Source: an uncultured Atopobium sp. (GTDB lineage: Bacteria; Actinomycetota; Coriobacteriia; Coriobacteriales; Atopobiaceae). Taken from it: 64,000 nucleotides of DNA. Made by a program: the position numbers and the translations under genes. This document shows positions 1 to 64,000 of this stretch, piece by piece. The stretch spans positions 10,527-74,526 of the forward strand of contig CALLVW010000030.1 of NCBI GenBank assembly GCA_938015835.1, written 5' to 3'. The notes under the pieces are model-generated. The model was given only the letters and a program-made list of their open reading frames with translations. It ran no database searches and was not told the DNA's origin. Within the stretch, counting starts at the first letter, position 1; each line of letters starts with the position of its first letter.

Positions 1-316
1 CTATCTCATGCTCAACCTCGCGCTGAGGCAAGATGTTAAATCCGCCTGCAAGGCCACGATCAGATGCAATGACTAAGAACAACACGTTCTTCTCGACTTT
101 GTGCGCAGCAAGAAGAGGCTGTTTCTTAGGATTAAAGCTAGCGCTTGCAACGTTTGCAAGCATAAGGGTAATAGCTTCCTTATATGGCGAAGCAGCCTCG
201 GCCCTATCAAGTGCCTTGCGGACACGCGCTGTCGAAATCATCGACATGGTGCGCGTAATCTGCATGGTGCTCCTGATGGAGCTCATACGCCTCGATATTT
301 CGTGAAGGTTCGCCAT
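1..316 (-). CDS. atpG: ATP synthase F1 gamma subunit, N-terminal part (gene continues beyond the window start)
   Basis: Reverse-strand translation from the ATG at 316 gives MANLHEISRRMSSIRSTMQITRTMSMISTARV..., a typical gamma-subunit N-terminus. AGGAG RBS lies at 323-328 on the reverse strand. It sits directly downstream of atpA in the operon. Confidence 0.8.
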   Translation of the reverse strand, partial: MANLHEISRRMSSIRSTMQITRTMSMISTARVRKALDRAEAASPYKEAITLMLANVASASFNPKKQPLLAAHKVEKNVLFLVIASDRGLAGGFNILPQREVEHEI

Positions 317-322
317 TGGTAA

Positions 323-1996
323 TTACTCCTGCAATGAACCCTGGGTTACTGCGTCAAAAGAGCCTGGTGTATCAGAATTAGCTTCTGCCTCATCCACAAC
401 CTTGTTTGGATGCTCTTCCAAGAACTTAGCCTTGAAGTGCTTAATGTGATCACTCAAGCGCTCTGCCTGCTCATCAGAAATCTTTCCGTTGCGCAGAGAA
501 TTGCGGAGCTGTGGGTGATACTCACTCATGTACTGAGCAAGACCATCACGGAAGAGAGCAACGTTCTCAAGATCGACGTCATCAATGAAGTTCTCTTTTG
601 CAGCGTAAATTGCGCAAATCTGGTCAACTACGTCCAGAGCTGAGTAACGTGGCTGCTTGAGAAGCTCCATCATATGAGCACCATGGTTGAGCTGGTACTG
701 CGTAGTTGCATCCAAGTCGGATCCGAACTGCGAGAATGCCTGCTTCTCACGGTAACTTGCAAGGTCCAGACGAAGGGTACCTGCAACCTGCTTCATAGCC
801 TTGACCTGTGCATCGCCACCGACGCGGGATACGGAAATACCTACGTCGACTGCTGGGCGCTGGCCCTGGAAGAAGAGGTTAGACTGCAGATAAATCTGGC
901 CGTCTGTAATGGAAATGACGTTTGTAGGAATGTATGCAGAAACGTCGCCTTCCTGCGTCTCAATAATTGGAAGTGCTGTAAGTGAACCTGCTCCGTTTTC
1001 ATCGGAGAGCTTACATGCACGCTCCAGCAAGCGTGAGTGCAGGTAGAAAATATCACCAGGATATGCCTCACGTCCTGGTGGACGGTGAAGCGTCAGTGAC
1101 ATCTGACGGTATGCAACTGCCTGCTTGGAAAGGTCGTCGTAAACAACAAGAACGTGTCCGCCTGGATGATCTTTGTCAGCAGGCTTTCCGTCCTTATCGT
1201 TATACATAAAGAACTCACCAATAGCAGCACCTGCCATAGGAGCAATGTACTGCATTGGAGCAGAATCAGCTGCGGTAGCTGCAACAATGACGGTCTTGTC
1301 AAGAACACCATGGCGGGAAAGAGACTCGCGGATGTTTGCAACTGTAGACGCCTTCTGACCGATGGCGACATAGATACAAATCATGTCGGTGTTCTTCTGG
1401 TTTACGATTGCGTCAATTGCGATAGCGGTCTTACCGGTCTTACGGTCACCAATGATCAACTCACGCTGACCACGGCCGACAGGAACCATAGCATCAATTG
1501 CGAGAAGACCAGTCTGAACTGGCTCGCAAACAGGCTGACGCTGCATGATGCCAGGAGCCTTGAACTCAATAGGACGACGATGTGTAGCGTGGATAGCACC
1601 AAGTCCATCAATAGGCTGGCCCAGTGGGTTAACAACACGACCAAGCATGTCAAAACCGGCTGGAATATCCATGACGCGGCCGGTTGTACGGCACTCATCG
1701 CCTTCCTTAATCTCAGAAACTTCGCCGAACAAAACAGCGCCGACTGAAGTTTCATCAAGGTTCTGAGCAAGACCGAATACGCTGTGGCCGGTAACGGAGC
1801 TGGTGAACTCCAGCAGCTCGCCTGCCATAGCGCTACGTAGGCCAGCAACGCGAGCGATACCGTCTGCTACCTCAGTAACAGCAGATACCTCTTGCTGGGA
1901 TACGGTTGAATTGACCTTAGAAAGGCGCTCTCTAAGCTGTGCCATGACGGCATCTGAGCTTAGTGTTCCTTCCTGTATGGTGGTCTTATCAGTCAT
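323..1996 (-). CDS. atpA: ATP synthase F1 alpha subunit
   Basis: 557-aa ORF with Walker [20 protein letters not shown] and alpha-subunit conservation throughout. TAA stop at 323-325. Confidence 0.95.
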
Positions 1997-2469
1997 TACA
2001 ATTCACTTTCAACGTGATCTGAAGAGAGCCTACTCTTAATGTGAGTGAGCTGTGTCTTTACCGATGCATCATAACGATGATCACGTGCCTCAACAACAAT
2101 GCCACCCAAAATCTTGGGATTAACACGCTCAATGAGATACACCTGAGTGTTGAAGTTCTTCTCGAGCTTCTCGGTGACCTTTGCACGCAACTCATCATCA
2201 AGAGGCATTGTAGTAGTTACCGTTACTGTAAGTGTCTTGTCTTCTTCTTCAAGAAGCTCCTGGAACGTAGCGGCAACATCATTGATAAGGTTGACATCCT
2301 CACTCGCCTGCATAGCACCAAGAGTCTCAAGAACTTCTGGAGAGAACTTCTTTGCATGCTGAACCTGTACGAGGTCTGCAGTTGCACGACCCTCAGCGCG
2401 GCCAGCCTCCAGGAGTGCCCTGGTATAGCCCTCTACTTTTCTGTCTTGATCGTCTTTATTAGTGCTCAT
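1996..2469 (-). CDS. atpH: ATP synthase F1 delta (OSCP) subunit
   Basis: 157 aa, position between atpF and atpA, delta-like C-terminus. Start overlaps the atpA start region (4-nt overlap). Confidence 0.8.
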
Positions 2470-3070
2470 CTGGAGTACCTACTTCCGCAAGGTACTTTTC
2501 GGCAAGAGCACGCTGCTGCTCTACTGAAAGCTCGTTGCCAATAATCTTTCCGGCAATATCGACGGCAAGATCAACAACGGAATCAGAAAGCTCAGCCATG
2601 GCATGACGACGCTCAGACTCTACAACGCCCTTACCCTTAGTAATAATCTCGACAGCTTCTGCCTTTGCCTGCTCGATAATACGAGCACGCTCTTCTTCGC
2701 CCTCACGCTTAGCAGCAGAAACAATCTCGTCTGCTTGCTGCTTAGCTGCGTCGATACCAGCTGCTGCGATTTCACGATCCTTGTTGGCTTCCTCGCGAGC
2801 CTTTGCTGCAGCGTCCAGATCGCCTTGGATCTTCTCTTGACGCTTGTCAAGCATACGTAGAACGGAAGGCCATACAAACTTTGCTACAACAGCAAAGATG
2901 ATCAGAAACGCAATCAGAGCAGGAACAAACTCAGCGGGCTTTGGAAGAAGAATATCGGCACCACTTGCACCCTCTTCAGCAAGTGCGACTGAGGGAGCCA
3001 TTGCCACAAGTAGAGCAGCAGTTGCGCCTACTGTGCTGGCTTTTTTAACTCCCTTACAAATCGTATTCAT
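2459..3070 (-). CDS. atpF: ATP synthase Fo subunit b
   Basis: N-terminal TM helix followed by a long charged coiled-coil, typical of subunit b. The track ORF starts at TTG 3082. The ATG at 3070 is preceded by a GGAGG RBS and is the likely start. Confidence 0.8.
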   Translation of the reverse strand: MNTICKGVKKASTVGATAALLVAMAPSVALAEEGASGADILLPKPAEFVPALIAFLIIFAVVAKFVWPSVLRMLDKRQEKIQGDLDAAAKAREEANKDREIAAAGIDAAKQQADEIVSAAKREGEEERARIIEQAKAEAVEIITKGKGVVESERRHAMAELSDSVVDLAVDIAGKIIGNELSVEQQRALAEKYLAEVGTPDEH

Positions 3071-3112
3071 GCATTCCTCCAACGTAGCGTTTTCGCTGTT
3101 ACAAACAGTAAT

Positions 3113-3346
3113 TTACTTAACCATCAAGGTAACAACGAAGCCAATTAGGGTAAGTGCCTCGATGAATGCGCAGCCAAGAATAAAGACTGTGAAGAGACGA
3201 CCCTGAACCTCAGGCTGACGAGCCATGTTGTTAGCGGCACTCGTTGCTACGACGCTAATACAAATTGCTGCTCCCATAACGCAAAGAGCATATCCGAAAA
3301 TACCCACGATTCCTCCTTTTTCGCTCGCCCCTCTCAAGGCGACCAA
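3113..3346 (-). CDS. atpE: ATP synthase Fo subunit c
   Basis: Two-helix hairpin protein GIFGYALCVMGAAI...ARQPE...FIEALTLIGFVV. An alternative internal GTG start near 3307 has a strong AAGGAGG RBS, so the true N-terminus is uncertain. Confidence 0.85.
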   Translation of the reverse strand: MVALRGASEKGGIVGIFGYALCVMGAAICISVVATSAANNMARQPEVQGRLFTVFILGCAFIEALTLIGFVVTLMVK

Positions 3347-3445
3347 TATACATACCTATCATCAACTGAGCGTGGGCTCAGATGACTTCATCTTTTGTGC
3401 CGTTTGGCACCACAGTGTGGCAATGCCACCAACTAAGCGTTTTGC

Positions 3446-4246
3446 TTAGTGTTCAGACTCTACCAGCTGGATGTAGACAGTAGAGAGTAGGGTAAAAACG
3501 TATGCCTGAATGAAAGCAACAATAGTTTCTACCAAGTAAATGATAATCAACAGCAAGATCCAGAAAATCGAAAATCCTGCCTGGGCGGCTGTTGATGCGG
3601 AGAAGTTCTCAATCGCTGGCATAAAGTACATAGATGCAAGAATTGCAAACGTACCCATAACGATGTGACCTGCATACATGTTGCAGAACAGACGGACAGC
3701 CAGAGTAACCAGACGAAGGAATGTTGAGAAGACCTCAATAACCCAGATAACTGCTGCGATAACAGGATTAACGCCCTTTGGTGCAAGACTCAAGATGTAA
3801 CCAATAACACCCATCTTTTTTGCACCTACATACATAAAGTATCCAAGGGAGCAAAGACCAAGAGCGGCGGTGACACCAATGGTGCCAGTACCTGGGTGTG
3901 CGCCAGGAATAAGGCCAATAATGTTGTTGATCAGAATAAACATAAACATGGTAATCAAGAATGGGAAGTGTGTGCGCCACGTTTCTCCAAGAGAAGCTTT
4001 GCAGACGTCATCTCTGATGTACTCAATCAGATACTCAACACCATTAACAAAGCGTCCCTGAGGAGCAATGCTCTCTGCCTGCTTCTTCTTAAACCTAAAG
4101 CAGACAATCAGAAAAATCACAGCAGCGATTAAGAAATAGAAAATGTAGTTCGTGAAACCAAAGGTGGTGTTACCAACCAATGCGTGTGGCAAAAAACTTT
4201 CGAGCAGCTCGGCCATCTCTGCTGGCAACTGCGCAAGAACATCCAC
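3446..4246 (-). CDS. atpB: ATP synthase Fo subunit a
   Basis: 266-aa polytopic membrane protein at the head of the atp operon. Start is a GTG with an upstream GGGAGG. Confidence 0.85.
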   Translation of the reverse strand: MDVLAQLPAEMAELLESFLPHALVGNTTFGFTNYIFYFLIAAVIFLIVCFRFKKKQAESIAPQGRFVNGVEYLIEYIRDDVCKASLGETWRTHFPFLITMFMFILINNIIGLIPGAHPGTGTIGVTAALGLCSLGYFMYVGAKKMGVIGYILSLAPKGVNPVIAAVIWVIEVFSTFLRLVTLAVRLFCNMYAGHIVMGTFAILASMYFMPAIENFSASTAAQAGFSIFWILLLIIIYLVETIVAFIQAYVFTLLSTVYIQLVESEH

Positions 4247-4758
4247 TCTGTCTCAACCTCCCCATACAATCTGCAACCATTTCAGATTGCCCGTCACTGC
4301 TCAGCATACTTGAAACGCAACGTAAGATGCCAAGAATATGCCACTTGGAGTATATTATCTACCACTCGGCGTGCATATTTGCGACGAACGGCGATACTAG
4401 CACTAAATGAATGCATAGTCACGATTACAAAATCAAATAATTGACTTATGCTCAAACTCTCACATTACTGACACATTTCGTGTTAGCTGCCGTTATTGAT
4501 TCATTCAACTATAACACTTATAAGCTGCTGTTATGTTGCGTTTTTCTCGATAGATATAGTTATGTCCAGATAAAAATAGTTGTATCAATATCCCCTGTTA
4601 TTTGCAAAGTTTTTGATATGTGCCAACTGTTATTTCTTCTCGTAAAGTGATGATTTGAAAAGAAAAATGATCCAGTACACACGTTATGTGAGCGCTGGAT
4701 CAAGTACTAACGTACGTATTCGCAACTATATTAAATTGCGAGAAAGGCGATGAGCTCC

Positions 4759-5403
4759 TTACTTGGTACCGTAAATGCGGTCACCTGCGTCGCCGAGACC
4801 TGGAAGGATGTAGGCATTTGGGCTCAGCTGACGATCAACGGTGCAGGTGTAGAGGCGTACCTCTGGGTCAAAGTCCAGAGTTGCCTTGACGCCCTCAGGG
4901 CAAGAAACAATAGTCAGGCAACGAATGTCCTTGACACCTGCTTCACGCAGGAACTGAATAGCAGCAGTTAGAGAGCCGCCGGTTGCTAGCATTGGGTCAA
5001 CAACCAGGCAGGTACGGTTCTCAATGTCTGCAGGGAACTTGCAGTAATACTGGTGAGGAAGATGGGTCTCTGGATCACGGTACATACCAACATGGCCAAC
5101 GCGAGCAGATGGAACCAGCTCAAGAATGCCGTCAACCATACCAAGGCCAGCACGAAGAATTGGAATAATAGCAACCTTCTTACCAGCAATACGCTTAGCA
5201 GTCATGGTCTCAAGAGGAGTCTCTACCTCGACGTCCTCAAGTGGGAAGTCGCGCATTGCCTCGTAGCTCTCAAGAATTGCAAGCTCGTTGACAAGCTCAC
5301 GGAACTGCTTAGTGGTGGTTGTCTTGTCACGAAGAATGTGAAGCTTGTGCTGAACTAGTGGGTGGTCAACAACCGTAAGTCTGGACTCATCGTAATCTGC
5401 CAT
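4759..5403 (-). CDS. upp: uracil phosphoribosyltransferase
   Basis: 214 aa. Starts MADYDESRLTVVDHPLVQHKL, has a PRPP-binding loop VVDPMLATGGS and ends GLGDAGDRIYGTK. Confidence 0.9.
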   Translation of the reverse strand: MADYDESRLTVVDHPLVQHKLHILRDKTTTTKQFRELVNELAILESYEAMRDFPLEDVEVETPLETMTAKRIAGKKVAIIPILRAGLGMVDGILELVPSARVGHVGMYRDPETHLPHQYYCKFPADIENRTCLVVDPMLATGGSLTAAIQFLREAGVKDIRCLTIVSCPEGVKATLDFDPEVRLYTCTVDRQLSPNAYILPGLGDAGDRIYGTK

Positions 5404-5525
5404 AATGCTCCCTCCAAGAGCTTGACCTGCGCTTTATTTGAATGTCTGCAACTATATCCTAGACGTACATTCCGTGCAGGTTTGTGTATGTATTGCTTAG
5501 ACAGCACCGTTTATGTGCTGTTTAC

Positions 5526-5990
5526 TTACTCAGCGTCAACACCCTTAAAGTTAGGGTCATCCTCACGCATGATCTTCTCGACACGTCCAGTGTGGCGGCC
5601 ACCTGCAAACTCGGTGCTCAGGAAGGTGTCCACAATAGCCTCGTTGACAGCAAGATCAGTGAATCGACCAGAAAGGCCAATGACGTTTGCGTTATTGTGC
5701 TCACGAGCAAGCTCTGCAAACTGAACAGTCTGAACAGGAGTAGCGCGAATACCAGGGACTTTATCAGCAGTCATAGCAATGCCAATGCCGGTGCCACAAA
5801 TCAGAACACCGCGATCTGCCTTGCCTGCTGCGACTGCGCGAGCAACCTTATCTGCAAAATCAGGGTAATCAACACGGTCGTCATTTGCTGGTCCAAAGTC
5901 CAAAACCTCATGACCAAGCGACTTAATGTGCTCAACGATAGGATCTTTCTGGATAAAGCCAGCGTGATCGGAACCAACTGCAATACGCAT
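5526..5990 (-). CDS. rpiB: ribose-5-phosphate isomerase B
   Basis: MRIAVGSDHAGF...VLICGTGIGIAMTADK is an RpiB/LacAB signature. The ATG at 5990 is preceded by GAGGAGGA; the longer track ORF start looks spurious. Confidence 0.85.
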   Translation of the reverse strand: MRIAVGSDHAGFIQKDPIVEHIKSLGHEVLDFGPANDDRVDYPDFADKVARAVAAGKADRGVLICGTGIGIAMTADKVPGIRATPVQTVQFAELAREHNNANVIGLSGRFTDLAVNEAIVDTFLSTEFAGGRHTGRVEKIMREDDPNFKGVDAE

Positions 5991-6082
5991 ACGTATCCTC
6001 CTCAGAAAATTCACTCCTATAGAGAGTACCGCATGCAGGCAAAAGCTGCAGCCAAAACACATAAAAGGGATAGGATTTTTAT

Positions 6083-6730
6083 CTATTTTGCAAATCCCGC
6101 AGTGGCGAGAATGTCCTCGGTTGTGATGGCGCCTTCGCGTAAAATGCGCGGCTCATCACCTGTGCAGTCAACAATGGTCGACGCAATAGCAAGGGGCGCC
6201 GGACCTCCATCAAGCGTCAAATCTGCCTGCTCAATAAGGCCTGCTTCAAGGCCACATCCATCAACTGCAGAAGGAGCCCCGTGCGTGTTGGCGCTGGTAG
6301 TAGCCAAAGGGCATCCAAGCTGCTGTGTAATCTGACATACTAGAGGTGAGTTGGGCATACGGAGCGCAATGGTTCTGTTATCTGGCAAGACGTACTCATC
6401 AGGAACGTTCTCTGATGCAGTAACTACCAGCGTAAGAGCTCCTGGCCAATAGGCTTCTACCAGCTTATTTGCCCAGCTGTGCGTAATGTGAGCGTACTTC
6501 TGCAGGTCGGATTTACTGCCCACAAGCCATGGAAGTGTCTGCGTTGAGGGACGCTGTTTAATCTCAAAAATACGGTTATGACCAGGGTTTTGAGGAGTTG
6601 CAACTGCGCCAATGCCATAGACAGAATCGGTAGGCATGATAAGCACGCCACCACGACGCGCCACCTCAACTGCTAAAGAAACTACAGATGCATCCGGATT
6701 CATCTGATCAACTTTGATGTACTCGCCCAT
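6083..6730 (-). CDS. tsaC: L-threonylcarbamoyladenylate synthase (YrdC/Sua5 family)
   Basis: VYGIGA...TSAN motifs of the YrdC domain. Conserved prfA-prmC-sua5 neighbourhood. Confidence 0.8.
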   Translation of the reverse strand: MGEYIKVDQMNPDASVVSLAVEVARRGGVLIMPTDSVYGIGAVATPQNPGHNRIFEIKQRPSTQTLPWLVGSKSDLQKYAHITHSWANKLVEAYWPGALTLVVTASENVPDEYVLPDNRTIALRMPNSPLVCQITQQLGCPLATTSANTHGAPSAVDGCGLEAGLIEQADLTLDGGPAPLAIASTIVDCTGDEPRILREGAITTEDILATAGFAK

Positions 6731-6805
6731 GAAACCCTCGACTCATTGTTGTGTGCCGCACGGCGTTACGTGTTACACAGATTTTCTCGCCAGGCGGCTG
6801 AAGTG

Positions 6806-7699
6806 CTACTTTGCTAGGTGCGCCACAAGAATGCGCGGCCTGTGCGTCAGATCCTCTTTGACCTCAACGGACTCCCACACGCCCTGCTCCTCGGCAAGGT
6901 GCGCCGCCTTGTCCAGATGCCCCTCGTAGAGCTCAACGCAGAGCATACCACCAGGTAAAAGCATATGTGGAGCAGCCTCGAGCAATCGCCTATAGACGTC
7001 CAGACCGTCCTCTCCTCCGTCAAGCGCCAGCTCAGGCTCAAAACCCTTGACCTCAGCAGGTACCTCCTGCTCAAGCACGCGTGTGGGAATGTAGGGCGGA
7101 TTAGACACCAACACCGAGAAGGACTGTGAAAGCTCTGCGGGCACACCTTCTACCAAGTCACACTCAATGAGCTCCACGCGCTCTTGGAGGTCCAGGGCAT
7201 CTCTGTTGCGAGTTGCCAGCGCAATCGCCTGAGGAGAAAGATCTGTAGCGTAGACGCGCGTCTGTGGGCGCTCAGTAGCAATAGAGAGCGATATGCAGCC
7301 CGTTCCTACGCCAACCTCAAGCACGCGCACTTCTCCGTCAGCGTTTGGAGTTGCCTCGTCAACACCTGATAGCGCAACGTCTACCAGCACCTCTGTCTCT
7401 GGTCGTGGGATAAGCACGCCTGGCTCGCAAGTAAGAACCAGGTGCCTAAAGGGCATCTCGCCCGTCACGTACTGGAGCGGCTCCCCTTCTGCACGGCGCT
7501 TAATTGCCTCGCGCATGCGAGTGCGCTCATCCGCAGAAAGCGGCTTGTCAAAGTTGGTGTAGAGCTGAACGCGAGAAAGGCCTGTCACCGCAGACAAAAG
7601 CCATTCTGCAGAAAGACGTGGATGCTCATCACCCTTCTTTTCCAAGTGCTGAGTAGTCCACGTCAAAATTTTCTGGATTGTCCAAACTTCATCTGTCAT
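6806..7699 (-). CDS. prmC: release factor glutamine N5-methyltransferase
   Basis: SAM-dependent methyltransferase with NPPY motif (VLVSNPPYIP), immediately downstream of prfA. Confidence 0.85.
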   Translation of the reverse strand: MTDEVWTIQKILTWTTQHLEKKGDEHPRLSAEWLLSAVTGLSRVQLYTNFDKPLSADERTRMREAIKRRAEGEPLQYVTGEMPFRHLVLTCEPGVLIPRPETEVLVDVALSGVDEATPNADGEVRVLEVGVGTGCISLSIATERPQTRVYATDLSPQAIALATRNRDALDLQERVELIECDLVEGVPAELSQSFSVLVSNPPYIPTRVLEQEVPAEVKGFEPELALDGGEDGLDVYRRLLEAAPHMLLPGGMLCVELYEGHLDKAAHLAEEQGVWESVEVKEDLTHRPRILVAHLAK

Positions 7700-7711
7700 G
7701 AAGTTTGCACC

Positions 7712-8779
7712 TTAAACAGCCTGAGCGAGTTTCTCGGCACGCTCTGCTGCAGCAAGAGCCTCAATAACGGATGGCAGCGTATCGCCCAGAAGAACGCCAT
7801 TGTAGGTGCCGTTGAAGCCAACGCGGTGGTCGGTTACGCGGTCCTGTGGCTGGTTATAGGTACGAATCTTCTCGGAACGTGCGCCATGGCCAATCTGGGA
7901 AAGACGCTCTGCACCCTGCTCAGCCTGCTGACGCTCCAGCTCCATCTCGTAGAGGCGTGCACGGAGCATCTGCATACAAACCTCGCGGTTCTGAATCTGA
8001 GAACGCTGATCCTGAGACTGAACAACGGTATTTGTTGGCAGGTGAGTAATACGAACTGCGGAATACGTGGTGTTAACGCACTGACCACCAGGGCCAGATG
8101 CGCAGTAGGTATCAATACGCAGGTCTTCCTGGTTGATCTGAATATCAATCTCGTCAGCCTCTGGGAGAACTGCAACGGTTGCGGTTGAGGTCTGAATGCG
8201 GCCCTGAGACTCAGTCTTAGGAACGCGCTGAACACGGTGAACACCGGATTCATACTTCATAACTGAATAGACCTTATCGCCTGTGACCTTGAACTCAATA
8301 GTCTTAAAGCCGCCTGCCTCAGAAGGTGAGCTGGACAGAATCTCTGTCTTCCAACCACGAGCCTCGGCAAAGCGCTCATACATCTTGAAGAGGTCACCTG
8401 CAAAGATTGCCGCCTCATCGCCACCAACACCAGCGCGAATCTCAACGATAGTGTCCTTCTCGTCATTTGGATCGCCTGGGATCAGCATGACCTTGATCTC
8501 ATCCTCAAGCTGAGGGAGCATCTCTTCATTAGCAGCAATATCTTCCTGTAGCATCTCTTTTTCTTCTGGATCAGAAGTGGCGTTGAGAAGCTCTTTTGCA
8601 GCCTCGATGTCATCAAGGGCAGTGATGTACTTGTTGGCGTGAGCAACCAAATCTGCCTGATTAGAGTGCTCTTTTGCCACGCGAGCATACTCTTTTGGAT
8701 CAGAGACAACAGCTGGGTCTGCAAGCTTTTGCTCAAGCTCAGCATAGGCCTCGACGATTTTTTCTAGCTTGTCACGCAT
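7712..8779 (-). CDS. prfA: peptide chain release factor 1
   Basis: GGQ motif (SGPGGQCVNTTYSAVRITHLPT) and RF1-type recognition region. The ATG at 8779 (MRDKLEKI...) has an AGGAG RBS. The track ORF extends to 8869. Confidence 0.9.
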   Translation of the reverse strand: MRDKLEKIVEAYAELEQKLADPAVVSDPKEYARVAKEHSNQADLVAHANKYITALDDIEAAKELLNATSDPEEKEMLQEDIAANEEMLPQLEDEIKVMLIPGDPNDEKDTIVEIRAGVGGDEAAIFAGDLFKMYERFAEARGWKTEILSSSPSEAGGFKTIEFKVTGDKVYSVMKYESGVHRVQRVPKTESQGRIQTSTATVAVLPEADEIDIQINQEDLRIDTYCASGPGGQCVNTTYSAVRITHLPTNTVVQSQDQRSQIQNREVCMQMLRARLYEMELERQQAEQGAERLSQIGHGARSEKIRTYNQPQDRVTDHRVGFNGTYNGVLLGDTLPSVIEALAAAERAEKLAQAV

Positions 8780-8993
8780 TCTTGCTCCTAAGATAAGTGC
8801 CTCGTGCGCGCTTGGCTCATTGACATGCGGCCAAACTGTTGCAAAGCTGCTTGCGAGGTGAGAATTCAACTAAAGAAGTGTACCACCACTAGGCGGTTTT
8901 TAAACCGATACCTCCCTATCTGCACAGGATGAGAGTACACAAGTTACATAATTGTGAGAAAATTACAGCAGGTTCATACGGTAATGAGGCGCT

Positions 8994-10724
8994 ATGACTT
9001 CTAAGAACAAAACTTCACAACCAGATAACACGCCTGCTGCAGAGGACACCTCTTCTGATCAGAAGACCCTTGATGCCCAGGCTGCTGAGGCAGTTGACAC
9101 CGCTGGCGAGAAGACCGACGAGCTTGAAGAGGTCACCGACCCTATTGCTGCTGACATGGCTGCCGCTGACGAAGACTACATCATGGAAATTGTCAGCCCC
9201 ATCTTTCCTGGTCTAGACGAAGGCGGCGAAGAGGACGAGGATGACTCAGCTTCAGATGAAGACTCTCCTGAAAACGACGCAGATAGCACCACTGACCTGG
9301 AGAAAATCGTAAACGATGCAGCTCTGACACAGGACCTTTCTGCTGTAGAAGCTCGCCTCAAAGAGCTTGAAGAGAACACTCACGAACATGCAGAGGCTGA
9401 AGCTACTGAAGCTTCTGTCAAAAATGCTGCTGACACGAGTAATGCAACCTCTGACGATGACGCAACGTCTATAAAAGATGTTGCTGATACGTTCTCAAGC
9501 TATCTTCGCAGCAGGCGTCGTGCGCTGTTTAGGTTTGTACGCCGCTACAGCCTGCTTTCTGGCATTCTTGCTCTTTTAAGTCTTGCTCTTTTATCTGCAG
9601 TTATCGTGTTCTTTATTCGCGTGAGCAACGTTCCTTCAACTGATACTGTTATTGCTGATGCGCGCACACGCGTTGAGGCACCAGCCTGGACTCCTGGTGA
9701 ATATGATGCTGATGAGTCCTTACTCCTTACGGGCATTGAAGTTGTGTCTCGCACAAGAAGTACCACGGCAATCTCAAGTGATGCCGCGCAGTTTGGTGCG
9801 ACGGGCTACGCCAACTCTGTAGTACGCCTTACCTATACAGGTAATGCAATTGCTGCTACAAAGATGACCAAACTTGGATACGCAAATACCCAGGGCTGGA
9901 ACGCTATCGGTGACGAAGAATCACAATCTGTTACCTACCAGGCAACTTCGGGCGTTTCCACCACAAAAGTCCTTGACGCTATTGGCGATGTGCTAGCAAA
10001 ACTTGATGAGAAAAATCCTAACGAAGCTATTTCTTATAGCTCGCAGTTCTCTAGCGCAACCTTCACTGTTCTTGATGCGGGCTTTGACCGTGAACAGCAA
10101 ACCTGCTGGGTAAGAATGTCGGGTGTTTCACCAACCTTCTTTGGTTCGCTCACCTGCGAAATTACCGCCTCATTTACCTTTGATGCTTCTACGGGTACCT
10201 GGGCGTTGGACACAGCCAACCCCTCGGCAGGACTTAAGTACGACTACAGCGGACTCGTAGGAACGTGGAAGGGTTCCTTTGTCAGCTGCGAAGCAAGCAG
10301 CGGAAGCCCTTGCTATGCTGGTCGAACCAATCCTTTAACGTTGACGGTAACGGCTGCAGGTTTTTCTCGCGATCAGCTCGTGCTTACGGCAACCGCAGGG
10401 GGTGTTGTGCACAACCATGGAGCACTCAACACCTCGTATCGTTGGTATCCCGGTGATACTGAGTTCAAAAACGCTTCTGTCTCTCTTGCAACTTCAGGAA
10501 CTATCGGAGAACAAATTCAGGTTTCTGGAACGGTCGATGTAACCAATGCAAACCTGGATGCTCATTCTGCTTCTAATGCGGCTCTCGCCACACCTCAAAA
10601 GCCACAATTGAAGGTCACTTTTGATATTGCCAACAGAAGCGTTGTGGCTCAGCTTATTTCCACTTACACAGAAAATGGTCAGACAGTTACCTTTACTGAT
10701 ACCTATCAGCTCTCTAAAGAGTAA
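8994..10724 (+). CDS. hypothetical membrane protein: acidic disordered N-terminus, one TM helix, Thr/Ser-rich extracytoplasmic domain
   Basis: 576 aa. About 160 aa of D/E-rich low-complexity sequence, an Arg-rich juxtamembrane stretch (RSRRRALFRFVRRYS), a hydrophobic helix (LLSGILALLSLALLSAVIVFFI), then a Thr/Ser/Gly-rich domain. GAGG RBS. Confidence 0.6.
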   Translation: MTSKNKTSQPDNTPAAEDTSSDQKTLDAQAAEAVDTAGEKTDELEEVTDPIAADMAAADEDYIMEIVSPIFPGLDEGGEEDEDDSASDEDSPENDADSTTDLEKIVNDAALTQDLSAVEARLKELEENTHEHAEAEATEASVKNAADTSNATSDDDATSIKDVADTFSSYLRSRRRALFRFVRRYSLLSGILALLSLALLSAVIVFFIRVSNVPSTDTVIADARTRVEAPAWTPGEYDADESLLLTGIEVVSRTRSTTAISSDAAQFGATGYANSVVRLTYTGNAIAATKMTKLGYANTQGWNAIGDEESQSVTYQATSGVSTTKVLDAIGDVLAKLDEKNPNEAISYSSQFSSATFTVLDAGFDREQQTCWVRMSGVSPTFFGSLTCEITASFTFDASTGTWALDTANPSAGLKYDYSGLVGTWKGSFVSCEASSGSPCYAGRTNPLTLTVTAAGFSRDQLVLTATAGGVVHNHGALNTSYRWYPGDTEFKNASVSLATSGTIGEQIQVSGTVDVTNANLDAHSASNAALATPQKPQLKVTFDIANRSVVAQLISTYTENGQTVTFTDTYQLSKE

Positions 10725-10728
10725 AAAT

Positions 10729-10765
10729 AATCCCGTCAGGCCGAGTCGTTCCTGACGGGATTTCT
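10729..10765. terminator. bidirectional intrinsic terminator between convergent genes
   Basis: TCCCGTCAGG-loop-CCTGACGGGA 10-bp stem with an A-run upstream and a T-run downstream. Confidence 0.75.
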
Positions 10766-10799
10766 ATCATCAAATTACGAAAAGTGCGAAAGCTTGTTA

Positions 10800-11486
10800 C
10801 TAAGCCTCGTCTTCGTTTGTATCTGTGGCTTCTTCGTTGTTTTTCTCGCCCTTGCTCATACGGCCACGGATAAGGCCAACAACTGTTGGAATAATTGAAA
10901 CGGCAACAATACCCACAATCAGCAGCTCAAAGTGCTCCTGAACTACAGGAATGCCACCAAAGAAATAGCCGAGAAGTACAAACATCGTGGACCAGGTTAG
11001 ACCACCCAAGATGTTATAAATGCCAAAGTTGTGCCAGTGCATACCGCCCATACCAGCAATAAAAGGCACGAACGTGCGGATAAAGGGGAAGAAGCGACCT
11101 AAGAAAATTGCAAGATGACCGTGTTTATTCAGAAACTTCTGAGTCTTCTCAAGATGCTCTGGAGTAAGTGCCTTGACCTTTCCAGAAGCAATAATTTTTT
11201 GACCAAAGAAATGGCCAATCATGAAGTTCATCTGATCGCCAAGAATTGCGGCAGCCCACGTAATAACAAGCAGCAAAACAATATTAAAACCGCCATTGTG
11301 GGCAAAAAATCCTGCTGCAAAAAGCAGAGAATCACCTGGTAAAAACGGGAAAAAGACTACGCCGGTCTCAATAAAAACAATCAGAAAAACAAAACCGTAC
11401 GCAGCAAGAGGGCCTGTGGCAATCATTGAAGCAATAAATGCACGAGGATCTCTAAGCAGCTCAATGATGTAGTTTACAAAACCCAT
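10800..11486 (-). CDS. DedA/SNARE-associated family membrane protein
   Basis: 228 aa polytopic. DedA core motifs FLPGDSLLFAAGFFA... and GRFFPFIRTFVPFIAGMGGM. Confidence 0.8.
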   Translation of the reverse strand: MGFVNYIIELLRDPRAFIASMIATGPLAAYGFVFLIVFIETGVVFFPFLPGDSLLFAAGFFAHNGGFNIVLLLVITWAAAILGDQMNFMIGHFFGQKIIASGKVKALTPEHLEKTQKFLNKHGHLAIFLGRFFPFIRTFVPFIAGMGGMHWHNFGIYNILGGLTWSTMFVLLGYFFGGIPVVQEHFELLIVGIVAVSIIPTVVGLIRGRMSKGEKNNEEATDTNEDEA

Positions 11487-11697
11487 CGAAGTCCAATCGT
11501 CGTGACAAATGTCGCGGCAAACACACTATACGCCTAAGAAAAGCGCATTGAGTGGGAACGGATGCCCGCGAGTGACCCCTTATGGCTGCTGTCTCCCGAC
11601 CCTGACCAGGTTCGAGGTGTCACGTCATCCGCACCCGCTCAATGCGCTGTAGATACTCTACCCTATTAGAGAAATCTTTGCACAGATCGTATCGCTT

Positions 11698-12036
11698 CTA
11701 TGCATTTTTTGACGAATTTTTTTCAATTGCTTTGATGATCTTCTCGACGTTCTTTTTTCCTCTTGAGATACCTACATGCAAAATTCCAGCTATAGGAACA
11801 GATATGACGAGAAGAACAATGCCGCCCACAAGCACAGCCGTTGCCATAGAACTTGTAGAAAGACTTCCGTACACGCTGAGATATATAAGCCATGCTCCAA
11901 TTGCGATGCCAGAATAAGCGGCTCTTCTATAAACGCTTAGTGTTCCAAGAGCTTTTGTCTGCATACGAGCCTCGACAACCAAAGGGTTATCCTCGTGTGA
12001 ATGAGAAGCTGCTCCTACATAGTTTTTCTTGCTCAT
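11698..12036 (-). CDS. hypothetical small membrane protein (2 predicted TM helices)
   Basis: Track ORF 11698..12048. The internal ATG at 12036 (MSKKNYV...) has a GAGAG RBS. No recognisable domain. Confidence 0.4.
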   Translation of the reverse strand: MSKKNYVGAASHSHEDNPLVVEARMQTKALGTLSVYRRAAYSGIAIGAWLIYLSVYGSLSTSSMATAVLVGGIVLLVISVPIAGILHVGISRGKKNVEKIIKAIEKNSSKNA

Positions 12037-12052
12037 AAAAACTCTCAATCAA

Positions 12053-12082
12053 AAGTGGCATCGCCGTATGACGATGCCACTT
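12053..12082 (-). terminator. hairpin terminator at the end of the PTS operon
   Basis: AAGTGGCATCG-loop-CGATGCCACTT 11-bp stem with a modest T-run on the minus strand. Confidence 0.5.
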
Positions 12083-12128
12083 TATTACGTTTGTCTTTTC
12101 TGCGCCAGACAGGATTTTGCGCAAAAAA

Positions 12129-12947
12129 TTAGTAAGACAGACCTGGGTTGAAGACGCCAATAACAACGCCAACAAGTGCTACAACAACAAGAATAAGCAT
12201 AACAACTGTTGGGCTGAGCTTCTTCTTAGTCATCAACCACCAGCAAAGGTATACAAACAGAAGGTTCAATACCTTAGGGAAGATGCCATTAAGTGTTGTC
12301 TGAATGTCAACACCAGCAATATTCAGAGAAGTTGTGACGTTAATCCATGTAGCAGCAACAGAGCCAATGACCATAGTACCAATCATAACAATGGAGCTAC
12401 GGAGAGCCTCGGACTCAGGACCAACAAGTGCCTCAACAGCAGAAGAGCCCAGGCTATAGCCCTGGTCGTAAGCAAACTTCATGCCGAAGTACATAATGAG
12501 GTTCCAGACCACAACATAGAACAGTGGGCCAAGAACGGAGCCGCCCTTAGAAAGGCCAAGTGCAATTCCAAGAAGAATTGGAATAAAAGTACCAACAATA
12601 ATGGAGTCACCAAGACCAGCAAGAGGGCCCATAAGACCAGCGCGAAGACCATTGATGGTCTCGTCGTCGATTGCCTCGCCGTTTGCACGAGCCTCTTCAA
12701 GAGAAGCGGTCAAGCCAACAACCATAGAACCAATCTGTGGCTCGGTATTAAAGAAGGTTGTATAGGTAGAAAGTGCCTCAACCTTTTGGTCATCAGTATC
12801 GTAAAGCTCGTCAACGATTGGAAGCATGGATGCAAGGTAACCAAATGTCTGCATGTGCTCCTGAGAGAAGCAGGTAAGATTGCCGTAAATCCAGCTCAAG
12901 AAAGACTTATTGCGTGCTTTCTGAGAAATGGTTTTCTTTTCAGCCAT
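12129..12947 (-). CDS. PTS mannose/fructose/sorbose family IID component
   Basis: 272 aa. Starts AEKKTISQKARNKSFLSWIYGN... and has the hydrophobic core typical of EIID-Man. Confidence 0.85.
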   Translation of the reverse strand: MAEKKTISQKARNKSFLSWIYGNLTCFSQEHMQTFGYLASMLPIVDELYDTDDQKVEALSTYTTFFNTEPQIGSMVVGLTASLEEARANGEAIDDETINGLRAGLMGPLAGLGDSIIVGTFIPILLGIALGLSKGGSVLGPLFYVVVWNLIMYFGMKFAYDQGYSLGSSAVEALVGPESEALRSSIVMIGTMVIGSVAATWINVTTSLNIAGVDIQTTLNGIFPKVLNLLFVYLCWWLMTKKKLSPTVVMLILVVVALVGVVIGVFNPGLSY

Positions 12948-12949
12948 GA

Positions 12950-13816
12950 TTAAATATCCTCCTCTTCTTCATCGTCTGCGCTTACATTGCCTGATGCTGC
13001 AGCAGCCAAACGAACATTCTTTGCCTGCTGAAGCTGATAGTTAAGAACAGCAAAGAAGACTGCTACGACTGCAGAGACAATGAGGTTCAGGCCAAGTGCG
13101 CCAGCAAGGATAAAGCCAAAGGCAAAAGTTACCCAATCAAGAGGCTTGGTAATAACCTGCTTGCACAAAATTGCAACACCAACGGTAGGAAGAAGGGTAC
13201 CAACGGTGAAAAGGGTCATCATTGGGATACCGTTCATAGGGAGGTATTCCTTCATGATGCCAACCATGCTCTCGCCAGCCATGCAAATGAAGAATGTTGG
13301 AATGAACGAGAAAATAATGTGAGAAACCCAAGGGAATACAAAGTCAACCATTGGAATGGTCTTCTTAATACGACCCCACTCTTTGCTCTCCATTGCGCGC
13401 CAACCAATACCCTGCCATACAAGGTTCATGGTAGCAGTGCCGTAGAACAGAACAGTACCAAGAGTACCAACAGCTGCACCAATAGCAGCTGCCTGAGATG
13501 CAGCCTCAACAGAGCTTGGATCAAGACCATAAGCCTTGATTGCAAGAATTGCTAGAGGAATACCAATGTAGGAAACTGCACGAACGTCAGCGGAAACAGT
13601 TCCACCAGGTGTTACGAGTGCAATGTAGACCAACTGGATTGCTGCACCAACAATAATGCCAGTCTGGACGTCGCCAAGAATGACACCTACGACAAGACCT
13701 GCAACAAGTGGACGACCGAGGGTATAGTTACCTACGGTAGTACCAGCCATGCCAGGTAGTGACGCAAGGCATGCAAACAAACCCAAAAGGGCAGCTTGAA
13801 ACGCATTAATTGCCAT
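12950..13816 (-). CDS. PTS mannose family IIC component
   Basis: 288-aa polytopic protein adjacent to IID. MAINAFQAALLGLFACL... with an acidic tail. Confidence 0.85.
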   Translation of the reverse strand: MAINAFQAALLGLFACLASLPGMAGTTVGNYTLGRPLVAGLVVGVILGDVQTGIIVGAAIQLVYIALVTPGGTVSADVRAVSYIGIPLAILAIKAYGLDPSSVEAASQAAAIGAAVGTLGTVLFYGTATMNLVWQGIGWRAMESKEWGRIKKTIPMVDFVFPWVSHIIFSFIPTFFICMAGESMVGIMKEYLPMNGIPMMTLFTVGTLLPTVGVAILCKQVITKPLDWVTFAFGFILAGALGLNLIVSAVVAVFFAVLNYQLQQAKNVRLAAAASGNVSADDEEEEDI

Positions 13817-13835
13817 AAAAATCGCCTTCCGAATA

Positions 13836-14330
13836 CTACTTTACGTCAAACTTCTCGCGGAATTTAGGCCACTCACCAATTGCCTTTTCTTTAAGAAGAG
13901 CAAATTGAACGGTATAACCAGCTTTGGTTATATCCTCAAATGCCTGTCCCTCTTCTTGAGTAAAGGACTGGTTGTTGCCCAGCTTTACCGCACCAGGACG
14001 ATCATTACCAGGACCGATAATGACAGTGTTAATTCCTGGCTTAAAACCAAAGTCAACAAGAATTTTCTTCATGTCAACTGGGTTTTTAGTAATAAGAAAA
14101 TAACGAGAATCGCTGTCTAGAACCTTCTGAGCGCTCTCTTTGAAGTGATCAAATGTCCAAACAAATACTTTCTTGTCAGGTGCTGCTGACTTGTAAGCAG
14201 ACTTAAGGACAGGATTTGATGCAGCCGCATCATTAACTGCAATGATTCCGTCACAAGGAACCTCAAGGGCCCAACGAGTGACTGTCTGACCATGAATCAT
14301 GCGGTCATCAACACGAACAAATGAAATCAT
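13836..14330 (-). CDS. PTS mannose family IIB component
   Basis: MISFVRVDDRMIHGQTV carries the EIIB-Man phospho-His motif. The ATG at 14330 has an AGGAG RBS. Confidence 0.8.
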   Translation of the reverse strand: MISFVRVDDRMIHGQTVTRWALEVPCDGIIAVNDAAASNPVLKSAYKSAAPDKKVFVWTFDHFKESAQKVLDSDSRYFLITKNPVDMKKILVDFGFKPGINTVIIGPGNDRPGAVKLGNNQSFTQEEGQAFEDITKAGYTVQFALLKEKAIGEWPKFREKFDVK

Positions 14331-14384
14331 GTTTTCTCCTAACATATTTCTTACGCAAGCAGCTACGCGTACTTGCAGTAATTA

Positions 14385-14816
14385 CTAAAGGTCTTCCTCG
14401 TCATCGTCTTCAAGAGCTAGGACAATCTGATTAACGCCATTTTTGCCTTCGTTCAGGACTGATGACACAAGAGCTTCACCACTTAGACCATCGTCGATTG
14501 CCATCAAAGCACCGATTGCCATGGGAAGATTGGCGCCACTAAAAGCCACGGTATGAGAAAGCAGGCCTTTTTTGGCGAGAAGATCAAGCGCATTAGTAAG
14601 TGGAGATCCACCGATAATGTCACCAAGAACAACAACCTCGTCATCAGCAGTAAGTGGCTCAAGAATTTTTGACAAATTCTCTCTATATTCAGCTGCTCCC
14701 ACGCCATCTTCCATGCTGTAGCTCAAGATATTTTCTCTGGGCCCCATCAGCATGTCCATTACGCTATGCAAACCTGGTGCAAACGTTCCATGACTTACGA
14801 GCAAAAGGTACTTCAT
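14385..14816 (-). CDS. PTS mannose family IIA component
   Basis: MKYLLLVSHGTFAPG... is the EIIA-Man fold N-terminus with the active His. First gene of a IIA-IIB-IIC-IID operon. Confidence 0.8.
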   Translation of the reverse strand: MKYLLLVSHGTFAPGLHSVMDMLMGPRENILSYSMEDGVGAAEYRENLSKILEPLTADDEVVVLGDIIGGSPLTNALDLLAKKGLLSHTVAFSGANLPMAIGALMAIDDGLSGEALVSSVLNEGKNGVNQIVLALEDDDEEDL

Positions 14817-15168
14817 TACCGCTCCATTCCTGACAACACCTCTATATCTGTACTACGCCAATACAAAATTTTTAGCCTGTTATGTAAATCATTTATCCTT
14901 TAAAAACTACAATCCAGACTAGGCGTCACATGAGTAGCCGTTATAACACAAAGTCGTACGGAGACTGCTGGTATTCTAAAATTTTTAATAGTTTCGATGT
15001 ATTATTTTTTTAAATTTTATTCAAATTGTTTGATTAATCAGCTGAATAAGTGTTCTACCAGATAAACTATATATGCATATATTCTTCGCATATATGAATA
15101 TATAAATAGGAGTATTACAAATATTATATAAAGAAATGTCCGTCCAACGCTCCTCGAAATACATTTCT

Positions 15169-15206
15169 AAAAAATAAAAAAGAAGGCCATACAAGATGAC
15201 CTTCTT
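15169..15206 (-). terminator. intrinsic terminator of pgi
   Basis: GAAGGCCAT-ACAAG-ATGACCTTC hairpin followed on the minus strand by TTTTTTATTTTTT. Confidence 0.7.
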
Positions 15207-15244
15207 AACATGAGATAAAAAATAATTTTATGTTATGTAACGTG

Positions 15245-16951
15245 TTATGTTCTGTTTCTGCGGTAGAAATCAACAAGGGACTGAGTTGAAGCGTCTTGTT
15301 TTGCTAGTTCTTCGTCGTTATGAATTGCAGGGAAAATCTGTTTTGCAAGCTGCTTGCCAAGCTCAACACCCCACTGATCATACGAATCAATGCCCCACAC
15401 TACGCCCTCAACAAAGGTAATGTGCTCATAGAGCGCAATAAGCGTTCCAACGGCACGTGGGTTAAGCTCTTTGCCAAAGATAGAGGTAGTTGGCCTGTTT
15501 CCTTCAAAGACGCGTGCAGGAACCATCCATTCTGGAGTTCCCTCAGCGCGGACTTCATCAGCAGTCTTACCAAAAGCAAGCGCTTTAGTCTGCGCAAAGA
15601 AATTGGAGAGGAAGAGTTCATGGACGTCTAGGTCTGCATCTTTGGTGGCAAAGGCAGTATTTACAAACGCAATAAAGTCAGCGGGAATGATCTGGGTTCC
15701 CTGGTGAATAAGCTGGTAGAAAGCATGCTGACCGTTGGTACCAGCCTCTCCCCAGAAAATCTCACCTGTGTTAGATGTAACCGCAGTGCCATCCCAGCGC
15801 GTAGACTTGCCGTTGGACTCCATGGTAAGCTGCTGGAGATACGCAGGGAATCTATGCAGGTACTGGCTGTATGGAAGTACCGCATGAGATGCCGCTCCAA
15901 AGAAATTAACGTACCAAACATTTAAGAGACCCATAAGAGCAACAACATTTTGCCTCAGAGGAGTGGCCTTGAAGTATTCATCAACTGCGTTAAAGCCGCT
16001 CAGGAACTCTGCAAAACGCTGTGGACCAAAAACAATTGCCAGTACCAGACCAACCGCAGAATCAACCGAATAACGGCCGCCAACCCAGTTCCAGAAACCA
16101 AAGGCATTCTCTGGGTCAATACCAAAGTCTTCTACCAGATCAAGTGCAGTGGAGACAGCAACAAAATGCTTACGAATAGCTTCTGCGTTCTGACCGTCTG
16201 AACCATCAATAACGCCCTGTTCAGCAAGCTTTTCCAAAAGCCATGTGCGAGCACAACGAGCATTAGTAAGAGTCTCAAGCGTAGTAAAGGTCTTGGAAAC
16301 AATAACGAAGAGTGTTGTTTCTGGATCAAGATCCTCGGTTTTCTCGCCAAGGTCAACAGGGTCAATGTTGGAGACAAAGCGAGCAGTAATACCTGCGTCT
16401 GCAAAAGGCTTCAAAGCCTCGTAAACCATAACAGGGCCAAGGTCAGAACCACCAATGCCAATGCTTACTACCGTTTTGATGGGCTTACCAGAAACACCCT
16501 TCCACTCTCCCGAGCGAACTCGATCGCAGAAGGCATACATCTTGTTCAGCGTCTGGTGAACGTCAGCGACAACGTCTTGTCCGTCAACAATAAGCGTGCC
16601 GGCCTCAGAAGCCGGGCGACGAAGTGCCGTGTGGAGAACCGCTCGATTCTCAGTAGTATTAATATGCTCGCCGGCATACATAGCGTCTCTACGCTCTTCA
16701 AGTTTGACCTCTTCTGCAAGATCACACAGAAGGTCAAGCGTCTCTTGCGTGGCAAGGTTTTTAGAAAGATCAATCAAGAACTGATCAAGCTCAAACGTAA
16801 AATTCTGGACACGCTGAGGGTCTTCTGCAAACCAGTTCTTCAACGTAGCTTTTGTATCTTTTAAGCTGGCGTAATGCTCTGCAAGTGCGCGCCAAGCTTT
16901 AGTCTGTGTTGCGTCAGTAGGCAAAATATGTGGTGCTGTAGGTGATGCCAT
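15245..16951 (-). CDS. pgi: glucose-6-phosphate isomerase
   Basis: 568 aa with PGI family conservation throughout ([11 protein letters not shown], sugar isomerase domains). Confidence 0.9.
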
Positions 16952-17047
16952 ACCAGTCTCCTTCTTTTGACTATCTCAAGGATAATCTTCGCAACGCTCA
17001 TGAAACGTCACAATGTCGTTTTTCGTAAAAAATACGACAAATCGTTA

Positions 17048-17575
17048 CTAATAAGGCTCTCCCAAAGGTGGGACTTGTTTAATAGCCGCCCAGCGTAACT
17101 GCTTCTGATGAGGATCATCAAGCGCTCCGGCAAAGTTATCAAGATTTACCATGCGCATTCCACACACATGCACAAGAACACGGGGCGAGAAGGTCTTCTC
17201 GGCGTCAGTTGTATGCTGACCAAGCTCATCTGCGTATGCCTCACGCACTGATGTAACTGCTGCGTCATTTACCATGAGCACCGTATCTGGACTAAAAGCA
17301 CTTATTGCCTGTCTGACAAGCTGGGGATTTATAGGATCTCCTGTTTTTGTGGTGGTAAGCAAGGTGGCCCATGCCTCAGGAGCATAGCCTAAATGCTCTA
17401 AAGAAGCTTTAAGTGCAGAAAGTTCTGCCTCTTCAAAGTCTTCTTGTCCCTTTACCAACAAAATTGATGCAAAAGCATTGCCTGCCATACACACCCCCTG
17501 AGCAGCAAAATCTCCAAACTCATGCGTTGTTTTTGCCATGTAAGCTTCTTTTCGCATAGATCTTTCGCTTGGCAT
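17048..17575 (-). CDS. hypothetical protein (possible distant uracil-DNA-glycosylase-like fold; uncertain)
   Basis: The track ORF starts at TTG 17599. The ATG at 17575 has an AAGAAAGAGG RBS. No confident family assignment. Confidence 0.45.
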   Translation of the reverse strand: MPSERSMRKEAYMAKTTHEFGDFAAQGVCMAGNAFASILLVKGQEDFEEAELSALKASLEHLGYAPEAWATLLTTTKTGDPINPQLVRQAISAFSPDTVLMVNDAAVTSVREAYADELGQHTTDAEKTFSPRVLVHVCGMRMVNLDNFAGALDDPHQKQLRWAAIKQVPPLGEPY

Positions 17576-17727
17576 GCGCACCTCTTTCTTATATGCCAAC
17601 TATGCACGTAATTCACAATTTGAGCAAGTCCATAAAGTTTTGTGTATACACTTCTCTAATTTGGGGATAAGTTTGCTAGCAATAAAAAGTTAATGGCTTT
17701 ATAGCCCTATGTAACTGGAGGTTCGTT

Positions 17728-18045
17728 ATGGCACAGCAGCTCACTACTGCAGAGTTTGATTCTGTTCTTGCTAACGCAGACAAGCCTGTCCTCGTTGATT
17801 TCTGGGCATCCTGGTGTGGTCCTTGCCGCGCTCTTGGCCCAGTCGTTGAGGAAGTTGGCCATGAGATGGCAGACAAGCTTGACGTCTACAAGGTAAATGT
17901 TGACGACGAGGCTGATCTTGCAACTCGTTTCCGCATCGTTTCTATCCCAACCCTCATCCTCTTCAAGAACGGTGAGCCAGTTCACACCATGGTTGGCAAT
18001 CTTCCTAAGGCTGACCTCGTTTCTGAGCTTAACGCTAACCTGTAA
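17728..18045 (+). CDS. trxA: thioredoxin
   Basis: 105 aa with WASWCGPC active site. Confidence 0.9.
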   Translation: MAQQLTTAEFDSVLANADKPVLVDFWASWCGPCRALGPVVEEVGHEMADKLDVYKVNVDDEADLATRFRIVSIPTLILFKNGEPVHTMVGNLPKADLVSELNANL

Positions 18046-18138
18046 GTTCTTGTGTGTCACGCGCTTGCGCTGGCTTATCATTGAACTAAGCGGCGGTACG
18101 TCTATCGGCGTGCCGCCTTTTTGTTACAAGGAGAACTA

Positions 18139-18855
18139 ATGGCCGGTAAAAGCCTTGATGCTCAAAAGACAGGACTTTTAACAGGAGTTCGCAAGCGCCT
18201 TTTTCTACAGCGTCTGCGTTCTAGCCTTTCTACCATCATTCTGCTTGTCTCATCAGCAATTTTTATTTTTCTGTTGATTGACGTTTCTGAAGGCGACGTC
18301 ATTGGCATTGATCACTTTGCGTACAGGCTTTTTGTTGTCCACCTCAGAACTCCCCTCCTCACAGAGATAATGGAAGGGTTCTCTGGACTTGCAAGCCCCG
18401 TCACCGTTATTGTCATGCTTATTGTGGTTGCTGCTTTTGCACCAGGGCCAAGTGTCGGCAGGCTTGCCTTTATTAATCTGGGTGGCGTTGTTGTTGTAGA
18501 CCTTATCTTTAAGGCGATTGTCCAACGTCCACGCCCGGATGGCTTTAGACTGGTTGTTGAAACTGGCTACAGCTTCCCGTCGGGCCACTCGATGTTCTCG
18601 ATGGCTTTTTATGGCCTGCTTATTTGGCTTGTCTGGCATTACGAGAAAGACAAGCTACAACGTTGGCTTTGGTGTGGCCTGTTCTCTGGCGTCATCATTA
18701 TGATTGGCATCAGTAGAATTTATCTGGGCGTCCACTATGCTACCGACGTCATTGGTGGTTTCTCGCTCGCTCTTGTATGGCTAGTGCTTTTTACCAAGCT
18801 GATGATTCCATCGCTTATTTACAAGAAGAAAGTACCTCAAGCGAAGACAGACTAA
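18139..18855 (+). CDS. PAP2 superfamily phosphatase (membrane)
   Basis: PAP2 motifs KxxxxxxRP (KAIVQRPRP), PSGH (SFPSGHS) and SRxxxxxHxxxD (SRIYLGVHYATD). The ATG at 18139 has an AAGGAG RBS. Confidence 0.8.
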   Translation: MAGKSLDAQKTGLLTGVRKRLFLQRLRSSLSTIILLVSSAIFIFLLIDVSEGDVIGIDHFAYRLFVVHLRTPLLTEIMEGFSGLASPVTVIVMLIVVAAFAPGPSVGRLAFINLGGVVVVDLIFKAIVQRPRPDGFRLVVETGYSFPSGHSMFSMAFYGLLIWLVWHYEKDKLQRWLWCGLFSGVIIMIGISRIYLGVHYATDVIGGFSLALVWLVLFTKLMIPSLIYKKKVPQAKTD

Positions 18856-19312
18856 TAATCTCTGCGCTGACTACCTGGGCTGTTTCTTCATCAACAATAA
18901 TGCGTCCCATAGTTGCGCCCTCGCGACCACGCGGGTAGGTAGGGCTTCCTGGATTCATTACCAGCGTATTGGTCCACTCGTCACGCTGTACAAAAGGCTT
19001 ATGCGTGTGACCGCAGATAGCAATATTGCATTTGACCAGGTCAAGCCTCTCGCGATAATGACATACCTGCCACTTGAGACCAGCTGCAAAGAAAATAATC
19101 TTTTTCTTTACCATGGGACCATAGTTGTAGCAGAAGTCATTATTGCCCAGACAAAGCTTAACGGGAGCAATCTTCTGCAGTGTCTGATAATCGGCGTTAG
19201 AGGTAATATCTCCTGCATGCACAATGTAGTTGGCACCTTGCAGAGCTTCAAGCAACTCAGATGACAAATACCCATGCGTATCTGAAATTACGTCAAACCT
19301 TACCAGTGCCAT
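18815..19312 (-). CDS. metallophosphoesterase (YfcE/MJ0936 family)
   Basis: DxH motif (ISDTHG), GDITS motif (HAGDI) and GNND motif (LGNNDF), with GHTH (ICGHTHKP). Confidence 0.8.
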   Translation of the reverse strand: MALVRFDVISDTHGYLSSELLEALQGANYIVHAGDITSNADYQTLQKIAPVKLCLGNNDFCYNYGPMVKKKIIFFAAGLKWQVCHYRERLDLVKCNIAICGHTHKPFVQRDEWTNTLVMNPGSPTYPRGREGATMGRIIVDEETAQVVSAEIISLSSLEVLSSCK

Positions 19313-19363
19313 ACCAAACTCCTACGTGCGCTTTTAGTTGCTGGCGAGAAACCCTTTGAGCTT

Positions 19364-20077
19364 CTACAGTCCCAGTGCTCGCTTGAGTGCAACCACACGA
19401 CGGCGAGAAACCGAAATGTGACGCTCCTCAAATCCCTGAATAGTCAACTGTAGGATACCAGCAGAGATAACCTCAACATCGTCAACATACTCAAGATTCA
19501 CGATAAAGCTACGATGAATGCGGAAGAATCCGTGTGGAGCAAGGCGCTCTTCAAGTTTTTGCAGAGAAATAGTAGACAAGAAGCGATCGTCTTCTGTGTA
19601 GATGCAGGAGTAATCGTCTTTTGCCTCAATAAAGCGAATCTGATCAATAGGAACAAGAACTTTGCTTCCGCTCTTAATGACAGGAATTCTCTCAATGGTT
19701 GCCATAGGAGACTGAGGGCGCAGGCGCTCCTCTACCTTATCAAGAGCCTGCTCAAGGCGCTCGGTCTCAACGGGCTTCATCAGATAATCTACCGCATTAA
19801 CGCCAAATGCATCCAGCGCGTACTCGCTATATGCGGTGACAAACACAATCTGGGGAGGATTCTTCAGCTTGTGAAGAGCCTCTGCAAGCTGCATTCCATT
19901 TGTCTTAGGCATAGAGATATCAAGGAACAAGACCTCAACGCGAGACTCCATGAGTTTCTCGACAGCATCCCTTGCACTTGTGGCCTCAATGATTTCCTCG
20001 AGACGTCCGGTCTCCTCAAGCAAGAACTTGAGTTCAGAACGGGCTGGAGCCTCGTCATCAACAATCATGGCGCGCAT
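19364..20077 (-). CDS. LytTR-family two-component response regulator
   Basis: N-terminal receiver (MRAMIVDDE...LDISMP) plus C-terminal LytTR DNA-binding domain. The ATG at 20077 has a GGGAG RBS. Confidence 0.85.
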   Translation of the reverse strand: MRAMIVDDEAPARSELKFLLEETGRLEEIIEATSARDAVEKLMESRVEVLFLDISMPKTNGMQLAEALHKLKNPPQIVFVTAYSEYALDAFGVNAVDYLMKPVETERLEQALDKVEERLRPQSPMATIERIPVIKSGSKVLVPIDQIRFIEAKDDYSCIYTEDDRFLSTISLQKLEERLAPHGFFRIHRSFIVNLEYVDDVEVISAGILQLTIQGFEERHISVSRRRVVALKRALGL

Positions 20078-20129
20078 GTCATTCACTCCCAACGGCCTAA
20101 CGCAGCGTTAAGCAAAAACCGATACTATT

Positions 20130-21467
20130 TTATGCTGTTGCCTGCAGTGCCGCACCTGCAAGCTTGAGTGTCACGCACGTACCCTGCCCTGGTTTAGACA
20201 TGATTTCCATGCCAGAGCCAACGGCGTAGAAGCGCTCAACTCGCTCAGCTACGTTCTTAATGGCAATACCCGTGCCCCTATTTCTCCCCGAAGAATCCTG
20301 CGGGGTAGGACCTTGACCATTAAGTAAGCGAGAAACAGTCTCTTCATCCATTCCAAGACCATCATCAGCAACAGATATAAGAATATCATCATCATCGCGT
20401 GTGACGTGGATGTCAATATGGAGGGCGCCTTCATCTTTCATAGCGTGCCTCACGGCATTCTCGACAATAGGCTGAATCAAAAAAGACGGTACCTGAATAT
20501 CTTCGCATCCCTCATCAACATGCTCAGACTCTTGAATACGTTCTTCTCCAAAACGCGCCTTCTCAATTGTCAAATACCTGCGCGTTTGTGTCAATTCCTG
20601 AGAAAGCGGAATGAGCGCACCTTGAGAGCTCTCAAGCGTACGGCGATAAAACACAGAGAACTCGCGAAGCAGATCTCGCGCCTTATTGGGGTTTGTACGC
20701 GTAAGAGATGCAATGGTGTTGAGCGTGTTGAACAAGAAATGCGGATTAATCTGTGCCTGCAAGGCTTTGACCTCAGCTCGAGCGGTTAACTCTGCCTGGC
20801 GATCAAGCTCATACGAGGAAAGCTGTGTGGAGAGAAGCTCACCCAAACCCTCAGCAATTGCCAACTGCGTACGATCAATTTCAATGCCACGACGATAGTA
20901 GAGCTTGATAGTACCAACCGTGCGGTCCTGAACAATCAACGGAACAATGATGCCAAAGGAGCTGCCGCCATTGCCAAAGCCTCCACGCCTTTGTAGTACC
21001 TGCTGACGACTATCTACCGAGACAAACGTCTCCATGCGGCCACTTTCCAGAACCTCAGTTGCAGGGCCAACCACCTTTGAGCCAGGCATATGCGAGGTTG
21101 CAATATCTCCCTCAAAACCCAGCACATACTCTGTATCTGTGATTGAAATAGCGGCTGCAGAAGTTTCTGGAAGCAATAGTGTGCAGATAGTTGGCGCTGT
21201 TTCTTGCGACAAGCCTCCGCGTAAGGTCTTGAGCGTCTTAGAGGCAACCTCAAGTGTTCGCTCTGTTGCTTGAGACCTGGCATGCTCATTACCAGGTTGG
21301 GTAGTGCCACCAAGAACAATGACCGTGGCAAGTCCTCCGCCTGCAACAAGAGCGGCAAACAGGTTGTCTGCCATAACGCTCCAAGAAAGCAAGCCCAGCA
21401 ATACACAGGCAAGAATAATCAGGACTATCCTGGTCGATCTATGTATGTACTGAGCAAGTCTTTGCAT
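20130..21467 (-). CDS. sensor histidine kinase, LytS/YehU-type (His_kinase domain) with N-terminal TM helices and a GAF-like domain
   Basis: NPHFLFNTLNTIASL motif of the LytS-type kinase, HATPase_c C-terminus, cognate LytTR regulator immediately downstream. Confidence 0.85.
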   Translation of the reverse strand: MQRLAQYIHRSTRIVLIILACVLLGLLSWSVMADNLFAALVAGGGLATVIVLGGTTQPGNEHARSQATERTLEVASKTLKTLRGGLSQETAPTICTLLLPETSAAAISITDTEYVLGFEGDIATSHMPGSKVVGPATEVLESGRMETFVSVDSRQQVLQRRGGFGNGGSSFGIIVPLIVQDRTVGTIKLYYRRGIEIDRTQLAIAEGLGELLSTQLSSYELDRQAELTARAEVKALQAQINPHFLFNTLNTIASLTRTNPNKARDLLREFSVFYRRTLESSQGALIPLSQELTQTRRYLTIEKARFGEERIQESEHVDEGCEDIQVPSFLIQPIVENAVRHAMKDEGALHIDIHVTRDDDDILISVADDGLGMDEETVSRLLNGQGPTPQDSSGRNRGTGIAIKNVAERVERFYAVGSGMEIMSKPGQGTCVTLKLAGAALQATA

Positions 21468-21473
21468 GGTTGT

Positions 21474-22097
21474 CTAGTTCTCTACTGATTCTGCAGCAGA
21501 ATCCTCAGAAGCAAGCTGCTGCGGCAAAGGCGAATGCTTAAGCGCACGAGCCAAAGGAGCTCCGAGTACGTAGAGAACAACAGCCTCTCCGAGTCCTGTG
21601 GTGATAAAACCAAACAAGAACATAAGAGGATACGATCCATCAAGTTCAATGGTGGTAAATGGAATTGTATAGAATCCCAATCCTTGAAGCAAAATGGGAA
21701 GATATGCAGACACAATAACGGCATTTGCAAGCACTGGCCCCAGAAGCGCAAGTGGTACGTTCTTCCTGTTCTTCCAGGTAAACCATGCACCAAGAGCAGT
21801 TGCCAGAGAACCAAAGACTACATCTAACAATCCCAAAGCTCCTGTGCCAGAAATGACCATATTTGCAAGGTTGGCAATAACACAGCCAAGCGTCAGTCCT
21901 GGGATTGCGTCAGCGGTAAAGAGTGCAATAACCACAACCGCCTCAGAAATGCGGAACTGTACAGGACCCCAAGCAAGACCGCCCAAGAAAAGAAGAGCTG
22001 CAAGCGTAAGTGCTGCATAAAGGGCAGCAATAATACCAATACGTGCAAGGCGCTGAGCGCGCTGTTTTGTTGCATAAGCTGAAGAAACCTGTGGCAA
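21474..22097 (-). CDS. QueT-like / ECF-type substrate-capture (S component) membrane protein
   Basis: 207-aa 5-6 TM protein with N-terminal AALYAALTLAALL... and a GPVQFRISEAV motif resembling the QueT family. TTG start. Confidence 0.5.
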   Translation of the reverse strand: MPQVSSAYATKQRAQRLARIGIIAALYAALTLAALLFLGGLAWGPVQFRISEAVVVIALFTADAIPGLTLGCVIANLANMVISGTGALGLLDVVFGSLATALGAWFTWKNRKNVPLALLGPVLANAVIVSAYLPILLQGLGFYTIPFTTIELDGSYPLMFLFGFITTGLGEAVVLYVLGAPLARALKHSPLPQQLASEDSAAESVEN

Positions 22098-22181
22098 AAC
22101 AATCCCCTTGTTAACTCTAAAAATTTAGTTCATGATACGACGAAACGCATATATGAGCAAATGAGCAGTGCAGACATACAA

Positions 22182-22928
22182 TTAGTAATGCAGGTGCATT
22201 CCTGGATAGACCATCTCACGAGCATGCTTTTGATACGCTGCGACCGCCTCTTCTTCAAAAGCAAGAGGAGTGTCTTCCTCGCCTGCCATATCCAAAATCC
22301 ACCGTGTGAGATAAGGATTGAGCGGAAGCAGTGGCCCAATAAGCCAGGTGGCAATAGCGTTCTTGCGACGGAAACCTTCCAGCTTGCTTTCTTTATTGAT
22401 GCCAAAACCCACCTTATTTTTAAGGAAGTAGCAGTTAGAGTTATCTCCCTCGGTGAGTGTGAACTGCATCTTAAAGCCAACGACAACAAAAGGCTCTTTG
22501 CCATTGCCGGGATCAAACTCTCCCACCTGGACATCGTGGAAGCGCTGGGGCATATAGCGAGTAGTCGTAAACTTGAAGAGGCCCAGAGCCTCAATTTCAG
22601 AGCCGTCAGGATTAACGATTTTCTCGCCAAAAAGCTCTGAGGCGTTACCCGCAAACAGCATAGGAACGCCCTGATCAGCCAGCTCTGCAAGCCTGTCCTT
22701 GTAAGGCATAAGGCGAGAAATAACAAGCTCTTGCTGGGCTTCTGTCATGCCACCCATGATGATTGCCGAAGGCGTATGCTCCACAAAGTAAGGTGTTGCG
22801 ACGTGAGAGGTGTACACAAAGTTCTCTTTTGGAAGGCAGGCCTCCAGGTAGAGAGCATTTCCGTTGTCTCCACCCTGGTTACCGTACTCTGGGTAAAGAA
22901 TCTCAATCTTAGTTGCTGGATTACTCAT
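22182..22928 (-). CDS. gatD: lipid II isoglutaminyl synthase glutaminase subunit (CobQ-type GATase)
   Basis: 248-aa CobB/CobQ-like glutamine amidotransferase, overlapping by 8 nt with and downstream of a MurT-type ligase. Confidence 0.8.
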   Translation of the reverse strand: MSNPATKIEILYPEYGNQGGDNGNALYLEACLPKENFVYTSHVATPYFVEHTPSAIIMGGMTEAQQELVISRLMPYKDRLAELADQGVPMLFAGNASELFGEKIVNPDGSEIEALGLFKFTTTRYMPQRFHDVQVGEFDPGNGKEPFVVVGFKMQFTLTEGDNSNCYFLKNKVGFGINKESKLEGFRRKNAIATWLIGPLLPLNPYLTRWILDMAGEEDTPLAFEEEAVAAYQKHAREMVYPGMHLHY

Positions 22929-24354
22929 GGGAGGCCTCCATCTGTTTCAAGCGCTCAATGATACGGTTTCTGCTGATATCAGCAATGCCACCGTTATAGA
23001 GGCCGTGTGCATAGAAAACGTGCTGGCAAGCGTTAAGGTCAACCAGGTCAGCGGTCTCTTCAGGAGAGCTTGCCACAAAGGTTTTAGCTGGATCAATACC
23101 GGCAAGTCTCAGCCTAAGCTGCAGGTCAAGCGACGTGTCTCCATAAATAATGACCTGCTTAACACTTGGATCTTGCAAGAACTCAAAGTCAGTCTGATAG
23201 TACCAGCCAATATACTCTGTCTGATCTTTTGCTTTTGCCATGTACGCATCAGCAATCATGATGATAATTGCTTTGTCACCTGGCTGTTTACGCAGGATAT
23301 CAATGGTGACCGAGGTTGCTGTGTCATTCTCGCCCTTAGAAGCCATGCTAATAAGACGACGACCGTTGTAGTCAATCTCGTTATACCTGGAGGAAGCAAT
23401 GTTAACGCGTTGCAAAGATGCAGCGATAGTTGCAGGCGCAAGACCCATCTCACGCGCGGTTACAATGGCCACAAACAAGTTATAGAGGTTGACGATAGAG
23501 TAGCTATTGAGCTTGTACTCGTATGTTGGTGCACCCTCGTGGCAGTGCTCCTTGACCACAAACTTGCCAGTCTCTAGCTCTACTGAAATGACCTCATAAT
23601 CAGGAGTTGGGTTGGTATAGCCGCACTCCTCGCAAGTTGCGTGTCCAAGATGCCTAAGGTGAGCATAATCCCACTTGAGCTTGCCACCGCATTTGGGGCA
23701 GGCGGTAAGATCTGAAACAATACCCACTGGCTCTGCGGTGTCTTCTGCCAGCCTTGCAATGGAGTAATACGTACGATGTGTACACTGAGGAGCAAGCCTG
23801 CAGCTAATCATGTCATCTGCGTTCAAAATCAGATGAGTTGAAGCAGGAATGCCCTTATCCATAACGTCAAACACGTAGTCTGGCGTTGCGCTACGAGAGA
23901 ACGTATCGCGGAACAAATTGGTAACAGACAAAATATCAGGCTGCAGATACGGGAAAATGCGAGGTCCAGAGAGCTCGTCAAACTCCATAACTGCAAGCTT
24001 AGTCTTTGACGTACCCTTCCACGTGGCGTTCTTTGCAAACGAGCTTGCAAAGCCGCTGGAAATATTGCCGCCAACGCGGTTGGTAACGGTCTGGTAGCCG
24101 TTATCGGCGAGAAGATCGTTGAGCAGGTTATTGGTAGTTGTCTTACCGTTTGTACCGGTAATAAAGACAATCTGCTCTGGCTTAGCAATGTCTCCCAAAA
24201 ATGCAGGATCAATGCCTTCAGCAATAAAGCCTGGCAGCGTTCCGCCTTCATGGTTGGTCAATTTAAGTGCTGCAAGTGTTGCTTTAGCAGCGAGAAAAGC
24301 TACAGGAAATAGTCTGCTCTTTTTTTGTGCCACAGTAACTCCCATCGTGAGCAA
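22921..24354 (-). CDS. murT: lipid II isoglutaminyl synthase, Mur ligase family subunit
   Basis: Mur ligase central domain with P-loop GTNGKTTT, a Cys4 ribbon CPKCGG...CEECG and a DUF1727-like C-terminus. Start codon uncertain (TTG 24354 or ATG 24345). Confidence 0.8.
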   Translation of the reverse strand: MLTMGVTVAQKKSRLFPVAFLAAKATLAALKLTNHEGGTLPGFIAEGIDPAFLGDIAKPEQIVFITGTNGKTTTNNLLNDLLADNGYQTVTNRVGGNISSGFASSFAKNATWKGTSKTKLAVMEFDELSGPRIFPYLQPDILSVTNLFRDTFSRSATPDYVFDVMDKGIPASTHLILNADDMISCRLAPQCTHRTYYSIARLAEDTAEPVGIVSDLTACPKCGGKLKWDYAHLRHLGHATCEECGYTNPTPDYEVISVELETGKFVVKEHCHEGAPTYEYKLNSYSIVNLYNLFVAIVTAREMGLAPATIAASLQRVNIASSRYNEIDYNGRRLISMASKGENDTATSVTIDILRKQPGDKAIIIMIADAYMAKAKDQTEYIGWYYQTDFEFLQDPSVKQVIIYGDTSLDLQLRLRLAGIDPAKTFVASSPEETADLVDLNACQHVFYAHGLYNGGIADISRNRIIERLKQMEASHE

Positions 24355-24423
24355 AGTCTCTCTAGTTTATCACCTCGCGAGAAGGGCTTGAAGAACACAG
24401 AGCTTCTCGCCAAAAATGTCGCA

Positions 24424-24456
24424 TAAAAAAGCCGAGCCAGGATGTCCTGGCTCGGC
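24424..24456 (-). terminator. intrinsic terminator of nifJ
   Basis: GCCGAGCCAGG-ATGT-CCTGGCTCGGC hairpin followed on the minus strand by TTTTTTAT. Confidence 0.8.
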
Positions 24457-24482
24457 TGAAGCTACGTGAAAGTAAGTTTACC

Positions 24483-27400
24483 TTACTCCTCAGGCTGCTC
24501 CTTCTTCTCTGCAGCGTAAAGCTCGGAGAGGCGGACAAGGTGATCGTAGCGAGCCATTGCGGCTTCCTCGTTCTCCTTGAAGAGCTTCTCTGCGTGCTCT
24601 GGGAACTCGCGGGTGAGTCGGCTGTAACGAGCCTCGTTCATCAGGAACTCCTGGTAGCCACCCTTAGGTGCCTTGGAGTCAAGCGTGAACTTCTTACCTG
24701 CTGGTGCAGATGGGTTGAAGCGATAGAGGTTCCAGTAGCCAGTCTCGACTGCCTTCTTCATCTCCTCCTGTGCGTGAGCCATGCCGCCCTTGATGGAGTG
24801 CATCTCGCATGGGGAGTAACCGATGATGAGGGATGGTCCTGGATAAGCCTCTGCCTCAGCAATTGCCTTGAGAGTCTGCTGGAGGTTTGCGCCCATGGAG
24901 ACCTGAGCAACATAGACGTAACCATAGGTCATAGCGATCTCAGCAAGGTTCTTCTGCTTGATGTCCTTACCTGCTGCAGCAAACTGTGCAACCTGGCCAA
25001 GACGGGAAGCCTTAGAGGACTGACCACCGGTGTTGGAGTAAACCTCAGTGTCGAAGACAAAGACGTTGATGTCCTCGCCGGAAGCAAGAACGTGGTCAAG
25101 GCCACCGAAGCCGATGTCGTATGCCCAACCGTCGCCACCGAAGATCCAGAAGGACTTCTTGGTGAGGAAGCTCTTGTTAGCAAGGATTTCCTTAGCTGCT
25201 GGAAGATCAGACTTCTCAAGCTCAACTACGAAGGTCTTAGAAGCTTCCTTGGAGAGAGCTGCGTCGTTGACGGACTCAATCCATGCCTTAGCAGCATCCT
25301 TGAGGTCCTGAGATGCGCCGTCCTCATCGACAAGCTGCTGAGCAAGCTCCAGGAGACGCTTCTGCTGTGCCTGGTGACCAAGCATCAGACCCATACCGTG
25401 CTCTGCATTGTCCTCAAAGAGGGAGTTGTTCCATGCTGGGCCGTGGCCGTTTGCATCGGTAGTGAATGGTGAGCAAGAAGCTGGGTTACCCCAAATGGAG
25501 GAGCAGCCGGTTGCGTTGGAGATGTACATACGATCGCCAAAGAGCTGGGTGACCAGGCGGCCGTAGCTGGTCTCAGCGCAGCCTGCGCAGGAACCGGAGA
25601 ACTCAAGAAGAGGCTTCTTGAACTGGGATGCCTTGACGTTGTTAGCAACAAGCTCGGTCTTCTCGGAGACGTGGTTGACTGCGTAGTCAAAGATCTCCTG
25701 CTTGGACTCCTGCTCCTCGATTGGCTTCATGGTCAGAGCATCTGCAGGGCAGATGTAGACGCAGTTGGAGCAACCGGTGCAGTCGAGCTGAGAAATAGCA
25801 ATCTCAAACTTGTAGCCCTTAGCCTTAGGACCAACGGCATCCTTGAACTGAGACTGTGCTGGTGCAGCAGCAACCTCTTCGTCGGTAAGGACGAATGGAC
25901 GAATGACTGCGTGTGGGCAGACATAAGCGCACTGGTTACACTGAATACACTTCTCGACGTTCCACTCAGGAACAACAACAGCAATGCCGCGCTTCTCGTA
26001 AGCAGCAGCACCAAGCTCAAACTGTCCATCAACGTGGTTCTTAAATGCAGAAACAGGAAGAGCGTCACCCTCCATACGAGAGACTGGAGTCATGATGTCG
26101 CGGACCTGCTTGAGCAGAGCCTCACGGCCCTCAAGAGTGATTGTGCTTGGAGCATCCTCTGCGGTAGCCCAATCAGCAGGAATCTCAATCTTAGTAAATG
26201 CAGTAGCACCAGCGTCGATTGCCTTGTGGTTCATATCGACAATGTTCTGGCCCTTCTTCAGGTAAGAGTGAGTTGCAGCATCCTTCATGTACTGAAGTGC
26301 GTCTGCCTCTGGGAGAACCTTTGCAAGAGCAAAGAATGCGGACTGAAGAATGGTGTTGGTGCGCTTGCCCATACCAATTTCCTTGGCAAGGTCAATTGCA
26401 TTGATCAGATAAACGTTGATGTTGTTCTTAGCAATGTAGCGCTTTGCCTCTGCTGGCAGGTGGTGTGCAAACTCCTCTGCATCCCACTGGCAGTTAACCA
26501 GGAAGGTACCGCCAGGCTTAACGTCGCGGACCATCTTGTAGCCCTTGATGATGTATGCAGGAACGTGGCATGCAACAAAGTCTGCCTTGGTGACATAGTA
26601 AGGAGAACGGATCTTGTGATCACCGAAGCGCAGGTGGCTGATGGTGATACCGCCGGTCTTCTTGGAGTCATACTGGAAGTATGCCTGAACATATTTATCG
26701 GTGTGGTCACCAATAATCTTAATGGAGTTCTTGTTAGCACCAACGGTACCGTCGCCGCCAATACCCCAGAACTTGCACTCAATGGTGCCCTCAGCTGCAG
26801 TGTTAGGAGCCTCAGGATCCTCTGGGAGAGACAGATTAGTAACGTCATCGACAATACCAACGGTGAACTCACGCTGAGGAGCATCCTTCTTGAGCTCCTC
26901 GAAGATTGCGAATGCAGATGATGGTGGGGTGTCCTTGGAACCAAGGCCGTAACGACCGCCAACAACCTTAATGCCTGTACGACCAGCCTCATAGAGGGAA
27001 GAAACAACGTCTTCATAGAGAGGCTCACCAACGGAACCTGGCTCCTTGGTACGGTCGAGAACAGCAATCTTCTTGACGGACTCAGGAAGAACGTCAACAA
27101 AGTGCTTTACAGAGAATGGACGATAGAGGCGAACCTTAACCAGACCGACCTTCTCGCCATGAGCGTTCAGGTAATCGATAACCTCTTCGAGGGTATCGCA
27201 GAAGGAACCCATGCAGATAACAACGCGGTCAGCGTCTTCTGCACCGTAGTAGTTGAACAGACCGTAGTCAGTACCAAGCTTAGCGTTGATCTGGTTCATG
27301 TAGTCTTCAACAACTGCTGGCAGCTGGTTATAAACCTCGTTGCATGCCTCACGATGCTGGAAGAAGATATCGCCGTTCTCATGGGAACCACGGCTTGATG

Positions 27401-28037
27401 GGTGCTCTGGGTTCAGTGCATGATCGCGGAATGCCTGGACAGCGTCCATATCACACATCTCAGCCAGGTCAGCATAATCCCAAACAGCAACCTTCTGAAT
27501 CTCGTGAGAAGTACGGAAGCCGTCGAAGAAGTTAACAAATGGAACCTTGCCCTTGATTGCTGCAAGGTGAGCAACAGGAGCCAGATCCATAACCTCCTGG
27601 ACGTTGCCTTCTGCGAGAAGTGCAAAGCCAGTCTGGCGAGCGGACATAACGTCAGAGTGATCGCCAAAGATGTTCAGTGCATGGGTTGCAACGGTACGTG
27701 CGCTGACGTGGAAAACACCAGGAAGCTGCTCGCCGGCAATCTTGTACATGTTTGGAAGCATGAGCAAGAGGCCCTGAGAAGCGGTGTAAGTAGTGGTCAG
27801 AGCGCCTGAACCAAGAGAACCGTGAACAGCACCAGCTGCGCCAGCCTCGGACTGCATCTCGACAACCTTGACGGTTGTACCAAAGATGTTCTTTACACCC
27901 TGGGCTGACCACTGGTCAACATAGTCTGCCATTGGACTTGATGGGGTAATTGGGTAAATGCCCGCTACCTCGGTAAACGCATACGACACGTAAGCCGCGG
28001 CGTTGTTACCGTCCATGGACTTAAACTTTCTTGCCAT
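24483..28037 (-). CDS. nifJ: pyruvate:ferredoxin (flavodoxin) oxidoreductase
   Basis: About 1180 aa. Fused PFOR domains, 2x[4Fe-4S] ferredoxin motifs (CIQCNQCAYVCPH, CTGCSNCVYICP) and TPP-binding GDGW motif. The ATG at 28037 has a GGAGAGG RBS. Confidence 0.9.
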   Translation of the reverse strand: MARKFKSMDGNNAAAYVSYAFTEVAGIYPITPSSPMADYVDQWSAQGVKNIFGTTVKVVEMQSEAGAAGAVHGSLGSGALTTTYTASQGLLLMLPNMYKIAGEQLPGVFHVSARTVATHALNIFGDHSDVMSARQTGFALLAEGNVQEVMDLAPVAHLAAIKGKVPFVNFFDGFRTSHEIQKVAVWDYADLAEMCDMDAVQAFRDHALNPEHPSSRGSHENGDIFFQHREACNEVYNQLPAVVEDYMNQINAKLGTDYGLFNYYGAEDADRVVICMGSFCDTLEEVIDYLNAHGEKVGLVKVRLYRPFSVKHFVDVLPESVKKIAVLDRTKEPGSVGEPLYEDVVSSLYEAGRTGIKVVGGRYGLGSKDTPPSSAFAIFEELKKDAPQREFTVGIVDDVTNLSLPEDPEAPNTAAEGTIECKFWGIGGDGTVGANKNSIKIIGDHTDKYVQAYFQYDSKKTGGITISHLRFGDHKIRSPYYVTKADFVACHVPAYIIKGYKMVRDVKPGGTFLVNCQWDAEEFAHHLPAEAKRYIAKNNINVYLINAIDLAKEIGMGKRTNTILQSAFFALAKVLPEADALQYMKDAATHSYLKKGQNIVDMNHKAIDAGATAFTKIEIPADWATAEDAPSTITLEGREALLKQVRDIMTPVSRMEGDALPVSAFKNHVDGQFELGAAAYEKRGIAVVVPEWNVEKCIQCNQCAYVCPHAVIRPFVLTDEEVAAAPAQSQFKDAVGPKAKGYKFEIAISQLDCTGCSNCVYICPADALTMKPIEEQESKQEIFDYAVNHVSEKTELVANNVKASQFKKPLLEFSGSCAGCAETSYGRLVTQLFGDRMYISNATGCSSIWGNPASCSPFTTDANGHGPAWNNSLFEDNAEHGMGLMLGHQAQQKRLLELAQQLVDEDGASQDLKDAAKAWIESVNDAALSKEASKTFVVELEKSDLPAAKEILANKSFLTKKSFWIFGGDGWAYDIGFGGLDHVLASGEDINVFVFDTEVYSNTGGQSSKASRLGQVAQFAAAGKDIKQKNLAEIAMTYGYVYVAQVSMGANLQQTLKAIAEAEAYPGPSLIIGYSPCEMHSIKGGMAHAQEEMKKAVETGYWNLYRFNPSAPAGKKFTLDSKAPKGGYQEFLMNEARYSRLTREFPEHAEKLFKENEEAAMARYDHLVRLSELYAAEKKEQPEE

Positions 28038-28432
28038 TTCCTCTCCTTGCCTAATCTGTGATTTCTCACAGTATGCGTCTGTGCGATCCAAAATAAAGCT
28101 GTAGACCCTGGGTGACTACGGAAACAAGTTTCATAGTTCGGCCGGCAGCGGTCGCATAATGCTTTTATTATTGCGCAAAAAAACAATGAAACAAATCAGA
28201 AATACAAGCTGACAAATACCTATTTTTAAGTAGGAATTTCTACCTGCGGAATTACAAAATAAACATAACACTAAAGTGCAAGTTTTTTGTAAATCGACAA
28301 AATATTCAAGTACACAAGCAGCCATCTGTCTGAAAAACAGACAGATTTTTACGTAGGCGCTCAACGTGCGACAACTTTATCGTGCATTGCGTACCCTTTG
28401 CTGGACGAGCCTTAAATATCGTACTTATCTGA

Positions 28433-29095
28433 TTACTTAGCACCTTTGATTTCACAAAGTTTCTTGTAACCAAATAAGAAACGCTCTCCTATCTCGCCTT
28501 GAGCATCAGAAGCACATACGATTCCATGTTCATCTGAAGTAAGGAAAGCTTCATCAAATTCGGCGGTTCCATCAAATACCTGGGCAATAACGTCTGGATT
28601 AAACTCTGTTGGCTCATGAAGAGTCTGTGCCAGGTCTAACACTAAACTTGTGACTCCCGATTGAACGCTTTCTTCCGAGACACCCGCAATAAGTTTTCCG
28701 TCTTTTACCAGCCAAAGCACCTCTGGTGAACAATGAGTTTGCTGCTCTTCTCGCTGTGAAATCCTTGCGCGTCCCGCAAGAGACAGAACAGAACGCTCTT
28801 CCAAAGACTGGTAAGGTCCGACAGTCATAGCAGCTTGACCATTGCTCTCGAGCAAAATCATAAGAACACCATCTGGAAACTCTTGTGACCCTTCTTTAAG
28901 CGTTCCTTCGATGTGCTGCTTAGCCCAGGCAATCAAGTGCGGAGAAACCTTTTTTTGCGCAACAGCTCTCTTGCTCAGTGCACGTAAGTGCCTGTTATCA
29001 AGAGGGAGGACACCTCCAGCCAGTCTCCAACGACAAACAAGTTCTGGATTATCAAGCTCAAACTTCTGAGCTGCTTCTAGCTCTTCCTGGTCCAC
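28433..29095 (-). CDS. hypothetical protein
   Basis: 220-aa acidic soluble protein with no recognised domain. A GTG start preceded by GGAGGAC is likelier than the track TTG at 29110. Confidence 0.45.
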   Translation of the reverse strand: MDQEELEAAQKFELDNPELVCRWRLAGGVLPLDNRHLRALSKRAVAQKKVSPHLIAWAKQHIEGTLKEGSQEFPDGVLMILLESNGQAAMTVGPYQSLEERSVLSLAGRARISQREEQQTHCSPEVLWLVKDGKLIAGVSEESVQSGVTSLVLDLAQTLHEPTEFNPDVIAQVFDGTAEFDEAFLTSDEHGIVCASDAQGEIGERFLFGYKKLCEIKGAK

Positions 29096-29146
29096 AGTGT
29101 CCTCCCCCAACTTTTTTAAATGAACTGCTACTCCCGAATTAGCAGA

Positions 29147-30736
29147 TCAGTGCCTAAAGTGACGCTTGCCTGTAAACACCATTGCAATGCCATATTCATC
29201 ACAAGCAGCAATAGATTCATCATCTCTGACTGATCCACCAGGCTGAATGATAGCCGTTACGCCATGAGCTGCTAGTGTGTCAACGTTATCTCGGAATGGG
29301 AAGAAAGCATCAGATGCTGCCACAAGATACTTTGAATCAATTCCCATGCGCTCACAAGCTGCCTCTGCACGCTCACACGCGAGAAGAGCAGCGTCAACAC
29401 GGTTTGGCTGACCTGGTCCCATGCCAATTCCAGCCTGATCTTTTGCAACCAAAATTGCATTTGACTTAACGGTCTTGCAAACTTTCCAAGCAAATACCAA
29501 ATCATTCAGCTCTTCTGGAGTTGGTTGGCGCTTGGTAACAACCTCAAAGCTCTCTGCGGTTTCATCTGCGTGGTCAAGATCTTGTACTAAAAGACCTCCG
29601 TCAACAGTTCTCATCTCAAGCTCGCGGCTTCTATCGATTCCGCCCGTAGCCAAAACGCGAAGATTTGTTCTCTTTGACAGGCGCTCAAGAGCCTCTTCTG
29701 TAAAGCTTGGTGCAATAAGAACCTCAACAAACTGCTTATTGATGTCTGCAAAGTGCTCAACAAACTCCAGAGGAACCTCTCTATTAACTGCAATAATTCC
29801 ACCAAACGCAGAGACTGGATCGCAAGCAAATGCTCGATCGTATGCCTCAACAACATTTTCCGCCGTAGCAGATCCACAAGGATTCTGGTGCTTCAAAATA
29901 ATGACTGATGGGTCATCAAACTCACGAACAGCAGCCCAAGCTGCATCAGTATCAAGCAAATTGTTGTAAGACAAGGGCTTGCCCTGAAGTTGCTGAGCGT
30001 TTGCCAGAGAGTGTGCAGGAGCTCCAGGCATCTTATAAAACGCTGCGGACTGCTGAGGATTTTCTCCGTAACGAAGATCTTGTTCTTTTGTTGCCTTTAC
30101 CAGCAAAGTCTCTGGGAATGTACTTTGCTCTGCTTCAACAACACCAGAAAGGTATGCGGCAATAGCACCATCGTATGCAGCCGTTGTCTTAAATACCTTC
30201 AAAGCCAGCTGCTGGCGAGAAGCCCTTGTAGTTGCACCGTCATGGACACGCATCTCATCAAGAACTCGACCATAATCTGCCGGATCAACAACAACCGTAA
30301 CAAAATCATTATTCTTTGCAGCAGAGCGGAGCATTGAAGGTCCACCGATATCGATATGCTCAATTGCATTTTCAAGAGTTACTGATGGATCAGCTACAGT
30401 CTTCTCAAACTCATAGAGATTAACGCAGACCAGGTCAATCATGCCAATACCATTATTCCCCGCGTCTGCGACATGACCAGGATTATCTCTACGGCATAAA
30501 AGACCACCATGAACACGAGGATGCAGCGTCTTAACGCGGCCGTCCATCATCTCTGGAAATCCGGTATAAGACTCAATAGGGATGACGGGGACGCCAGCCT
30601 CTTCGAGGATTTTTGCGGTTCCTCCTGTTGAAATTACCTCAACGCCAAACTCTTTAGTAAGCGTTTGTGCAAATTCAACAATACCTGTTTTATCTGTTAC
30701 CGAGATTAGCGCACGTTTGATAGGGGCTTCAGCCAT
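29147..30736 (-). CDS. purH: bifunctional AICAR transformylase / IMP cyclohydrolase
   Basis: MGS-like N-terminal domain (ALISVTDKTGIVEFA...GGTAK) and AICARFT domain. The ATG at 30736 has an AAGGAG RBS. Confidence 0.9.
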   Translation of the reverse strand: MAEAPIKRALISVTDKTGIVEFAQTLTKEFGVEVISTGGTAKILEEAGVPVIPIESYTGFPEMMDGRVKTLHPRVHGGLLCRRDNPGHVADAGNNGIGMIDLVCVNLYEFEKTVADPSVTLENAIEHIDIGGPSMLRSAAKNNDFVTVVVDPADYGRVLDEMRVHDGATTRASRQQLALKVFKTTAAYDGAIAAYLSGVVEAEQSTFPETLLVKATKEQDLRYGENPQQSAAFYKMPGAPAHSLANAQQLQGKPLSYNNLLDTDAAWAAVREFDDPSVIILKHQNPCGSATAENVVEAYDRAFACDPVSAFGGIIAVNREVPLEFVEHFADINKQFVEVLIAPSFTEEALERLSKRTNLRVLATGGIDRSRELEMRTVDGGLLVQDLDHADETAESFEVVTKRQPTPEELNDLVFAWKVCKTVKSNAILVAKDQAGIGMGPGQPNRVDAALLACERAEAACERMGIDSKYLVAASDAFFPFRDNVDTLAAHGVTAIIQPGGSVRDDESIAACDEYGIAMVFTGKRHFRH

Positions 30737-30876
30737 TGCCGCTCCTTTGTGTTCGACACTTGCTATCAGAAACACTTACAGCCTATCAGCTGCGAAACAC
30801 TACGTACTAGATGTAAACAAACTTGAAACTATTCTATAATCTTCCGCTGTAAAACACCTGAAAGGAACTATTTCAT

Positions 30877-31506
30877 ATGTCTGCCGATACTCCAATCATA
30901 GTCCCCTTCGAAGATACTGACTTACCAGAACTTATCTCAATCGTTGAACGCGTCTGGTACTTGGATGGCGATGAATCAAAAGATGAAAGTCGCTCACTTG
31001 CAACTATTGATATCGCCTATTTTCTTGGCGTTTCTACTCATCGCTTTGTAGCAAAGCAAGATGGTCAAATACTTGGTCTTATTTTCTGCTCAAACGGAGA
31101 AACTCCAGCAGATTTTGAAAAATGGCAGAAGTTAGAAAACGAAACAACAGCAAAAGCTAAGAAACTATTGAGTGAAGCTCGCTTTAAGGACTACGAGATC
31201 TTTGGTGATGTCGAATCTCATCTTGTTCATGATTATTGGAACACAAACACTAACGATGCCAAATGGGAAATTACTCTGTTCTGCATTAACCCCGCTATAA
31301 AGAGCCAAGGTATTGGAGGCATGCTCTTCTCCTACGTTCTGGACTTTATGAAAGAGCAAGGAGCTAAGCATTACTTCCTTGCAACTGATGACGATTGCGA
31401 CTTTGGTTTCTATCAGCACAAAGGCCTCACCTGTAAAGATAAGGCAGCTATTAGGTCATCAACAAAAGACTATGGCTTTGCCTATATCTATGCGGGAGAT
31501 CTCTAA
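30877..31506 (+). CDS. GNAT family N-acetyltransferase
   Basis: Acetyl-CoA binding motif INPAIKSQGIGGMLFSYVL. 209 aa. Confidence 0.7.
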   Translation: MSADTPIIVPFEDTDLPELISIVERVWYLDGDESKDESRSLATIDIAYFLGVSTHRFVAKQDGQILGLIFCSNGETPADFEKWQKLENETTAKAKKLLSEARFKDYEIFGDVESHLVHDYWNTNTNDAKWEITLFCINPAIKSQGIGGMLFSYVLDFMKEQGAKHYFLATDDDCDFGFYQHKGLTCKDKAAIRSSTKDYGFAYIYAGDL

Positions 31507-31508
31507 GA

Positions 31509-32444
31509 ATGAGTTCCTGCGTTGGAAGATTTGCGCCCACACCTTCTGGAAGAATGCATCTGGGCAACGTTTTCTCGGCTCTTATGGCTTGGGCCAGTGT
31601 TCGTTCCCAAAATGGCAGCCTTATTCTTCGCGTCGAAGACTTGGATATTCGTGCTCATAATCCTCAATACACCTCCCTCCTCCTTGATGATTTACAGTGG
31701 CTGGGACTAACTTGGGATAAAGGTCCGTATTACCAAAGCAAGCGCACAGAGCTCTACCAAGAAGCTCTTTCAGATTTGAGGCAGCAGGGACTCTTGTATC
31801 CCTGCTTTTGCTCCCGTGCAGACTTACATGCTGCTCAAGCTCCACATGCAAGTGATGGCACGTATGTCTATGCAGGAACTTGCCGCAACCTCAGCCAACC
31901 TGAGCGTAATGAGCTCTCAGCCCATAAAATCCCAGCAACACGTATACAAGTTCCTAATAAGATTTACGCGTTTGAAGATAAGGTCTGCGGTTCTACATCA
32001 CAAAACCTTGCTGAATCATGCGGGGACTTTATTGTTCAACGTGCAGATGGCGTCTTTGCCTATCAACTTGCCGTAGTAGTAGACGATGCTGATATGGGCA
32101 TAACTGAAGTGGTCAGAGGATCAGATCTTCTTTCCTCAACTCCTAGGCAACTTTATTTGCAAGACATGCTTGGTCTTTCTCATCCCACGTACGCGCACCT
32201 CCCCTTACTTGTTGCGCCTGATGGTAGGCGACTTTCAAAACGCAATCATGATCTAGACCTTGGTGTTCTGAGAGACCAAGGAAAAACACCAGAAGAGATT
32301 CTTGGCTTTCTTGCTTATTGCGTAGGCCTCACAGAAGAGAACGAGCCTCTTTCCTCAGTACAAATTGCAAATCGTTTTTCTTGGGAGACACTTCGCGCTC
32401 ACCGAGAAAACGTGGTTGTTGAGCATTTTTCACATGTTTTGTAA
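31509..32444 (+). CDS. gluQ: tRNA glutamyl-Q(34) synthetase (truncated GluRS paralog)
   Basis: Class I aaRS HIGH-like motif PSGRMHLGN, a Zn-binding Cys cluster and KLSKR-type motif LSKR. 311 aa with no anticodon-binding domain. Confidence 0.8.
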   Translation: MSSCVGRFAPTPSGRMHLGNVFSALMAWASVRSQNGSLILRVEDLDIRAHNPQYTSLLLDDLQWLGLTWDKGPYYQSKRTELYQEALSDLRQQGLLYPCFCSRADLHAAQAPHASDGTYVYAGTCRNLSQPERNELSAHKIPATRIQVPNKIYAFEDKVCGSTSQNLAESCGDFIVQRADGVFAYQLAVVVDDADMGITEVVRGSDLLSSTPRQLYLQDMLGLSHPTYAHLPLLVAPDGRRLSKRNHDLDLGVLRDQGKTPEEILGFLAYCVGLTEENEPLSSVQIANRFSWETLRAHRENVVVEHFSHVL

Positions 32445-32499
32445 AATGTCATATTGTGAGTGACGCCAGTTCGGGGTATCATTCTCAAGCACCCATTTT

Positions 32500-32590
32500 G
32501 GAGAGCTGACCGAGAGGCCGAAGGTGCTCGCCTGCTAAGCGAGTATGGGCCCCAAGCCCATCTGGGGTTCGAATCCCCAGCTCTCCGCCA
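32500..32590 (+). tRNA. tRNA-Ser (anticodon GCU)
   Basis: Cloverleaf GGAGAGC acceptor, anticodon loop CUGCUAA, long variable arm, TTCGAAT T-loop, encoded CCA. Confidence 0.9.
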
Positions 32591-32598
32591 GAATTTTC

Positions 32599-32630
32599 CG
32601 CTCGTTGCGCCTCTGCAACGAGCTTTTTTC
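32599..32630 (+). terminator. intrinsic terminator after tRNA-Ser
   Basis: GCTCGTTGC-loop-GCAACGAGC hairpin followed by TTTTTT. Confidence 0.7.
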
Positions 32631-32702
32631 TTACCAAGAAGAACTTTTTCTAAGATTAGTCTTGCATTTTTAACTGGAAAATGGCATTCTATCTACTTGC
32701 AC

Positions 32703-32779
32703 GCGGCGTTACCTCAGCTGGATAGAGGACCTGACTACGAATCAGGGCGTCATAGGTTCGAATCCTATACGCCGCACCA
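32703..32779 (+). tRNA. tRNA-Arg (anticodon ACG)
   Basis: GCGGCGU acceptor, D-arm CCUCAGCUGGAUAGAGG, anticodon loop CUACGAA, T-loop TTCGAAT, CCA encoded. Confidence 0.9.
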
Positions 32780-32788
32780 CTTGAACTT

Positions 32789-32816
32789 AGGAGCTCCTTC
32801 GGGAGCTCTTTTTTAT
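32789..32816 (+). terminator. intrinsic terminator after tRNA-Arg
   Basis: GGAGCTCC-TTCG-GGAGCTC hairpin followed by TTTTTTATT. Confidence 0.75.
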
Positions 32817-33136
32817 TATCTACCTGGTCTTAAGGCTACTTCACCAGCAGAGTTAGCATATAAATAACGGTAAGAAATGCCAGCTTCATCAAGCTCATCC
32901 ATTACCTCAGCCATACATGTTTCTGCCATGATGACCTCAAGATATTCTTGTGGACTTAAGTCTTTTAAACCCACCCTGCCTTGGTCTGAAATCCATTTTC
33001 TTAAAGCTGCAAGTTGCTCTGGTGCTATATGGATTTCTGAATAAAACTCCTTGTGACCAAATCCAATTTCTGCTGCACTACCCTGCACAAACTGCCGTAC
33101 TACGATATCTTTCTGTACCTCTACCAAACCTTTCAT
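32816..33136 (-). CDS. hypothetical small acidic protein (106 aa) with a LexA/Cheo-type SOS box in its promoter
   Basis: ORF with an AAAGAGG RBS and no recognised domain. The perfect palindrome TTTATAGAACATATGTTCTATAAA lies 40-65 bp upstream of its start. Confidence 0.5.
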   Translation of the reverse strand: MKGLVEVQKDIVVRQFVQGSAAEIGFGHKEFYSEIHIAPEQLAALRKWISDQGRVGLKDLSPQEYLEVIMAETCMAEVMDELDEAGISYRYLYANSAGEVALRPGR

Positions 33137-33177
33137 AGCTACCTCTTTCTTCTCTTGCTAGCCACAAGTATAGCTGA

Positions 33178-33201
33178 TTTATAGAACATATGTTCTATAA
33201 A
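33178..33201. promoter_or_regulatory. 24-bp perfect palindrome containing GAAC-N4-GTTC (Cheo/SOS box-like operator)
   Basis: TTTATAGAACATATGTTCTATAAA. The core GAACATATGTTC matches the Gram-positive LexA consensus CGAACRNRYGTTCG and the actinobacterial TCGAAC-N4-GTTCGA. Confidence 0.6.
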
Positions 33202-33278
33202 TCACTAAAAGAAATGGTCTCCACAATTCTGTAGAAGACCATTTCAAGAATTGAATCAGTTTTGATTAAAAAGAGAAA

Positions 33279-34562
33279 CTATTCTGGGCGAATAACCTCG
33301 ATGCCACCCATGTAAGGACGGAGCGCCTCAGGCACGGTAACGGAGCCATCTGCGTTCTGATAATTCTCCATAATTGCAGCCATGGTACGGCCAACTGCCA
33401 GACCGGAGCCGTTAAGCGTGTGAACTAGACGGGTGCCCTTGAACTCTGCTGGATCCTTATAGCGGATATTTGCACGACGAGCCTGGAAATCCCAGCAGTT
33501 AGAGCAAGAAGAAATCTCCTTGTATGCGTTATAGCTTGGGAGCCAAACTTCAATGTCATAACACTTGCATGCAGAGAAGCCAATGTCACCAGTGCAGAGA
33601 GTAACCACGTGATAAGGAAGACCCAGAAGCTGGAGGATCTTCTCGGCTTCCTGAACCATGGACTCAAGCTGATTCATGGAGTCTTCAGGCTTTGCAAACT
33701 TGACCATCTCTACCTTGTCAAACTGGTGGACGCGGATGATGCCACGGGTGTCTCGACCAGCTGAACCTGCCTCCTCGCGGAAGCATGGGGTGAATGCGGT
33801 ATAGAGCAGAGGGAGCTGAGATGCGTCCAGAATCTCGTCACGATGGATGTTTGTGAGCTGGACCTCAGCAGTTGGAATGAGGTAGAGGTCAGGCTGTACG
33901 TGATAGAGATCTTCTTCAAACTTAGGGAGCTGACCAGTGCCAAACAGAGAGTCCTGATTTGTGATAACTGGTGGCCACCACTCTTTGAAGCCTGCCTGGT
34001 TATGTGTATCAATCATGAAGTTGATAAGCGCACGCTCCATGCGAGCGCCCATGCCGCCAAGAAGATAGAAGCGAGTTCCTGCAAGCTTTACGCCACGGTC
34101 AAAATCAATCATGCCCAGCTCGGGTCCAAGATCCCAGTGCGCCTTTGGCTCAAAATCAAACTGAGTTGGCTCTCCCCACTTGCGAACCTCAGGGTTATCG
34201 GAATCATCCTTGCCATAAGGAACGGATGCGTCAGGAATGTTTGGAATAGCCGCAACAAGGGCGGTGAGCTCTTCCTCAACCTCTCCGCGGCGCTGATCAA
34301 GCTCTGCGATACGGTCTTTATTAGCTGCTACCTGCTCTTTAGCTGCCTCAGCCTCTTCCTTCTTGCCCTCACGCATGAGAAGGCCAATCTGCTTAGAAAC
34401 AGCGTTGCGCTCTGCCTGAAGAGACTCAACCTCAGCAATTACGCTTCTGCGCTCCTCATCAAGCTCAAAGAATTTCTCGCGATCCCAATGAGCATTTTGC
34501 CTGGACTCGCAAGACTTATCTACGAGGTCAGGATTCTCGCGCACAAATTTGATATCAAGCAT
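33279..34562 (-). CDS. serS: seryl-tRNA synthetase
   Basis: 427 aa with an N-terminal coiled-coil arm and class II core motifs. Starts MLDIKFVRENPDLV. Confidence 0.9.
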   Translation of the reverse strand: MLDIKFVRENPDLVDKSCESRQNAHWDREKFFELDEERRSVIAEVESLQAERNAVSKQIGLLMREGKKEEAEAAKEQVAANKDRIAELDQRRGEVEEELTALVAAIPNIPDASVPYGKDDSDNPEVRKWGEPTQFDFEPKAHWDLGPELGMIDFDRGVKLAGTRFYLLGGMGARMERALINFMIDTHNQAGFKEWWPPVITNQDSLFGTGQLPKFEEDLYHVQPDLYLIPTAEVQLTNIHRDEILDASQLPLLYTAFTPCFREEAGSAGRDTRGIIRVHQFDKVEMVKFAKPEDSMNQLESMVQEAEKILQLLGLPYHVVTLCTGDIGFSACKCYDIEVWLPSYNAYKEISSCSNCWDFQARRANIRYKDPAEFKGTRLVHTLNGSGLAVGRTMAAIMENYQNADGSVTVPEALRPYMGGIEVIRPE

Positions 34563-34654
34563 GCAGCTTCTCCTTGAATCAACACTTTTTGGCAGTGCAT
34601 TTTTTCTTATAGCCTACCAAGTATATACTTGTATTTGGATTCTTAACCCTTCAC

Positions 34655-34891
34655 ATGTTCTGGAGCTGGATTATGGACGCAATTAACTCTTTTTTTGGTT
34701 GGCTTTTTGGCGATAAGACCGGCGTGTTGTTCCTCGTACTTGGTGGAATTTTGCTCTTCTTGGTCATTTCTTTTGTGTTGGAGCGCAAAACCAAAAAGAT
34801 GTATTTCAACCACAAAAAGACCGAAGACGACTGGGATCTCTTTGGAGAAGACGAAGAAGGCTGGTCTGACTTTGATGCAGACAACAAATAA
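34655..34891 (+). CDS. hypothetical small membrane protein with acidic C-terminus
   Basis: 78 aa, two hydrophobic segments, followed by a strong terminator. Confidence 0.4.
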   Translation: MFWSWIMDAINSFFGWLFGDKTGVLFLVLGGILLFLVISFVLERKTKKMYFNHKKTEDDWDLFGEDEEGWSDFDADNK

Positions 34892-34895
34892 GTAA

Positions 34896-34927
34896 CAAAA
34901 AAAGCCCCGTAAAGGGGCTTTTTAAAT
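34896..34927. terminator. bidirectional intrinsic terminator
   Basis: AAAGCCCC-GTAA-AGGGGCTTT hairpin flanked by an A-run and a T-run. Serves the small ORF (plus) and tRNA-Leu (minus). Confidence 0.75.
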
Positions 34928-34932
34928 GCAAA

Positions 34933-35019
34933 TGGTGCGGGCGAAGGGACTTGAACCCCCATGAACTTGCGTTCATACGGACCTGAACCGTACGCGTCTG
35001 CCAATTCCGCCACACCCGC
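34933..35019 (-). tRNA. tRNA-Leu (anticodon CAG)
   Basis: Reverse complement GCGGGUG...anticodon loop UUCAGGU...long variable arm...GGTTCAAGTCC...CGCCCGCACCA. Confidence 0.9.
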
Positions 35020-35152
35020 GTGCTAGGGAATAATACTACAACATTTTGTTTTCTTCTAATGAAAAAACAATAGATATATAAGAAATTTCTTTTCAGCGGT
35101 AGAATATAGACAGTCACGGCCGACAAACACACTTTAAACACAGGAGGTTGCC

Positions 35153-36949
35153 GTGAGTGACTCGCGGTCACAGACCACGCAGACTACATATCTACATTCA
35201 CCTTCTGCTCAGCAGGCATCATCTGCGGCTGAGCCAGAAATTTTGCTGGACCGATATCGCGTTCTTGCTCGCAGAGGTAACGGAGGCTTTGGCACCGTTT
35301 GTACCTGCTGGGATACTCGTTTGCAGAGACGCGTAGCCATTAAACGCATGCCACTGTTGGGAGCTTCCGAGACTCCCGGCGTGCTTGCTTCAACTGTTGA
35401 CGAGGCTCTTTCTGAGGCAAGAACTGCCTGCTTATTGGCTCATCCCAACATTGTGACCGTCCATGACTTTGAGATTGAAGGCGATTACGCCTATCTGGTC
35501 ATGGAGTTTGTTGATGGCCTTAATTTATCGGAGCTCTTGGCTCGCGTTGAGGGTGGCTACCTCACCTATGCCGAAGCAGCTCACATGGTGTCTTCACTTG
35601 CAAAGGCGCTTCACTATGCTCATGAAAACGGCGTACTCCATCTGGACATCAAGCCAACAAATATCATGATTGACCGCCAGGGTACGGTAAAACTTGCCGA
35701 CTTTGGTATGGCAACACTTGCTTCAGCTGCTGGTTATGGCGGCGCTCGTGGTGGTACGGTAGGCTACATGCCTCCCGAGCAGGTTGAAGGCATGCTTGTT
35801 GACGAGCGCGCTGATATTTTCTCGCTTGCTGTTGTTCTGAGGCAGGCTCTAACGGGCGTCAATGTATTTGCGGGCAGAACGGCTAAAGAATCCCTTGATC
35901 ACATCTACAAGGGCCCAAAAATTCCTCTGCTCAAACAAGATCCCGAGGTTCCCTTTGCTGTAGACGCCGCCTTGACGCAGGCACTTTCCCCTGAGCCGTC
36001 AATGAGACAAGGAAGCGTCTTGGAGTTTGCACAAGAAATTGTGACTCCTCTTGGCAGCGAAAAGCAGGGCGAGAAAAGCCTCAAATCCCTGGTGGAACAG
36101 TCAGAAGAAGAGGAAACCGAGACCTGGGATGTCAAGCATCTTCCGCTCTCAATCCGCTTCCCCTGGCTGCCCTCGGCTACCGTGCGTGGCGTATCAGCCC
36201 TGGTCGTCGGTATTCTTCTCGCCCAGTTATTCCAGCTTATTGCTCCAGAATCGTTCACGTTTATTGTGGTGGGTTCTCTTGTAGGAGCTGCGGCAGCTGC
36301 TCTTTGGACTCCGTTGGGTTCTGCGCTTGTCATTGCATGCGCGGTATATGCCCTGGCAAGTATTAGCCCTACCAGCACTTCATTCCCATTTGCAACGCTT
36401 GTAACCTTAGTAAGCGTTATATGGTGGGCCTTTGCAGGAAGGGTCTCAAAATTCAGCAGCATCAACTGCTTATTAGGAGCTTTATTACCTGCTCCTGTTT
36501 CAGCACCAGCGCTTGTCTCCGCCACCATGCATCCACTACCTGCGGTTTTAACAGGAGCCTTTAGCTATCTTTTTGGGACACTGTTTGCAAGAGGCATATC
36601 TTTAGGCTTTGCGGCAACGCCTCTTGCTTATGACTACACCTCGCTGACCTCAGGACTTCCTTTTTGGATTCGCTTTGGGGCATGCTCCCTATCTGCTCTT
36701 TTAGGCTCGCTTATGAGCCAGAAAAGACGCCGTGGGTGGATGGTTTTTGGACAAATTATTTGTGCTGCATTGCTTTCAAGTGGCTTTATATGGGCAGCTT
36801 GGATGGAGAATCCCAATTTTTGGGTAGTTGAAAGTATAGTTTCGGTACTAATTACGGTATTCTTATGTGTACTTGTATGTATTGCAATTGTCCTGATAGG
36901 TCCACTTGACGCGGATCAGGAAGGCGAGGAATTAGATGAGCTTTCTTAG
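35153..36949 (+). CDS. Ser/Thr protein kinase with polytopic (about 7 TM) C-terminal membrane domain
   Basis: Hanks kinase motifs (GNGGFGTV, VAIKRM, HLDIKPTN, DFG, PPE) in the N-terminal 280 aa. The C-terminal half has multiple hydrophobic helices and no PASTA. GTG start with an AGGAGG RBS. Confidence 0.85.
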   Translation: MSDSRSQTTQTTYLHSPSAQQASSAAEPEILLDRYRVLARRGNGGFGTVCTCWDTRLQRRVAIKRMPLLGASETPGVLASTVDEALSEARTACLLAHPNIVTVHDFEIEGDYAYLVMEFVDGLNLSELLARVEGGYLTYAEAAHMVSSLAKALHYAHENGVLHLDIKPTNIMIDRQGTVKLADFGMATLASAAGYGGARGGTVGYMPPEQVEGMLVDERADIFSLAVVLRQALTGVNVFAGRTAKESLDHIYKGPKIPLLKQDPEVPFAVDAALTQALSPEPSMRQGSVLEFAQEIVTPLGSEKQGEKSLKSLVEQSEEEETETWDVKHLPLSIRFPWLPSATVRGVSALVVGILLAQLFQLIAPESFTFIVVGSLVGAAAAALWTPLGSALVIACAVYALASISPTSTSFPFATLVTLVSVIWWAFAGRVSKFSSINCLLGALLPAPVSAPALVSATMHPLPAVLTGAFSYLFGTLFARGISLGFAATPLAYDYTSLTSGLPFWIRFGACSLSALLGSLMSQKRRRGWMVFGQIICAALLSSGFIWAAWMENPNFWVVESIVSVLITVFLCVLVCIAIVLIGPLDADQEGEELDELS

Positions 36950-38060
36950 TGACTTTGAAAACCGTATTGGTTCGGTCTTTGGTGCCGCACCTCAGGGATA
37001 CGCAGAGCCTTTCTCTTTTAAGAAGCTTGCCAAACGCGCAGCTAAAGAGATGGAACGTGAGACGTATGAGATTGATGGTGTAGACACTGCGCCTGCCCTG
37101 TATACCGTTTTAGTTGCTCCTCAAGACGATTCACTGATGCGTCCTCTTTATGCTGATCTAACTGCAGAGGTTTCTGACTTCGTGGCTGCTCAGGCTCAGC
37201 AAAAAGATTATGTATTTGTTGGTCAGCCGCTTGTTCGTTTTATGGTTGACCCATCTCTGAAGCCTGGAAAATTTGCTGTCTTTGCAGAAAACGTTGACGG
37301 CAATACGCTTGACCAGCTACGCAATGAAGAGCGTGCTTTCTTGGGTGGAAACTCCAGTGTTGGAGGAGCTGCAGCTCAAATGCCTCAGCAGCACAATTCC
37401 CGCGCTGCTGCTCAGCCAGAACTACAGCCAGAGCCAGATCCTCTGTCCGTAGTTAGACCCGTTTCTGCAGATAATGCAACCCCGGAGGTTTTGGGCGATC
37501 TTGCTGGTACAGACGCTGGTCTTGCGGTAATGCCACCAGATTTTGTTGAGGCTCAAGGCGCAATTCCTGTTGTTTCTGCAGCTGAGTCCACCCCTATGCC
37601 TGTTCTTCCTAGCTCAAACGGGCTTCCAGACCTTCCAGTTAACGGAGCTATCCCAACAGCGGCTCCTGTCCCTATGACACAGCGTCGTGTGACACCTTCA
37701 CTTGATACCCAGTTAAACGGCGTGGGCGGACGTCCTTCTCGCAATCTGCAGGGCACGCCACGCGCAAACATGGACGCTACCTGCATTTTGATTGATCGCC
37801 AGAGCGGTCGTTCGTATCGCGTTGAGGCTCCTCGCGCCATCATTGGTCGCGAGCGCTCTCAGGCAGACGTTGTTCTGCGCGATCCTAACGTTTCAAGACG
37901 TCACGCCGAGATGACCTATGACGGTCACGATTGGCACATTGCTGATTTGCACTCCACTAATGGAACGCTTGTCAACGATATCGACGTAGATGAGGTAATT
38001 CTGCGCGACGGAGACCTCATTACCATTGGTCTTATGGACCTTCAGTTCCGGGAGAACTAA
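36936..38060 (+). CDS. fhaA: FHA-domain protein FhaA-like (DUF3662 N-terminal domain plus C-terminal FHA)
   Basis: N-terminus MSFLSDFENRIGSVFG... is DUF3662-like. C-terminal FHA has IIGRERSQADVVLRDPNVSRRHAEM...STNGT. Confidence 0.8.
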   Translation: MSFLSDFENRIGSVFGAAPQGYAEPFSFKKLAKRAAKEMERETYEIDGVDTAPALYTVLVAPQDDSLMRPLYADLTAEVSDFVAAQAQQKDYVFVGQPLVRFMVDPSLKPGKFAVFAENVDGNTLDQLRNEERAFLGGNSSVGGAAAQMPQQHNSRAAAQPELQPEPDPLSVVRPVSADNATPEVLGDLAGTDAGLAVMPPDFVEAQGAIPVVSAAESTPMPVLPSSNGLPDLPVNGAIPTAAPVPMTQRRVTPSLDTQLNGVGGRPSRNLQGTPRANMDATCILIDRQSGRSYRVEAPRAIIGRERSQADVVLRDPNVSRRHAEMTYDGHDWHIADLHSTNGTLVNDIDVDEVILRDGDLITIGLMDLQFREN

Positions 38061-38473
38061 TGATTGATTTGATTCTCTTTGCAGGACGTGTTCTGCTTGT
38101 TGTCCTGTTGTACATCTTCCTGTTCTCGGTCATGCGCACGGGCATTGGTCTTGTCCGCGGCCAGCGCAAAGACGGAGCTATTTGGTCCGTTGATGTCGAG
38201 AAGGGCGTCAAGTCCTTACGTGGTCTTCACGTAGACATCTTGGGTCCTGTTGTTATTGGACGTTCTCCTTCGTCTGACATTGTGATTGACGAACCTTACG
38301 TTTCTGCTTCACACGCCCGCTTTACTATCCAGGGCCCTGCTCTGGTACTTGAAGACCTTGGATCCACAAACGGAACCATGGTTAATGGTCACATCATCGA
38401 GCAGCCTGTTACCCTTCGCGACACAGACGAAGTCCAGGTCGGCGATGTGATTATGCGTGTTGGACGTCGATAA
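38060..38473 (+). CDS. fhaB: FHA-domain protein FhaB/FipA-like (TM helix plus FHA)
   Basis: 137 aa with an N-terminal TM helix and an FHA domain (VIGRSPSSDIVIDEPYVSASHARF...STNGT). Confidence 0.8.
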   Translation: MIDLILFAGRVLLVVLLYIFLFSVMRTGIGLVRGQRKDGAIWSVDVEKGVKSLRGLHVDILGPVVIGRSPSSDIVIDEPYVSASHARFTIQGPALVLEDLGSTNGTMVNGHIIEQPVTLRDTDEVQVGDVIMRVGRR

Positions 38474-38480
38474 GAGGCTC

Positions 38481-39740
38481 ATGGTTTCTTCTGATACAAC
38501 ACATATTTCTGATACACCTACACAAGAGCCCGTGAGTGCTCCTGGTCGTTGTGAGCTGCCACTTGATGGTCGCTGTGACGCAGAGGCAGTTTCTGGCTCT
38601 AACACCTTTATTTCTTGGGGCGCCCGCTCTGACGTGGGATTAGTTCGCGAGCATAACGAGGACTCGTTCCTTTTGCGCACTCCCCTTTTTGCCATCTGCG
38701 ATGGTATGGGAGGTCACGCCGCCGGTGAGGTAGCAAGCTCCATTGCTGTTAAGGTTATTGCCGAACAGGCACCAAGTACCGCAGACGATGTCCGTCTTGG
38801 CGCTGCAATTGAGGCTGCTAACCAGGAAGTTATTGATGCTCCTGCAAAGGGTATTGGCAAACCTGGCATGGGCTCCACTGCCTCTGCTGTCCTCATTGAG
38901 GGCAATCAGATGGCCGTTGCTCATGTTGGTGACTCTCGCATTTACCTGCTCCATCATGGCACGCTGGTCCGCATTACTCATGACCACAGCTATGTTGAGG
39001 AGCTCATTGATTCTGGTCAGATTACCGCTGATGAGGCTCGCACGCACCCTTCTCGCTCGGTAGTTACGCGAGCTCTTGGCTCTGATCCAGACATGTATGC
39101 AGATCATTTCTCGCTTGAAGTATCTGATGGTGACCGCATCATCTTGTGCTCCGATGGTCTCTCTGGCATGGTGCCCGACGATGAGATTGAGTCCATTGCT
39201 GTCTCTAACGTCACGCCACAAAAGGCTGCCGATAACCTTGTTTCCGCAGCTCTTACCTATGGCGGCTCAGACAACATTACCGTTATTGTCATTGACGTCT
39301 TGGACGACGGCATAGCCGATCAAACCAGGAAACACCTTACTCGTGGCGTTATTGCCACGTTTGTCTCGTTCCTTGCGCTCTTTGCAGCCACTGTTGCCGT
39401 GTTCTTCCTGTTTGTAAGCAGCGAGTGGTACTTAGGAATTAACGGAACTACCGTTGGCGTTTATCGAGGTATTCCTACAACAATTGCCGGCATAAACATG
39501 TCTTCGCTTGTTGAAACTACGTCGATTGAAATAAAAGATTTGCCTGACGCAGTTCAAGACTCTCTTGCAGACGGAATTCGCGTTAAGAACGAGGACGAAG
39601 CACATAGCACCGTCGAGAATTACCGCAAACAAATTGACGACGCCAACAACAAAGCAGTCAAAAAGAAAGAAGACGTTCAGTCTGGCGGAACACCCACAAC
39701 AGAAACAACAACGTCAACAACAAGTTCGGGAGGTGAGTAG
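38481..39740 (+). CDS. pstP: PP2C-family Ser/Thr phosphatase (PstP-like) with C-terminal TM anchor
   Basis: PP2C motifs [17 protein letters not shown] and DG..G. TM helix near residue 305 and a Thr-rich tail. The ATG at 38481 has an AAGAGG RBS. Confidence 0.85.
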
Positions 39741-39742
39741 GA

Positions 39743-42607
39743 ATGGAAAAAGCAGGTGGACTAAGGCGTAATACAGAGCTCTTCTTACTATTTGTAGGAG
39801 CAATCCCTGTATTTCTGCTGTACGCCATGTACATGATTACTGCTCGCTCAACGCTCAGCCTTGAGACAATGGCCGTTCCTATTGGTCTCTTTGCAGCATT
39901 TACCGTGGCTCACATTGCTATTAGGTTCCTTGCTCCCGCAGCAGACCCCGCCATTCTCCCCATTGTGTTTGTGCTCTCGGGAATTGGCATCACCATGGTC
40001 ACCAGACTTGCGCCAAATCTTGCAGTCAACCAAACGATTTGGCTCTTTATCTCTGTTGTTGTCATGATTGTGGTACTAGCGGTCATTAGAAATCTTGACG
40101 CGTTAGCACGCTACAAATACTCCATTGGTATTCTCGGCGTCATACTGCTTCTTTTGCCAATTGTTATTGGCCAGGACCGCTATGGCGCAAAGCTCTGGAT
40201 TTCTTTTGGCACATTCACCTTCCAGCCTGGCGAAATTGCAAAGATTGCCATTACGCTCTTCCTGGCGTTTTATCTAGCACTGAATCGAGAAGCCCTATCG
40301 GTCTCCATGCGTTCTTTTGGACCTTTCCGCATTCCTCGCTTTAAAATGCTGCTTCCTCTGTTTGTCATGTGGGGCATCAGCCTGATTGTTGTTATTTTTG
40401 AACGCGACCTTGGTAGCGCTCTGCTCTTCTTCGTGTTCTTTGTCATCATGCTCTATGTAGCAACAGGTCGCGCAAGCTACGTTTTTGTCAGTATTGCGCT
40501 CTTGGCCATTGGCGGCGTGGTGCTTTATCACTTCTTTGGTCACGTTCAGACTCGTGTCAACATTTGGCTTAACCCCTTCAAAGACCCCGCTGGAGACGGC
40601 TACCAAATTGTCCAGTCCCTCTATTCCATCGCAGATGGAGGCCTTGCTGGCACCGGAATTGATAAGGGAATGCCTACGCTTATCCCTATTGTTGAGTCTG
40701 ACTTTATTTTCTCGGCCATTGCTGAGGAGCTGGGACTCTTTGGCGGAGCGGCAATTATTACCCTGTTCCTGCTCCTTACTGTGCGCGGTCTTGCAACAGC
40801 TGCTCGTGCAAAGTCCGATTCATCTGCTTTTGCAGCTGCTGGTCTTACCAGTGTTTTGGCGTTCCAAACCTTCCTCATTGTTGCAGGCGTTACTAAGCTC
40901 ATGCCTCTAACCGGCGTTACCCTGCCCTTTATGAGTCAGGGCGGTAGCTCTCTTCTTTCCAGCTTTATCATTGTTGCCCTGCTGCTCAGGGCAGGTGACG
41001 AGGGAACTGGTCGCGAAACAGAGCTTGAGCCAAGCAAGAAAACGCTTGACTCCCAGAGGCTCGAAATTTCTTCTGGTGGAGCTCACGCCTCTTCCGTTTT
41101 GCATGGCAGCCACATCCGTGGAGGCTTTGGTCTGCAGTCTGAGGAATCTGGTGTTCTGGGACGTGTTGCTCTCGGAAAACGTCTGACCAATTTGGTTACC
41201 GTATTTACCCTCTTCTTCACCGTTCTTCTCGGCAACTTGACCTTCTTGATGGTCATTGACGCACCTAGACTTCAGGCGCTCCCTACCAACAACCACACTA
41301 TTGCTAAGAGCGCATATGTTCAGCGCGGCGCCATCATGACTTCTGACGGCGTCACCCTGGCAGAGAGTGTCAAGCAAGACGACGGCACCTACGTGCGTAA
41401 CTATCCACACGACGGTATGGCTTCTCACACCGTTGGCTACATCTCTACCCAGTATGGAACTGCAGGTATCGAGTCCTCCATGAACGAGACGCTCACCGGA
41501 CACGCAGATCATTCCGACTGGAGAAGCGCTCTGTACTCGATGGCAGGTGTTAATACCGCTGGTTCAAGCGTTGTTTTAACCATCAATTCCCAGATGCAGG
41601 CTGTAGCAGAAGCTGCACTCCAGGGATATTCCGGCTCCATTGTTGTTATGGATCCAGCAACCGGAGCCGTGCTTGCAAAGGCTTCAAGCCCTTCATACAC
41701 CCACGCTGATCTGGGCACTGTTATCGAGTCCGGTACCGGCAGTCAACTGGTTGACAGAACTACCCAGGCGCTCTACTCCCCTGGTTCGTCGTTTAAGACC
41801 ATTACGCTTTCTGCTGGAATTGACACACATACCACCACGCTGGACACCACCTATTCAGCTCCAGGAACTATGGAGCTTGGCGGTGGAACCATCCACAACT
41901 ACGCCAACGAGGACATGGGCACTATTCCTCTGCGTGAGGCATTTGCTCGCTCTTCTAACACGGCGTTGGCGCAGCTTGGAGTAGCACTTGGCGCAGACAA
42001 CCTGGTCAGCTATGCACGTGCCTTTGGTTATGGCACCGCACTTGGTCAGGACTTCTCCACTACACCATCGTTGATGCCAAATCCTGCCGAGATGACCACC
42101 TGGGAGCTTGGCTGGGCATCCTGCGGTCTTCCTGTTGGAGAGCATGCAAGCCCTGCAGGTCCTCAGACCACCGTCATGCAAAACGCTGTTGTTGCGGCTG
42201 CAATTGCTAACGGCGGCGTGGTCATGAACCCTTACATCGTTGATCGCGTTCTCTCGCCAGAGGGAGCTGTTGTTTCTACAACGTCACCAAAATCGCTTGG
42301 ACAGGCAGTGTCTGCGGATACCGCCGCGCAGGTCCGAGAGGCAATGTTGGGCGTTGTTGAATCCGGCACTGGTATGGGAGCGCGCGTTCCGGGTGTCAAG
42401 ATTGCAGGTAAAACAGGTACGGCAGACGTCGAGAACGGTAACTTTAACTCGTTCTTCATCGGTTTTGCGCCTTACGACCACCCAACTCTTGTTGTTTCTG
42501 TTGTCATCGAAGGCAACGGCGAGAACGTTTTAGGTTACGGTGCTCAAGTTGGCGGACGTGTTCTTGCGCAGTGCCTGAACATCCAGGCTTTGGGAGCTGC
42601 TTCGTAG
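39743..42607 (+). CDS. fused SEDS glycosyltransferase (RodA/FtsW) and class B penicillin-binding protein transpeptidase
   Basis: Residues 1-430 form a complete FtsW/RodA polytopic domain ending in PFMSQGGSS. Residues 470-954 form a PBP2-like N-terminal domain plus transpeptidase with SSFK (SxxK), SSN and KTGT motifs. Single uninterrupted 954-aa ORF. Confidence 0.8.
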
Positions 42608-42707
42608 CGCCTAAAACACCGCACGGTCTTCTCCCCAAGTAGTTGGGTGTGTTCTAAGATAGTAAGTGACGTGGCGAGAAAATCGCACGCTTGATAGGAG
42701 TTGAGTT

Positions 42708-44633
42708 ATGCCAGGTAGAATGCTCAGTGGGCGTTACCAGGTTCAAGACAAAATTGGTACCGGTGGAATGGCCACCGTTTACCGCGGACAGGACCAGGTT
42801 CTTGGTCGTACTGTTGCCATCAAGATGATGCTGCCGCAGTACGCAAACGATCCTTCCTTTGCTGCCCGCTTCAAGCAGGAGGCACAAGCCGCAGCGGCGC
42901 TCTCCAGTCCTTATATTGTCTCGATATACGACTGGGGTAAGGACGGCGAGTCCTACTACATTGTCATGGAGTATCTGCGCGGTACAGACCTTAAGAGTGG
43001 CATCCGCAAACATGGAGCCCTTGATTCCCGTAAGGTCGCTCAGATTGGCTCTCAGATTGCTCAGGCACTCTCTGTAGCACATCGTCACGACATCATTCAC
43101 CGTGACATCAAACCACAGAACATCATGGTCCAGCCAGATGGCAACATCAAGGTCATGGACTTTGGCATTGCTCGTGCAAAGAACAGCAGTCTAACCACCG
43201 ATAACTCTGTTCTTGGCACCGCTCATTACGTTTCTCCAGAGCAGAGTACGGGCAAGCCTTTGGGACCAACCACCGATATCTATTCCCTAGGCATTGTCAT
43301 GTACGAGGCTGCAACTGGCCGCGTTCCCTTTGTTGGTGACGACGCTATCAGCGTTGCTATGAAGCAGGTCAACGAGGCTCCTCAGCCACCATCGCTGATC
43401 AACCCCAACGTTGACCCCGCACTCGAGGCAATCATTCTTCGCTGTATGGAGAAAAACCCAGCTGACCGCTATCAGAGTGCTGACGAGCTTGCTCGTGCGC
43501 TGCGCGATTTTATTGCTGGCCGCGCTACTATTCCAAGCAACACCACCGTGAGCCCCCGCATTGTGACACCACCTCAGCCAACTTCCAGGTTGGATCGTCG
43601 CGGCATTGACGGCTCCAACACCTACATCACGCGCGGTGGCGACACTGGTCGCTTGAACCGCGTCCATTCTCGCGAAGAGGCTGATGAGCTTGACAGGCGC
43701 GAGAATAAACGTCACAAGCGCAACGTTATTCTCGGCGTTTTAGGCGCTTTGGTTGTCCTGGCTCTTGCCGGCTTTGCTATTGCACAGATGCTCGGCAACT
43801 CCGCCCAGCAGTATCTGGTTCCACAGTTTGTTGGTCAGACAAAAGACCAGGCTACTCAGGCACTAAATGCTTCTGATAGCCACTTTAAGCTGGGAACTGT
43901 TACAGAAAGCTACAGTGATTCTGCTCCTGAAGGCCAGGTCATTGATCAGACACCAAGCGCTAACAAACAGGCTCCTGAAGGAACCGCGGTTAACCTTGTC
44001 ATTTCTAAGGGCGCTAAACCTGCTGCTGCAGTTAAGGTGCCTGATCTTACCAACAAGAGTCCATCAGAGGCTGAGTCTGCTCTTGCTGCTGTTGGCCTCA
44101 AAGCAAGAAATGGTGACTCGGTTGAGTCGGATGACGTAACCGTTGGTTATGTTGCAACACAGGAACCAGCCGCAGGTAGCGATGCTAAAGCTGGCGACAC
44201 CATCACCTATCACCTGTCTACTGGCAAGGGTAAGGCAGATGTTCCAGACGTCACCGAGATGACTGCCGAGCGTGCGTCCGATGTTTTGAAAGATGCAGGC
44301 TTCAAGGTAGATACTCAGAAACAGCCTTCGTCGAGCGTTCCTGAGGGCCGTGTCATCTCCCAGTCTCCAGCTAACGGCAAGGCAGATAAGGGTTCCACGG
44401 TAACCATCGTTGTTTCTTCCGGTGCTCAGAGTGGCTCTGTTCCAAACGTTGTTGGCAAGGACTTTGAAACCGCTCAGTCCACGCTGGAAAACGCGGGCTT
44501 CCAGGTCAACACGGTTTGGGTCTACGATGACAACGTTGCAACCGGAAACGTAGTTGGCCAAACACCTTCAAGTGCTGCAGCTGGCGCTACTATCACCATC
44601 CGCGTCTCCAGTGGACCTCGTCCATCAGCGTAA
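42708..44633 (+). CDS. pknB: Ser/Thr protein kinase PknB-type with extracellular PASTA repeats
   Basis: Kinase motifs GTGGMATVY, HRDIKPQN, DFGIA, SPEQ. A TM helix at about residues 338-360 and four PASTA-like repeats at the C-terminus. Confidence 0.9.
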   Translation: MPGRMLSGRYQVQDKIGTGGMATVYRGQDQVLGRTVAIKMMLPQYANDPSFAARFKQEAQAAAALSSPYIVSIYDWGKDGESYYIVMEYLRGTDLKSGIRKHGALDSRKVAQIGSQIAQALSVAHRHDIIHRDIKPQNIMVQPDGNIKVMDFGIARAKNSSLTTDNSVLGTAHYVSPEQSTGKPLGPTTDIYSLGIVMYEAATGRVPFVGDDAISVAMKQVNEAPQPPSLINPNVDPALEAIILRCMEKNPADRYQSADELARALRDFIAGRATIPSNTTVSPRIVTPPQPTSRLDRRGIDGSNTYITRGGDTGRLNRVHSREEADELDRRENKRHKRNVILGVLGALVVLALAGFAIAQMLGNSAQQYLVPQFVGQTKDQATQALNASDSHFKLGTVTESYSDSAPEGQVIDQTPSANKQAPEGTAVNLVISKGAKPAAAVKVPDLTNKSPSEAESALAAVGLKARNGDSVESDDVTVGYVATQEPAAGSDAKAGDTITYHLSTGKGKADVPDVTEMTAERASDVLKDAGFKVDTQKQPSSSVPEGRVISQSPANGKADKGSTVTIVVSSGAQSGSVPNVVGKDFETAQSTLENAGFQVNTVWVYDDNVATGNVVGQTPSSAAAGATITIRVSSGPRPSA

Positions 44634-44691
44634 TCGCTGCGGCGTGCAGTGTGCGGCTCCAAGCGCACAGTGAGCACAACTAGTACGTTCA

Positions 44692-44726
44692 AGCCCTGCA
44701 ACCGTGTTTGGTTGCAGGGCTTTTTG
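44692..44726 (+). terminator. intrinsic terminator after pknB
   Basis: GCCCTGCAACC-loop-GGTTGCAGGGC hairpin followed by TTTTTG. Confidence 0.75.
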
Positions 44727-44742
44727 CTGTAGGAAAAATGGT

Positions 44743-44875
44743 TGAACACACCTATGACAGATAATCTGTCAAAAAGACGTATACATTACACTGAAAATAC
44801 CTCAAACGTGCAGATTATCTTCATTAGGTGTGTAATATGCCCGCAATTGTGCAGAATATCTGTCATAGGTGTGTT
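44743..44875. repeat. 133-bp element bounded by 20-bp perfect inverted repeats (GAACACACCTATGACAGATA ... TATCTGTCATAGGTGTGTTC) with a degenerate internal third copy
   Basis: Seen directly in the sequence. An internal near-palindrome GACAGATAATCTGTC and a partial copy CATTAGGTGTGT at 44821-44832. Located between convergent pknB and tRNA-Arg. Confidence 0.6.
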
Positions 44876-45093
44876 CTCTAGAAGCGGAATTTACCTATAG
44901 TTAGATTTTTTATATTTCTCTATTCATTTTCCAGCATATTAGATGAAGTTTATGCATAGAGATGCATATCGGGTAGTGAGGCCGTCTGGCGTCCAGCTTT
45001 CTTGGTCAGAAGTACGGCGATTCTTCAGCGAGACCTGCCAAAACCGCACTATTTTACATGCCGAGCTCGAGGCTTGACGCTAACTCGCCGCAA

Positions 45094-45127
45094 CAAAGAA
45101 AAACCGGCAGCACGAAGCTGCCGGTTT
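45094..45127 (-). terminator. intrinsic terminator after tRNA-Arg(CCT)
   Basis: AAACCGGCAGC-ACGAA-GCTGCCGGTTT hairpin with a minus-strand T-run (TTTTTCTTT). Confidence 0.7.
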
Positions 45128-45135
45128 AAAATCAA

Positions 45136-45211
45136 TGGTGCCCCCGGGCCGATTCGAACGGCCGACACCCGCTTTAGGAGAGCGGTGCTCTATCCCCTGA
45201 GCTACGAAGGC
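45136..45211 (-). tRNA. tRNA-Arg (anticodon CCU)
   Basis: Reverse complement GCCUUCG...GCUCAGGGGAUAGAGC...anticodon loop CUCCUAA...GGTTCGAAT...CGGGGGCACCA. Confidence 0.85.
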
Positions 45212-45291
45212 ATGTGGGATATTCTACTCACGTAGGCTCGCGTACGCAAATATCGCCAACGCTTGCGGCGCCGGCAGCAGCGCGAGAGCTG

Positions 45292-45918
45292 CTACTTGCG
45301 ACGAGCCTTGCGCTCGGCTCTCTTTCTGTCGTACTCAGCCTGACGCTCGAGGTAGAAATCGTTGAGCTTCTTGTCGGTCATGCCAGCAACCTTAGCCTCG
45401 ATCTTCTTGCGAAGAGGACGCATCTTAAAGAAGCTGTAGACAACCGAGCCAAAGATGCAGAAGTAAGCAAAGACCAGCATAATGGCAGAAATCATACCAA
45501 CGCCGGTGTTCAGGTCCCTGGATTCAGGAACCATATACGAAAGCACCAGTGTAATGATGGTTGCAACAAAGCCAAGACCCAGGAAGACCCACCAAACGCG
45601 CTCGGCACGATGATAATCTGGATCCGCGCGTAGCATAGCCTCAAATCCGCGGCTACGAATATCCTCGCGCTCACGCTGGCGAGCACGTGCAGCGCGCTTC
45701 TCCTCTTTGCTCTTTGGAGCACTGGAACCAGAGCCGGAGCCACTTACGCGTACAGACGCAGCTGCCTCTCGTACTGGTTTAGCAGTAGCAGCAGATTTGC
45801 GACCAAAAGCGGAATACGAAGGACGCTCAGTCTCCTCAGAGGTTTCTTTCTTTGAAAGGCTTACGGTAGCCTCACGCGCTTCTTTGGTTGCGCCTGTAAT
45901 GGTGTCACGCAGTGACAT
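45292..45918 (-). CDS. hypothetical membrane protein (basic/Ser-rich N-terminus, 2 TM helices, Lys/Arg-rich C-terminus)
   Basis: 208 aa, AAGGAG RBS. Overlaps the purC stop by 14 nt, so it is co-transcribed. Confidence 0.5.
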   Translation of the reverse strand: MSLRDTITGATKEAREATVSLSKKETSEETERPSYSAFGRKSAATAKPVREAAASVRVSGSGSGSSAPKSKEEKRAARARQREREDIRSRGFEAMLRADPDYHRAERVWWVFLGLGFVATIITLVLSYMVPESRDLNTGVGMISAIMLVFAYFCIFGSVVYSFFKMRPLRKKIEAKVAGMTDKKLNDFYLERQAEYDRKRAERKARRK

Positions 45919-46822
45919 TGGTCTCCTTCAGTGGTACAAACTCAGTTCCCGTAATAATCTGGAATGCCGTACGATAACGCTCGGACGTGCCCTCAATAAC
46001 CTCTTCTGGAAGATGAGGTGGCTCTCCTTGCATGTCCCAGTGGGCTTTCAGCCAATCGCGTACATACTGTTTGTCGTAGCTTGGCTGAACGTGTCCCTCA
46101 GAATAACCCTCAGCAGGCCAAAAACGACTTGAATCGGGTGTAAGGCACTCATCAATAAGTGTAAGTTTTCCGTCGATAAAACCAAACTCAAATTTGGTAT
46201 CCGCAATAATAATTCCACGAGTTGCAGCATATTCTGCAGCAGCCTTATAAATTGCAAGCGAGGCTTCCTTCAGCTGAGTAGCAACATCCTCACCAACAAT
46301 CTCGCAGCAGCGCTCAAACGAGATATTCTCGTCATGATCGCCAAGCTCAGCCTTAGTGGAAGGGGTGAAGATTGGCTCAGGAAGTTTAGATGCCTCAGTC
46401 AGACCATCAGGCAGCTTAATGCCGCAGACGGTACCGTCCTGGTCATAAGTCTTTTTGCCAGAACCAGTAAGGTAACCACGGACAATGCACTCGATTGGCA
46501 CAGTCTGTGCTTTCTTTACCAGCATTGCGCGACCAGCAAGATACTCAGTGTAATCTGCAAACTGATCAGGAGTCTGATCTGGAAGAACAGAAATCATGTG
46601 GTTAGGCAGAAGGTCCTTGAAGCGATTAAACCAAAAAGCGCTGATACGCGTCAGGATTTCTCCCTTAAAAGGAATCTCGTCGGGGAGAATAAAGTCAAAA
46701 GCACTAATGCGATCGCTCGCAACCATCAAAAGTTTGTCGCCACAATCGTAGATATCGCGAACCTTACCGTGCGAATCGGGACGAAGCTCAGCTCCAGCCA
46801 CAATGACCTCACTTCTGCGCAA
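45905..46822 (-). CDS. purC: phosphoribosylaminoimidazole-succinocarboxamide synthase (long form)
   Basis: SAICAR synthetase motifs GKVRDIYD, ASDRISAFD and LIDE. 305 aa with a TTG start. Confidence 0.85.
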   Translation of the reverse strand: MRRSEVIVAGAELRPDSHGKVRDIYDCGDKLLMVASDRISAFDFILPDEIPFKGEILTRISAFWFNRFKDLLPNHMISVLPDQTPDQFADYTEYLAGRAMLVKKAQTVPIECIVRGYLTGSGKKTYDQDGTVCGIKLPDGLTEASKLPEPIFTPSTKAELGDHDENISFERCCEIVGEDVATQLKEASLAIYKAAAEYAATRGIIIADTKFEFGFIDGKLTLIDECLTPDSSRFWPAEGYSEGHVQPSYDKQYVRDWLKAHWDMQGEPPHLPEEVIEGTSERYRTAFQIITGTEFVPLKETNVTA

Positions 46823-46876
46823 AGCGCGTTGTATTGCAGGACTTTTGATTGTACGGCAAAATGCCCAAAAATCGGC

Positions 46877-48382
46877 CTACAACAAAGTATCTGTTACAGA
46901 GATATTATTTTGGGCAAGCAGAGGAAGGTGCAGCGAGAAGGTCGTGCCCTTTCCAAGCTCGGATTCTACCGAGATAGTGCCGTTATGACGGTCCATAATC
47001 TCTTTTGTGATTGCCAATCCAACGCCAAGACCGCCCGAAGCGCGCTCGCGGCTTTCTTCGGCGCGCCAGAATCGCGAGAAGGTCTGTGGAATGTCCTCAG
47101 GAGCAATTCCCATACCGTCATCAGTCACGGAGATAACCGCATCGTTATCGTCGATTGATACGGTTATAACAACATGACCCCCGTCGTCGGTATAGCGGAT
47201 AGCGTTGCTCAACAAATTGGTCAGGGCTTCTCGGATCATGTCCGAATCAATATCAACAAAACAATTGCCCTCTGGTGTCTTATCCACAAAGGTCAACGTG
47301 CGGTTATTCTCCTTGAAGAGTGTTTCTTGTACCGCAACAAGACTCGCCACCATAGCCACAACATTGACGCTTTCTGGGTTAAACTTTGTCTTTCCGTTCT
47401 CAAGTCTCGAGAGGTGGAGCATGGCGTCTACCAGGCGAGAAAGACGTCTACTCTCAGACACAATGTTTTCCAAGCGCTCTTCATCTGCAGGTAAAATACC
47501 ATCTTGGATTGCTTCAACGGTGGCCATGATAGCCATGAGCGGAGTTCTGAGCTCATGTGCAACATCACTGGTCAGACGACGTTCAAGCTTAATGTCTCTT
47601 TCGAGTGAAGACGCCATGTCGTCGAAGGTTTCTCCCAGACGCCCCAGTTCATTCTCGCCACGGATGCCTGAACGAGCCGCAAGATTGCCGCTTCTGATCT
47701 GAACAGCCGTCTCGGTAATACGGCGTACGGGCTTGGTAAGTGAACGTGAGGCCAAAATACCAATTAACCCAGAAAGCGAAATTGCAATGGCTGCAGCAAG
47801 ACTAATTGCCTGGTAAGAGCCATTACGGAACGCAATGTCTCGCTGGGTCAGGAACGGCTCAGAACCAAACGTCCAAATTCTAATGCTGCCCACAGGCTCT
47901 CCTTGCAGGTTTTGGACAACTGCATAAACCACGGCGTCACCCGTCTGAGGGCCAGATAATGCACTATTTCCACCAGGTCGGCGAGCATTTGGTGCCGAGT
48001 CGTCATACAGAACCACGCCAGAAACATCTAAGACCTGGATACCAATATCGGAATTGGTTGCAGAGGCCTGACGTGCAATAGAGAGAACGTCGGCATTCCA
48101 GCCGTCTGCGCGCGCGTACGCCTGAGACATATTGAGCGCGGTAGTATCAACGGTGTTTTGTAGGTTCTCCCTGGTATAAGTAGTAAAACGGTTTTCCCAC
48201 ACAATGCCCAAAACAGAAATGAGCACCAATACCGTCATGACGGCAGTGAGCGCAAAGAAGGCTGCCATACGGGTGGTAAAGCTTTGAGTGCCAACGGGAT
48301 CGGGCTTAATAGTTTTATAAGAACCCTCAGTTTCCGGAGGGTTCTTAAGAGAATTTGAGTGATGTTTCTTGAAGAGCGCCAA
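46877..48382 (-). CDS. sensor histidine kinase (TM-HAMP-HisKA-HATPase)
   Basis: H-box VAHELRTPL, N/G boxes in the C-terminus and two TM helices. Downstream of an OmpR-type regulator. Confidence 0.85.
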   Translation of the reverse strand: MALFKKHHSNSLKNPPETEGSYKTIKPDPVGTQSFTTRMAAFFALTAVMTVLVLISVLGIVWENRFTTYTRENLQNTVDTTALNMSQAYARADGWNADVLSIARQASATNSDIGIQVLDVSGVVLYDDSAPNARRPGGNSALSGPQTGDAVVYAVVQNLQGEPVGSIRIWTFGSEPFLTQRDIAFRNGSYQAISLAAAIAISLSGLIGILASRSLTKPVRRITETAVQIRSGNLAARSGIRGENELGRLGETFDDMASSLERDIKLERRLTSDVAHELRTPLMAIMATVEAIQDGILPADEERLENIVSESRRLSRLVDAMLHLSRLENGKTKFNPESVNVVAMVASLVAVQETLFKENNRTLTFVDKTPEGNCFVDIDSDMIREALTNLLSNAIRYTDDGGHVVITVSIDDNDAVISVTDDGMGIAPEDIPQTFSRFWRAEESRERASGGLGVGLAITKEIMDRHNGTISVESELGKGTTFSLHLPLLAQNNISVTDTLL

Positions 48383-48393
48383 AGCTCTAAAGC

Positions 48394-49107
48394 TTAGGAC
48401 TCATGGCTAGCGTTGCCAGCCTCAAAGCGATAGCCAACACCGTGAACGGTGAACAGCCAGCGAGGATTACGAGGATCATCGCCGAGCTTTGCGCGCAAGT
48501 TCTTGACATGCGAATCAATAGTGCGCTCATAGCCCTCAAAATCATAACCCAGGACCTTCTCGACAAGCTCCATACGTGTGTACACGCGACCAGGATAGCG
48601 AGCAAGGGTGGTGAGCAGCTTAAACTCTGAAGCGGTCAGGTCAACTTCCTCGTTGTTGATGAGAATCTTGTGACCAGAAATATCAATAGTAAGGGTACCG
48701 TAATCAAGCACGTCAACAGCAGTGTCTGGCTCAGAATACGTACGGCGGAACAGCGCGCGAACGCGTGCCACCAGCTCACGTGGCGAGAAAGGCTTAACAA
48801 GATAGTCATCAGCACCAAGCTCAAGACCAATAATTCTGTCTTCCACCTCACCTTTTGCGGTAAGCATAATGATAGGCACGTTAGAGGTATCTCTAATTGC
48901 ACGGCAAACGCGCTCTCCAGAAAGTTTTGGGAGCATAAGATCGAGAATCACCAGGTCAAATGCGTGCTTTTCAAACTCTTCAACTGCACTCTGACCGTCA
49001 CCAACACCTTTGACGACATAATTTTCACGCTCAAGATATGCTGAGACGGCGTCACGGATGACTTTCTCATCTTCGACAATCAGAATTTTCTTCTCGTCGG
49101 AAGCCAT
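48394..49107 (-). CDS. OmpR/PhoB-family response regulator
   Basis: Receiver (ILIVEDE...DLMLP...LTAKG) plus winged-helix output domain. GGGGAG RBS. Confidence 0.9.
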   Translation of the reverse strand: MASDEKKILIVEDEKVIRDAVSAYLERENYVVKGVGDGQSAVEEFEKHAFDLVILDLMLPKLSGERVCRAIRDTSNVPIIMLTAKGEVEDRIIGLELGADDYLVKPFSPRELVARVRALFRRTYSEPDTAVDVLDYGTLTIDISGHKILINNEEVDLTASEFKLLTTLARYPGRVYTRMELVEKVLGYDFEGYERTIDSHVKNLRAKLGDDPRNPRWLFTVHGVGYRFEAGNASHES

Positions 49108-49207
49108 TGTCTCCCCTTTTCTTTTGCACTACATGTATGTGCCTATGGCACATTACGATTATTCATTAATTATTTGTATTCATTCTATCGCTATGCCTAC
49201 AAATAAT

Positions 49208-50419
49208 CTACAAAGAAAAAACACGAACCGTGACAGAAGCAGGATATCCGCTGGTAGGATCCTTAACAGTTGAGTAGGTTACAAAAGAATCGCAGTTACC
49301 TTCTCGAGCGGGGAATTCTCCGTAATCAACGCTTCTATCCATTGAATAGAGCCAGTTTGCCGTTTGGTTTTGCGTATCAACAAGCACGTAAGAAGCGCGA
49401 CTCTTAACTATGTAAAGGCTACCTTTACCTGCCGATATTGCATAAGGTTCACGCTCAATGACGTAAGGGTTTTCGCCTGAGGCGGGCAGGATATATGTTC
49501 CCATCTTACCCAACAGACCGCCCGAGTCATAACTTGCTTCAACCGACACAATGAACTTATCGTCTACGCGACTTGCTGCAAAAGGTTTGACAGATTGAGG
49601 CATGACAAGCTGGTCAACCTTGGTTTTAAGGTTGTCTCCCAGCAGGTATGCTGTAACGCCATAGTAGGTGCCTTCGGAGGCGCGAACTCGAGGAGTGAGG
49701 GTAACTACGCCCTTTGAGATAGACGGTGCAGTAGCAAATCTACCTGGAGATTCAACGGCATCCGTTCCCTCAGAATCCCCCACACGCCACACGTAGCAGT
49801 GCGAAGATTCACGGGTTTTCTCGCCAGAAGAAGCTGGTTGGACTAGCCAAACCACCTTATCGTCTCCACAGGCAAACGGAGCCGGATCCCAGTTTTTATC
49901 GGCCTTGTAGAGGACCTTTGCATCTCCAGTAAGCTTGCCGTCAGAAAATGGTGCGGCAAGAAGCTCCCAGTCGAAGGTTGTGGTGTCCACCTCAACCCAT
50001 GCATAAACGGAGTCGGAGCAACGAACGTCGTAAATTACGGCGGTGGTATTGTTCATCTGAGCCGCAGGAACAACGTCAACAACCTGGCCAGACGTCAGCG
50101 AAAGAGCAGAGCCCTTTACCATTGGCGTAGCAGATGCGCCGGCCGTGGTGACGGGAATCCAATTTCCATCGGCTGGATGCAACACGCTTCCCAAAGGAAG
50201 ACTCCAGGTCTGGCTAGGTTGGGTAGAATACTCCGTCGAGCTATAGGAGTCCAGCACATTTGTGCCAGAAGACTCATCAAGTACCAGCGGTTTTCCTGCA
50301 TCTCCCGAGCCTTCTTGATGAGAGCAGCCAGCCGTGATGCTAATTGCACCCGCAACTACGACACAAGCCGCTCCCGTCTTAAAGAAGTTTCGGCGAGAAA
50401 TGTTCCCAAACAGTGACAC
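49208..50419 (-). CDS. TAT-secreted lipoprotein of unknown function
   Basis: N-terminus SRRNFFKTGAACVVVAGAISITAGCS has a twin-arginine motif and a lipobox Cys. 403 aa, beta-rich, no recognised domain. GTG start 3 nt after the purB stop. Confidence 0.6.
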   Translation of the reverse strand: MSLFGNISRRNFFKTGAACVVVAGAISITAGCSHQEGSGDAGKPLVLDESSGTNVLDSYSSTEYSTQPSQTWSLPLGSVLHPADGNWIPVTTAGASATPMVKGSALSLTSGQVVDVVPAAQMNNTTAVIYDVRCSDSVYAWVEVDTTTFDWELLAAPFSDGKLTGDAKVLYKADKNWDPAPFACGDDKVVWLVQPASSGEKTRESSHCYVWRVGDSEGTDAVESPGRFATAPSISKGVVTLTPRVRASEGTYYGVTAYLLGDNLKTKVDQLVMPQSVKPFAASRVDDKFIVSVEASYDSGGLLGKMGTYILPASGENPYVIEREPYAISAGKGSLYIVKSRASYVLVDTQNQTANWLYSMDRSVDYGEFPAREGNCDSFVTYSTVKDPTSGYPASVTVRVFSL

Positions 50420-50422
50420 GAT

Positions 50423-51769
50423 TTAGTCCAATTCAAGATGCTCAAGACGGTCAAACAAAACGTTTGAACGGGTAAGGAATGCGCGAGGATCAAAGATTTT
50501 CTCAAGCTCCTCATGGCTCAGCGTACAGGCTGGATCTGCCTCAAGAAGCTCCTGGTAGGATGCTCCTTCCTTGCACTGCTGAATATCTGCCCAAACCTTC
50601 ATAGCGTTAGACTGAACAATCTTGTATGCCTCTTCACGAGTAATACCAGTGTTGACCAGGGCAAGAAGAACCTTTGACGAGAAGAGCATGCCACGGGTCT
50701 TATTGAGGTTGGCCATCATCTGCTCTGGATACAGGACCATGCCATCAAGCAGGAACTCAAGCTTTGACAGCATGTGGTCAAGAGCAATAAAGCTGTCTGC
50801 CTGGGCAACGCGCTCAGCGGAAGAGTGGCTGATATCACGCTCGTGCCAAAGAGCAACGTTATCAAAAGCAACCTGTGCATTGGCCTTAACTACGCGGGAC
50901 AAACCACAAATCTTCTCGGCAGTAATAGGGTTGCGCTTGTGAGGCATAGCGGAAGAGCCCTTCTGGCCCTTGCGGAATGGCTCCTCAGCCTCAAGGGTGT
51001 CAGTCTTCTGCAGCGCACGCATCTCAGTTGCAATACGCTCGCAGGTGGCGGCAACGGTTGCCAGAACACCAGCAAGGTACGCGTGGTGATCGCGAGAAAT
51101 TACCTGGGTTGAAAGTGGGTCGTGGACAAGACCGAGTTTCTCGCAAACATACTCCTCTACAAAAGGATCAATGGAAGAGTAGGTTCCAACAGCACCAGAA
51201 ATTGCACCATAGGCAACGTTTTTACGAGCATCCTTCAAGCGGTCAAGGTCGCGCTTAAACTCCCAGGCCCAGCTACCAAATTTCATGCCAAAGGTCATAG
51301 GCTCAGCATGAATGCCATGAGTACGACCAACGCAGAGGGTATCGCGCTCCTCAAATGCGCGACGCTTGCAGATAGCAGCGCAGCGACGAACCGCAGCAAT
51401 GAGCAAATCACACGCCTGTGTAAGCTGATAGCAAAGAGCGGTGTCGCCCAGGTCCGTTGAGGTCATGCCGTAGTGAACCCAGCGACTTGGCTTAAGCTCA
51501 CCCTCTGGAACCTTGGCATCAATGTAGGAGCCCATATTGGTCAGGAAGGCAATGACGTCGTGGTTGGTAACAGCCTCAATCTCGTCTACCTCAGCGCGGT
51601 TAAACGCAGCGTGCTCTCGAATCCAAGCTGCCTCTTCGCGAGAAATGCCAATAACACCAAGCTCAGCCTGTGCTTCGCACGCAAGGACTTCAATCTCCTG
51701 CCAAACGGCGTACTTGTTCTCCAAAGAAAAGATGTGGCCCATTTCTTTGCCGGTGTAGCGATCTACCAC
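50423..51769 (-). CDS. purB: adenylosuccinate lyase
   Basis: 448 aa. Fumarate-lyase family signature SSAMPHKRNP. GTG start with a GGAG RBS. Confidence 0.9.
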   Translation of the reverse strand: MVDRYTGKEMGHIFSLENKYAVWQEIEVLACEAQAELGVIGISREEAAWIREHAAFNRAEVDEIEAVTNHDVIAFLTNMGSYIDAKVPEGELKPSRWVHYGMTSTDLGDTALCYQLTQACDLLIAAVRRCAAICKRRAFEERDTLCVGRTHGIHAEPMTFGMKFGSWAWEFKRDLDRLKDARKNVAYGAISGAVGTYSSIDPFVEEYVCEKLGLVHDPLSTQVISRDHHAYLAGVLATVAATCERIATEMRALQKTDTLEAEEPFRKGQKGSSAMPHKRNPITAEKICGLSRVVKANAQVAFDNVALWHERDISHSSAERVAQADSFIALDHMLSKLEFLLDGMVLYPEQMMANLNKTRGMLFSSKVLLALVNTGITREEAYKIVQSNAMKVWADIQQCKEGASYQELLEADPACTLSHEELEKIFDPRAFLTRSNVLFDRLEHLELD

Positions 51770-51790
51770 GATGAGACTCCTTCTGCTCGT

Positions 51791-51827
51791 AAAGGAAAAG
51801 GTCAGGTACCACTATGGTACCCGACCT
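51791..51827 (-). terminator. intrinsic terminator after tRNA-Lys
   Basis: AAGGTCAGGTACC-loop-GGTACCCGACCTT hairpin with a minus-strand T-run, immediately before the purB RBS. Confidence 0.6.
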
Positions 51828-51837
51828 TTGAATTACC

Positions 51838-51913
51838 TGGTGGGCCGTTAGGGGTTCGAACCCTAGACCTTGGGATTAAAAGTCCCCTGCTCTACCAACT
51901 GAGCTAACGGCCC
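51838..51913 (-). tRNA. tRNA-Lys (anticodon UUU)
   Basis: Reverse complement GGGCCGUUAGCUCAGUUGGUAGAGC...anticodon loop CUUUUAA...GGTTCGAAC...ACGGCCCACCA. Confidence 0.9.
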
Positions 51914-51961
51914 ATTATCGGGCGTGGCAATTTTACCACGCAACTAGGATAGTGTAGCAGT

Positions 51962-53239
51962 TTACTCCCATGCCCATTGGCCATTTACGAAAATTGGTGT
52001 TTCTTTTCCATCGGCAGAAATTCCCCAAATGTTCAAATCGTCTGCACCAATCATAAAATCAACGTGTGTGGTGCTCTGATTAACACCGTGGGCCAAAAGC
52101 TCTTCTGGGCTCATTTCAAGGCCGCCCTTCAGGCACTCTGGAAAACCCATTCCAAGTGCTAAATGGCAACTAGCATTCTCGTCATACAAGGTGTCGTAGA
52201 ACAGAATGCCGCTCTGGCGAATAGGTGTGTTCTTAGAGATAAGAGCACATTCTCCCAGGTATTTACCGCCCTTCTGAGAAACAATAGAAGTCAGAACGTC
52301 TTTGCCCTGCTCAGCGCCGTAGTCAACAACCTCGCCGTCTTTGAAGGTAAACCAGAAGTTTTTAACAATCTGGCCGGCATGAATCAGAGGCAACGCAGAG
52401 TGAACAGTGCCGTTTACCTTGCGATAGTTTGGCGTTGTAAAGACTTCCTCGGTAGGAATGTTAGGGAAGAACAACGTTCCATCCTGCGTCTTTCCAGCGC
52501 CACCCTCCCAAAGATGTCCTGGATTCATGCCAATAGTCAGATTAGTTCCGTTTGAAGACTCATAACGAAGCTCTTCAAACTGATGAGAATTCATGAAGCG
52601 CTTGGTCTTCTCAAATGTTGCATTGTGGGTCTCCCAAGCACTCTGAGGATCTTCTCCACTTGCATGAGCAACGTCCAAAATTGCAATCCAAAGCCTGTAG
52701 ATTGCCTCAGCCTCAGAAAGCTCTGGGAAAATTACCTTTGCCCATTCAGCTGCAGGAACACCAGCAATACACCAAACGTTTTTACCAAAGTCCATACCGT
52801 TTCTAAAGACGTCGCACTCTAGGTTTCTTGCGCGAGAAACAGCAGCTGGCTTTTCTGGATCAATTCCCTTTAGACCATTTGGATCATCAGACGAGAGGAA
52901 CAAAAATGCTGCACCCTGCTCTGCAAGGGAGTTAAGCTGCTCAATCTTCCAGCTTGGTGTCTTAGAGAGACGCGCTAGGTCAACGTTTTCGTACATAATT
53001 CTTGAGGATTCTTGATCGCCCCAAATAACTGTGACAAATTCTGCGCCAGCCGCATAAGCTGCTCGCTGAACCCTACGGGCAAAATCAGCAATCTCAATTG
53101 AAGCGTTAATTACCAGCTGACTTCCCTCAGAAATTGCGCATCCCTTCTTAACAAGAAGCTCTGCGTATTTATCAATCTGATCAGACAGCGCATCAAGGGC
53201 AATCTTTACCTCTTGATCTGTCATAGGAATTTGTGCCAT
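51962..53239 (-). CDS. aminopeptidase, M29 (AmpS/PepS) family
   Basis: N-terminal region ELLVKKGCAISEGSQLVINASIEIADFARRVQRAAYAAGAEFVTVIW resembles aminopeptidase II/T family proteins of about 410-430 aa. The ATG at 53239 has an AAGGGA RBS. Confidence 0.65.
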   Translation of the reverse strand: MAQIPMTDQEVKIALDALSDQIDKYAELLVKKGCAISEGSQLVINASIEIADFARRVQRAAYAAGAEFVTVIWGDQESSRIMYENVDLARLSKTPSWKIEQLNSLAEQGAAFLFLSSDDPNGLKGIDPEKPAAVSRARNLECDVFRNGMDFGKNVWCIAGVPAAEWAKVIFPELSEAEAIYRLWIAILDVAHASGEDPQSAWETHNATFEKTKRFMNSHQFEELRYESSNGTNLTIGMNPGHLWEGGAGKTQDGTLFFPNIPTEEVFTTPNYRKVNGTVHSALPLIHAGQIVKNFWFTFKDGEVVDYGAEQGKDVLTSIVSQKGGKYLGECALISKNTPIRQSGILFYDTLYDENASCHLALGMGFPECLKGGLEMSPEELLAHGVNQSTTHVDFMIGADDLNIWGISADGKETPIFVNGQWAWE

Positions 53240-53370
53240 GTTGTTCCCTTCAACCATCAGTCCGCGTAATTCGAGTAATTAAGCACGCTCTATCAAAGAT
53301 ATATCCAAAATATTTCCGCTCAACTTCTACCCGAACAACCTTCTTCACAACGCCAAATTTCAATCTTGTC

Positions 53371-53395
53371 CATAAAAAGAGCCCCGAAGGGCTCT
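53371..53395 (-). terminator. intrinsic terminator after tRNA-Gly
   Basis: AAGAGCCC-CGAA-GGGCTCTT hairpin with a minus-strand T-run. Confidence 0.7.
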
Positions 53396-53405
53396 TGTAT
53401 GTCTT

Positions 53406-53480
53406 TGGAGCGGGCAACGGGATTCGAACCCGCGGATGATGGCTTGGGAAGCCATTGCCTTACCACTTGGCGATACCCGC
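53406..53480 (-). tRNA. tRNA-Gly (anticodon CCC)
   Basis: Reverse complement GCGGGUAUCGCCAAGUGGUAAGGC...anticodon loop UUCCCAA...GGTTCGAAT...UGCCCGCUCCA. Confidence 0.85.
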
Positions 53481-53895
53481 AATTGTGTAGATTTTATCAC
53501 AGTATTTTTTGCCTTTTGATTGCTTGCTTAGCAACTAGATAAAAGTTTGATGAGTTGCTTTCTGCCTAGCTGCGCATATACAACAAATATGCGCCTACAC
53601 AAATTTTCTCCGTCAGAAACTGGACAGGCGCTGGTCAGAATAGGCACAAAGTCACTCTTTAGCATGCTCTCCAACGAAAGGAGCGCTATGCAAAAGTACT
53701 TCTGGCGAGAGACCCCCGCACACCACTATCCCACCTCTTATAGGCGCCTGCTCTCCACCCGACAACTCCGCCTTCCTCGGGCAAAGCTGCTTGGCGGAGA
53801 CCCCGTCATGCCAAGCAGCTTCCCTTCTGTAGGACATGCGGGTCTGCGGGCACGTCTAGCAGACAGGTTTTCTCGCAAACCTGAGGCTCCGCCAT

Positions 53896-53925
53896 AAAGA
53901 AAAAGACCGGTGAAGCACCGGTCTT
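53896..53925 (-). terminator. intrinsic terminator of the Fur-family regulator gene
   Basis: AAGACCGGTG-AAG-CACCGGTCTT hairpin with a minus-strand T-run. Confidence 0.7.
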
Positions 53926-53951
53926 AAAGAAAGCTGTTTTGTTGCAACACA

Positions 53952-54353
53952 TTAGTTAACGCTGTGATTGAGCGCTGGGTTCTTAGCTAGGCACTCGTTA
54001 CAAATACCCGTAAAGCACAGAGCGTAAGAGTCAATCTCGCCGCAAGAATCCTTAGTGAGGCTGGTAAGGTCCCTCAGAACTGGTCCGTCGACATCAAAGA
54101 CACGGCCACACTCATGACACTGGAAGTGTGCATGCTCGGTTGTTGTCGGATCAAAACGAGAGATATTATCGCCGGTATTAACAACCTGGAGCTCGCCTGC
54201 GTCAACAAGCTGCATAAGGTTACGGTAAACAGTTCCAAGAGAGATGTTTGGTAACTCCTCTCTTACTGCTGCATACACACTATCTGCTGTTGGATGGTCA
54301 TGGCGACCTTCCATATACGTACGAATTGCCTCACGTTGCTTGCTGTAACGCAC
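53952..54353 (-). CDS. Fur-family metalloregulator (PerR-like)
   Basis: 133 aa. HPTADSVY plus ISLGTVYRNL recognition helix, and HxH and CxxC...CxxC metal sites (HECG...CNEC). GTG start. Confidence 0.8.
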   Translation of the reverse strand: MRYSKQREAIRTYMEGRHDHPTADSVYAAVREELPNISLGTVYRNLMQLVDAGELQVVNTGDNISRFDPTTTEHAHFQCHECGRVFDVDGPVLRDLTSLTKDSCGEIDSYALCFTGICNECLAKNPALNHSVN

Positions 54354-54365
54354 GATAACCTCATT

Positions 54366-54408
54366 AATTAGTAAGTGTTACTGATTACTGAATACGTTAA
54401 CACTAATT
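54366..54408. promoter_or_regulatory. imperfect 43-bp palindrome between the Fur-family gene and the adhesin gene (candidate Fur/PerR operator)
   Basis: AATTAGTAAGTGTTA ... TAACACTAATT arms, seen in the sequence 13-55 nt upstream of the regulator start. Confidence 0.45.
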
Positions 54409-54500
54409 GTCTATATGTTGCAACAAAAGCTCACGTTTATGCATTACCAATTATCTCTATATACGCAATCTACCTCTGATTTTTCAGTTTGGAGGCACGC

Positions 54501-56756
54501 ATGTTTATCACAAAATCCTCAAAACCTAAGAAGGAAACAGCTACACGAAGACAAACTTCTTCTTCTGTCTTTCACTTCTGGTTTATCCCTCTGTTGATTG
54601 GAGCTCTTCTCCTTAGTCATTTTTTCCTAAAGCCTGCTCATAGACTTGCTTTTGCACAAGAGCCCTCTTTTACTGTTGCACAAAGAGAAGATTTTCCTGG
54701 TGGACAACAAATTCCTATGTGGACCGCTAGTGACGGTACGTATCTTTACTGTGGAGATGAGTTCAATCACTATGGTGCCTGGCCAGGAGCAACTGGAAGT
54801 GTAATTGACCCGCAGTCTTATACAAAACTCACCTCAGCTAACGGTGCTCGCGGTGGAACGTATACCGCTGAGCAGCTTAGAGCTATTGACTACATCATTT
54901 ATCACGGAGCTACTGCGTCCCAAGAAAAAGACGTATATGGATATACGGGCTGGAGAGCTCGCGCTATTACACAGTTTGCACTATGGGCCGTTATGCGTGG
55001 TGAAGCCCATGCACTTGCGGTAAGTGTTCCTCAGACAGAGCTTCATCAACCTATTGAGCAGTTCTATTCCGATGCTATGAACTATGCTCAAAACAATGGT
55101 GGCGGTCCAGAAAGCGGAGTTGCAAAGCTCTTTGTACCTACAGGAGACAAGCAGGTTCTGTTTTTCTTTGGGCAGCAAGCTGGCTCACTCAAAATTACCA
55201 AAAGCTCCTTATTGCCTGATGTCACCTCCAATAACGAGTACTACTCCCTAGAAGGCGCTGTCTACGGAGTATATTCCGACGAGAGTTGTACCAATCTTCT
55301 TTGCAGTCTCACTCTTGATAAATATGGTTCTGCAACACTCAATGAGCTTCCAGTTAGAACGGTGTATGTAAAGGAAACCTCTGCTCCAAAAGGTTTTCTT
55401 CTTGACCCGTCGGTTTATGCTGTAGAAATAACAAACCAGAAAGAGAGCACTTTCACAGTTACCGATACTCCTATCGGAGAGTTTAATCTACGCATTTCAA
55501 AACAAGACTTTGACCACAGCACTAGCCTCGACGAAGACGCTCGTTCTGAGCAGCAAAGCGCTTCTCCCCAAGGAAACGCAACGCTTCAAGGCGCGCTTTT
55601 TAAAGTGACCTATAGTGACTCTGCTGAAACAACACTAAGAACATGGGTTTTCTCGACAGATGCCCAAGGTTTTGTTTCTTTTGATGCAGACCATAAGGTT
55701 TCTGGAGATGACCTCTTTACTCTTGGCGAGAAACCCTGGCTACCTTTGGGGTATTACCAAATCGAAGAAATTCAAGCTCCTGAGGGTTATAAGCTTCCGG
55801 AAAATTCGCTTCAAACTTGGAAACTATCAAACCAAGACGGCAATCTTATCTGGACGAATCTTTCTAGTGGAAAAGAGAATTCCTCGTCTGAGCACTCCTT
55901 TACCTTTAAAGATGAGGTAATAAGGGGAGGTCTTAGAGTTAAGAAAATCGGACACACTTCTCTAAGTTCATCTGATGGTTATTCTGAAGTAGATGAAATG
56001 CCAAGTCTGAAGGGCGCCAAAATTGAGCTAACTAATAGCTCTGCTCAACCCATCTTCTACCAGGGAAAATGGATTGCTCCTCACGAAGTTGTCACCACAG
56101 TAGATACAAACGAGCTCGGAGAGGCTGCCGTTGAAGGTCTTCCCTTTGGCTCCTATTCACTTAAAGAGATTACGGCTCCAGCAGGATACTCTCTTAACAA
56201 AGAATGGAACCCAACGGTTACCCTTACTTCTGAAGAGACCGTAGAAGCGCCCGAGCTCATTGATGAAAGAATTTCTTTACAAACAATGCTTGTAGATGCT
56301 GCTGGATCAAAAAATCCTGAATATGCCGAGAAACTCAATCTTGTTGATCACATTAAATACGAGGGTCTTACCCCAGGAGAAGAGTACGAAATTACCGGAG
56401 AGCTCTATGAAACAAAACAGCTCCAAGAAGGTACAGCGGAGCCCATCGCTCGCGGAACTGTCCGCTTCAAAGCTCCTACCTCATCGGGAGAAGCTGCGGT
56501 TCCTTTTTCTGTAAGGACTGCCTCACTTGAAGGTAAAGAAGTTACCGCCTACGAAACCATCTCAAAAGATGGTGAGAAAGTTGCTTCGCACACCGATAGT
56601 CACTCTAAAGCACAAACTATTCGTGTGACGCCTAAGCCCCATCTTCCTGGAACAGCAGATAATGCCTACGCAGTTCCCCTTTTACTCGCCTTGGCAGGAT
56701 CAGTACTTATTGGATGCGCTCATGTATTTACAGCAAAAATAAGACGCTCCTTTTAG
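54501..56756 (+). CDS. sortase-anchored surface adhesin with putative N-terminal thioester domain and CnaB-type repeats
   Basis: Signal peptide; a TQFALW motif (the TQxA(I/V/L)W Gln motif of thioester domains) with an upstream Cys (YLYCGDEF); at least three CnaB-like G.Y.L.E..AP.GY repeats; C-terminal LPGTA sorting signal followed by a hydrophobic helix and KIRRSF tail. The ATG at 54501 has a GGAGG RBS; the track ORF starts at TTG 54489. Confidence 0.75.
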   Translation: MFITKSSKPKKETATRRQTSSSVFHFWFIPLLIGALLLSHFFLKPAHRLAFAQEPSFTVAQREDFPGGQQIPMWTASDGTYLYCGDEFNHYGAWPGATGSVIDPQSYTKLTSANGARGGTYTAEQLRAIDYIIYHGATASQEKDVYGYTGWRARAITQFALWAVMRGEAHALAVSVPQTELHQPIEQFYSDAMNYAQNNGGGPESGVAKLFVPTGDKQVLFFFGQQAGSLKITKSSLLPDVTSNNEYYSLEGAVYGVYSDESCTNLLCSLTLDKYGSATLNELPVRTVYVKETSAPKGFLLDPSVYAVEITNQKESTFTVTDTPIGEFNLRISKQDFDHSTSLDEDARSEQQSASPQGNATLQGALFKVTYSDSAETTLRTWVFSTDAQGFVSFDADHKVSGDDLFTLGEKPWLPLGYYQIEEIQAPEGYKLPENSLQTWKLSNQDGNLIWTNLSSGKENSSSEHSFTFKDEVIRGGLRVKKIGHTSLSSSDGYSEVDEMPSLKGAKIELTNSSAQPIFYQGKWIAPHEVVTTVDTNELGEAAVEGLPFGSYSLKEITAPAGYSLNKEWNPTVTLTSEETVEAPELIDERISLQTMLVDAAGSKNPEYAEKLNLVDHIKYEGLTPGEEYEITGELYETKQLQEGTAEPIARGTVRFKAPTSSGEAAVPFSVRTASLEGKEVTAYETISKDGEKVASHTDSHSKAQTIRVTPKPHLPGTADNAYAVPLLLALAGSVLIGCAHVFTAKIRRSF

Positions 56757-56777
56757 TTGAGCAGCCTTGCCTTAGTG

Positions 56778-56820
56778 CAAAAAAGAAAGGGCAGAAATCT
56801 CTGCCCTTTCTTAAAAATTT
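56778..56820. terminator. bidirectional intrinsic terminator between convergent genes
   Basis: GAAAGGGCAG-AAATCT-CTGCCCTTTC hairpin flanked by an A-run and a T-run. Confidence 0.75.
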
Positions 56821-56839
56821 GTACTAGTTTCTTGTTCGT

Positions 56840-58765
56840 TTATGAGCGTCTAATAAGCTCAGTAACAAGAGCTGCAGCATCGGCACACTGACCAGCGTTA
56901 ACGTTCTCGCGAACATCAGCAGCGGTGCAGCTAAGCGCAGGCAGTCCATCCTCGTTTAATCCCATTAAGGTAACGGAACGAACTGAATTCTGCATTGCAG
57001 GAGTTGCGTCAGTGGTTTCCCAATCAAATGCGCTCTGCTCAACATCAATATGAAGATCAGTTGCAATAGTAGAAAGGAGTCGAGTCATTCTACGGTCAGC
57101 GCGGCGAACGTTGCCAATTCCCTCATTCTTAAGGATGGAGAGTGAGCCAGCACCAACGCAGTCAAGGTTAATCAGGAAAGCACCGCGAATATCAGTTCTA
57201 TGCTTTGCGAGGAACTCCCTCATGCCTGCGTGATCAAAGTCAGATGCTCCAAGCGCAACAAACCAAATGTCATGTGCAATGAGTTCGTCATCAGAGAGAG
57301 ACAGAACGGCATTACGAAGATCATCCTCAGAAATAGCGGCTGCATCTTCAGAGTCGGTCTCTTCACGATTCTCAGCAGATGGTGCTGCACCGCCCTTCCA
57401 GTCATCCGATGGTCCGTCGTTACGACCAAAGAGTCTAAAGGAGCGACGCTTTGCCTCAGGAGTCTTTGCGTCCTGTGCCTCTGTGAGACCCTCATCAGCC
57501 GAAATGGTGTCGAATGGGCTCTCTGCATCTTCTGCCTCTGGAGAAGGCGCAGATGTTGGAGCTGGAACATAGTGAGGAGCTGGCTCGGAAGATGGAGCTA
57601 GAGGATCAACGGCGTCGCCAGAAGGATCAGGAAGATCAAAGAGGGATGCACGGCGAGCAAAATCATTCTTGGCGTGCAGCTCATGTGCAGTTTCAGGCTG
57701 AACTTGCGTTGCATCTGCGTCAGCGGACTCATGAACCTGCTTCATAGTTGCATTGAGCTCATCGTCAACAGAATCATACGCAACGGTGTTGTCAGCAGAA
57801 GCATCCTCAGTCCGCTCTTCTTCTGTTGTTGCATTTACAGCCTCTGCAACATCCTCGAGAGATGCAGTCTGGCTTGCGCCAGTAGTGTCATAAGCAACGT
57901 AGCTTACTTCGCAATCCTCAGGAAGAATGCCCAGTGAATTAAGAACTTCCTCGCCGTGGCGGACGCCTTCCACCTCATCAGGCTCTGGGATAAGTGCAGC
58001 TGCATCTCCTGCAAAATGATGAACAACCTCGGGTCGATGACCAGTAGGGCGGACATTCTCGAGAATACCAAGAAGTGCTGCAACTGAAGACTTGTTGTTG
58101 TTTGCGCCAATAGTGCAAGGTGCAAAACGCTCTGCAATAGTTGCGACAGAAAGAGCAACAAGTGGAAGAGCTGCAAGAATACCAACAATCCAGAAAAGGA
58201 CACGAACTGGATCAGGAAGGAAACGAAGAATCTGAACAAACGTAGCAACAAACACGGCAGCTACACACCAACGAGCATACCTCTGTGCAAGCGGTACGTA
58301 CTTTGCTACAGGGGACTCAACAAGGAAGTTTGTATGTGGAGAGTCATAGTGAGCAACAATTACGATTGGACGATTGCCTTTTGCGACAAGCTCACCAGTG
58401 GCCTCGTGTTTAGCAACAACGTTCTGGCTCCTAATAGAAGATCCAAATGAACCCAGAATGTCATTACCAAAATACTTGAGACACGTAAGTGCGCCAAAAC
58501 CAGCGACAAGCAGAACGCCAAAAGCAATGAGTGCTGCATTACCAGTGCCTGCAAAAATAACGCCAATGAAGAGGAGGATTAGATAGATTGAGTAGCCAAG
58601 ACTCTTAATAGACTTAGCGTCAAATTCTTCAATGGTTGCCTCAAGCCCGTGAAGTTTCATTTCTTCAGCAATGGTTTGAGCAGCCTGAAGCTCCTCTTGG
58701 CTACCGGCAGGAGCAATATCAATCTGCTCGTCTAGATAGTCAACATAGTCATGTGTGATGGCCAT
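56840..58765 (-). CDS. membrane protein with M28-peptidase-like fold, apparently degenerate metal site, and an about 200-aa acidic low-complexity insertion
   Basis: HYDS (H-x-D) and NKSSVAALLG resemble M28 motifs, but the usual DD and EE residues appear replaced (NNN, SD). 4-5 TM helices near the N-terminus. D/E/A/P-rich insert at about residues 290-500. The ATG at 58765 has a GAAGGA RBS. Confidence 0.5.
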   Translation of the reverse strand: MAITHDYVDYLDEQIDIAPAGSQEELQAAQTIAEEMKLHGLEATIEEFDAKSIKSLGYSIYLILLFIGVIFAGTGNAALIAFGVLLVAGFGALTCLKYFGNDILGSFGSSIRSQNVVAKHEATGELVAKGNRPIVIVAHYDSPHTNFLVESPVAKYVPLAQRYARWCVAAVFVATFVQILRFLPDPVRVLFWIVGILAALPLVALSVATIAERFAPCTIGANNNKSSVAALLGILENVRPTGHRPEVVHHFAGDAAALIPEPDEVEGVRHGEEVLNSLGILPEDCEVSYVAYDTTGASQTASLEDVAEAVNATTEEERTEDASADNTVAYDSVDDELNATMKQVHESADADATQVQPETAHELHAKNDFARRASLFDLPDPSGDAVDPLAPSSEPAPHYVPAPTSAPSPEAEDAESPFDTISADEGLTEAQDAKTPEAKRRSFRLFGRNDGPSDDWKGGAAPSAENREETDSEDAAAISEDDLRNAVLSLSDDELIAHDIWFVALGASDFDHAGMREFLAKHRTDIRGAFLINLDCVGAGSLSILKNEGIGNVRRADRRMTRLLSTIATDLHIDVEQSAFDWETTDATPAMQNSVRSVTLMGLNEDGLPALSCTAADVRENVNAGQCADAAALVTELIRRS

Positions 58766-58954
58766 ACTACGTCCTTCGTTGGCATGTCTTCTGACAGGTT
58801 TCATATATACGTCATTAGTATACGTCTTATATCGAAATATAGCGGTTAAAGTGTATTTTTACGTCCAAATTTAGAAATTCTGCACTAAATATCAAAAACT
58901 TTCGTATATGTTTAGAGAGATTTGAGTTCAACTAGCAAAAAGCGGGAGGTGGAT

Positions 58955-59935
58955 ATGGCTCCAAACAATCAAACTCTAGGTAATAATGAACTTGGTGCCT
59001 GGAGGATTTTCTCGCTATTTATGCTGCTAATTCAAAAGGGACCTCTACCCTCGGCAGAAATATATGCAGCGATTTACTCAGATTTATCTACCGATTCTGC
59101 TTTAAGAACTTTTTCAAGAGATCGCACTGTTTTGAAACAGCTTGGATTTGCAATTACAGAGGTAAAAACAGGAAAAGAAAAGTCATTCTATCTTTCGGAC
59201 TCGAATTTCTTTAATTCCTCGTACGACTTAAGCCCTGAAGATGCCAATCAGCTGCTTGTAATCTGCAATGCAATTCTCACTGACGCAACGTTTGTATACC
59301 AAGAGGAATTGAGAAACGCGCTCTCTAAAATTGTGGGTAACTTTTATTCCTTGGACTCAGGTAAGTCAGACAGCCAAAAACTCAGCGCTTCTTCCCAAAA
59401 CAAAGTCTTTCCTGTTCTATACGAATCACTCAGCTCTAAACAACTGGTAAACATCACCTACACAAACTCACAGGACCTAGTTAAGCAAAAACATCTGGGC
59501 GTGCTGGACTTCTTTGTTTCACAGGGACTTCTATACTTTGTGGCCCAAGATTTTTCATCCGGTACTGAGAGCGCTTCCATCAAAACTTTTCGCGTTGACC
59601 GTGTTTTAGATGCCGCGATTCTTAAAAATGAGTCCTTCTCCATACCAGAAGAGTTTGATTCAAAAGACTATAAACTCCTTGATTTCCAGCTCGGATTGCA
59701 AGCAGACACGCTTACCGCGTTTGTCCCCAAAAATATACTCGCTGCTTTTGAACATTTCTCGCAAGGTCAAGGGGATGTTGAGCTCCTCTCTAATGGCGCT
59801 TTGTGGACCGTTACTTACGCTCATGAAGACACCGCTTTATCTTGGATTCTTGCTCATGGATTAATTCCAAGGTCTCCAGAGTCTCTTCTCGCAAAGTGGA
59901 AAGAGTCTTTAAGCGAGGTTGCCAATGGCTGTTAA
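58955..59935 (+). CDS. WYL-domain transcriptional regulator (PafB/PafC-like), first of a tandem pair
   Basis: N-terminal HTH-like segment and a central WYL-type motif QGLLYFVAQD...IKTFRVDRV. About 326 aa from the ATG with a GGGAGG RBS; the track starts at TTG 58922. Confidence 0.65.
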   Translation: MAPNNQTLGNNELGAWRIFSLFMLLIQKGPLPSAEIYAAIYSDLSTDSALRTFSRDRTVLKQLGFAITEVKTGKEKSFYLSDSNFFNSSYDLSPEDANQLLVICNAILTDATFVYQEELRNALSKIVGNFYSLDSGKSDSQKLSASSQNKVFPVLYESLSSKQLVNITYTNSQDLVKQKHLGVLDFFVSQGLLYFVAQDFSSGTESASIKTFRVDRVLDAAILKNESFSIPEEFDSKDYKLLDFQLGLQADTLTAFVPKNILAAFEHFSQGQGDVELLSNGALWTVTYAHEDTALSWILAHGLIPRSPESLLAKWKESLSEVANGC

Positions 59936-60911
59936 AAACACCTCTTTTGGAAGAAAAAACATATCGTCAGCTGTCTATAAGCTCATACTGCTTGCTTCTG
60001 CATTGAGGGAGTCTTTTGACGCAGTTGAGCTAAGCGCGGTTCAGTCGCGATTTGGCATTTCCTCTGAAGAGGCTGCTATTCTGATGGAGCTTTTGCAGCT
60101 CACGGACGAGAATGGCTATCTTCCCCTCCCCCTTACGGGAGACCAAGATACTCTGACACTTGTTGGAGAGTCTCCCTTTACTGCTCGCAGGCTTGTCTTA
60201 ACGGATGAAGAAACCTTGGCACTTAAAGAGGCTTTTACCGCTCTCGCTTTGCCCCAAGAAAGTGTATTTTGGAGCCTCTTGAAAACTCCATATACAAAAA
60301 GCTCTTCACCGGGCGGGTCTTCAGTCTCTCGTGTCTCCAAAAGTCACTCTAAAGAAGTAGATGCGTTCCTCACCTGCTCAAATGCAATTGCAGAATCACA
60401 AGTTATTTCATTCGACTATCGCTCTGAGGAGTCTGTTGCAGAAGCTCACGGTGATAGAGATGCTGCAATTAGCCAGAGAGAGGTTCTTCCCTATAAGCTG
60501 TCATACGGAGAAAATGGGTGGCTTATCGAGGGGGTTGATTTAAACCTAGAGCAGCAAAGGGTCTTTAGGGTCAATCGAATGAGCTGCATTGAAACGCAAT
60601 CCGCTTCATTTGAGCACAGAAAGCTTGCGGAACGCGTGCAAGATTCTGCTATGCAAGAAAAGTCTCAGCTGGTAGAGCTTACCTTCTTTGATAAAAACGC
60701 TCTTACGCACTATTCGTGGCCGGGACTTAAAACAGTTGGAAGCCAGCGCAATGCTGTAGAAATTAGAGCAACTATCCCCTACTACGGTGGAACGTGGCTG
60801 CTACAACGGTTGCTTGCCCTTAAGGGAAAAGTAACAACCAAGGACAAGGCCGTGATGCATGCAATGCGCACTTACGCTGCGTCTTTACTTGCTGACGAAG
60901 AGCAGCTCTAA
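59925..60911 (+). CDS. WYL-domain transcriptional regulator (PafB/PafC-like), second of a tandem pair
   Basis: WYL-type motif VLPYKLSYGENGWLIEGVDL...RVFRVNRM. About 328 aa, overlaps the upstream paralog by 11 nt. The ATG at 59925 has a GCGAGG RBS. Confidence 0.65.
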   Translation: MAVKNTSFGRKNISSAVYKLILLASALRESFDAVELSAVQSRFGISSEEAAILMELLQLTDENGYLPLPLTGDQDTLTLVGESPFTARRLVLTDEETLALKEAFTALALPQESVFWSLLKTPYTKSSSPGGSSVSRVSKSHSKEVDAFLTCSNAIAESQVISFDYRSEESVAEAHGDRDAAISQREVLPYKLSYGENGWLIEGVDLNLEQQRVFRVNRMSCIETQSASFEHRKLAERVQDSAMQEKSQLVELTFFDKNALTHYSWPGLKTVGSQRNAVEIRATIPYYGGTWLLQRLLALKGKVTTKDKAVMHAMRTYAASLLADEEQL

Positions 60912-60935
60912 GCCAATCAGGTGATTGCGGACCTG

Positions 60936-63900
60936 CTACGCGTCGTGTTCTTCTCGCCACTTGGCAATTTGCTCGGAGATGTCCTTTGTCGAGACGCGCT
61001 GGTAGTTCTTGTTGGGTAATGACTTCAAGAACGAGCTGCCATATCGCTTGGACACAAGCCTGGAATCGGCAAGCACCAAAACGCCTTTGTCCTCAGCACT
61101 CCTGATAAGGCGACCGGCAGCCTGTTTGGTTGCAATTACCGCCTCTGGCAGAGAATAGCGCCACCACGCACGGTCTTCTCGCGCTTCACGCTCTTTGACC
61201 AGCGGTTCATTAGGGCTTGCAAACGGAAGCTTAGGGATTACCACGCACCTCAGCGTATCTCCCGCAGCGTCAAAGCCTTCCCAGAACGATTTAAGAGCAA
61301 ACAGCGAGAGGTTCTTTTCGGCTAGGAACTTTTCGCGAACGCGTCGCGCGGAAGAAGATCGCTCCTGGCAGGCAAGGTTAAGACCATGCTCACTCAAGCG
61401 GGGTTCTAGCACTTCAAAGAGGCGCTCCATATCGCGTCTGTTAGTGAAGAGCGTCAGCACCGAGCCGCCCATCTGAACATGAACGTCGTACAGCAGCTTT
61501 TCCAAAGCGTCCAAGTAGCCTGGATCAGTTGGCGCAGGCATATCCTCAGCCACAAAGACGCCCATATGGTTCTCGTAGTCAAAGCTTGACTCTAAGTGCA
61601 GGCTCTTGTGTTCAAAGGAGCCTCTGTCCAGGCCAACAGCGTGCTCAAAATGCGAGAAATCATCTCCAACAGCAATGGTTGCTGAGGTAAACACAACAGA
61701 GTGCGTCTCCGGCAGCCACTTCTCTGCCAGCTCTGCTCCAATATCAAGCTTCTCGGCCATAAGGGCCTCAGAGCCAATGTCGCGTTTCAATCGGGTCAGC
61801 TGGGCTGAATAGACGTAGCTCTTATCCGTTCCCTCACAGATGAGCTTCAGTGAATCCAGAAGGGTGCTCAAGAACACCCCAGCCTCGCTCAAGTTGCTTG
61901 CAAGGTTTGATGCTGATGCGGCAAGTGCATCGGTGGCTTTTCCTACTCGAAGAGCAGCTTCTTCAAGAGCAGAAAGGGCGATGGAAGCAGTCTCTAAGAC
62001 TTCTTTCCATTCCTCTGTTTCTCTTACATCGTCGTTAATCCAAAGCTGAAGGGAGTTATAACCACCATCACTTTTAGCCAATGGAGCTAGCTCATGCACA
62101 GTGGCCATAAGGTTGCCCATTGCAGCCATGGCTCGCTGAACTGCGGCAGCAGAGCGCGTGAGAAGCCCGGTGAGCAGCGTAGAGTCCTCAAGGTTGGCAG
62201 CGCCCACCATAGCGGCGTGGATAGCGCCAGACTTGATGCCTCCGAGCAGCTCAAAGCCGTTTCTCATCTCTTTGGCAGAAATTTCTACTGCCCACTGATG
62301 GCGAGCCTCGGCCTCAAAGCCATGAGCCTCGTCAATCACCCAATGTCTAATAGGTGGCAGAATTTTTCCGTCAGCAGCAACGTTTCTAAGCAACAGAGAG
62401 TGATTGGTTACCACAACATCCGAAGATCCCGCACGTTTACGAGCTCCATGAACAAAGCACTCATGAGGGTAATACGGGCACTTAGAGCGCAGGCACTCCG
62501 CTGCTTTGATAGTTACCATCTCTCGTGGAACCGAGCGCCAGCGAATCCCCAACGCATCCAAATCGCCATCAGCCGACTGGCACGCGTAGGCATAAATCAC
62601 CGCAATTGCGGTCAGCATGTCAGACGCAACGCTGTTGCTCGAGCGCCCTTCCTGATCAAGCAGCGTCAGTGGAAGTTCCTCAAGAGCGGCCCTATCAACG
62701 CGATGCAGGCACGGATAGTGCTCGTATCCTTTTAAGCTGCAGAAACTCAATCCGTTTGGCAAGGCTCGCGCAAGAGACGGAAGGTCATGAGCAACTAGCT
62801 GGTCAGTCAAGGCGTTTGTCTTTGTAGCAATGCCTACGGTAACGTCATTTTTCTGCGCAAAAAGCACCTCAGGCAGCAGGTATGCAATCGACTTGCCAAT
62901 ACCAGTCCCCGCCTCAAGCTCTCTATGCGAAGAAGTTACCAGCGCGTTTCTGACCTCAACGGACATGCTAACCTGCTCGCTGCGTGCCTCAAATTTGTCA
63001 TACATCTGCGAGACAATGCCCGGTTTAGCAAACGCTCTGTGAATCTCATCTTTAGAAATAGGCAGCATAGCAGGCGTCTCTGGGTCATCCGCGTCTCTTC
63101 TCGCCTTTGCTTTTATGTTTGCGACAAGCTGGCTGCGAATGTCCTTGAGCGAGAAAAACGTGCCCGAGATCTCTGCATCTGCAAGTTCGGCACCTGTTGC
63201 ATCTTTCTTTGCGACACCGCGCCGAACAGCCTCTTCTTCTTTCATCTTCGACAAATACGAGAAGATCGGTCTAAATGTCCACTCCACTCCATCGTGCATT
63301 GACGCCAATTTGGCGAGAAGCCCGCGGGGCAAATTCATAAGTCCCAAAAGCAAAATGCGCCACATCCCACAAAGAGCATCTACGTCGTCACTTGCGCGAT
63401 GCGTAACCTTCATGGTGCCAAACGCTTCTGCCATGCTGGAAAGCTTATGCGAAGAAAGTCGAGGTAGAGCTATGCGTGAGAGCGACAGCGTATCAATCCA
63501 AGTATCGGAGACTGAAGTTCCACCAGGTACTCGTTCAATAAACGTACGGTCAAAAGTGGCGTTGTGTGCCAAAACCGGAAGACCGCCGACAAATTCTGCG
63601 AGGGCAGCAACAGCTTCTTTTGCGCTTGGCGCACCTTTAACATCTTCGTCAGTAATTGAGGTCAGTGCTGTAATTTCTTCTGGAATTGGACACCCCGGGT
63701 CAACAAAAGTCTGAAAGCGCTCCACAATCTCTCTGCCACTCAATTTAGCAGCAGAAATCTCAATAAGGGAACACTTCTTAAAGGACAGACCTGTTGTCTC
63801 GGTATCCAAAACAACAATGTCATCCTCTAAGACATCAAATGACTCATGCTCCGCCCTCTCTGCAAGTTCTAAATACTTCTTGCGAACCGCAGAAGGGGTA

Positions 63901-63953
63901 CCTGGAAGAATGAGTTCTTCTAGTTTTTGCGTAGCGCTTTTAGTGCTGGTCAT
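60936..63953 (-). CDS. dinG: ATP-dependent helicase DinG with N-terminal DnaQ-like 3'-5' exonuclease domain
   Basis: Exonuclease motif VVLDTETTGL. Helicase Walker A GTGIGKSIAYLLP, DEAH box (VIDEAHGFE) and four Cys between motifs consistent with the Fe-S (XPD/DinG) helicase family. 1005 aa. Confidence 0.85.
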   Translation of the reverse strand: MTSTKSATQKLEELILPGTPSAVRKKYLELAERAEHESFDVLEDDIVVLDTETTGLSFKKCSLIEISAAKLSGREIVERFQTFVDPGCPIPEEITALTSITDEDVKGAPSAKEAVAALAEFVGGLPVLAHNATFDRTFIERVPGGTSVSDTWIDTLSLSRIALPRLSSHKLSSMAEAFGTMKVTHRASDDVDALCGMWRILLLGLMNLPRGLLAKLASMHDGVEWTFRPIFSYLSKMKEEEAVRRGVAKKDATGAELADAEISGTFFSLKDIRSQLVANIKAKARRDADDPETPAMLPISKDEIHRAFAKPGIVSQMYDKFEARSEQVSMSVEVRNALVTSSHRELEAGTGIGKSIAYLLPEVLFAQKNDVTVGIATKTNALTDQLVAHDLPSLARALPNGLSFCSLKGYEHYPCLHRVDRAALEELPLTLLDQEGRSSNSVASDMLTAIAVIYAYACQSADGDLDALGIRWRSVPREMVTIKAAECLRSKCPYYPHECFVHGARKRAGSSDVVVTNHSLLLRNVAADGKILPPIRHWVIDEAHGFEAEARHQWAVEISAKEMRNGFELLGGIKSGAIHAAMVGAANLEDSTLLTGLLTRSAAAVQRAMAAMGNLMATVHELAPLAKSDGGYNSLQLWINDDVRETEEWKEVLETASIALSALEEAALRVGKATDALAASASNLASNLSEAGVFLSTLLDSLKLICEGTDKSYVYSAQLTRLKRDIGSEALMAEKLDIGAELAEKWLPETHSVVFTSATIAVGDDFSHFEHAVGLDRGSFEHKSLHLESSFDYENHMGVFVAEDMPAPTDPGYLDALEKLLYDVHVQMGGSVLTLFTNRRDMERLFEVLEPRLSEHGLNLACQERSSSARRVREKFLAEKNLSLFALKSFWEGFDAAGDTLRCVVIPKLPFASPNEPLVKEREAREDRAWWRYSLPEAVIATKQAAGRLIRSAEDKGVLVLADSRLVSKRYGSSFLKSLPNKNYQRVSTKDISEQIAKWREEHDA

Positions 63954-64000
63954 AACCTACAAATCTACTGGCGATCCTCAAGTGCAAACTCAATAAAGCG

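Follow-up and report, generated by a model that had tools for sequence, protein, structure and literature searches.

A RodA-PbpA fusion gene in Lancefieldella (Atopobium) parvula, an already described SEDS-bPBP architecture found throughout the sampled Coriobacteriia

SEDS-bPBP pairs belong to the core machinery of peptidoglycan synthesis and are major targets of antibiotics. Both partners can be carried on a single polypeptide: natural single-ORF SEDS-PBP fusions were acknowledged by Nygaard 2023 (PMC10449877), where an engineered E. coli RodA-PBP2 joined through an 8-aa linker showed GT activity and bocillin binding, and where engineered SEDS-PBP fusions rescued deletions of both genes. The accessible part of a 2025 paper (PMC12516126) describes this architecture in Coriobacteriales, together with the kinase/phosphatase neighbours, and speaks of “bifunctional class B” synthases, among them a 931-aa SEDS-PbpA_dimer-TPase chimera from Senegalimassilia faecalis, a species in which FtsW/FtsI and RodA/MrdA are also reported as separate pairs. 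The same part describes a natural 947-aa fusion adjoining mreB in Rhodococcus jostii RHA1, with the SEDS portion preceding the bPBP. A paper on bacteria lacking aPBPs (PMC8406291) mentions neither fusions nor Coriobacteriia, and the literature searched yielded nothing relevant in the way of functional work on Coriobacteriia SEDS/PBP proteins and no glycosyltransferase assay on any natural fusion.

We analyzed a 64,000-nucleotide stretch of DNA (the window) in which a gene of Lancefieldella (Atopobium) parvula encodes a cell-wall polymerase and its partner cross-linking enzyme in one protein. This fusion is not a new discovery, since it is present throughout the sampled Coriobacteriia, annotated, partly crystallised, and in the literature; the novelty implied by the original prediction therefore fails, the architecture being published and annotated and the ectodomain being in the PDB. 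The features of the locus are as follows.

35153-36949, + strand: Ser/Thr kinase (Pfam), upstream of fhaA
36936-38060, + strand: FhaA (Pfam)
38060-38473, + strand: FhaB (Pfam)
38457-39740, + strand: PP2C phosphatase PstP (Pfam)
39743-42607, + strand: RodA-PbpA (SEDS-bPBP) fusion ORF, ATG start, 954 aa, no internal stop
39743-39952, + strand: N-terminal extension, residues 1-70, with two predicted TM helices (7-33 and 44-63) before the SEDS core
39953-40993, + strand: SEDS glycosyltransferase core, residues 71-417 (PF01098; ten canonical TM helices)
40994-41200, + strand: cytoplasmic linker, residues about 418-486, ~65 aa (AF2 pLDDT, conserved ends)
41201-41257, + strand: bPBP membrane anchor, TM helix 487-505 (hydropathy 2.27; AF2 helix)
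41324-41572, + strand: PbpA-type N-terminal (pedestal-like) domain, residues 528-610 (PF21922 PBP_dimer_2)
41633-42568, + strand: D,D-transpeptidase domain, residues 631-942 (PF00905; S682xxK685, S737xN739, K890TG892)
42708-44633, + strand: PknB-type kinase with four PASTA repeats (Pfam), downstream of the fusion gene
44691-44722: strong terminator-like hairpin after pknB

The fusion gene starts with an ATG 2 nt past the PstP stop, and a Shine-Dalgarno sequence, GGGAGGTGA, ends ~7 nt upstream of this ATG. As the original prediction had it, a SEDS domain runs without a stop into a bPBP over 954 aa, per both the ORF and Pfam searches, which assigned FTSW_RODA_SPOVE to residues 71-417 (255 bits, cut-off 26.4), PBP_dimer_2 to residues 528-610 (81 bits), and Transpeptidase to residues 631-942 (184 bits). 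The SEDS half covers positions 13-350 of the 356 in the PF01098 profile and thus belongs to that family. The motifs named in the prediction were all located (PFMSQGGSS at 395-403, SSFK at S682-K685, SSN at S737-N739, and KTGT at K890-T893). The cluster that it had described is present with one departure: FhaA, FhaB, PstP, the fusion, and PknB are collinear, but no pknA separates pbpA from pknB, and the second Ser/Thr kinase gene is found upstream of fhaA. This gene order around the synthase is common to fused and split relatives. A phmmer search with both halves against the window's six-frame ORFs of at least 120 aa matched the fusion alone, finding no further SEDS or bPBP gene.

In the SEDS half, D320 is the putative catalytic Asp; it sits at the start of TM8 and aligns to D255 of RodA from T. 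thermophilus and to D262 of its E. coli counterpart. E164 and K167 fall within the sequence FQPGEIAK. In RodA, the D255/D262 Asp and the Glu and Lys of the FQPSE-x-x-K motif are essential. D320, E164, and K167 were invariant among the 24 divergent fused proteins compared. AlphaFold2 (AF2) predicts the ten helices of a SEDS core (71-89, 91-114, 125-142, 162-180, 200-220, 223-241, 244-264, 319-355, 359-383, and 401-419) with a large extracytoplasmic loop at 265-318 between TM7 and TM8, and hydropathy concurs. Hydropathy likewise concurs on the two extra N-terminal TM helices, an AF2 block with pLDDT mostly 83-91 and 66 at residues 31-40; SEDS chains in the PDB align to the fusion protein from residue 75 onward only. 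Neither NCBIfam equivalog model assigned the SEDS half to a subfamily, as the scores for TIGR02210 (rodA, 210 bits vs. 337) and TIGR02614 (ftsW, 242 vs. 338) were both below cut-off. We call this half RodA because of its synteny with actinobacterial rodA-pbpA, not because of a subfamily model.

The transpeptidase half has intact SxxK, SxN, and KTG motifs, with S682, K685, S737, N739, K890, and G892 at least 90% conserved in divergent fusions, and it combines the PF21922 module with the single TM anchor at 487-505, as in the PbpA subtype. The crystallised ectodomain construct of A. parvulum DSM 20469, deposited in the PDB as “peptidoglycan glycosyltransferase”, shares 97-98% identity with residues 504-954; we regard it as the same protein from a different strain. 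The AF2 model matches the crystal ectodomain with a TM-score of 0.96-0.97. Eight PDB entries exist for the construct (4JBF, 4N1X, 4QJG, 4R0Q, 4R1G, 4R23, 4R3J, and 4RA7), namely 4JBF and seven beta-lactam complexes with penicillin G, penicillin V, cephalothin, cloxacillin, dicloxacillin, cefapirin, and nafcillin. Going by these strain-variant entries, the ectodomain encoded here would bind beta-lactams, in the sense of titles that read “in complex with”, which does not imply covalent acylation. The entries cover the soluble ectodomain only, such that the SEDS half, linker, and TM anchor lie outside the solved structures. The structure of the E. lenta homologue, 4MNR, is titled [quoted passage not shown], so the two-domain nature of the gene had been recognised. 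A. parvulum has at least one additional bPBP (4OVD).

The linker consists of a conserved GDEGTG start, a variable, disordered middle at residues 422-469 (AF2 pLDDT < 50), and a conserved juxtamembrane end. Across Coriobacteriia, linkers are 31-89 aa long with conserved ends and a middle that differs in both length and sequence. The first end motif, [D/N]-x-[G/A]-T-G with an invariant Thr-Gly, lies just past SEDS TM10; the second, a juxtamembrane helix G-x-L-G-R-x-[A/S]-L-G-[K/R]-R-L, lies just before the bPBP TM. Neither occurs in the split-gene relatives compared, whether in the tail of RodA or at the head of PbpA. The original prediction had expected the bPBP TM helix to be retained after the SEDS core, and it is present by hydropathy and AF2, belonging to a confident AF2 helix at 471-505 (pLDDT was 80.5 for the whole model; pTM was only 0.57). 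By the same two methods, an even number of helices (12) precedes the linker, which carries 8 K+R, and one TM helix follows it. The junction is thus predicted to be topologically compatible, with the SEDS C-terminus and bPBP N-terminus both cytoplasmic and the bPBP TM kept.

We also looked for an internal start that could yield a separate bPBP and found no support for one. The linker contains no in-frame ATG or GTG, only TTG at codons 454 and 484; by eye, neither TTG is preceded by a well-spaced Shine-Dalgarno sequence (an SD-like GGTGGAG lies ~17 nt upstream of TTG454); and no Met/Val start before the bPBP TM helix is conserved across orthologues. Separately, an FHA-binding phospho-Thr in the linker sequence LQ(T/S)xESGVLGR was considered and dropped: the residue is Ser in the window protein and either Thr or Ser in relatives, and is therefore not a conserved pThr site.

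The identical-protein cluster comprises 1475 member sequences on 156 contigs, and the best 120 homologues are all 941-993 aa long with all three domains each. The ORF is intact and 94-100% identical in three cultured isolates (Atopobium sp. BS2, Atopobium sp. ICM42b, and L. parvula DNF00906) and more than 15 independent MAGs, and of 78 loci retrieved, 63 have the SEDS and bPBP halves in a single frame. Among the Coriobacteriia sampled, all complete loci are fused, with 44-100% identity between halves, save two damaged assemblies, one with an N-run printed as XXXX (L062) and one whose frameshift falls inside the SEDS half, not at the junction (L063). The one-frame glycosyltransferase plus transpeptidase arrangement of the “bifunctional class B” type is therefore reproduced over independent genomes. 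Mean column identity within the fusion family is 76%, and in both halves the catalytic and structural residues stay invariant or almost invariant in fusions as distant as 28-30% identity.

Split rodA and pbpA genes in the same STPK-FhaA-FhaB-PstP-[RodA,PbpA]-PknB synteny occur in Gaiellales, Thermoleophilia, Rubrobacteraceae, and other Actinomycetota. Two of these junctions are in frame, with the stop followed directly by an ATG (TAG then ATG in L055, TGA then ATG in L064), so that loss of a single stop codon would fuse the genes. On these comparisons, the likeliest origin of the fusion is that two abutting in-frame genes lost the rodA stop codon that had separated them, an event that probably dates to the Coriobacteriia stem. 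Fusions of the Lachnospiraceae/Butyrivibrio type (L066, L067, L072-L075) resemble that in the window in being one ORF with SEDS-then-bPBP order. In contrast, their surroundings gave no BLAST match to the window's STPK, FhaA, FhaB, PstP, or PknB, they are only 28-35% identical, and their close relatives have split genes; they are therefore independent fusion events.

The same in-frame junctions bear on whether the fusion is real, as the original prediction had offered, besides a natural fusion, a sequencing or assembly indel that removed the rodA stop. Since some deeper Actinomycetota have in-frame genes parted by a stop codon alone, one indel or miscalled base could make two real genes look like one. 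Nevertheless, the intact ORF in isolates and MAGs from independent projects contradicts this, as do fusion at every complete Coriobacteriia locus over the whole 44-100% identity range of the halves, a linker whose length and conserved ends are unlike read-through intergenic DNA, and the treatment of the locus as one gene in public structure and annotation records. An artefact has next to no chance of being the explanation, and the alignment of orthologues that the prediction had proposed supports its natural-fusion reading instead, with isolates, MAGs, and one-frame loci agreeing throughout the sampled Coriobacteriia.

A fused gene might still give separate proteins, through proteolysis of the linker or a bPBP made from an internal start, and these would then form a conventional two-protein complex. 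The predicted disorder and the variability of residues 422-469 are typical of a protease-accessible linker. Against this, the linker lacks in-frame ATG and GTG codons, orthologues share no conserved Met/Val start, and engineered fusions function uncleaved (PMC10449877); moreover, class-wide retention together with the independent Lachnospiraceae fusions suggests that the tether itself is tolerated or useful. We consider separate proteins unlikely. That one half is a degenerate passenger, leaving a single active half and a membrane anchor or scaffold, is a highly improbable reading. It draws on the additional A. parvulum bPBP (4OVD) and on the separate synthase pairs of the related S. faecalis given in the accessible part of PMC12516126, because redundancy of this kind could permit decay of one half. 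However, the near-invariance of catalytic and structural residues in both halves down to 28-30% identity, the mean column identity of 76%, and crystals of the transpeptidase domain with seven beta-lactams all speak against it.

We therefore think it very likely that the gene is the L. parvula orthologue of actinobacterial rodA plus pbpA, permanently one gene in the Coriobacteriia lineage. From its anatomy, the protein would begin in the cytoplasm, and its first twelve TM helices would build the SEDS lipid-II glycosyltransferase and return the chain to the cytoplasm, where the ~65-aa, mostly disordered linker would run along the inner membrane face. A thirteenth TM helix would then lead the chain outward, leaving the PbpA-type pedestal and the transpeptidase on the outer side of the membrane. 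Glycan strands would be polymerised by the SEDS half and cross-linked by the bPBP half attached to it, much as RodA-PBP2 and FtsW-FtsI do in their non-covalent complexes, with the fusion fixing a 1:1 stoichiometry and guaranteeing co-localisation. The co-transcribed PknB(PASTA), PstP, and FhaA/FhaB module may retain control of the enzyme. We infer that the full-length protein persists uncleaved, has an active glycosyltransferase, and serves in elongation or septation. A further and rather doubtful idea is that the linker ends form a Coriobacteriia-specific phospho-switch or docking site for the co-transcribed PknB, PstP, and FHA proteins, controlling engagement and activation of the SEDS polymerase by the bPBP anchor; if so, the fusion would be the origin of a cytoplasmic regulatory element rather than a neutral loss of a stop codon.

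A naturally fused, stable 1:1 enzyme would lend itself well to biochemistry and cryo-EM, and, as a “Rosetta stone” fusion, the gene is indirect genomic evidence that the two activities operate together. Others have already made this argument and acted on it, in engineered fusions (one citing natural ones explicitly) and in the PDB ectodomain, and the window therefore adds no new principle. What it adds is a fusion fixed in the sampled Coriobacteriia within a PknB/PstP/FHA operon, plausibly via a single stop-codon loss, similar Lachnospiraceae fusions of independent origin, and conserved ends of a natural linker that others have apparently left unexamined. The remaining interest is modest and lies in the linker-end motifs, the two extra N-terminal TM helices, and the function of a natural full-length fusion.

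Among known systems, M. tuberculosis RodA (Rv0017c) and PbpA (Rv0016c) occupy the orthologous gene positions in fhaA-fhaB-pstP-rodA-pbpA-pknA-pknB. M. tuberculosis PbpA (3UN7/3LO7) is the closest solved bPBP outside Coriobacteriia, at 31-32% identity and a TM-score of about 0.85, and shares the PF21922 PbpA-type N-terminal domain with the fusion. In M. tuberculosis, however, there are two genes and two proteins with pknA between pbpA and pknB, whereas the window has one polypeptide and its second kinase upstream of fhaA. The S. faecalis chimera is alike in its order of GTase, PBP-A dimerisation domain, and TPase and in its flanking Ser/Thr kinase and phosphatase (PMC12516126); its source is an InterPro survey of 117 proteins whose accessible part gives no phylogenetic placement of the fusion, linker analysis, or mention of Atopobiaceae. 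The engineered fusions (E. coli RodA-PBP2, cryo-EM 8TJ3; B. subtilis SpoVE-SpoVD; E. coli FtsW-PBP3) likewise join the SEDS C-terminus to the bPBP N-terminus through a cytoplasmic linker and are functional, with the bPBP TM helix stimulating GT activity (PMC10449877). They differ in that the engineered linker is the 8-aa TSGSGSGS, whereas the natural proteins have 31-89 aa with conserved ends, along with two extra N-terminal TM helices in the SEDS half.

The gene at window positions 39743..42607 (+) is one ORF with an ATG start, 954 codons, and zero internal stops, and its product carries three strong Pfam matches that do not overlap one another, with a linker between the SEDS (FtsW/RodA/SpoVE-type glycosyltransferase) half and the class B PBP (bPBP) half:

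Residues 71-417: FTSW_RODA_SPOVE (255 bits)
Residues 418-486, window 40994-41200 (+): linker, with conserved ends and a variable middle
Residues 528-610: PBP_dimer_2, the PbpA-type N-terminal domain (81 bits)
Residues 631-942: Transpeptidase (184 bits)

The motifs quoted in the original prediction are present (PFMSQGGSS, S682-S-F-K685, S737-S-N739, and K890-T-G-T893), and its observation of a single SEDS-bPBP polypeptide is confirmed. It had offered two explanations, a natural fusion, which it favoured, and an indel that removed the rodA stop. A 90%-identity cluster ('FtsW/RodA/SpoVE family cell cycle protein [Atopobium sp.]'; 1475 member sequences, 156 contigs) has this exact protein as its representative, and all of the best 120 database matches to the protein are 941-993 aa long with all three Pfam domains. 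The ORF recurs, with both halves 94-100% identical, in three cultured strains (Atopobium sp. BS2, Atopobium sp. ICM42b, and Lancefieldella parvula DNF00906) as well as in over 15 MAGs that unrelated projects produced, which assigns the window to L. parvula or something very closely related. A scan with one genome per species yielded 78 homologous loci (L0xx), for each of which stop-to-stop ORFs were re-derived and the frames of the best SEDS-half and bPBP-half matches were compared. The two shared a frame at 63 of the 78 loci, which cover Atopobiaceae, Coriobacteriaceae, and Eggerthellaceae, with halves 44-100% identical to those of the window. The only Coriobacteriia-like exceptions were L062, with an N-run in the locus (printed XXXX), and L063, with a frameshift within the SEDS domain, away from the junction; both belong to 'cleanbin' MAGs, and assembly damage seems the likely cause. 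With the same-frame ORF found across isolates, MAGs, and three families, an indel or assembly artefact is refuted as the source of the fusion, and the natural-fusion reading is supported, the orthologous Coriobacteriia loci being fused save for the two apparently damaged ones.

Separately, a typical Coriobacteriia fused gene was found on eight contigs (L030, L032, L033, L036, L038, L050, L062, and L063) of GTDB representative MAGs named Alistipes, Alloprevotella, Melainabacteria, Agathobacter, Christensenellaceae, Akkermansia, and Bacteroidaceae, all of them '..._cleanbin_...' assemblies. The FhaA-FhaB-PstP-fusion-PknB neighbourhood is also on L032, L033, and L050 and probably on other foreign-named contigs, and all eight look like mis-binned contigs.

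The fusion gene lies in an apparent operon with the following genes, identified by Pfam:

35153-36949 (+): Ser/Thr kinase
36936-38060 (+): FhaA
38060-38473 (+): FhaB
38457-39740 (+): PP2C phosphatase PstP
42708-44633 (+): PknB with four PASTA repeats, 3' of the fusion gene

The fusion ATG is 2 nt past the PstP stop and is preceded by the Shine-Dalgarno sequence GGGAGGTGA, and a GC-rich 14-bp hairpin with a T-run is located at 44691-44722, downstream of pknB. The predicted order holds for fhaA, fhaB, pstP, the fusion, and pknB, but no pknA lies between the pbpA part and pknB; the second kinase gene is instead upstream of fhaA. That kinase has its kinase domain at residues 37-285 (Pfam) and a long, strongly hydrophobic C-terminal half (~residues 330-590) that has no Pfam match and looks like a multi-pass membrane domain; a homologue of this kinase occupies the corresponding place in most loci from Coriobacteriia and in some from split-gene Actinomycetota (L055, L077). 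Residues 323-389 of PstP, in its extracytoplasmic C-terminal part, have a BofC_C Pfam match barely over the gathering cut-off (E 2.6e-5, 24.7 bits vs. 21). Six tRNA genes are in the window (within 32500-35019 and at 45136-45211, 51838-51913, and 53406-53480), with tRNA-Leu(cag) at 34933-35019 (-) and tRNA-Arg(cct) at 45136-45211 (-) flanking the kinase-to-PknB operon.

Separate rodA and pbpA genes were found in six deeper Actinomycetota loci: L055 (an Actinomycetes MAG), L064 (Gaiellales), L071, L076, L077 (Thermoleophilia), and L078 (Rubrobacteraceae). As in the window, FhaA, FhaB, and PstP are encoded ahead of the two genes and PknB after them, often together with an additional kinase upstream, and because of these common neighbours the fused gene is the positional orthologue of rodA + pbpA. 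In L055 (TAG-ATG, 7231-7239) and L064 (TGA-ATG, 7177-7185), the rodA stop is directly followed, in frame, by the pbpA ATG, an arrangement that would be one stop substitution short of a fusion. The two genes of L071, L076, L077, and L078 are in different frames, abutting or overlapping, and three of these four junctions have a GTG that overlaps the TGA stop (GTGA). From gene arrangement, we infer that the simplest history is one stop-codon loss in the Coriobacteriia stem. Loci of Lachnospiraceae/Butyrivibrio type (including other Clostridia MAGs), 28-35% identical to the window protein, are either fused (L066, L067, L072-L075) or split (L065, L068-L070), and in a neighbourhood comparison none of the FhaA, FhaB, PstP, or kinase proteins of the window had a match near them. 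With both forms present in another neighbourhood, the fusion has therefore arisen independently there, which implies at least one separate event for Firmicutes SEDS-bPBP fusions. When 1.84 billion cluster representatives were searched exhaustively with phmmer, 96 of the best 150 matches were at least 800 aa long, mostly with two matched stretches, and fused proteins occupied many distinct 50%-identity clusters.

Solved SEDS chains (P. aeruginosa FtsW, E. coli RodA 8TJ3, and T. thermophilus RodA 6BAR/6PL5) align to residues 75-417 of the fusion. D320 ('VESDFIF') is aligned with T. thermophilus D255 and E. coli D262 and, like E164 and K167 (within 'FQPGEIAK'), is invariant across 24 aligned fused proteins with identity down to 28%; S682, K685, S737, N739, K890, and G892 each reach at least 90% conservation in that alignment. 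Since the NCBIfam equivalog models for RodA and FtsW both fall under cut-off, the name RodA for this half rests on synteny. Hydropathy and an AlphaFold2 model (32-sequence alignment; mean pLDDT 80.5, pTM 0.57) concur on the topology, with twelve predicted membrane helices in the SEDS half, i.e., the ten canonical ones and two extras (7-33, 44-63) carried by an N-terminal extension (residues 1-70, window 39743-39952 (+)). As this number is even, the SEDS C-terminus and linker are placed in the cytoplasm, the proper side for a bPBP N-terminus, and the junction is thus topologically sound. The linker contains eight Lys+Arg and is predicted to be disordered at 422-469 (pLDDT <50); a confident long helix (471-505) follows, including the anticipated bPBP TM helix at 487-505, and then a well-predicted ectodomain.

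Coriobacteriia linkers are 31-89 aa long. They start directly after SEDS TM10 with R-x-G-[D/N]-x-[G/A]-T-G, where Thr422-Gly423 (in GDEGTG) is invariant in 30/30 Coriobacteriia sequences, and end directly ahead of the bPBP TM helix with G-x-L-G-R-x-[A/S]-L-G-[K/R]-R-L, enclosing a variable, disordered middle that ranges from a few residues to over 50. Because these motifs were not found in the RodA tails or PbpA heads of split-gene relatives, a lineage-specific regulatory role, e.g., as a PknB/PstP-controlled phospho-site, is conceivable, if rather improbable. Separate translation of the bPBP is without support, as neither ATG nor GTG occurs in frame within the window gene's linker and no start codon there is conserved across orthologues; the fusion polypeptide could conceivably be split by cleavage after translation. 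As a fusion, the protein would, by analogy, act in elongation or septation in the manner of the RodA-PBP2 and FtsW-FtsI complexes, which are non-covalent: its SEDS half would polymerise lipid II and its tethered PbpA-type half would cross-link the resulting strands. The tether would keep the two halves co-localised at 1:1 stoichiometry, and the PknB(PASTA)/PstP/FHA module of the same operon would regulate the protein.

The phenomenon is already known, having been annotated, partly solved, and published, and the fusion offers a useful reagent from nature and a neat evolutionary example that would not surprise specialists. Its ectodomain is already represented in the PDB by eight entries that match residues 504-954 at 97-98% identity: 4JBF ('peptidoglycan glycosyltransferase from Atopobium parvulum DSM 20469') and the beta-lactam complexes 4N1X, 4QJG, 4R0Q, 4R1G, 4R23, 4R3J, and 4RA7 of the A. 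parvulum ectodomain (ligands penicillin G, penicillin V, cephalothin, cloxacillin, dicloxacillin, cefapirin, and nafcillin). A second A. parvulum bPBP, 4OVD, is 25% identical, so the fusion is not the organism's sole bPBP. The Eggerthella lenta structure 4MNR (45% identity) acknowledges a two-domain gene in its title, 'D,D-transpeptidase domain of peptidoglycan glycosyltransferase from Eggerthella lenta'; beyond these, the closest structure is that of M. tuberculosis PbpA (31-32%). The literature searched yielded no study that examined a natural fusion at full length by genetics or biochemistry. Synthetic SEDS-PBP fusions complement deletion of both genes, and an E. coli RodA-PBP2 fusion with a TSGSGSGS linker had GT activity, bound bocillin, and gave a 3.0 Å cryo-EM structure (Nygaard et al., PMC10449877); the same paper notes that SEDS-PBP fusions encoded by one ORF also occur in nature. 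A 2025 survey (PMC12516126) counts 117 InterPro proteins with both domains, among them a 931-aa protein of Senegalimassilia faecalis (Coriobacteriales) whose gene is flanked by Ser/Thr kinase and phosphatase genes and whose architecture, as drawn in Fig. 5B of that survey (FtsW/RodA/SpoVE, then PBP-A dimerisation, then TPase), is the same as that of the window fusion.

Follow-up and report, generated by a model that had tools for sequence, protein, structure and literature searches.

What is a perfect inverted repeat doing between two transcription terminators, in a place where no gene adjoins it? The question is raised by one intergenic region of the window, by which is meant the whole stretch of DNA analysed here, 64,000 nucleotides in length. 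An earlier note on this stretch had described a 133-bp element bounded by 20-bp inverted repeats, with a degenerate third copy between them and a near-palindrome continuing the left repeat, and had favoured a miniature inverted-repeat transposable element or a small structured RNA over a multi-site operator. All these pieces are present. The arms are perfect 20-mers, GAACACACCTATGACAGATA at 44744-44763 and its exact reverse complement at 44857-44876; the coordinates given in the note were all one base too low and have to be shifted by +1. The arms can be extended to 25 nt (44744-44768 and 44852-44876, with 24/25 positions complementary), leaving a gap of 83 nt between them. The near-palindrome is GACAGATAATCTGTC, at 44756-44770. 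The third copy, at 44811-44833, proves larger than had been noted: it spans 23 nt, with 83% complementarity to the left arm; its orientation is that of the right arm, and both lie within a 34-nt direct repeat, at a spacing of 41 nt. With up to 3 mismatches allowed, the 18-mer core of the arms has 2 matches where 0.02 are expected from the shuffled 64-kb window, which excludes chance as the origin of the arms.

The surroundings are also as had been described. The pknB gene (42708-44633, plus strand) is followed by a terminator at 44691-44722, the tRNA-Arg(CCT) gene (45136-45211, minus strand) by one at 45127-45101, and the repeat sits between these two terminators with no gene adjacent to it. 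The repeat region is AT-rich, with 35-39% G+C compared to ~55% in the flanks. At the far side of the tRNA gene, at about 45221-45249 on the minus strand, there is a probable tRNA-Arg(CCT) promoter, TTGCGT-17-TAGAAT, which stops 9 nt short of the mature 5' end and was missed by a stringent consensus scan. From this promoter, the host appears to use promoters of the sigma-70 type.

The limits of the element change once other copies are aligned with it. In the alignments, the 133-bp unit makes up just the left third of a non-coding module of about 350 bp, 44744-45092, made of three copies of one motif, called boxes hereafter, followed by an AT-rich segment and a tail. The parts of the module and its immediate context are as follows.

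44691-44722, plus strand: pknB intrinsic terminator (context, outside the module)
44744-44769, plus strand: box 1, the left arm, GAACACACCTATGACAGATAATCTGT, which holds the dyad GACAGATAATCTGTC (44756-44770)
44779-44786, no strand assigned: GTATACAT block, preceded by an AAAA tract; C.TATACAT is invariant in six paralog classes
44810-44833, minus strand: box 2, the degenerate third copy of the note, oriented as box 3
44851-44876, minus strand: box 3, the right arm, 41 nt from box 2
44877-44975, plus strand: conserved AT-rich segment, 35-39% G+C
44901-44930, plus strand: candidate promoter TTAGAT-18 nt-CATTTT, which the consensus scan does not support
44976-45092, plus strand: variable tail, common to palindrome-flanked, L014-type and L044-type copies
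45101-45127, minus strand: tRNA-Arg(CCT) terminator (context), which abuts the right end of the module

The 24-bp consensus of the box is ACACACCTA-WGWCR-GATAWTCTGC, in which a dyad, CAGATWATCTG, is joined to an asymmetric extension, ACACACCTA. Both arms and the third copy fit a single position weight matrix, made from 92 distinct boxes and used with a reporting threshold of 14 bits, and this matrix finds just three sites in the 64-kb window, each scoring 41-44 bits. In most paralog classes homology begins abruptly at the outer edge of box 1, and the distance between box 1 and the GTATACAT block is fixed in all six. The AT-rich segment contains the invariant blocks TA.TTA.A, T.ATA, ATTCAT..T, G.ATAT, TTAT.CAT (which includes a 10-bp near-palindrome, TTATGCATAG, at 44950-44959) and TG.AT; within the candidate promoter, TTA.A. 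and CAT..T are invariant in all classes. In the most diverged classes the shared homology stops near 44975. A conserved fold or reading frame was looked for in the tail, 44976-45092, and neither was found. In the consensus of the palindrome-flanked copies described below, the last ~25 nt of the core (AACACGCTGCAGAATCATAATCAC) resemble a degenerate fourth box in direct orientation, at ~15/24 positions; the equivalent end in the window, at about 45069-45092, is more decayed.

The module belongs to a dispersed, multi-copy family, as a repeat of the kind proposed in the earlier note would. The search for further copies that had been suggested there was carried out in one genome per species with the query ACACAYCTAWNNNNGATAWTCTG, and at least 119 loci were matched, all but three of them in Atopobium/Lancefieldella. 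The three others, in Woesearchaeota, Bacteroidales and Halobacterium, were taken as chance matches. A single genome has at least 6-7 loci, and the complete L. parvula chromosome CP097092.1 has at least five copies, spread over at least four 8-kb blocks. Many of the family matches sit at contig ends. No box was matched in viral contigs, no homolog of the module in phage and plasmid collections, and literature searches turned up no description of this element. When the window was compared by BLAST with the family loci, homology started sharply at 44745 and in most copies reached 45055-45092, with 80-88% identity; in more diverged copies it reached only about 44927-44982.

The arrangement of the boxes is constant. 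Every complete cluster (63/63) has the geometry → 64 ← 41 ←, and an alignment of 28 copies, drawn from six paralog classes, contains no indel in 245 nt. Among seven representatives of the six classes, the boxes, the GTATACAT block and the AT-rich blocks are invariant while the spacers diverge. Copies lacking the palindromes discussed below are fixed at several further loci of the same genomes: one adjoins a Dxs-like gene (its identity read from the N-terminal sequence), one lies between the genes for enolase and a PPi-phosphofructokinase-like protein, and others adjoin an ABC-F ATPase gene and an aldolase gene. Atopobiaceae DNA yielded no isolated box, and none stood upstream of a gene in the window or in ~750 kb of related loci.

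Boxes also occur in two other architectures. In one, 4-5 direct boxes and 3 inverted ones form an array that repeats every 42 bp and varies in copy number between genomes (L022 6872-7145; L059 4598-4829; L048 5509-5782; L077 125-355). One 42-bp unit has been gained or lost between genomes (209 vs 251 nt), and the L048 array has galT on one side and a sugar ABC-transporter permease gene on the other. The other architecture consists of two direct boxes 41-42 bp apart. In a separate observation, a GC-rich minisatellite of variable length (GCGACGATGCGCGACGAGC…) directly follows a YebC-family gene (L034 ~4150-4470, minus strand; L036 ~720-990; L067; L113), and 3' of it come a terminator, a pair of direct boxes spaced by 41-42 nt and a cluster of palindromic ATGAATATTCAT.

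At the pknB locus itself, the element is fixed. Ten metagenome contigs with an identical PknB all carry it (10/10) in the same place and with the same three-copy geometry, and six species-representative genomes, of Atopobium sp. or Lancefieldella parvula, have the pknB…tRNA-Arg locus at 93-98% identity, which places the window in the Lancefieldella (Atopobium) parvula group. Empty sites were sought in the window, with which the related loci overlapped in the pknB region only. From the pknB terminator to the left arm, the spacer measures 113, 198 or 265 nt. The allele of the window (44634-44743) is without 85-150 nt found between pknB and box 1 in other strains, and it carries an extra palindromic insert of ~21 nt, GTGCGGCTCCAAGCGCAC, at about 44653-44675, before the pknB terminator. 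Pairwise nucleotide diversity (pi) among the strains with identical PknB is 0.015 in pknB DNA, 0.04-0.07 in the boxes, 0.11-0.14 in the spacers and the AT-rich part, and 0.22 in the tail, 44976-45092, which is hypervariable between strains. In strain L008 the tail matches the consensus of copies elsewhere in the genome and not the tail of the window, which would point to exchange with paralogous copies.

These alignments bear directly on the proposal of a miniature inverted-repeat transposable element consisting of the 133-bp unit. Since the homology of every paralog class extends past the right arm by another 100-220 nt, 44876 was never an element boundary; the left arm coincides with the edge of homology (44745) and the right arm does not. 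The unit does have the perfect inverted-repeat ends (20-25 bp), the small size, the non-coding character and the many copies of such an element, but the target-site duplication that the note had advised looking for is absent on either side of 44744 and 44876, where the flanks read …ATGGTTG and CTCTAGA…, and none was found at the other classes. Moreover, the sole mobility demonstrated in the family uses IS3-type palindromes that are absent from the window, and among ~120 loci there is no autonomous, gene-bearing partner that ends in boxes. This reading is highly improbable.

Perfect inverted repeats around a short AT-rich segment are also reminiscent of gut invertons, and a recombinase could be imagined to flip the 83-bp segment between the arms. 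However, among ~80 modules from dozens of genomes, none is flipped relative to the AT-rich side, with the proviso that assemblies show the majority orientation only, and no recombinase gene is adjacent. In favour of such a switch, a whole composite is found in opposite orientations at one host site in two genomes (L086 vs L091, see below). An invertible switch at this locus is scarcely credible.

The second proposal of the earlier note was a small RNA. If the region were transcribed, the 25-bp stem formed by box 1 and box 3 might be functional, as an RNase III target, a stabiliser or an sRNA, and box 2, given its 83% complementarity to box 1, would be an alternative pairing partner. Folding the 133 nt, as had been suggested, indeed gives strong structures, of -50.5 kcal/mol on the plus strand (z = -7.3) and -58.7 kcal/mol on the minus strand (z = -8.7), the strength of which comes from the inverted repeat itself. 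The sRNA reading, though, finds no Rfam family and, outside the arms, no conserved structure. A cmscan of 44300-45500 at E <=10 returned the tRNA and noise and nothing else, and Rfam at the gathering threshold returned nothing at the modules of seven related loci. (An FMN riboswitch, RF00050, scoring 78.8 bits, lies at L041 638-804 on the minus strand and is unrelated to the module.) RNAalifold, run on 60 full-length and 28 cross-class copies on both strands, predicted the arm helix alone and left the tail unstructured; its covariation term was unfavourable, and no other conserved helix appeared over 245-369 nt on either strand.

Of the 24 pairs of the arm helix, 16 are invariant, 3 have changed on both sides, as a functional stem would predict, and 5 are broken in some copies, pair 20/112 in as many as 13/27. 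Pairing is retained in 94.4% of cells, compared to 92.7% in shuffles. Within the box spacers, which match in just 27/64 copies, positions have changed together in both arms in 12 cells, where shuffling predicts 5.5 and 0/500 shuffles reach the observed value, and identity within a copy is 4.22 vs 3.73; a pressure or a mutational bias towards arm complementarity is thus possible. However, the shuffle control is inflated by the relatedness of the copies, and the template-switch 'correction' of quasi-palindromes, an established mechanism, could mimic the signal. Taken as a whole, the covariation of the arms appears weak and confounded by lineage. In addition, arrays of boxes in the same orientation with a 42-bp period have no hairpin logic, and neither promoter nor terminator brackets the 133 nt. 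A functional RNA stem is, in our opinion, decidedly unlikely. Coding sequences were rejected as well. The ORFs at 44742-44900 (52 aa) and 44943-45077 (44 aa) and those of the minus strand do not keep their frame: paralogs differ by 1-nt indels, and stop codons interrupt the frame in two classes, L041 and L026. The 44-aa product is not on record in databases.

Although the 133-bp unit is not a mobile element by its boundaries, part of the family has moved. Most paralogs are bracketed on both sides by a 46-bp perfect palindrome, TGAACTGCCTCCCATTTCTT-(6-7 nt)-AAGAAATGGGAGGCAGTTCA, and 106 palindromes out of 112 abut a module core. The complete composite measures ~460 bp. Its copies are highly alike, which suggests a recent burst, and they are too recent and too uniform to inform on selection. 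A filled site in L065 (2697-3180) can be compared with the empty site in L025 and L023: the insertion is accompanied by a 3-bp duplication, ATT, the filled site reading GGATT[…]ATTGTC and the empty one GGATTGTC. Identical flanking triplets are found at 15/36 distinct sites, where ~0.6 would be expected. At least 20 of these 36 sites are in the loop of a predicted hairpin, and the hairpins are mostly recognisable terminators with an A-tract, a stem and a T-tract.

Two particular cases deserve description. In two genomes the 460-bp composite occupies the same host site but faces opposite ways (L086 ~3505-3967 vs L091 ~37-496), which could reflect either independent insertion or inversion between the flanking palindromes; the site is a terminator-like hairpin, CGCCTCTAGAAA…TTTCTAGGAGCG. 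In L021 (~7400-7790) and L073 (~4720-5140) the left palindrome alone is present, and an 18-bp sequence, AATCCCCCGCACAGAAAT, is duplicated on either side of the palindrome plus core, inside a terminator hairpin.

The palindrome can be traced to an insertion sequence. Its 19-mer is the left end of a 1453-bp IS in viral (prophage) contigs, at 597-2049 in L132 (viral contig IMGVR_UViG_2841219092_000001) and also in L130, L133-L135, L139 and L141. This IS has TG…CA ends, and its transposase domains (HTH_28, HTH_21, rve, rve_2), together with an A6G slippery site, assign it to the IS3 family. The IS inserts behind the A-tract and left stem of intrinsic terminators and produces a 3-bp target duplication, which in L132 is TAC. 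At the left end of the IS, CCTCCCATTTCT/AGAAATGGGAGG fold over the element's own ribosome-binding site. The 46-bp palindrome corresponds to nt 1-40 of the L132 IS followed by AGTTCA from its right end, and solitary palindromes of this kind occupy terminator loops in prophage contigs (L136 6542-6587, L138 ~788-833 and L140 ~6892-6937), with 3-bp duplications of TTT, TAA and GAT, respectively. No autonomous copy of the IS was seen in Lancefieldella contigs. The dispersed copies are best read as composites, in which two mini-elements surround a captured module.

In the 64-kb window, the end of the palindrome, GAACTGCCTCCCATTTCTT, has no match with up to 3 mismatches, and the window copy reads as one of the older, fixed chromosomal copies, which are without flanking palindromes. 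The idea of mobility put forward in the earlier note is thus right for part of the family, as the filled and empty sites at L065 demonstrate, and wrong as to boundaries and mechanism, the mobile termini being derived from an IS3-family element and absent from the window.

What, then, are the boxes themselves? The possibility that the note had ranked lowest, a multi-site operator, is the one that fits the anatomy best: one box is used three times, in an indel-free geometry and with a phasing of 41-42 bp that recurs. We put at roughly 0.45 the probability that the boxes are a phased cluster of protein-binding sites on duplex DNA, which would most likely form a cis-regulatory cassette. This reading draws on the conservation of the boxes against drifting spacers, on their spacing, on the 41-42-bp period, on the dyad and on the AT-rich neighbour. 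Indeed, boxes with the dyad CAGATWATCTG are conserved across the six classes while the spacers vary, the 64/41 spacing is found in all 63 complete clusters, and the period of 41-42 bp is seen again in the two other architectures. The perfect 20-bp complementarity in this strain arises because boxes 1 and 3 carry one motif, facing opposite ways, and is not itself a conserved requirement.

In outline, a sequence-specific protein would bind the boxes on double-stranded DNA, at sites held in helical register (41 bp, or about four turns, from box 2 to box 3) and adjoining an AT-rich, bendable segment. The cassette might control a weak promoter, approximately TTAGAT-18-CATTTT, directed rightward from ~44937 and giving a short, poorly conserved transcript. 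The promoter is a less secure part of the proposal than the binding of a protein. It fits the end of homology near 44975 and the invariance of TTAnAT-18-CATnnT (44901-44930), but a consensus promoter scan of 44400-45400 found none, and in a cross-class scan no strong -35/-10 pair was conserved in all classes, the candidate hexamers being poor. A sister copy would have gained two flanking 46-bp miniature derivatives of the IS3-family insertion sequence and would then have spread, as the 460-bp composite, into the loops of intrinsic terminators; this spread accounts for the family being multi-copy and breaking assemblies.

Several observations speak against a regulatory role. The copies of the module mostly lie after the 3' ends of genes or between convergent genes, so that there is usually nothing obvious to regulate; a gene lies downstream of the module in one class only (the PPi-phosphofructokinase-like gene). 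No linked regulator gene consistently adjoins the module across loci. Finally, the sharp left edge of homology, at the outer end of box 1, resembles the limit of a regulatory region less than it does the end of a mobile or recombining unit.

That edge invites a different explanation, in which the boxes would be sites for a transposase or a recombinase, and the modules and arrays end-only relics, left at former insertion sites, of an element that has died out or has so far escaped notice. In the L022-type arrays, boxes pointing outward stand at both ends, in groups of 4-5 and of 3, and the boxes are asymmetric, 24 bp long and never single, all of which such relics would show, along with the intergenic placement and the lineage-restricted distribution of the family. 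Yet no transposase-bearing element with boxes was found in ~120 loci, nor in the viral, plasmid and phage collections, and target duplications are absent around the 133-bp unit, the module and the arrays alike. No inverted box closes the right end of the module, and the ends of the box are ACAC…GTGT instead of the TG…CA of DDE elements. In fixed copies at orthologous loci the boxes have stayed perfect, and their spacing free of indels, as the spacers drift, which is unexpected for dead relics. We consider an origin as transposon ends, the main rival reading, rather unlikely. A somewhat better chance, though still a doubtful one, can be given to another view, in which the module would be an undescribed, genus-specific cis-element, a self-contained protein-binding platform of regulatory or chromosome-architectural function kept by the host at several fixed loci, and of which a pair of IS3-derived mini-elements has carried copies to terminators.

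Whatever the role of the boxes, the feature is, on the comparisons made here, a lineage-specific intergenic repeat with a multi-site motif, to which is added an IS3-derived composite directed to the loops of terminators. A common commensal of the mouth and gut, Lancefieldella parvula has, to our knowledge, almost no molecular genetics. It now gains an IS3-family element with 46-bp derivatives that insert in the loops of intrinsic terminators. The recent multiplication of the 460-bp composite would explain the contig breaks and the extreme polymorphism beside pknB. The constrained 24-bp motif, with its fixed three-site geometry, is directly usable as bait for the putative binding protein. Should the boxes be regulatory, the composite provides a natural experiment in which binding sites are spread by transposition; a phased binding cassette of the kind proposed would then be a ready-made, multi-site unit that a transposon distributes, rewiring many operon ends at once. 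If they are inert relics, this is an ordinary lineage-specific repeat family.

How does the module compare with known systems? DnaA boxes, Fur/DtxR/CRP-type boxes, dif, parS, Ter and attC sites, retron ncRNA, sigma-54 promoters with an upstream activating sequence and type I toxin-antitoxin loci were all dismissed by eye, having no match in sequence or context. Multi-site operators resemble it in the threefold use of a dyad motif at fixed spacing, in same-orientation neighbours 41-42 bp (about four turns) apart, in the AT-rich segment alongside, and in the point at which the classes cease to be homologous, close to the expected start of a transcript. The module departs from them in having no convincing promoter and usually no downstream gene, in the duplication of the cassette as a whole, and in that boxes never occur singly before ordinary genes. 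The ends of Tn7 (TnsB sites), Mu (att), IS21 and Tn5053 carry multiple transposase-binding sites, and the likeness to these is in the use of several asymmetric sites of ~22-24 bp, which in the L022-type arrays face outward in unequal numbers on the two sides. Here, however, no transposase, target duplication or TG…CA terminus was found with the boxes, and the main module has a boundary on one side only.

Correia/NEMIS, ERIC, RUP and BOX are dispersed intergenic repeats of bacteria that carry regulatory signals. Like them, the present family is lineage-specific, non-coding, multi-copy, 100-500 bp in size, intergenic near terminators and assembly-breaking. Those repeats have their own terminal inverted repeats, whereas here the repeat is internal, the three boxes being grouped at one end, and the family includes several copies fixed at orthologous loci, with motifs that are constrained. 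The closest parallel to the palindrome-flanked paralogs is provided by loop-targeting IS3-family elements, with which they share TG…CA ends, 3-bp duplications and insertion into hairpin loops. IS1397 and ISKpn1, members of this family, insert into the loops of REP/BIME palindromes; the targets here are intrinsic terminators and not REP elements, and the window copy is without such flanks. The ends of the paralogs are identical to the left end of the IS, and two mini-elements bracket a passenger, as in a composite transposon. The composites differ from such systems in that each flank is merely 46 bp, the left inverted repeat plus the right tip, and in that the passenger is not a gene but a non-coding module of boxes.
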